The notes under the pieces: generated by a model
What the model was told of the DNA's origin: nothing
Databases searched by the model: none
What the model saw: only the letters and a program-made list of their open reading frames with translations
NCBI GenBank assembly: GCA_964534625.1
Contig: CAZHRF010000061.1
Location: forward strand, 807 to 14,470
Length of the DNA: 13,664 nt
DNA from: an uncultured archaeon
GTDB lineage: Archaea; Asgardarchaeota; Heimdallarchaeia; Heimdallarchaeales; Heimdallarchaeaceae
Reading direction: 5' to 3'
In this document: positions 1 through 13,664 of the stretch, piece after piece
How positions within the stretch are numbered: the stretch's first letter is position 1
How the letters are laid out: every line of letters begins with the position of its first letter
Program-made: the position numbers and the translations under genes

Positions 1-245
1 CTTCGTCACCATCTAAAAGCCCATCATCATCCGTATCTGGATTATTTGGGTCTGTATGATAAATAAGTACTTCGTCACCATCTAAAAGCCCATCATCATC
101 CGTATCTGGATTATTTGGGTCTGTTTTTGTATTATAAATCTCAATATTATCATCAAGCCCATCATCATCTGTATCTTTGCGTGTCGGATCAGTATTATAT
201 GTAATTATTTCAATAAAGTCATCAATACCATCTCCGTCTTGATCT
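1..245 (-). repeat. Intragenic 69-bp (23-aa) tandem repeat encoding DxDxDG Ca-binding units
   Basis: Positions 1-55 are identical to 70-124 (period 69). Two more diverged units (DTDDDGLDDNIEI, DQDGDGIDDFIEI) lie at about 140-245. Confidence 0.9.
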
Positions 246-1777
246 CCATGAGCTACGGGATAAATATCAGTGCTGTTAGCACTACCTTCAATTGTGTAAT
301 TAGTTGTCCCAGAATAATCAGACCAATAGTTGCCTGTCTGTTCAGTTACATCATACCAGGTGTTATTTGTAGACTCATCAACCGCTGTATGAGAATATTG
401 ATCTACTAAGAAGATATTATGATGAATGATGTTGTGATCGCTAGACATATAAATTTTTAGCCCCCATGCGCCATTATCAAAAGTATTTTCGACTATCTCA
501 TTTGTACAAGAGTGAGATATAAGTTTCATTGCAAATAGTTGTGTATTCTTGATGTGATTATGTTTTATGCTATTTTGATGAGATTGCTCCAAATATATTC
601 CACGATAATAATTTCCGTAAAGATAGCAATTTTCTATAAAACTATTATTTGTCATAAAAAGACCTATTCCTTGCCAGTAATTATCCCTACTAATTACATT
701 TTTCACACGAATATAAGTGGATTCCCAGATTCTTACGCCACCGTTTAGGTTGTTGTAATAAAGCGAATCTTCTACATAAATGGAGGTACTATGATACAGC
801 TTGATGCTTGAAGCATTAAATGAATCATCATAATTATTAGTTATAGTTACAGATAGACAGTCTACTAATATTAGATGACCTACTGTTTGTGTTAAAGTTG
901 TGAATGAAACCCCATAGATTAATTGTACTTCTTCTCCGTTAATAGTTGTATTAACAAACGAAATTGTCTCCATATACGTTTTTTCGCCATATAACAATAT
1001 ATCATCATTTAGTACGCAATTAGTGACGTCTAGATTATCTGATGTAGATGCAGTTATTCCTGCGTCGTAGTTATCGACAAAATCACAGAAGGTTATCTGG
1101 CCGTGACTTGAAGAACTAAAGTAGATCCCTTTTCTATTAAGCTCGAAGTAAGAATGGCTAATTATTACATTAGACGAACTATGGCAGTAAATGCCAAAAT
1201 ATAAATCATTGTTAAAGAGAATACTTTCATGTACAATAGCATAATGAGCAGCAATAAGGGCAATACCGGCATAAAAATTGTCAGAACTATAACACTCCTC
1301 AATCATTACATTATCAGAATCGAAGATATAAAAGCCATAATAATAATCAGATGCTGAAACCAACTCAATAGTTGCAGTACCGTCCGCAACATAATCTAAG
1401 TATAATCCTTTTTGATTAATTCCGCTTGTACTATAATTACCAATCAGTAAACAATCCCTTATTACAAAATGAGCTGTTGTTTGACTGATAACTATTGCGT
1501 CGGGAGATTCTATGCGCCATCCTTCTATAATATACGGATTAGATTCTGTTCCATTACCTGAGACTACGCCATTAGTACTATTAAATTCTGAATCAGAGGT
1601 AATAGAAATGGGATCATGATCGGTATATGTTGTTGTGAAGATTTTCTCACTATTCCGGGAACTAGTAGCATCAATTGTTACACTTCCCTTTGCAGTTACA
1701 TTTGTATTCTGATAGGTAAAAATACCAGAAAAAACTAAAAGAGTCATAGCTATGAAGATTAATTGTTTTTTTCTCAT
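1..1777 (-). CDS. Secreted/surface protein with right-handed parallel beta-helix (NosD/CASH-like) region followed by acidic Ca-binding DTDDDGL (TSP3-like) repeats; 3' end runs off the window
   Basis: ATG at 1777-1775 gives MRKKQLIFIAMTLLVFSGIF (signal-peptide-like), then HDPISITSDSEF...SGNGTESNPYIIEGW, GNYWSDY and repeats TDPNNPDTDDDGLLDGDEV. The same frame reads at both ends. Its absence from the ORF track is consistent with no stop inside the window. Confidence 0.85.
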   Translation of the reverse strand, partial: MRKKQLIFIAMTLLVFSGIFTYQNTNVTAKGSVTIDATSSRNSEKIFTTTYTDHDPISITSDSEFNSTNGVVSGNGTESNPYIIEGWRIESPDAIVISQTTAHFVIRDCLLIGNYSTSGINQKGLYLDYVADGTATIELVSASDYYYGFYIFDSDNVMIEECYSSDNFYAGIALIAAHYAIVHESILFNNDLYFGIYCHSSSNVIISHSYFELNRKGIYFSSSSHGQITFCDFVDNYDAGITASTSDNLDVTNCVLNDDILLYGEKTYMETISFVNTTINGEEVQLIYGVSFTTLTQTVGHLILVDCLSVTITNNYDDSFNASSIKLYHSTSIYVEDSLYYNNLNGGVRIWESTYIRVKNVISRDNYWQGIGLFMTNNSFIENCYLYGNYYRGIYLEQSHQNSIKHNHIKNTQLFAMKLISHSCTNEIVENTFDNGAWGLKIYMSSDHNIIHHNIFLVDQYSHTAVDESTNNTWYDVTEQTGNYWSDYSGTTNYTIEGSANSTDIYPVAHGDQDGDGIDDFIEIITYNTDPTRKDTDDDGLDDNIEIYNTKTDPNNPDTDDDGLLDGDEVLIYHTDPNNPDTDDDGLLDGDE

Positions 1778-1906
1778 AATAAAAACCCCTATAGGTATTA
1801 GGTTAGTCTAAAGTTTCTACTATAAAATGTTTTTTCCTTAAAGTGCATGTAAGAAATATTTCTAGGGAAAAAAAACTACCAACAAAGAAAAAAGCAACTA
1901 AGATAC

Positions 1907-1914
1907 TTTATAAT
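1907..1914 (+). promoter_or_regulatory. Archaeal TATA box for the MNT-HEPN operon (leaderless start)
   Basis: TTTATAAT ends 24 nt before ATG 1938, and there is no SD motif. Confidence 0.5.
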
Positions 1915-1937
1915 AGTCTCAATATATCTTATAATAT

Positions 1938-2276
1938 ATGATAACATATCCTATCAGAGATAAAATACCCAAAATATTTACCGAAAAAGTGAAAAATCTT
2001 TCAGTTTTCAGTAAAATAATTCTATTTGGATCAACAGCTAAAAAGGAAGATAGATTAGATAGTGATATCGATATTGCTATAATTGGTGAAAAGAATCAGT
2101 TACCTAAAAAAATCAAAGACAAGATAGCTGACATTATAACAGATATCCTCTTAGACTATAGTGTTTTCATTAATTGGATATATTTATCAGAAGATGAGGT
2201 CAATAATCATAGTATACCTATTGTAAAATCAATTATAAATGAAGGTGAAATAGTATGGGTGAAAGAGAGAATTTAA
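1938..2276 (+). CDS. Minimal nucleotidyltransferase (MNT) antitoxin
   Basis: ILFGSTAKKEDRLDSDIDIAI matches the GS-x10-DxD motif; C-terminal IINEGEIVW; 112 aa; adjacent to a HEPN gene. Confidence 0.9.
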   Translation: MITYPIRDKIPKIFTEKVKNLSVFSKIILFGSTAKKEDRLDSDIDIAIIGEKNQLPKKIKDKIADIITDILLDYSVFINWIYLSEDEVNNHSIPIVKSIINEGEIVWVKERI

Positions 2277-2658
2277 TCGAAACTGTAGAGGATTATTTAA
2301 TAGTTCGAATGAGAAAATTGAAAGCGCAAAAATACTATTGGATGAGGAAAAAAATAGAGATTCAATTAGTAGAGCCTATTATGCAGCTTTTTTAGCAGCA
2401 AGAGCTCTTCTTTTATTTATAGGGGAAGAACCAAAAACCCATAGTGGGTTAATAACACTATTTGGACAAAAATTCGTCAAGAATAATAAAGTTGAACCAA
2501 AATATGCCAAAATCATATCTGATTTGCTAAATGCCAGGTTAAATAGTGACTACAAACTAATTACATGGTATTCTCACAAAGATGCAGAAGAATATTTGGA
2601 AAAGGCTAAAGAATTTGTTAGTAAAATGGAAGAAATCTACGATAGCTTGAAGAAATGA
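2255..2658 (+). pseudogene. HEPN-domain protein (SRAYYA/KTH type), apparently split by a 1-nt frameshift near 2299
   Basis: ATG 2255 reads MGERENLIETVEDYL, and the -1 frame continues NSSNEKIESAKILLDEEKNRDSISRAYYA...KTHSG...RLNSDY to stop 2658. The track's TTG 2338 start would remove the first helix. Confidence 0.7.
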
Positions 2659-2971
2659 TACAAAAAGAACAGATATATATCAATTCGTGGATTCCGTGAT
2701 CAAGCTAGTGAAATATAATTAGTTTCGTAATTTAGCGCATTGAGTACGTTCAAAAATATAACTAATGAGATAGAGAAATTGATTGATAGTATAATATATG
2801 TAAGAAAAGGTAGTTTACATATATGACACTTTCGATTTATACACTATAAATGAATTTCATTGTATGTTGTTACATATATCAGTATGGATCACACTTTTTT
2901 ACACTAAACTATTGTTTTAATATTTCCTGTCGTCATCTCTGCTTTATTACCATTCACAGTTTGACAGGATA

Positions 2972-3162
2972 GGGTGAACGTACTCCTTTATAAATAACGT
3001 GAAAATGACTAGAAAAGTGAATCAAAAAGGGAGAAAAAAGAAAAAATGAGTGAAGAAAAAAATAAGGTAAAAATAAGAATGGGGACGTAGGAAAACTGTA
3101 GAAGAGAGAAAGGGAAGAGATGATACGGAAATGTTGGTTGTTTCCACACTGGGAAAAACAAG
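2972..3162 (+). repeat. Left arm of long inverted repeat
   Basis: GTGAACGTACTCCTTTATAAA (2974-2994) is the exact reverse complement of 4211-4231. Collinear matching blocks continue (GTGAAAATGAC, AGAAAAGTGAATCAAAAA, GAGAGAAAG, ATGATACnGAAATGTT, ACACTGGGAAnAACAAG) to 3162. Confidence 0.92.
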
Positions 3163-3301
3163 GGATAACTAAGGAAAACACAACAAACTAGTGTAATAGA
3201 CATAGATGGACTGGATCAATAGTTTATGATAAATAGAGTTTTATTGGCACATGCATACCATTCAGTTTTACTTTTTATCTTTATGTAAATAATACTATGG
3301 T

Positions 3302-3368
3302 TGCTTAGAGTGAAATACAACAAAAATCTGTTGCGCTAGAAAAGACCGCAACAAAAAACTGTTGCATT
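3302..3368. repeat. Block 1: TGCTTAGAGTGAAAT followed by two palindromic units (GCAACA-N6-TGTTGC) at 31-bp period
   Basis: Units start at 3317 and 3348. Confidence 0.9.
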
Positions 3369-3474
3369 TATCTTAGATTGTCTTATTCAACATCATAGCG
3401 CAAATGGAAATGTTTCATTTTTTCTAATTGTAATCAAGTTCAAAATGTCATTTGCATTTTAATAATATTAGAAC

Positions 3475-3571
3475 TGCTTAGAGTGAAATGCAACAAAAAT
3501 CTGTTGCGCTAGAAAAAAACGCAACAAAAAACTGTTGCGCTAGGAAAAAACGCAATAAAAAACTGTTGCAT
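3475..3571. repeat. Block 2: same TGCTTAGAGTGAAAT head followed by three palindromic units at 31-bp period
   Basis: Units start at 3490, 3521 and 3552. The block is a direct repeat of block 1, offset by 173 bp. Confidence 0.9.
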
Positions 3572-3645
3572 CCAGAGATGAAGGCATGAGAAGGAACGAG
3601 AAGAAAGAAAAAAGGAAGAGGGGAAGGGGAGTGTTTCTTCATCAG

Positions 3646-3653
3646 TTTATATA
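3646..3653 (+). promoter_or_regulatory. TATA box for the Cas1-like ORF
   Basis: TTTATATA ends 26 nt before ATG 3679. Confidence 0.5.
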
Positions 3654-3678
3654 GCTGACTCACCTTATAGTAGGTACA

Positions 3679-3993
3679 ATGAAAGAAGTTGTATATATCA
3701 AATCATATGAAAAACCTATAGTCAGATATGGAAAGGTACTAGTTAAATCCAAAGACGGGGATAGAGAATATGAACCTGAAGAGATACACTCACTTGTTGT
3801 GGCATATCCAACCACTTCACAAGTAACAACAGACATTACAACAGTATTTGCTCTTACCAAGAGAAATATACCGATCTATTGGCTTGATGAAAAAAACAAC
3901 TATAGATTTATGGTGTGTACAATAGGACAACAAGATATAGTCAATGGGAAGATGGTGATCAAAATGATACTTCTTTTTCGAGTAAACCATTAA
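3679..3993 (+). CDS. Small protein resembling the N-terminal beta domain of Cas1; lacks the catalytic helical domain
   Basis: VYI...VLVKSKDGDREYEPEEIHSLVV...VTTD...ALTKRNIPIYWLDEKNNYRF follows the Cas1 N-terminal pattern (l.v......iP.e.I..iv.....sitt.....l....Ipi.fld..g.y). Recognised by eye only, with no HMM run. Confidence 0.6.
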   Translation: MKEVVYIKSYEKPIVRYGKVLVKSKDGDREYEPEEIHSLVVAYPTTSQVTTDITTVFALTKRNIPIYWLDEKNNYRFMVCTIGQQDIVNGKMVIKMILLFRVNH

Positions 3994-4042
3994 ATAATTA
4001 TTTAGAAAAACTCAATTCAGATCTCTAGTTTAAATTTTATAT

Positions 4043-4233
4043 CTTGTTCTTCCCAGTGTAAAAACATAGAACATTTCAGTATCATTTCTTCGCTTTCTCT
4101 CGTTTACATCTTCCCTACGCCCTCATTATTATTTTCACCTATTTTTTTCTTGCTTATTTTTCTCTCTTTTCTCCCTTTTTTGATTCACTTTTCTCGTCAT
4201 TTTCACTGTGTTTATAAAGGAGTACGTTCACTC
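4043..4233 (-). repeat. Right arm of long inverted repeat
   Basis: Reverse complement aligns collinearly with 2972-3162. Confidence 0.92.
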
Positions 4234-4247
4234 ATTTAGGGGTATAA

Positions 4248-4541
4248 ATGAAAGATATTGAAACAATAACAAAAATATTACTGGCTAATAAAAAACAACT
4301 TCAAATTGACTACAATGTTGAAGAAATTGGTGTTTTTGGTTCTTACGTTCGCGAAGAGCAATGCTATTCTAGTGATATTGATATTTTAGTCACTTTTAGT
4401 AAACCTATTGGAATGTTTAAATTTCTTGAATTAGAAGAATATCTGTCTTCTTTACTTGGATTACAAGTTGATTTGGTTTCTAAAAAAGCTTTGAAGCCTA
4501 AAATTGGTCAACACATCTTAGAAGAGGTATTAATAATTTGA
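4248..4541 (+). CDS. MNT nucleotidyltransferase antitoxin (MntA-like)
   Basis: GVFGSYVREEQCYSSDIDILV motif; VDLVSKKALKPKI; 4-nt overlap with the DUF86 gene. Confidence 0.92.
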   Translation: MKDIETITKILLANKKQLQIDYNVEEIGVFGSYVREEQCYSSDIDILVTFSKPIGMFKFLELEEYLSSLLGLQVDLVSKKALKPKIGQHILEEVLII

Positions 4542-4876
4542 AGCGTGAGCATTACGATTTCATTAAAGATATTCATGATTCTATTTTAGATATAGCTGAT
4601 TTTACAGCTAATCTAACTTATGAAGAATTTATCGGAGATAAAAAAACAGTCAATGCAGTTATTCGTAGTCTAGAAATAATAGGTGAAGCGTCAAAAAAGA
4701 TTCCTCCTACAATTAGAGAGAAAAATACGGATATACCTTGGAGATTGATGGCAAAAATGAGAGATAAGCTTATTCATCATTATCATGGGGTCGATTTAGA
4801 TATTATCTGGGTTGTTGTCACAGAAGATTTGCATCCATTAGAGGAAGCTATTAAGAAATTGCTAGCTGAACTATAA
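4538..4876 (+). CDS. HepT-like (DUF86) HEPN ribonuclease toxin
   Basis: AVIRSLEIIGEA...IPW...MRDKLIHHY contains the R-x4-H-x-Y motif. Confidence 0.92.
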   Translation: MKREHYDFIKDIHDSILDIADFTANLTYEEFIGDKKTVNAVIRSLEIIGEASKKIPPTIREKNTDIPWRLMAKMRDKLIHHYHGVDLDIIWVVVTEDLHPLEEAIKKLLAEL

Positions 4877-5068
4877 TATTCGTTTTTTCACATTTTTAGA
4901 TATTTTAACAATTCATCTCACCAACAGTTCTCCTTCATCTGACTCCTAGGGGTGAAAAACGTACAGAAGTAATAACATTTTTCAGTATGCTGCAAATTAC
5001 CCTCTTTTCTTATAAAGTGGTTTATACAAGAATATATGAGGATACTATAAGATGTTACCTTATTAGTA

Positions 5069-5090
5069 GGGAGGTAGAATACCTCTTTTT
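5069..5090 (+). terminator. Short hairpin plus T-tract between the convergent TA operons
   Basis: GAGGTA-GAA-TACCTC followed by TTTTT. It lies about 200 nt past the nearest + strand stop, so the assignment is weak. Confidence 0.3.
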
Positions 5091-5195
5091 CGAGTGGAAA
5101 TATAATCTTTTAAGCTAGCCAAAAAGCAATCTAAATATAAAATGAGCCATAAAAAGTGTATTATAAAAACAGATGCAACTTTGACCATTATTAGT

Positions 5196-5528
5196 TTAAG
5201 TTAATATGTCCTTTATTGTTTCTTCAAGTTTAGGAACGTGGTTTATTATTACTTCCCAAAGAATTTCAAGATCTATTGAAAAATAAGCATGGATTAGAAT
5301 ATCACGTAATCCTGCAATTTTTCTCCATTCCATATTTTTTTTTTTTCTTTTTACTTCTTCAGGAATATTCTTAACAGCTTCACCAATAACTTCCAAATTT
5401 CTCATCACTGCATCTTGAATTAGAATTTCCGTTGAAAAATCCTCAAAAGATAGATTTTCAGTGTATTTTCTTATTCTTTTAATAGAATGTAAAATGTCTT
5501 CTAGATACAATTTATATTCCCTTGGCAT
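5196..5528 (-). CDS. HepT-like (DUF86) HEPN ribonuclease toxin
   Basis: DAVMRNLEVIGEAVKNIP...WRKIAGLRDILIHAYF contains the R-x4-H-x-Y motif. Confidence 0.93.
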   Translation of the reverse strand: MPREYKLYLEDILHSIKRIRKYTENLSFEDFSTEILIQDAVMRNLEVIGEAVKNIPEEVKRKKKNMEWRKIAGLRDILIHAYFSIDLEILWEVIINHVPKLEETIKDILT

Positions 5529-5823
5529 AGACTACACTACTCAAAATATTCTCTTTTAACGCTGGCTTAATATTCTCTTTAATTACTAAATCTATTGTAA
5601 GGTGAAAAAGATCTTCTAAGAATATTTTTAACCCCATGTAATTATCAAAACTCTTCTTTCCCTCTTTAAATTCTACTATGAAATCAATGTCACTGGAAGA
5701 AATTTGACCGCTTCTGACAAAAGAACCAAATACACCTAACTTTTTCACTCCGTACAACTTAATTTTATCTTTATTCTTCTGTATTATTTCCAAAATATCA
5801 GAAAGTGTTAGGGTCTGTTCCAT
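5512..5823 (-). CDS. MNT nucleotidyltransferase antitoxin (MntA-like)
   Basis: GVKKLGVFGSFVRSGQISSSDIDFIVEF; overlaps the DUF86 gene; upstream BRE/TATA-like CGAAAGTCATATAT on the minus strand (about 5846-5859). Confidence 0.92.
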   Translation of the reverse strand: MEQTLTLSDILEIIQKNKDKIKLYGVKKLGVFGSFVRSGQISSSDIDFIVEFKEGKKSFDNYMGLKIFLEDLFHLTIDLVIKENIKPALKENILSSVVYAKGI

Positions 5824-5925
5824 AAATTATGTATTGATTAATAAGATATATGACTTTCGAATGTTGAAAAGTATCAATATTAACGATGTTGATTAAGTCA
5901 CCGCCTAACATGTTCAATAGATAAT

Positions 5926-5933
5926 TTTAAATA
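5926..5933 (+). promoter_or_regulatory. Candidate TATA box of the his leader/operon transcript
   Basis: TTTAAATA ends 29 nt before ATG 5962 of the His-rich leader ORF. Confidence 0.45.
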
Positions 5934-5961
5934 ATGCTCAAGTTTTGATTTACTTGATTGT

Positions 5962-6123
5962 ATGGAAAATCCCAGTGTATTTATTAGCTTTCGATATGAA
6001 ATTAAGTTCATTAGAGAGCAGAATATTCAAGGATCTGGGAAAAGAATTGGTTATATTTTTAGCAATTTGAATAGTAACTTTTTAACATCTTCAAATACTG
6101 CTGCCATACATCATCACCATTAA
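5962..6123 (+). CDS. Putative his operon leader peptide (53 aa from ATG 5962, or 18 aa from in-frame TTG 6067) ending in HHHH
   Basis: MENPSVFISFRYEIKFIREQNIQGSGKRIGYIFSNLNSNFLTSSNTAAIHHHH*. CAT CAT CAC CAT TAA at 6109-6123 are the only His codons in the ORF and sit directly upstream of the first his gene. Confidence 0.7.
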   Translation: MENPSVFISFRYEIKFIREQNIQGSGKRIGYIFSNLNSNFLTSSNTAAIHHHH

Positions 6124-6222
6124 GTTTGCCACAATATCTTTCTAGGTTGGCAAGTTGATATTAAAATCAGCTTAGTTGAACTTAGGGGGTGAGTATTGTG
6201 GTCTATTTTAGGAGAGATAGAG
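6124..6222 (+). promoter_or_regulatory. Candidate attenuator RNA with alternative pairings over the hisIE ribosome-binding region
   Basis: CCACAATA 6129-6136 pairs with TATTGTGG 6194-6201. 6138-6148 pairs with 6179-6189 (with G-U). Inner hairpin at 6152-6173. Alternatively TATCTTTCT 6135-6143 pairs with GGAGAGATA 6211-6219. Confidence 0.55.
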
Positions 6223-7398
6223 ATGATTCTATATAAAAAAAGCGTAAAAAAAGATTTTGGAAATACCTTACCTATATTAGCCAAGGCTATAAAAGAAGTA
6301 ATACTAATATCACCAATAATACTTGAGTTGGGTAATCAACAACTAACAGAACTGATTAAGTCTAGATTGTTTGATAGCATTGAACAGAATCAAAGGATAT
6401 GGATTAAAAAGAAAACAGATATTACAAACACACAGATCAATCAACTGCTAACTCAAGGGTTTGGTAAGATTATTTTATCCCATGAACTGTACATTAAGAA
6501 TAAATTATCGATACCTCTATCAAGAGTTTGCATTGAGGTCAATGGAAAATACTTGGGAGAGGACAGTACTAGGATAGGATTACCTCCCACTATTCCTTTG
6601 ATCATTACAAATCCTGGTACACAATTTGAAGAAAAGTTGAGCTTAGACGAACTATATTCTTTGTTGACTAAACTGTCTAATCCACTCATAATCGATGTTA
6701 CCTCGGTAGATGTTGAAAAGAATCGATTAATTTCTTTAGTGCGTCAAGGAATAAGAATAATCAAAGATTTTGACCCTCTTATTCCAATAGTCGATTACGC
6801 GAAAGAAAACAGTGATTTTTTAGACTTTTTCAAGGGAAATGGTTTGATACCAACAATCGTGCAAGATGGGAGTAAAAACATCTTAATGCTCGCTTATTCG
6901 ACCACTGAATCTTTTTTTAAGACAGTAAAGACAAAATGTGCTACATATTTCAGTAGAAGTAGGAATAAGTTATGGGTTAAAGGAGAAACATCTGGAAATG
7001 TACAAAAAATCGTTCAGATTGCGTATGATTGTGATGGTGACACATTGCTATATACGGTTAAACAACAAGGTGTAGCATGCCATACAAATAGTTACTCTTG
7101 TTTTAATATAGAACCATTTGGTCTAGAAACCCTTTACAGCTTAATAAAACAACGACAAGAACAACCATCAGCATATGACCGTTCTCAGCCTACTTCATTT
7201 ACTGTTAAACTGCTAGAAAATATTGATTTGTTAAAATCAAAAATAATTGAAGAAGCAAAAGAAGTAGTAAATTTTACTGATCGAGAAAATCTGATCTGGG
7301 AATTAGCTGATCTCTCCTACTTTTTACTAGTTTTGATGGTGAAGAACAATATAACTTTGACAGAAGTTAAGAATGAACTCTGGAGAAGAAGAAAATGA
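6223..7398 (+). CDS. hisIE: Bifunctional PR-AMP cyclohydrolase / PR-ATP diphosphatase with a ~200-aa N-terminal extension (alternative start TTG 6196)
   Basis: YFSRSRNKLWVKGETSGN, DCDGDTL and ACHTNSYSCF (HisI); KIIEEAKEV and WELADLSYF (HisE); AGGAGA SD 7 nt before ATG 6223. Confidence 0.92.
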   Translation: MILYKKSVKKDFGNTLPILAKAIKEVILISPIILELGNQQLTELIKSRLFDSIEQNQRIWIKKKTDITNTQINQLLTQGFGKIILSHELYIKNKLSIPLSRVCIEVNGKYLGEDSTRIGLPPTIPLIITNPGTQFEEKLSLDELYSLLTKLSNPLIIDVTSVDVEKNRLISLVRQGIRIIKDFDPLIPIVDYAKENSDFLDFFKGNGLIPTIVQDGSKNILMLAYSTTESFFKTVKTKCATYFSRSRNKLWVKGETSGNVQKIVQIAYDCDGDTLLYTVKQQGVACHTNSYSCFNIEPFGLETLYSLIKQRQEQPSAYDRSQPTSFTVKLLENIDLLKSKIIEEAKEVVNFTDRENLIWELADLSYFLLVLMVKNNITLTEVKNELWRRRK

Positions 7399-8432
7399 AT
7401 CAAATAAATCGAATACTATCCTACAAACAAGGAATAAATAAGGAAGAATCAAAGCCTATACGTTTAGCTCTCCCTTCAAAAGGGCGAATGCAAGACGAAA
7501 CACAAGTTTTTTTGAAGAATTGTGGTTTTACAATTACGCGAAAAAACCGTCAATATATTGGTTATCTATCAGGTTTTGAGGATGAAATGGTACTAGTTTA
7601 TAACAGACAAAAAGATATCATTAGAGGCATTGTTCATGGTTCTATTGATATGGCTATTGTTGGATATGATCTAGTATGTGAATTTGTAAAGGATTTATCC
7701 AAGATTGTAGTCATTCACGAAGCATTGGGATTTGGAGATTGTTCTCTTGCTCTAGCTGTTCCAGAGACATGGGAAATAGATGATATTACTGATCTTCAAC
7801 AGAGAGATGGCAAACTTAGAGTTGCCACCAAATTTCCCCTCCTAACAACAAAGTTTCTTAACGAGAATAATCTTAAATATGAACTAATACAAGGGGAAGG
7901 TTCGCTTGAAGTGTATCCTGCACTAGATTATGCTGATGTTATTGTAGATCTTGTTTCTACAGGTCAGACTCTTAAAGATAATAGACTCAAGCAAATAAAT
8001 GGAGGAACAATTTTAGAATCTGAAGCTGTATTTATTGGTAAGATCCAATCTTTAAAAAAACCTGGTGTTTTACGAGTTGCCCAAGAGTTATTAGAATATT
8101 TTGAAGCTAGATTAAGAGCAGAGAGATATGTTTCGTTATATGCTAATATGAGAGGCAATTCTCCTGAAAAAATAGTCCAAAAAATGTTCAATCAAGATGG
8201 TTTGGCAGGTTTAGATGGTCCCACTATTTCTCCTATTATTAATAAATCTGGAGAAAAAATGTTTGCTGTTCATATCATTGTAGAACGACAAAACCTTCAG
8301 AATGCTATTAAAGATTTACGTAAAATAGGTGGAAGCGGAGTGGTTGTTAGTCCTGCTTTGTACATTTTCGAAGAAGAACCTGTAAGGTATAAAAAATTGA
8401 TTAAGCGAGTAGGAGTGGAAAGTGATGATTAG
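7395..8432 (+). CDS. hisG: ATP phosphoribosyltransferase, long form
   Basis: RLALPSKGRM, RVATKFP, GSLEVYPALDYADVIVDLVSTGQTLKDNRL, and a C-terminal regulatory domain with GLDGPTISP. Confidence 0.96.
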   Translation: MNQINRILSYKQGINKEESKPIRLALPSKGRMQDETQVFLKNCGFTITRKNRQYIGYLSGFEDEMVLVYNRQKDIIRGIVHGSIDMAIVGYDLVCEFVKDLSKIVVIHEALGFGDCSLALAVPETWEIDDITDLQQRDGKLRVATKFPLLTTKFLNENNLKYELIQGEGSLEVYPALDYADVIVDLVSTGQTLKDNRLKQINGGTILESEAVFIGKIQSLKKPGVLRVAQELLEYFEARLRAERYVSLYANMRGNSPEKIVQKMFNQDGLAGLDGPTISPIINKSGEKMFAVHIIVERQNLQNAIKDLRKIGGSGVVVSPALYIFEEEPVRYKKLIKRVGVESDD

Positions 8433-9825
8433 TCTCTATACCAAAAAAGAAGCTCAACAGACAATCCTTAAACGTAAAAGTATATTGGATGTGGAATTGC
8501 CAGAAAGGCTAAAAAAAGGGATAAAGGAGCTGTTTGGAAGAGATTTAACTGCTCAAGAAGTAGTACTAGAGATTATTGCTGATGTTAGAAATCAAGGAGA
8601 TCCAGCTTTAATTAAATGGACAAGACTCTTAGATAAAGTCGAGTTGTCTTCTTTAGAAATATCGCCTAAAAAGATAGAAGAATCGCTTACATTAATAAAA
8701 TCCTCTGTTCTGCAAGCTCTAAGACTAGCAAGAGATAGGATACGGGCATTCCACGAAAATCAACCTATTAAGACTTGGATGCAAAATGATATGCAGTTAG
8801 GACAGATAGTACGACCAATAGAAAAAGTTGGAATTTATGTACCAGGTGGTACTGCTCCTTTACCTTCAACAGTCCTTATGTGTTCTATTCCCGCTATTGT
8901 TGCAGGTTCGAGTAAACTAGTGATTTGTTCTCCACCGAATAAAAAAGGCAAAATGGATCCAACTATACTAGCTGCTTGTCAGCTGTTAAAGGAATTAGAT
9001 GTTGAAGTAAGAGTCTATATGCTAGGCGGAGCTCAAGCTATAGCTGCTATGGCATATGGAACAAAGCAAGTAGATGCAGTAGATAAAATAGTTGGACCTG
9101 GAAATATTTTTGTCAGCTTAGCCAAAAAAGAAGTCTATGGGCAAGTAGGAATAGATGGGATCTATGGACCGACTGAAGCTATGCTTCTTGCTGATGAAAG
9201 TGCCTCAAGTTCTCTTCTTGCTGCTGATTTGTTAGCTCAAGCAGAACATGATATGCTGTCAATACCAATTATGGTAACTACTTCAGCAAAATTGGCCAAA
9301 GCTGTCAAAGAAGAAGTTGAAAAACAGATTCAATTTCTTGAAAGAGAAGATATAGCCAAATATAGTATGGAAAATCAAGGAGGTATAGTGATAACCCCTA
9401 CAATTGAAGAAGCAGTAGAAGTTTGTAATAATTTTGCACCAGAGCACTTGTCGATAATAACAAAAGATAATTGGGCAATCATTCCAAAAATAAGGAATGC
9501 TGGCGGTATTTTTGTGGGTGAATATAGCTGTGAGGTAATTGGTGATTATATTGCGGGTCCCTCACACACCATGCCAACGAATGGTACAGCAAAATTTTCT
9601 TCAGCCTTATCCGTCTATGATTTTGTCAAATTTATAAATTTGATAGCTCTTGATAAGAAAACATCAATGGAATTGGCAAAAGGGGCTAAAATAATTGCAA
9701 AAGAAGAAAAATTAGGTGGTCACGCTAATGCAGCTAAACAAAGGATCGAGAAAAAGAAAAAACAAGATCAAACCAATAATAAACTTTCAGGAGGTTTTGG
9801 TTATGCCCAAGCAAGTATTCACTAG
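8422..9825 (+). CDS. hisD: Histidinol dehydrogenase
   Basis: VGIYVPGG, GGAQAIAAMAYGT, DKIVGPGNIFV, GPTE, QAEHD, APEHL, GDYIAGPSHTMPT. Confidence 0.97.
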   Translation: MMISLYTKKEAQQTILKRKSILDVELPERLKKGIKELFGRDLTAQEVVLEIIADVRNQGDPALIKWTRLLDKVELSSLEISPKKIEESLTLIKSSVLQALRLARDRIRAFHENQPIKTWMQNDMQLGQIVRPIEKVGIYVPGGTAPLPSTVLMCSIPAIVAGSSKLVICSPPNKKGKMDPTILAACQLLKELDVEVRVYMLGGAQAIAAMAYGTKQVDAVDKIVGPGNIFVSLAKKEVYGQVGIDGIYGPTEAMLLADESASSSLLAADLLAQAEHDMLSIPIMVTTSAKLAKAVKEEVEKQIQFLEREDIAKYSMENQGGIVITPTIEEAVEVCNNFAPEHLSIITKDNWAIIPKIRNAGGIFVGEYSCEVIGDYIAGPSHTMPTNGTAKFSSALSVYDFVKFINLIALDKKTSMELAKGAKIIAKEEKLGGHANAAKQRIEKKKKQDQTNNKLSGGFGYAQASIH

Positions 9826-10948
9826 GAAAATAAGTAAAATATCAGAATATGATGCCTTATCAACTCAATCCTTCAAACAAAACAAAAAAAACTTGGAGAT
9901 TAATGATAAAATCATCAAGATAGATGGAAATGAAAATCCCTTTCCATTACTAGATGACTGTAGACAAGCATTACAAGAGATAGATAGTCTTAGTTACTAT
10001 CCCGACCCTGAATCAGTTGAATTGGTAAAAGCATTATCAAAAAAATATGATATACCTTCTGAACAGATTATTATTACAGCTGGATCGGATGAACTAATTG
10101 ATTTATTGTTTAGATGTTTATTAGAGAAAGAAGATAGAGTAGTTTCCATTAGTCCTACCTTTGGAATTTATAAATTTCTCACTGAACTCAATAGCGGAAT
10201 ATACGATGAAGTAGAAACAGAGTTAGTCGTTAACAAGAAAACCAAAGGTGCTTCATTCAAGATTAATACAGAAGAACTGGTTGAAAAAGCCAAAAAAGCT
10301 AGAATTACCATCCTTGCTCGTCCAAATAATCCAGATGGTGGGTTGATATCTGAAGAAATAATTGAAGCACTTCTACAAATTGATACTAATCTTGTTATTG
10401 ATGAAGCGTACATAGAGTTTACAGATAACCAAAGCATGAGTAAAAAAGTATTAACGAATGAGAATCTAATAGTTCTTAGAACCTTTAGTAAAGCGTATGG
10501 TTTAGCTGGTATAAGATTGGGGTATGGAATGCTTAATTCAGAACTCAAAAAAGCATTAATGAAAATAAAACAACCGTACAATGTTAACAGTATAGCTCAG
10601 AAATTGGGAGCTGTTGTGTTGAATAAGAAAAAGGTTGAAGAAAATATCTCTAAAATAAAAACAATACGGGGGAGCTTCTACTCTGATCTGCTTGTTTTAG
10701 CCCAGTTAACTGGATCTTTTAGTGTATTTAAGAGTTCATCTAACTTTATTCTTACCCGATTTAATGATTTACAATTAAAGAAAGCTCTTTCAGCATATCT
10801 TTACAGTAATGGGATCTTAGTTCGTGAATACAACACCAATCGCCTTGAAAATTATATTCGATTCAGTATGGCAACTGAAAATGAGATGAATAAAGTTATG
10901 GAGAAACTCCGATACTTTTTTGAAAAAATGGGTGATGAAATTGAATAG
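9803..10948 (+). CDS. hisC: Histidinol-phosphate aminotransferase
   Basis: NENPF, YPDP, GSDELI, PNNP, IDEAYIEF, RTFSKAYGLAGIRLGY (PLP lysine). Start placed at ATG 9803 behind GGAGG. Confidence 0.95.
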   Translation: MPKQVFTRKISKISEYDALSTQSFKQNKKNLEINDKIIKIDGNENPFPLLDDCRQALQEIDSLSYYPDPESVELVKALSKKYDIPSEQIIITAGSDELIDLLFRCLLEKEDRVVSISPTFGIYKFLTELNSGIYDEVETELVVNKKTKGASFKINTEELVEKAKKARITILARPNNPDGGLISEEIIEALLQIDTNLVIDEAYIEFTDNQSMSKKVLTNENLIVLRTFSKAYGLAGIRLGYGMLNSELKKALMKIKQPYNVNSIAQKLGAVVLNKKKVEENISKIKTIRGSFYSDLLVLAQLTGSFSVFKSSSNFILTRFNDLQLKKALSAYLYSNGILVREYNTNRLENYIRFSMATENEMNKVMEKLRYFFEKMGDEIE

Positions 10949-11543
10949 AAAGGCAATAGTCGAACGAAAAACTGAGGAAACCTGGCTGAAAGTATATTTA
11001 GATATAGACGAAGCTGGTGAGTCTGAAATTAATACTGGAATCAAATTATTTGATCACTTTCTTGAACAGATTTCAGTTCATGGAAATTTTACTCTGCGCA
11101 TAGAAACGCTGAAAGCAGATGTAGATGTAGATACTCACCATCTGATAGAGGATACAGCTATTGTTATCGGTCAAGTTTTTACTGAAGCTATTGGTTCTAA
11201 GATTGGTATAGTAAGAACAGCTGCAAGTAAAGTACCAATGGATGAATCCCTAGCTGAAGTAATTATTGATTTCTCTGGTCGCCCTTTTTTCAAAGGACAG
11301 TTTAATTGGCAGGGGTATACAATAGGTTCTACTAATATACTCAAAACTAGTATGGTAGAACATTTTTTGTATTCATTTGCAATCAATGCTAAACTTACCC
11401 TTCATTCTAGAGTTTATTATGGTAATGATAATCATCACATGGCTGAAGCTTTATTCAAAGCTTTGGGAAGGGCTTTAGATAAAGCATCGCGGATAGATGA
11501 GAAAGGGAGTAAGACTATTCCATCATCTAAGGGAATACTATAG
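10941..11543 (+). CDS. hisB: Imidazoleglycerol-phosphate dehydratase (monofunctional)
   Basis: RKTEET, DTHHLIED, PMDESL, NHHMAEALFKA, PSSKG. TTG 10941 lies 5 nt after GGTGA; ATG 10935 is also possible. Confidence 0.95.
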   Translation: MNRKAIVERKTEETWLKVYLDIDEAGESEINTGIKLFDHFLEQISVHGNFTLRIETLKADVDVDTHHLIEDTAIVIGQVFTEAIGSKIGIVRTAASKVPMDESLAEVIIDFSGRPFFKGQFNWQGYTIGSTNILKTSMVEHFLYSFAINAKLTLHSRVYYGNDNHHMAEALFKALGRALDKASRIDEKGSKTIPSSKGIL

Positions 11544-11553
11544 GTGAATAATA

Positions 11554-12174
11554 ATGATAGTAATAATTGATTATGGAGTAGGTAACTTACGTTCAGTCCA
11601 GAAAAGCTTGCAAATTTATTATCCGGATGTGATTATATCATCTAAAGCAGAAGAGATTGAATCTGCTGTGGGATTGGTTTTACCTGGAGTCGGCTCATTT
11701 GGTGATTCTATTGAAGAATTAGAGGAATTAGGCTTATATAGTTTGTTACGCAAACAGCTGAGGTGTAAATTTTCTTTAGGTATATGTTTAGGTATGCAAT
11801 TATTGTTTGAATCTTCAGAAGAAAGTCCCGGCTATAAAGGACTTGAACTATTAAAGGGGCATAATATCAAACTTCAAGATTCTTCTGTGCGCGTACCTCA
11901 TCAAGGATGGAATAAAGTAATCCCATGGGTAACTGCAGAACCAGTATTTAGTGGGTATGCGTATTTTTCTCATACATATAGCTGCCAACCTCAAGATGAA
12001 CAAATTATAAGAGCAAGAACACTTCATGGATCATTTTTTCCAAGTATAATAGAATGGGGAACAATCTTGGCTACACAGTTTCATCCTGAAAAAAGCAAAA
12101 CATTAGGATATAAAGTGTTGAAATACTATATTTCAAAGGTGAAAAATTATGAAAGAGATAATTCCTGCAATTGA
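11554..12174 (+). CDS. hisH: Imidazole glycerol phosphate synthase glutaminase subunit
   Basis: IIDYGVGNLRSV, LPGVGSF, GICLGMQLL, QFHPEKS; AGGTGA SD. Confidence 0.96.
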   Translation: MIVIIDYGVGNLRSVQKSLQIYYPDVIISSKAEEIESAVGLVLPGVGSFGDSIEELEELGLYSLLRKQLRCKFSLGICLGMQLLFESSEESPGYKGLELLKGHNIKLQDSSVRVPHQGWNKVIPWVTAEPVFSGYAYFSHTYSCQPQDEQIIRARTLHGSFFPSIIEWGTILATQFHPEKSKTLGYKVLKYYISKVKNYERDNSCN

Positions 12175-13664
12175 CTTGATGAAAGGTAAAGTTGTTAGAC
12201 TTTACAAAGGAAAGAGAACAGAAGTAACTACATACTCTTCTGATCCAATAGAAGTAGCTGAAAACTTGTTTAAACACGGATTTCAATGGTTACATATTAT
12301 TAATCTTGATGGTGCTTTGACAGGAGATTTAGAAGAAAATGAGAACTACGCCATAATTCTTGAATTGCTCTCACTTGCTAATGAATGGGGAGTAAAAGTA
12401 CAATTGGGTGGGGGACTGAGAAGCTATGAAGATATTAGTTTTCTCTTATCAGCTGGAACTGAACGCGTAATACTTGGTACTTTGGCCTTTGAAAATGAAG
12501 TAATATTGAAACGTTTAGTGGAAGAGTTTGCAGATAGAATTGTGGTAGCTTTAGATGTTTCCGAAAATGATTCTTTGTGCATAGAGGGGTGGAAAACAAA
12601 GATATCTGAAAATATAATAGATGCGCTTCATCGTTTTGAGTGTCTTGGTGTAAAAACTTTTCTTGTTACTGATACACAGCGGGATGGCACTATTCAAGGA
12701 TCTAATCTAAAATTATATTCTCTTCTTCAAAAGTATAAAAATGAAGATACGCATATAATTTCAGCTGGAGGAATAGGCTCTAAAAAGGATATTGAAGAGG
12801 TATTATCGATTGTTGATTCCGTAGTTGTTGGAAAAGCTCTCTATGAAAATAAACTGACTCTTGATGAACTTGAACAACTGATACTTCACTATGTATCAAC
12901 TTACTTGACGAAAAGAATAATTCCTTGTTTGGACGTTAAGAAAGGATTAGTGGTTAAAGGCGTTAATTTCAAAGATCTAAAAATTAGTGGTCATCCTGTT
13001 GAACTTGCACATAAATATGATGCATCTGGAGCTGATGAATTGGTATTTTTAGATATTTCAGCGACAATAGAAGGAAGAAAAAGTATGTTAAAAGTAATTA
13101 GTGAGGTAGCAGAAGAAGTAGGACTACCTTTTACTGTAGGTGGAGGTATAAAGAGCCTAGAAGATATGACTTCTATAATACAAGCTGGTGCTGAAAAAGT
13201 ATGCATTAATACTGCAGCATATTTGAATCCTTTATTAATTTCCGCGGGAGCAAAACAGTTTGGCTCACAGAGTATAGTTGTCGCAATTGATGCAAAGAAA
13301 AATAGTACTCAAAACTTTTGGGAAGTGGTTATTCGAGCTGGTAATGAACCCACAGGTAAAGACGTAATTGAATTTGCCAAAGAAGTAGTAGAACTTGGAG
13401 CAGGAGAATTGCTTGTAACATCTATAGATCATGATGGAACAAAAGAAGGGTATAATGAAGAGTTATTGATTGAGTTGGTAAAAAGTGTGAATGTTCCTAT
13501 AATAATTTCGGGTGGGGCAGGAAAGAAAGAACACTTTTTAAAGGCTATCAATAATGGTGCTGACGCTACCTTGGCAGCTTCACTTTTTCATCTTGATAAG
13601 TTACAAATTGAGGAATTAAAAAACTATCTTTTGTCTAAAGGAGTTAAAATGAGGATTGAAACAG
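12149..13664 (+). CDS. hisA-hisF: In-frame fusion of HisA (ProFAR isomerase, about 12149-12880) and HisF (IGP synthase cyclase, from 12905); 3' end runs off the window
   Basis: MKEIIPAIDLMKGKVVRLYKG...GGGLRS...RDGT...SAGGI...VGKALYE, then with no stop LEQLILHYVSTY-LTKRIIPCLDVKKGLVVKGVNF...GADELVFLDISA...SIDHDGTKEGY...SGGAG...LAASLFH; AGGTGA SD. Confidence 0.93.
   Translation, partial: MKEIIPAIDLMKGKVVRLYKGKRTEVTTYSSDPIEVAENLFKHGFQWLHIINLDGALTGDLEENENYAIILELLSLANEWGVKVQLGGGLRSYEDISFLLSAGTERVILGTLAFENEVILKRLVEEFADRIVVALDVSENDSLCIEGWKTKISENIIDALHRFECLGVKTFLVTDTQRDGTIQGSNLKLYSLLQKYKNEDTHIISAGGIGSKKDIEEVLSIVDSVVVGKALYENKLTLDELEQLILHYVSTYLTKRIIPCLDVKKGLVVKGVNFKDLKISGHPVELAHKYDASGADELVFLDISATIEGRKSMLKVISEVAEEVGLPFTVGGGIKSLEDMTSIIQAGAEKVCINTAAYLNPLLISAGAKQFGSQSIVVAIDAKKNSTQNFWEVVIRAGNEPTGKDVIEFAKEVVELGAGELLVTSIDHDGTKEGYNEELLIELVKSVNVPIIISGGAGKKEHFLKAINNGADATLAASLFHLDKLQIEELKNYLLSKGVKMRIET

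Follow-up and report, generated by a model that had tools for sequence, protein, structure and literature searches.

Casposons are the presumed source of the Cas1 of CRISPR immunity. They are self-synthesising elements of 8-20 kb with a gene for a family B polymerase and with target-site duplications at their flanks (PMC9939771). Families 1-4 (Krupovic et al. 2014, PMC4046053) are found in archaea, have terminal inverted repeats (TIRs) as their bounds and are presumed to use a Cas1 homologue as integrase, traits that recur in an element described below from relatives of the archaeon under study. A second point of reference is the Cas1 of CRISPR adaptation in the same archaea (recognised by the PADLOC Cas1 and Cas1b profiles; cas1-cas2 on contig C85 of this genome), which equals the mobile Cas1 in length and catalytic residues, whereas the mobile gene has no adjacent cas2, cas4, cas6 or array and lies alone between TIRs, in multiple copies and varied contexts. 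Insertion sequences with solo ends and MITE-like derivatives are likewise small, with one gene, TIRs, many copies and decayed, non-autonomous derivatives, and show the same adjacent deletions and inversions as the Cas1 element. They differ from it in that its gene is a Cas1 rather than a DDE, HUH, serine or tyrosine transposase and in that it has no target-site duplication.

Papers that cite Makarova et al. 2020 (CRISPR J) credit it with a great diversity of Asgard Cas1 homologues, part of which may belong to novel mobile elements (PMC8730458, PMC9939771); as cited there, these homologues share with the Cas1-only family the phylum and the idea of novel mobile elements. An element of the form TIR-cas1-TIR is not described in the literature searched, in which Makarova et al. 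2020 is represented by the papers citing it. The window analysed here is a stretch of 13,664 nucleotides from an uncultured archaeon of the Heimdallarchaeaceae, and its segment 2972-4233 is probably decayed and non-autonomous, a member of an insertion-sequence-like family that has cas1 as its only gene and occurs in this family of Heimdall-group archaea.

Architecture of segment 2972-4233

The segment is arranged from its left to its right terminus as follows.

2972-3168 (+): left arm, read from outer edge to inside, with the terminus GGGTGAAC at 2972-2979
2987-2994 (+): TATA-like sequence TTTATAAA of the left arm
3169-3262 (+): inner extension of the left-arm unit, common to the copies on contigs C6 and C8 and absent from the right arm
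3317-3365: palindrome cluster 1, two 18-bp units (A/G)CAACA-N6-TGTTGC with a 31-bp period
3490-3569: palindrome cluster 2, three units with a 31-bp period
3589-3632 (+): purine-rich tract, read from the sequence
3646-3653 (+): TATA-like sequence TTTATATA, 25 nt ahead of the ORF104 ATG, read from the sequence
3679-3993 (+): ORF104, 104 aa, a stand-alone Cas1 N-terminal domain without the catalytic C-terminal domain
4037-4233 (-): right arm, read from outer edge to inside, with the terminus at 4233-4226
4211-4218: TATA-like sequence of the right arm, 29 nt ahead of the start of the neighbouring MNT gene (4248)

The repeat search of the window returns the arms at 2974-3168 and 4037-4231 as a 195-nt inverted repeat with 78% complementarity and a spacing of 868 nt, and blastn aligns arm with arm at 84% over 197 nt (E 1e-52). 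The inverted arms and their perfect outer 21 bp, both claimed in the preliminary description, are thus confirmed, with bounds slightly revised to 2972/2974-3168 and 4037-4231/4233; the outer 21 nt read GTGAACGTACTCCTTTATAAA (2974-2994 on the left) in both arms. The terminus has the layout GGTGAAC-N7-TTTATAA, and inward of the TATA-like box of the left arm lie three to four GTGAA motifs followed by a 75% purine tract, which is also the purine content of the arms. Alignment of the copies extends the left-arm family unit to about 3262. A small peptide encoded in the arm was considered and rejected because its ATG varies among copies.

Between the arms the same description had seen a repeat region and one 104-aa ORF, with neither transposase nor polymerase, and this holds: the ORF list and the domain search contain no transposase or polymerase ORF inside 2972-4233, that of a family B DNA polymerase included. 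The absence of a target-site duplication likewise stands, with a best flank match of 7/12. Compared with a casposon the segment has TIRs, in the form of the 195-nt arms, without a full-length casposase, PolB or a target-site duplication.

The repeat region (3264-3569) places two and then three copies of the 18-bp palindrome GCAACA-N6-TGTTGC upstream of ORF104, chained, as in cluster 1, with GTTGCG-N11-CGCAAC, and no further exact copy of the palindrome exists in the genome. On the minus strand the cluster 2 units read as a hairpin plus a T-run, and palindromes of this terminator-like kind are found on the minus strand only (5 against 0.4 expected). The region 3589-3653, which ends with TTTATATA, is a putative promoter of ORF104 itself. 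The genome has 32% G+C and encodes TBP.

ORF104 matches eight PADLOC Cas1 profiles in register, the best (E 2.2e-7) aligning residues 4-94 with profile positions 3-86 of 285. The NCBIfam family TIGR00287 is matched at E 0.0013 and Pfam Cas_Cas1 at a sub-threshold E of 0.015. In every one of these matches residues 4-94 fall on about the first 86 positions of the profile. The language-model neighbours of the protein are Cas1 N-terminal fragments. From the profile matches and these neighbours ORF104 is assigned as a Cas1 N-terminal domain without the catalytic domain, in agreement with the original call of a Cas1 N-terminal-like ORF. Single-sequence searches of the phmmer type recover only ORF104 itself in collections of 5.8 billion and 1.8 billion proteins. 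An AlphaFold model of ORF104 alone reaches a pLDDT of 42 and was set aside as unfit for a fold search.

Three pairs of MNT/HEPN (HepT) toxin-antitoxin genes occupy a stretch of less than 4 kb around the element (1938-2658, 4248-4876 and 5196-5823); the other neighbours of the segment in the window are a gene for a beta-helix protein and the his operon. Further MNT/HepT pairs adjoin arm copies on contigs C49 and C14.

The Cas1-only element of related archaea

The complete element of the relatives, found in their genomes and in metagenomes, is about 1.53 kb long with TIRs of about 60 bp and one intact 326-aa cas1. The TIRs start with GGT(C/T)AAC-N7-TTTATAA and are followed by a purine-rich leader, a TATA-like box, cas1 and a chain of overlapping short palindromes. 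On contig C36 of genome G001 a frameshift splits the cas1, and a 61-nt inverted repeat (89% identity) on either side of the gene bounds an element of 1538 bp. The C-terminal part of this gene leads to intact 326-aa proteins 82-91% identical to it, whose 90%-identity clusters hold 9 and 11 sequences. Five two-ended copies (1520-1527 bp) occur in different contexts, at L115/L116, L117, L118, L119 and in G001, each with the ends GGT(C/T)AAC...GTT(G/A)ACC and with cas1 as the sole gene; neither cas2 nor polB was found near any of the five, and no target-site duplication is present at G001, L115, L117, L118 or L119. Several metagenome contigs are approximately of element size, one of them starting at the terminus. 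A NosD-like beta-helix gene adjoins the element or a stump at four loci (window 2-1777, minus strand; L071:1-1230; L115:3778-5010; L119:1885-3807), which is either chance, the paralogues being abundant, or a preference of the element for the region.

The comparison of copies between genera gives 87% identity for the element, whereas the flanks are 66-75% identical or unalignable except for one 167-nt stretch at 87%. In two genomes the flank is identical up to the terminus and the interior is flipped, and in G014 the flipped interior is also cut off inside cas1, which is the origin of the G014 stump. Stand-alone Cas1 N-terminal stumps of 106 aa (G014) and 129 aa (G006) are truncated forms of full-length mobile cas1 genes, and further broken cas1 copies occur in G016, G005 and G002. 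G001 and G005 contain dozens of solo TIRs and of one-ended pieces derived from the one end or the other, a pattern like that of the window arms. The G001 element itself lies at a rearrangement (L096:1-3603 against 7163-8692, G001:C36; L112, G005:C238): its flanks are 2.1 kb apart in G005, and a 956-aa gene is in part duplicated, at 94% identity, as if a deletion or duplication had accompanied the element. An empty site for the G001 copy was sought in G005 and not obtained, and as the locus is rearranged and duplicated instead it carries no information on target duplication.

The mobile Cas1 retains the catalytic Glu, His and Asp positions in the alignment. Its nearest solved structures are CRISPR Cas1s (E 5e-35), with the Methanosarcina casposase (PDB code 6OPM) at 4e-5. 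The maximum-likelihood tree unites the mobile proteins in a single clade (support 100/100), which falls within the CRISPR Cas1s of these archaea as the sister (support 86/83) of a group that includes the Cas1 of the present genome. The tree is rooted at its midpoint, and for this reason the direction of change is inferred. Judged by sequence, the Cas1 of the family is of the CRISPR type and far from the casposases. The relatives' element (1.5 kb, cas1 as the only gene, no duplication, CRISPR-type Cas1) is not a casposon because it has no PolB and no duplication and its Cas1 is not a casposase, and, as far as the defining traits go, the casposon-like character first proposed for the segment falls on the same grounds, neither PolB nor duplication being present here or in the five intact relatives.

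Arm copies in the genome and their relation to the element ends

Across the whole genome blastn and nhmmer recover about 18 confident arm copies on 15 contigs, nearly all of them solo, so the arms are dispersed in the BLASTN search that the preliminary description had suggested, and not confined to a single locus. Every copy starts at one sharp outer edge, (G)GGTGAAC followed by 7 nt, TTTATAAA, GTGAA motifs and a purine-rich tract, whereas the inner ends are nested, between 40 and about 290 nt from it, and meet gene ends or other repeats. From the exact outer edge inward, the copy on contig C32 matches the left arm at 100% for 102 nt, which argues that a mechanism sets the end and that it is not merely maintained by selection. 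The arm unit has no internal TIR and no duplications, and whereas MITEs are recognised by short two-ended copies, TIRs and duplications, the derivatives here are mostly one-ended. Of the arm pairs in the genome that of the window alone keeps both outer termini, and between its arms lies the one Cas1-like relic that the genome has outside the cas locus. The only full cas1 of the genome is in that locus, on C85: neither a full-length cas1 between window-type arms, for which the preliminary description had proposed to look, nor an autonomous partner is found in this 90%-complete genome. No intact window-type element was found in this genome or the public collections searched; searches of metagenome, genome and viral collections returned neither the arm 21-mer nor the 23-mer core, and 40 relatives likewise lack the arm core sequences. 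No Rfam family matches the arms, the palindromes or a further dispersed repeat of this genome, U71.

U71 is about 71 nt long and consists of a GGTGAC..GTCACC hairpin followed by CTATCCCAAAG and a T-run. It has 43 copies in the genome, some in tandem and often at contig ends (for example C32:34985-35055, equal to L038:2986-3056; C26:15931-16071; C2:141159-141300), and it abuts arms on C32 and C14, where no continuation of the arm was found past the U71 insertion. A 33-nt tandem repeat, TAATGCCTTCAATTTCAACCGTAAACATTTCTG, joins the end of C15 (C15:59936-59990) to the start of C42 (C42:1-124); as it has no spacers it is not a CRISPR.

The window copy and the relatives' element share the terminal layout GGTSAAC-N7-TTTATAA, with 14/21 positions alike at a fixed offset. 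In both a leader rich in purines runs inward, a TATA-like box precedes the gene by about 25 nt and overlapping palindromes form a chain; both lack a target-site duplication and are accompanied by a litter of one-ended copies. Local alignment of the window arms with the ends of the relatives' element (200 nt) gives z values of 0.3-0.8, no better than shuffles, and DNA of the G001-type element was not found in this genome. The link between arms and TIRs is one of architecture and terminal motif, not of significant sequence similarity, and the two are putatively homologous. ORF104 is 28% identical to the G014 stump (E 2e-4), and N-terminal-domain profiles score it at 17.4 bits for the mobile clade against 14.3 and 13.9 bits for CRISPR Cas1, a preference of only 3 bits, so that its placement in the mobile clade is not firm. 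The window arms are alike over 195 nt and the two ends of the relatives' element over only about 60 nt, so the window may contain a face-to-face pair of like ends instead of a single element. The palindromes are upstream of the gene in the window and downstream of it in the relatives. With the shared features weighed against the weak arm alignment, the 3-bit margin, the 195 against about 60 nt and the position of the palindromes, the decayed-member reading is put at probable. Of the earlier view of the segment as an internally deleted or non-autonomous member of a Cas1-mobilised family, putatively moved in trans, what is supported is that a TIR-cas1-TIR family with intact copies exists in relatives, that the arms are dispersed and do not adjoin CRISPR arrays, and that the window copy keeps the N-terminal domain of Cas1 only, as would an internally deleted, non-autonomous copy.

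In the main alternative, which we consider unlikely, the arms would be an unrelated dispersed repeat of intergenic regions, private to this genome and comparable to MITEs or Correia elements, whose TATA box and T-rich, terminator-like tracts lie at opposite sides. The Cas1 ORF would be a relic of separate origin, with a promoter and an operator array of its own, caught by chance between two copies in a junk-rich toxin-antitoxin island. In favour of this alternative nearly all arm copies are solo and stand beside unrelated genes; the inner-side gene reads into the arm in 12/17 copies and the pyrimidine strand is rich in T5-T7 runs; seven copies sit between co-directional genes, like terminator-plus-promoter modules; the genome has another small dispersed repeat in U71; ORF104 has its own TATA-like box and palindromes unique to the locus; and the arm-to-TIR similarity is not significant. 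The orientation bias is weak (12:5), however, and the terminal motif and its spacing match the ends of the Cas1 element, the sole pair with both outer termini encloses the sole Cas1-like relic outside the cas locus, and the Cas1 element of the relatives leaves a litter of solo and one-ended pieces of the same kind.

The TATA-like box that each arm carries 15 nt from its edge, with purine-rich sequence inward, could instead mark duplicated promoter or leader modules that drive convergent transcription over ORF104, sense from the left and antisense from the right, in a regulatory or invertible cassette that is not mobile. The minus-strand bias of the terminator-like palindromes, the arm upstream of the HicB-HicA operon on contig C8 and the flipped interior between identical flanks in the relatives agree with such a cassette. 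It is nevertheless improbable, since the arm TATA has on neither side the A-rich BRE of the tRNA promoters of this genome, most copies have no sense gene downstream and arms no more than 84% alike offer homologous inversion a poor substrate. A role of the arm as a general promoter of downstream genes was not adopted as the principal reading, as there is mostly no sense gene and no BRE of the tRNA-promoter kind. The C8 cassette (L036:2256-3191, equal to C8:35255-36190, minus strand) is the second in the genome to lie between arms and contains HicB-HicA and a 142-aa orphan gene; of its two arms one is of the left type, truncated at the 5' end, and one of the right type, and it looks as if cargo had replaced cas1 behind the inward TATA box of the arm.

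In Methanocaldococcus, copies of CRISPR leaders are dispersed in the genome, and by analogy the arms could be orphan CRISPR leaders and the locus an eroded adaptation module, which we regard as very improbable. The leader beside the sister Cas1 clade begins with a similar layout: in a relative it reads AGGTCGAC-TTTATAAAG followed by a purine-rich tract, and in this genome the 68-nt tail after cas2 and cas6 reads GGGTCACCC-TTTATAAAG. The CRISPR repeat of the genome, GTTTAAGTCAAACTTAGTAGTGTGAAAAT, is found at C103:2-30 and C98:3-31, and from its position at two contig starts the arrays are taken to be unassembled. Against orphan leaders, no CRISPR repeat lies next to any arm copy, copies that always abut arrays being what the preliminary description had named as the sign of leaders; the arm-to-leader similarity is not significant on the left (z 0.8) and weak on the right (z 2.6, 7/300 shuffles as good), the inner ends of the arms meet gene ends or other repeats, and the internal palindromes have no spacers. 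The same 68-nt leader start stands after cas2 (C85:8805-8872) and after a cas6-like gene (C103:4390-4457), and its layout resembles the terminus of the Cas1 element. No significant likeness was found between the TIR termini and the CRISPR repeats of this genome and one relative.

Proposed history of the segment and its meaning

With the segment read as a decayed member of the Cas1-only family, Cas1 is the presumed integrase of the element and would drive its mobility, inserting TIR-ended DNA and leaving no target-site duplication. Known Cas1 integrases do produce a target-site duplication, and its absence counts against this reading. Inversions and deletions starting at the ends would yield the many solo ends and one-ended fragments, and in this genome only debris would be left, about 18 arms and one two-ended copy. 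In the window copy cas1 would have been cut down to the N-terminal dimerisation domain. The stump keeps a promoter-like box and an open frame and may be expressed, and, speculatively, it might interfere with full-length Cas1.

A fuller version of this account is put forward tentatively, as somewhat less likely than not: Heimdall-group archaea would host an undescribed insertion-sequence-like transposon whose sole gene is a CRISPR-type Cas1, an adaptation integrase turned transposase again in the reverse of the passage from casposon to CRISPR, inserting without duplication, and the window would hold a decayed copy whose stump is a possible dominant-negative brake on Cas1. The family may be a new variant-type of Cas1-based mobility, comparable to a minimal insertion sequence with Cas1 as its transposase.

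The window copy is debris, and its value is as a pointer to the family. For annotation, lone cas1 genes or Cas1 fragments in this group need not mean CRISPR loci. If the account is true, the Cas1 N-terminal stumps that stand alone in these Asgard genomes would have an explanation, as would their dispersed arm repeats, and the element would be the simplest natural Cas1-driven integration system, with no Cas2, polymerase or duplication. An element of TIRs and a CRISPR-type cas1 would then show that genes pass from immunity to mobility as well as from mobility to immunity.

Follow-up and report, generated by a model that had tools for sequence, protein, structure and literature searches.

The stretch of DNA analyzed here (the window, 13,664 nt, positions 807-14470 of contig C61) belongs to a genome of 3.37 Mb in 120 contigs with a G+C content of 32%. 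Positions 6196-13663 of the window are a histidine-synthesis gene cluster, which encodes a HisIE protein with a 230-aa N-terminal extension. In 30 other genomes of the family, this HisIE was not matched at E <= 1e-20; there is thus no orthologous locus for a synteny comparison, and the histidine cluster may be a lineage-specific gain. The window also contains toxin-antitoxin pairs. Pfam identified NTP_transf_2 or Polbeta in all three MNT genes of the window, HepT-like toxins in the pairs at 4248-4876 and 5196-5823, and HEPN (PF05168) in the gene at 2338-2658. Between 2660 and 4250 nothing gene-like was found besides a Cas1 fragment, all other ORFs being short and of low complexity. The features on which this report is based are listed here in window coordinates.

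1938-2658 and 5196-5823: further nucleotidyltransferase/HEPN-family pairs (Pfam)
2974-3168, plus strand: left copy of a module, GTGAAC...TTTATAAA, whose homology to other copies continues to approximately 3256
3288-3297, plus strand: AATAATACTA box of cassette 1, TATA-like, matching 3461-3470; putative promoter element
3302-3316, plus strand: head 1, TGCTTAGAGTGAAAT, identical to head 2
3317-3365, plus strand: block 1, with dyad 3317-3334 (one mismatch), linker 3335-3347 and dyad 3348-3365
3366-3460, no strand: spacer between the blocks, 95 bp, 25% G+C, unrelated to the sequence 3' of block 2
3461-3470, plus strand: AATAATATTA box, TATA-like, which opens cassette 2
3475-3489, plus strand: head 2, TGCTTAGAGTGAAAT
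3490-3569, plus strand: block 2, with dyads 3490-3507, 3521-3538 and 3552-3569 (the last with one mismatch) and linkers 3508-3520 and 3539-3551
3646-3653, plus strand: TATA box TTTATATA of the cas1 remnant, read from the sequence, 33 bp before the ATG at 3679
3679-3993, plus strand: ORF of 104 aa, Cas1 N-terminal domain only (PADLOC Cas1 models)
4037-4231, minus strand: right copy of the module, inverted, with its outer end 17 bp before the MNT start at 4248
4248-4876, plus strand: MNT/HepT toxin-antitoxin pair (Pfam) flanking the segment

We confirm that the dyad array is real. The pattern GCAACA-N6-TGTTGC, searched with at most one mismatch, was matched 5 times in the window, compared to 0.02 matches expected from 200 shuffles, none of which gave 5. 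The palindromes are 18 bases long and start at 3317 and 3348 in block 1 and at 3490, 3521, and 3552 in block 2. A preliminary description of this DNA had reported five such dyads at 31-bp spacing in two blocks. All five are present at that spacing, but only three of them (3348, 3490, and 3521) are perfect; one mismatch each is found at 3317 (ACAACA) and 3552 (GCAATA). The 31-bp phase is exact within each block, and TRF delineated 3486-3569 as a repeat of period 31 with 2.7 copies and 92% matches. The statement that both blocks open with the same head was also correct, and the two heads are the sole exact copies of TGCTTAGAGTGAAAT in the entire genome. The same holds for the constancy of the linkers, which had been taken to speak against spacers: the 13-bp linkers GCTAGAAAAGACC, GCTAGAAAAAAAC, and GCTAGGAAAAAAC are 0-2 positions off GCTAGAAAAAAAC.

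The core of each unit is an 18-20-bp palindrome with an A-rich center, and its arms are actually 7 bp long (CGCAACA/TGTTGCG). As a consequence of the 7-bp arms, adjacent units also make a second dyad across the center of the linker with a spacer of 11 bp, and the array thus amounts to ten half-sites whose orientation alternates, at distances of 13 and 18 bp. The distance from block to block is 173 bp, corresponding to 5x31+18 bp or 16.5 turns at 10.5 bp per turn, which places block 1 and block 2 out of register. The loop is AAAATC in unit 1 of both blocks and AAAAAC in the later units. Because the unit-1 loop is common to both blocks, the two-dyad, 31-bp layout is older than the block duplication; judging from these loops, block 2 would have gained one unit later, or block 1 would have lost one. 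A hand count of the differences among units gave 2 of 60 positions in the arms, 2 of 30 in the loops, and 3 of 39 in the linkers. Arms, loops, and linkers thus vary about equally, so that recent duplication fits as well as selection. Copy number was viewed in four DNA runs of one study, probably of the source sample, which returned a single 1098-bp unitig (3106-4203) without variants; these data are contigs, which lose rare variants, and they do not count as independent evidence.

The similarity between the two blocks includes a TATA-like box. A 78-bp cassette composed of this box, the head, and two dyads is identical between the blocks at 70 of 78 positions (61 of 64 for the head plus two units). 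Inter-block similarity begins at the AATAATAYTA box, 14 bp 5' of the head, and stops with the second dyad; the 100 bp on either side are at shuffle level (15 vs 17.5 ± 2.9 upstream and 13 vs 13.8 ± 2.2 downstream). Each block stands behind its own TATA-like box, located about 25 bp upstream of its first hairpin. Such similarity amid unrelated flanks may be taken as the sole internal hint of constraint, or of copying as a whole unit. A cassette kept or copied in its entirety, including the TATA-like box, would fit a promoter-operator cassette better than simple slippage.

Downstream, the array ends approximately 75 bp before the TATA box at 3646-3653, in agreement with the preliminary description, which had also called the adjoining ORF Cas1-like. 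This assignment is upheld for the N-terminal domain only: eight PADLOC Cas1 models match the ORF at 3679-3993 (best E 2.2e-7), placing residues 4-94 on profile positions 3-86 of 285. Weaker matches in the same register were obtained with TIGR00287 (E 0.0013) and Pfam Cas_Cas1 (E 0.015), and the nearest Atlas clusters are Cas1 fragments (0.89). A continuation of Cas1 was sought in the other frames after the ORF and not found, and the catalytic domain is absent locally. With phmmer, the 104-aa sequence matched itself alone among 1.84 billion representative proteins; a comparison with solved structures returned nothing meaningful, and its AlphaFold model has a mean pLDDT of 42, too low to be of use. 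The only full cas1 of the genome is located in a type I-B-like operon on contig C85. Nothing in these results ties the array mechanistically to Cas1.

The preliminary description placed the array inside an element, and it does sit between 195-nt inverted-repeat arms at 2974-3168 and 4037-4231, which are 78% complementary in an ungapped comparison and 84% by BLAST. These arms are copies of a dispersed module specific to this genome, in which an outer end, GTGAACGTACTCCTTTATAAA, is combined with a core of about 57 nt that is conserved and with a tail rich in purines. At least 10 copies share this sharply defined outer end, and a palindromic TATA box is part of it. It occurs with up to 4 mismatches at approximately 16 genomic places, and 10 copies align over 55-250 nt. 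In addition to the copies of the window (2974-3256 and 4037-4231), the module is found at C6:70036, C32:34888, C49:17111, C38:26013, C8:36343, C41:21684, C20:45256, and C15:59779, besides weaker copies, and most of these are solo. The copy on C32 is 100% identical to the left copy of the window over 102 nt, the C6 copy matches the window to 3214, and a C8 copy matches 3140-3256. At three copies the ATG of a gene lies 12-17 bp outside the module end (33-38 bp from the TATA box), and at three others a co-directional gene follows on the inner side; the copy on C49 is beside an MNT/HepT pair. The module may be a mobile promoter-bearing repeat tied to toxin-antitoxin cassettes. No conserved RNA fold was found in its first 100 nt, no autonomous partner was found for it, and the interior of the segment has no similarity to it. 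Searches of 30 other genomes of the family returned only low-complexity purine-run matches, and its end had 0 matches in viral contigs. A second segment ending in an inverted module copy is located at C8:34960-36343, with a degenerate left copy that matches window positions 3140-3256. This segment carries three small co-directional genes, the middle one of which encodes a HicA toxin (E 2e-16).

With a Cas1 homologue between long terminal inverted repeats, here the 195-nt arms, the segment resembles casposons (self-synthesizing Cas1-PolB transposons), for which TIRs and target-site duplications are the defining features (PMC9939771). Unlike in casposons, Cas1 is represented by its N-terminal domain only, and the apparent TIR belongs to a dispersed module, of which there are no fewer than 10 further copies, mostly solo. 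We rejected the casposon as a candidate, given that a full-length Cas1 casposase is absent and that there is no target-site duplication, the longest direct word common to the 25-nt flanks being 4 nt. The largest ORF between the repeats encodes 104 aa, and PolB is therefore not encoded there. The array and the cas1 remnant look like cargo of a cassette-type island, not like a casposon.

A scan of the genome, which the preliminary description had proposed as a check, located the perfect dyad and the head at this locus only; genome completeness is 89.8%, which bounds all statements on the genome-wide uniqueness of dyad and head. The looser pattern CAACA-N6-TGTTG is present at 5 further sites in the genome, compared to an estimated 3 or so by chance, and 4 of the 5 are inside ORFs. 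Outside this genome, a homologous locus was not encountered. The DNA at 3240-4000 was without a real match among 60 relatives, and a search for two dyads that allowed up to 3 mismatches was positive in 0 of 82 other genomes of the class; the single dyad and the head occurred among relatives at the level of a reversed-pattern control. The two matches in the genome contig collection are both unrelated G+C-rich bacterial palindromes. Among viral contigs, the dyad pattern had one match, in an unrelated phage promoter region, and there were 0 matches each for the linker junction and for the head plus first arm. Metagenome contigs gave at least 119 stretches; among the matches listed, 79 loci were inspected, and the A-rich loop, the CTAG linker, and the head were absent from all of them. 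Literature searches on casposons, Cas1 homologs, and Cas1-solo in Asgard or other archaea did not reveal a description of such an array. Within the genome itself there are 136 tandem arrays of period 20-45, and palindromic units with arms of at least 6 bp are found in 4 of the 136. A 36-bp tandem duplication (2.1 copies, 100% identical) at C30:937-1012 spans the last codons of a 78-aa gene, which by the look of its sequence may encode a winged-helix regulator, together with a hairpin/T7 terminator-like element.

Comparison with CRISPR repeats was made possible by the genome of the closest relative (G004, Cas1 59% identical), in which an array adjoining cas1 gives a 29-nt repeat. Using this repeat, we found the host CRISPR repeat, also 29 nt, at the contig starts C103:2-30 and C98:3-31. 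It is non-palindromic, differs by 4 substitutions from the repeat of G004, and is present in single copies only, the arrays being unassembled; contig C85, beyond cas2, and contig C103, beyond a cas6-like gene, terminate in leader-like sequence that is 85% similar between them. The 31-bp unit scored 5 against the host repeat, where the mean of the background is 7.0, and a score as high is reached by 99.8% of random genomic windows. Against four repeats of G004, G005, and G007 the score was also 5, under the background means. The head resembles the 3' end of the host repeat (TAG.GTGAAA) marginally, with P of approximately 0.06-0.07 per block, uncorrected. The preliminary description had considered a spacerless repeat produced by Cas1-type duplication. 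This suggestion is not sustained: the unit is unlike the repeats of the host and its relatives and the local Cas1 lacks its catalytic part, which argues against Cas1-type duplication as well as against mimicry of the host repeat. The array shares with CRISPR arrays and solitary repeat units the palindromic direct repeats of about 30 bp beside a cas1-like gene and an A+T-rich upstream region. It differs from them in that there are no spacers, only 2+3 units, and a Cas1 fragment. We rejected the CRISPR array as a candidate, since the units abut at a 31-bp period without unique spacers, repeat families are unmatched, and functional cas1-cas2 genes are not adjacent, with just Cas1 profile positions 3-86 of 285 present.

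We tentatively favor, with less than even confidence, a reading in which a promoter cassette was duplicated and the array constitutes its operator-type sites, possibly as a relic. Each cassette would comprise a TATA-like AATAATAYTA box, a 15-bp head, and then two or three units of 31 bp, the palindromes being putative docking sites for a dimeric (or higher-order) DNA-binding protein. As the sites are about three helical turns apart within a block, bound dimers would lie on one face of the helix, possibly cooperatively. The docking sites would fall in the cas1 control region, at the presumed start of rightward transcription, which is the typical position of archaeal repressors. Given that cas1 is cut to its N-terminal domain and that the segment has no gene for a binder, we regard the array as the probable leftover of a control region. 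It would derive from a foreign unit with cas1 that became trapped between two inverted repeat copies of the toxin-antitoxin island, and would probably not be a working switch.

An operator-, iteron-, or centromere-like array, as proposed in the preliminary description, is the best fit to the architecture, in which putative palindromic sites recur every 31 bp in each block and the array stops 75 bp upstream of a TATA box. Against operator-type sites speak the lack of a binder gene in cis (no candidate DNA-binding gene was found in the segment), the blocks being out of register, and the truncation of the regulated gene. Moreover, there is no second site in the genome and hence no regulon and no autoregulated promoter. 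The constancy of the 31-bp period counts for little as evidence, because any tandem repeat has a constant period and we estimate that roughly 3 in 10 periods chosen arbitrarily would deviate from whole turns by no more than 1 bp. Lrp-site boxes are 13-15 bp long (in part from PMC2715240). Archaeal Lrp-type regulators bind clustered, regular palindromes on one DNA face with centers two or three turns apart (PMC2995911). The array is similar to such operators of Lrp/AsnC (feast/famine) regulators, for example the three Ss-LrpB control-region boxes, in its clustered imperfect palindromes with A/T-rich centers next to a promoter and in its regular two- or three-turn center spacing on one face (PMC2995911). 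Unlike in Lrp operators, the dyad is 18-20 bp long with an even 6-bp center, no Lrp-type gene is adjacent, and there is one locus only. Dedicated regulators are able to bind cas1-solo promoters (PMC7465815). Look-alikes from other sources include two such dyads beside a sigma-70-like promoter on a viral contig and three TGCAACAAATAACTGTTGCA dyads of 29-bp period directly upstream of a gene start on a bacterial metagenome contig. The latter (LAHS01000212.1, 2500-2580) has TGCAACAA(A/C)(T/C)AACTGTTGCATA dyads before a gene of 299 aa, the family of which is not known. Phased palindromic repeats near a promoter are a known kind, of which the array here is a further example.

It is somewhat unlikely, yet has to be weighed seriously, that the array is a neutral and fairly young tandem duplication in a decaying, repeat-rich island, in which a hairpin-bearing 31-bp stretch was multiplied by slippage and is functionless today. 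The 136 tandem arrays in the genome, the second duplicated hairpin with a T-run at a gene end on C30, the approximately 92% similarity of the units without excess conservation of the arms, the unique and unconserved locus beside a gene fragment, and the single form seen in the four DNA runs (one study, probably the source) are all consistent with such an origin. However, slippage yields adjacent copies and not a second 78-bp cassette 173 bp away across unrelated sequence, palindromic units are rare among the tandem arrays (4 of 136), and the unit-1 loop common to both blocks makes the layout older than the last duplications. We consider it unlikely that the array acts instead as a stack of terminators on the minus strand, which would stop leftward transcripts, for example from the inward promoter-like end of the right module copy. 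On that strand each unit comprises a stem of 7 bp, a loop of 6 nt, and then a T6-T7 run, and thus resembles a G+C-containing intrinsic or tandem terminator; T-runs by themselves stop archaeal RNA polymerase. Five terminator-like sites were found in 2600-4400, compared to 0.4 expected, all of them within the array (4 minus and 1 plus). Within the blocks, the minus strand has seven T-runs of at least 5 and the plus strand has none; the sole plus-strand T-run of this length is a T6 at 3418 in the spacer 3366-3460. The terminator-like element on C30, a hairpin with T7 at the 3' end of a gene, is likewise tandemly duplicated, and the module end on C8 is followed inward by a co-directional operon including HicA, which makes inward transcription from the module plausible. 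By contrast, unlike intrinsic terminators the array does not follow a co-directional gene: the minus strand has no gene with its 3' end here, and to the right of the array lies the cas1 remnant, encoded on the plus strand. In addition, actual gene ends in the window carry T-runs that lack hairpins, and the conserved head and TATA-like box would be left unexplained by terminators.

Readings that invoke a small RNA are very unlikely. Each block would then encode a promoter-driven RNA beginning at the head and folding into two or three hairpins, which could be a CRISPR-repeat-like decoy, a crRNA-like regulator (a solitary repeat unit or RNA anti-CRISPR), or a fossil of Cas1 duplication. This would accommodate the distance of about 25 bp from each TATA-like box to the first hairpin, the 31-bp length and the palindrome of the unit, which are in keeping with CRISPR repeats, the proximity of a Cas1-like gene, and a C to T change at 3556 that retains a G-U pair in the plus-strand RNA (a single case). 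The region is also more stably folded than shuffled sequence (z = -3.7), as any palindrome array would be, and mobile elements are known to have repeat-mimicking RNAs (PMC10651486). On the other hand, the host repeat is non-palindromic, the unit is unlike the repeats of the host and four of relatives, neither block is closely followed by a T-run on the plus strand, spacers are missing, and the local Cas1 has no catalytic domain. A search of 2600-4400 against Rfam 15 reached at best 23.8 bits compared to a gathering score of 43. It is highly doubtful that the array represents iterons or a centromere from an integrated plasmid or virus, or core sites at which a site-specific recombinase acts. 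Two direct-repeat blocks around a promoter are known from parC of plasmid R1, and the array is comparable to such plasmid iteron and centromere arrays in having two blocks of phased short repeats near a promoter. The two blocks flank a 95-bp stretch of 25% G+C within a mobile, cassette-like island, and the arm-6-arm geometry (7-bp arms and an asymmetric 6-bp spacer, all of one polarity) presumably resembles that of recombinase core sites. Unlike in plasmid arrays, however, the repeats are palindromic and no partition or replication gene is nearby. Neither in nor beside the segment is there a gene for a replication initiator, a partition ATPase, or a recombinase, and Pfam identified only nucleotidyltransferase, HEPN/HepT-like toxin-antitoxin, and histidine-synthesis genes among neighboring ORFs. 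Furthermore, the blocks are direct and not inverted, and a spacer of 25% G+C is hardly more A+T-rich than the genome at 32% G+C. Least probable among the readings considered is that the cassettes and the gene for the Cas1 N-terminal domain form one working cargo unit between the inverted module copies, providing either promoter-driven, spacer-less hairpin RNAs as decoys or crRNA-like regulators, or a fossil proto-array. The RNAs would in that case serve a CRISPR system other than the type I-B-like system of the host, and the fossil would be a spacer-less proto-array from an ancestral full-length Cas1.

The array is tidy and real, while its function is uncertain and possibly lost. Because it is single-copy, unconserved, and located beside a gene fragment, its value is mostly descriptive, as a clean example of short palindromic units multiplying in this genome. 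To our knowledge, the transcription factors of Asgard archaea and the sites that they bind are almost unexplored. If the dyads are real binding sites, as operator-type sites would be, they would provide a compact and easily tested promoter-operator cassette from an uncultured Asgard archaeon, and a hint of dedicated control of a stand-alone Cas1 homologue. The context is maybe more widely useful than the array itself, namely the TATA-bearing module by toxin-antitoxin cassettes and a host CRISPR repeat that can be recovered from contig ends. Concerning the module, aragorn, which identified 28 tRNAs in the genome, placed none within 3 kb of any module copy in the assembly. Window position 3066 is a loose end in three source metagenome runs, in which one copy of the module is followed by tRNA-like sequence after about 93 nt. 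From C32:34988 onward, the module copy breaks into another repeat, CGCTGGTGAC...CCTATCCCAAAGTAAGCT, which is also present as 71-bp tandem pairs at C11:1-110 and C26:15940-16080.

Follow-up and report, generated by a model that had tools for sequence, protein, structure and literature searches.

We analyzed a window of 13,664 nt (contig CAZHRF010000061.1, positions 807 to 14,470) from a Heimdallarchaeaceae genome. The window carries a complete histidine biosynthesis operon in the order hisIE-G-D-C-B-H-A/F, preceded by a short open reading frame (ORF) that ends in four consecutive His codons (Table 1). The host is an archaeon. Its genome (3.37 Mb, 32% GC) contains an archaeal 16S tail with the anti-Shine–Dalgarno (anti-SD) sequence and encodes aCPSF1. 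The contig bearing the operon (C61) matches the tetranucleotide profile of the genome, and four DNA sequencing runs, probably of the source samples, confirmed the assembly with zero variants. The aCPSF1/FttA gene itself is a 1,256-codon open frame (G000:C3:5499-9119, minus strand) with an insertion of about 575 amino acids near a catalytic motif, bounded by Cys and His-Asn-Ser, which is probably an intein.

Table 1 Features of the his operon and its upstream region (window coordinates)
Feature	Position	Strand	Remarks
TATA-like box	5926-5933	+	From sequence; start site predicted only
Leader ORF	5962-6123	+	53 aa; no SD; no Pfam match; absent from the protein collection
Alternative in-frame TTG start of the leader ORF	6067	+	From sequence
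Four His codons (CAT CAT CAC CAT), putative sensor	6109-6120	+	
Leader stop codon TAA	6121-6123	+	
Hairpin A, long, stop-proximal	6128-6202	+	Outer stem 6128-6137/6193-6202, middle stem, inner hairpin 6152-6173
Candidate TTG start of hisIE, disfavoured	6196-6198	+	
Small hairpin over the hisIE ribosome-binding site	6203-6220	+	GGAG 6211-6214 mostly in the loop
hisIE, first gene of the operon	6223-7398	+	391 aa; degenerate N-terminal domain, PRA-CH, PRA-PH
hisG, hisD, hisC, hisB, hisH, fused hisA-hisF	7395-13648	+	Rest of the operon

An earlier reading of this DNA, made from its letters alone (the sequence-only reading), had proposed that the short ORF is a His-codon leader controlling the operon. 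The ORF, its His codons, the internal TTG, the TATA-like box and both candidate hisIE starts were all found where that reading had placed them. Both starts are in the hisIE frame. We favor ATG 6223 because its distance of 8 nt from the GGAG motif is the modal spacing of the genome and because most HisIE homologues begin at the equivalent position; the gap of 3 between a GGTGA motif and TTG 6196 is uncommon here (3 cases genome-wide, with peaks at 4 and 6). The N-terminal 190 amino acids of HisIE (6223-6800) have no Pfam hit and stand where a HisA-like barrel is found in the HisIE of other Asgard archaea. At the other end of the operon, hisA and hisF are fused in a single frame (12152-13648).

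The operon is rare among relatives of the host: hisD was detected in 12 of 83 genomes of the class and in two of 31 of the family. Directly 5' of it lie three toxin–antitoxin-type pairs of the MNT-HEPN/HepT kind (1938-2658, 4248-4876 and 5196-5823). This rarity, together with the adjoining pairs, suggests that the operon was gained horizontally. The region between two of the pairs (2974-4231) contains 195-nt inverted repeats (78%) around a 104-amino-acid ORF (3679-3993) with a weak match to the Cas1 N-terminus (E 0.015), as well as short direct repeats (3264-3569), and is possibly a mobile-element or casposon-like remnant. Further upstream, the minus strand of 1-1850 encodes a large protein that looks secreted and contains repeats along with Asp-rich motifs of the calcium-binding type, and there is an exact 69-nt duplication at the start of the window.

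The leader ORF is real and exceeds chance expectation. Four His codons followed by a stop occur twice in the 6.74 Mb that make up both strands of the genome, and of the 1,223 genes whose free upstream DNA spans 150 nt or more, hisIE is the only one preceded by an ORF ending in at least four His codons. The same upstream-ORF scan recovered no leaders for other amino acids in this genome, and argG, trpA and ilvD were not found in it (90% complete). In the SD-less first genes of the genome, TATA-like hexamers peak at −31 to −27 from the ATG, with a shoulder at −38 to −35, and the box of the leader, at −35/−34, falls inside that shoulder. Given this position, the leader mRNA probably begins just before ATG 5962 and includes the His codons; the predicted start, a few nucleotides 5' of the ATG, would leave the transcript leaderless or with a very short leader. 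We consider it most unlikely that the ORF is a decayed relic or that its His run arose by chance. The window leader does lack an alignable homologue and has only four His codons, and a possible weak second TATA-like stretch lies at 6159-6167; against this stand the uniqueness of the arrangement genome-wide, the 58 open codons in DNA of 30% GC and the strand specificity of the hairpin behind the stop codon (z −4.7).

We then compared the locus with its relatives. Forty Asgard loci with the same type of HisG were fetched, 35 of them with sufficient upstream DNA. In 20 of these 35 informative loci, a cluster of four to eight His codons is followed by a stop codon 75–156 nt before the first his gene; these homologous leaders are kin, and the counts are not of independent events. 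The leaders precede orthologous operons, hisIE-first as well as hisC-first (L122-L124), occur in a second Heimdallarchaeia genome (L129), and are spread over several distinct branches in the HisG tree. Between 24 and 54 codons precede the His cluster in the homologous leaders. The stop-to-start distance is 75–99 nt in 18 of 21 leaders (99 nt in the window), and structure reaches right up to the SD. Nine metagenome loci, some of them duplicates of the genomes, carry the same leader; a first metagenome scan had given no match, and a scan of genome contigs for hisIE returned mostly unrelated hisIE loci.

No His cluster was present in the other 15 informative loci, which comprise a nine-member Loki-type clade, five hisG-first operons and one further locus (L127). 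The Loki-type clade (L109, L110, L112-L116, L119 and L120) has the same operon order and short spacers in place of a leader, and so serves as a natural control. Two other loci (L111 and L121) join a leader-type hisIE to the hisG of this leaderless clade, which suggests recombined operons. Upstream of hisIE in L127 (genome G058) is an ORF of 57 codons, five of them scattered His codons, with its stop codon in the foot of a hairpin; it is possibly a weak leader variant. The hisG-first operons of same-order genomes (L125, L128, L130, L131 and L134) have no poly-His leader; an SD-led mini-ORF 5' of hisG carries one His codon within a near-palindrome (GTGA-N6-TCAC), and a second copy is often present upstream. 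The +1 frame of this mini-ORF is the hisG frame in five of five cases; in L131, no other ATG precedes the conserved portion of hisG. The element is a candidate operator site or a candidate site of His-starvation frameshifting.

The sequence-only reading had proposed to check relatives for a conserved His run and covarying stems. Alongside the His clusters described above, four helices covary in the alignable Loki-type clade of leaders, with six pairs showing two-sided changes as opposed to at most four in slid controls. One helix lies around the leader start, one joins the His codons to an upstream complement, one starts from the stop codon and one abuts the SD. In this clade the promoter, SD and start codon are in register. 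All eight indels within the leader ORF are multiples of three, compared with five of 20 outside it. The preserved frame and the aligned SD and start, all from homologues, are indirect signs that the leader may be translated. Constraint on the peptide is relaxed (pN/pS 0.48, vs 0.18 in hisIE), and the His codons are CAT rather than CAC at 93:7 in leaders vs 152:58 in operon genes.

These patterns also bear on whether the ORF might simply encode a small, His-tailed, metal-binding protein, the hairpin being constitutive. About 50 amino acids is long for a leader peptide, and a pN/pS below 1 would suit a functional protein. However, only the His residues of the peptide are conserved, its length ranges between about 30 and 60 amino acids, one clade has lost 14 codons, and the ORF always stands directly before the his operon, whichever gene comes first. 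We regard a protein function as very unlikely. The window leader and the Loki-type leaders have a design in common, and their sequences cannot be aligned: a profile of the Loki-clade leaders, searched with nhmmer, did not find the leader of the window. The HisG of the window nevertheless branches as the sister of the main leader-bearing Loki-type clade (97/85, on a long branch and with a midpoint root only).

Behind the leader stop codon lies a stable RNA structure. The region 6121-6230 folds at −36.4 kcal/mol, with a z-score of −4.68 on the plus strand and −2.13 on the minus strand. The pairing of 6128-6148 with 6179-6202 that the sequence-only reading had called A holds up, and forms one long stem together with the inner hairpin; an SD-like run (6185-6192) is buried within it. 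Because hairpin A begins 4 nt past the leader stop codon, it should be melted only by a terminating ribosome. Indeed, in constrained folding, with a ribosome footprint assumed to extend 11 nt beyond the start of the A-site, the outer stem of A had a pairing probability of 0.97–0.98 with the ribosome on the first three His codons, 0.79 on the fourth and 0.08 on the stop codon. Stalled and terminating ribosomes are therefore predicted in silico to leave different RNA folds. With no ribosome present, His codons 6110-6115 pair with the hisIE start (6222-6227; P 0.40–0.50). With a ribosome at the stop codon, the freed 3' arm of A extends the small hairpin at 6203-6220 over the AUG (P 0.45–0.58). 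The predicted probability that AUG 6223 is unpaired is accordingly 0.08–0.15 without a ribosome, 0.74–0.84 with a stalled one and 0.25–0.31 with one at the stop codon.

The specific switch put forward by the sequence-only reading fared less well, and we find it scarcely credible. In that scheme, A marks the ON state and gives way in the OFF state to pairing B, between 6135-6143 and the ribosome-binding site (6211-6219), or else A itself sequesters a start at TTG 6196. In the folding, the outer stem of A does stay intact under a stalled ribosome and open under one at the stop codon, and an SD-like run does lie ahead of TTG 6196. Pairing B, however, though complementary on paper (9 bp, two of them G-U), had a probability of 0.000 in every ribosome state and lay 7–8 kcal/mol above the best fold even at the stop codon, because the middle of A remains paired. 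No equivalent of B was found in homologues. The variant with TTG 6196 would act in the direction opposite to that expected of a biosynthetic operon, as the cost of opening this start falls from 18.9 to 8.4 kcal/mol when the ribosome reaches the stop codon. A third pairing it had listed, 6126-6131 with 6148-6153, exists as a co-transcriptional intermediate and nothing beyond that.

Across the relatives compared, then, the his operon lies behind a short ORF with His codons at its end; this ORF keeps its frame and is followed directly by a stable hairpin. We conclude that the leader is very probably a sensor of His-tRNA that switches the operon on in starvation, whatever its output. The core idea of the sequence-only reading, a His-codon leader controlling an archaeal his operon, thus draws strong support from conservation, from indels that keep the frame and from controls across the genome. 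Evidence against a sensor comes from one relative (L122) in which a frameshift separates the ATG from the His run, from the 15 loci without a cluster, and from the unalignable sequence of the window leader. In the proposed mechanism, transcription would start just 5' of ATG 5962 and ribosomes would translate the leader. When charged His-tRNA is scarce, a ribosome would stall on the His codons, covering them and leaving hairpin A whole; when histidine is plentiful, it would reach the stop codon, melt A at its foot and depart.

As to what the sensor controls, our leading, still tentative, proposal is access to the hisIE start, including the silencing of the remaining genes by polarity. Without a ribosome, the AUG region would pair with the His codons, and with a ribosome at the stop codon it would pair with the freed 3' arm of A, so that a stalled ribosome would be the sole state with a free hisIE start. 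If hisIE then went untranslated, the rest of the operon could be silenced through archaeal polarity, which has been ascribed to FttA (aCPSF1) (PMC12548453). We rank start-site control first because structure is packed onto the SD at a near-fixed distance and because U-tracts are missing. Several results count against it. The effect of the fold on AUG 6223 is small (1.8–3.8 kcal/mol). When 150 foreign start regions were put in place of the hisIE start, 58% of them gave an equally large summed effect, and only one of 16 leaders beat its own such null. RBS-opening energies computed for 21 leaders did not show a consistent switch, and a search of 20 aligned Loki-type leaders found no conserved helix over the SD or AUG. 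As for the earlier claim that the switch would be translational either way, the effect at AUG 6223 has the right sign, but random starts match it and no anti-SD helix is conserved in the aligned Loki-type leaders.

A transcriptional output of the same sensor is less likely, though it deserves serious consideration. Here a finishing ribosome would melt A and expose naked RNA, leading to termination by aCPSF1/FttA before or early in hisIE, whereas under a stalled ribosome A would form and hide the loading site, as an archaeal counterpart of Rho-dependent attenuation at mgtL and corL. It would account for the hairpin at the stop codon being the most conserved element of the leaders while no anti-SD helix is conserved. 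Its factor is encoded in the genome, hisC-first relatives carry T5–T8 tracts, and bacterial-type sister operons use termination. Factor-dependent termination gated by an upstream ORF (uORF) is established in bacteria (PMC12360218), and aCPSF1 targets nascent U-rich RNA, with a functional orthologue in Lokiarchaeota (PMC13675443). The region between stop and start is, however, no richer in U than background (42nd percentile of the convergent 3' flanks of the genome), U-tracts are not enriched across the leaders, and U4 is entirely absent from three of them. Most of A also remains paired with the ribosome at the stop codon, and termination would not need a fixed spacing to the SD. Intrinsic termination has no counterpart here: as the sequence-only reading had noted, no hairpin-plus-U-tract terminator precedes hisIE (a single U4 lies at 6205-6208), and we found no mutually exclusive antiterminator/terminator pair at the leader.

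An output through mRNA stability appears improbable. A stalled ribosome and an intact hairpin might shield the operon mRNA against nucleases, or stalling might trigger a cut that leaves a stable mRNA with a 5' hairpin. Leaders with 24–54 codons before the His cluster could queue ribosomes, and so stable a hairpin would suit a decay barrier, but the tight coupling of hairpin foot to stop codon is more simply understood as a switch. Two other candidates were rejected. Read-through or frameshifting into hisIE does not fit the stop-to-start distances, which occur in all three frames, or the second in-frame stop at 6190-6192. Termination–reinitiation has the wrong sign, and coupling of this kind fades past about 30 nt (PMC12548453).

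Altogether, we consider it likely that Asgard archaea possess ribosome-mediated leader-peptide control of His synthesis, probably acquired with a bacterial-type operon and rebuilt in terminator-free form to act on start-site access, on aCPSF1 (the orthologue of eukaryotic CPSF73), or on both. Leader-peptide attenuation is a textbook bacterial mechanism. In archaea, a 2014 transcriptome paper stated that attenuators had no direct experimental support (PMC4247193), and we found no later report of an archaeal attenuator or leader-peptide sensor in a search that covered the subscription literature thinly. Archaeal uORFs have been observed with no function assigned (PMC7261190, PMC10117724, PMC4983044), and the control of amino-acid operons in archaea has been attributed to DNA-binding proteins (PMC6737238). 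If our reading is true, the prokaryotes closest to eukaryotes would have an amino-acid-specific uORF sensor, and its output would indicate the degree of coupling between ribosomes and RNA polymerase in archaea and would be relevant to how eukaryotic uORF control arose. With a His sensor conserved across two classes of Asgard archaea, the question becomes open to direct testing, since the element is small, can be moved into genetically tractable archaea and has a carrier (G137) that appears to be the cultured Lokiarchaeum ossiferum.

Among known systems, the enterobacterial hisL leader, which comprises 16 codons, is the obvious comparison. Both it (Rfam His_leader; Escherichia coli, Salmonella) and the Asgard leader have a leader ORF with clustered His codons ahead of the his operon, and in hisL, charged tRNA-His is sensed by ribosome stalling (PMC12360218). 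The Asgard leader differs in its 53 codons, its probably leaderless transcript, its archaeal machinery, and the lack of both a GC hairpin with U-tract and a terminator/antiterminator pair. Rfam, including His_leader, gave no meaningful match in the window or the homologous loci. With no intrinsic terminator, no antiterminator pair and no Rfam match, the Asgard leader works like hisL yet lies outside its family.

The nearest HisG proteins found outside Asgard archaea (43–48% identity) belong to GC-rich, hisG-first operons of bacterial type (e.g., L153, L164, L171, L176 and L179), which are probably from Chloroflexota. These operons share with the Asgard ones a related HisG and a leader ORF with a His cluster that stops shortly before the first his gene, but they have a textbook terminator of GC hairpin and U-tract that the archaeal leaders are missing. 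The association of attenuators with the nearest HisG suggests a bacterial origin of the Asgard operon, which may have arrived with its leader and had it rebuilt later. Classical His attenuators were seen in 11 GC-rich bacterial-type loci in all (L153, L154, L160, L164, L166, L170, L171, L174, L176, L178 and L179), and Rfam His_leader at its gathering score missed the four that were checked (L164, L171, L176 and L179).

Within archaea, Xie and Reeve (2005) reportedly proposed that a Met-Trp minigene at Methanothermobacter trpY links amino-acid supply to translation of the next gene. This, too, is an archaeal mini-ORF tied to amino-acid supply, but it has two codons, controls a repressor gene and lacks a codon run and a hairpin. 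The established control of that operon is exerted by TrpY, a DNA-binding protein (PMC6737238).

The models that come closest in their working are the leaderless poly-Cys ORFs of mycobacteria (10.1101/834739) and the Rho attenuators gated by uORFs, such as mgtL, corL, tnaC and speFL (PMC12360218). In the former, a terminal run of codons for a single amino acid, no terminator and a stalled ribosome that keeps the downstream start open parallel the arrangement proposed here, and a duplex sequestering the RBS was shown by mutation; they differ in that they sense Cys and are bacterial, and in that the Asgard duplex is indistinguishable from its null. In the latter, the position of a ribosome on a uORF sets the fold, again with no intrinsic terminator. 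Rho is bacterial and these attenuators answer to other signals, and the Asgard counterpart of Rho would be aCPSF1/FttA.
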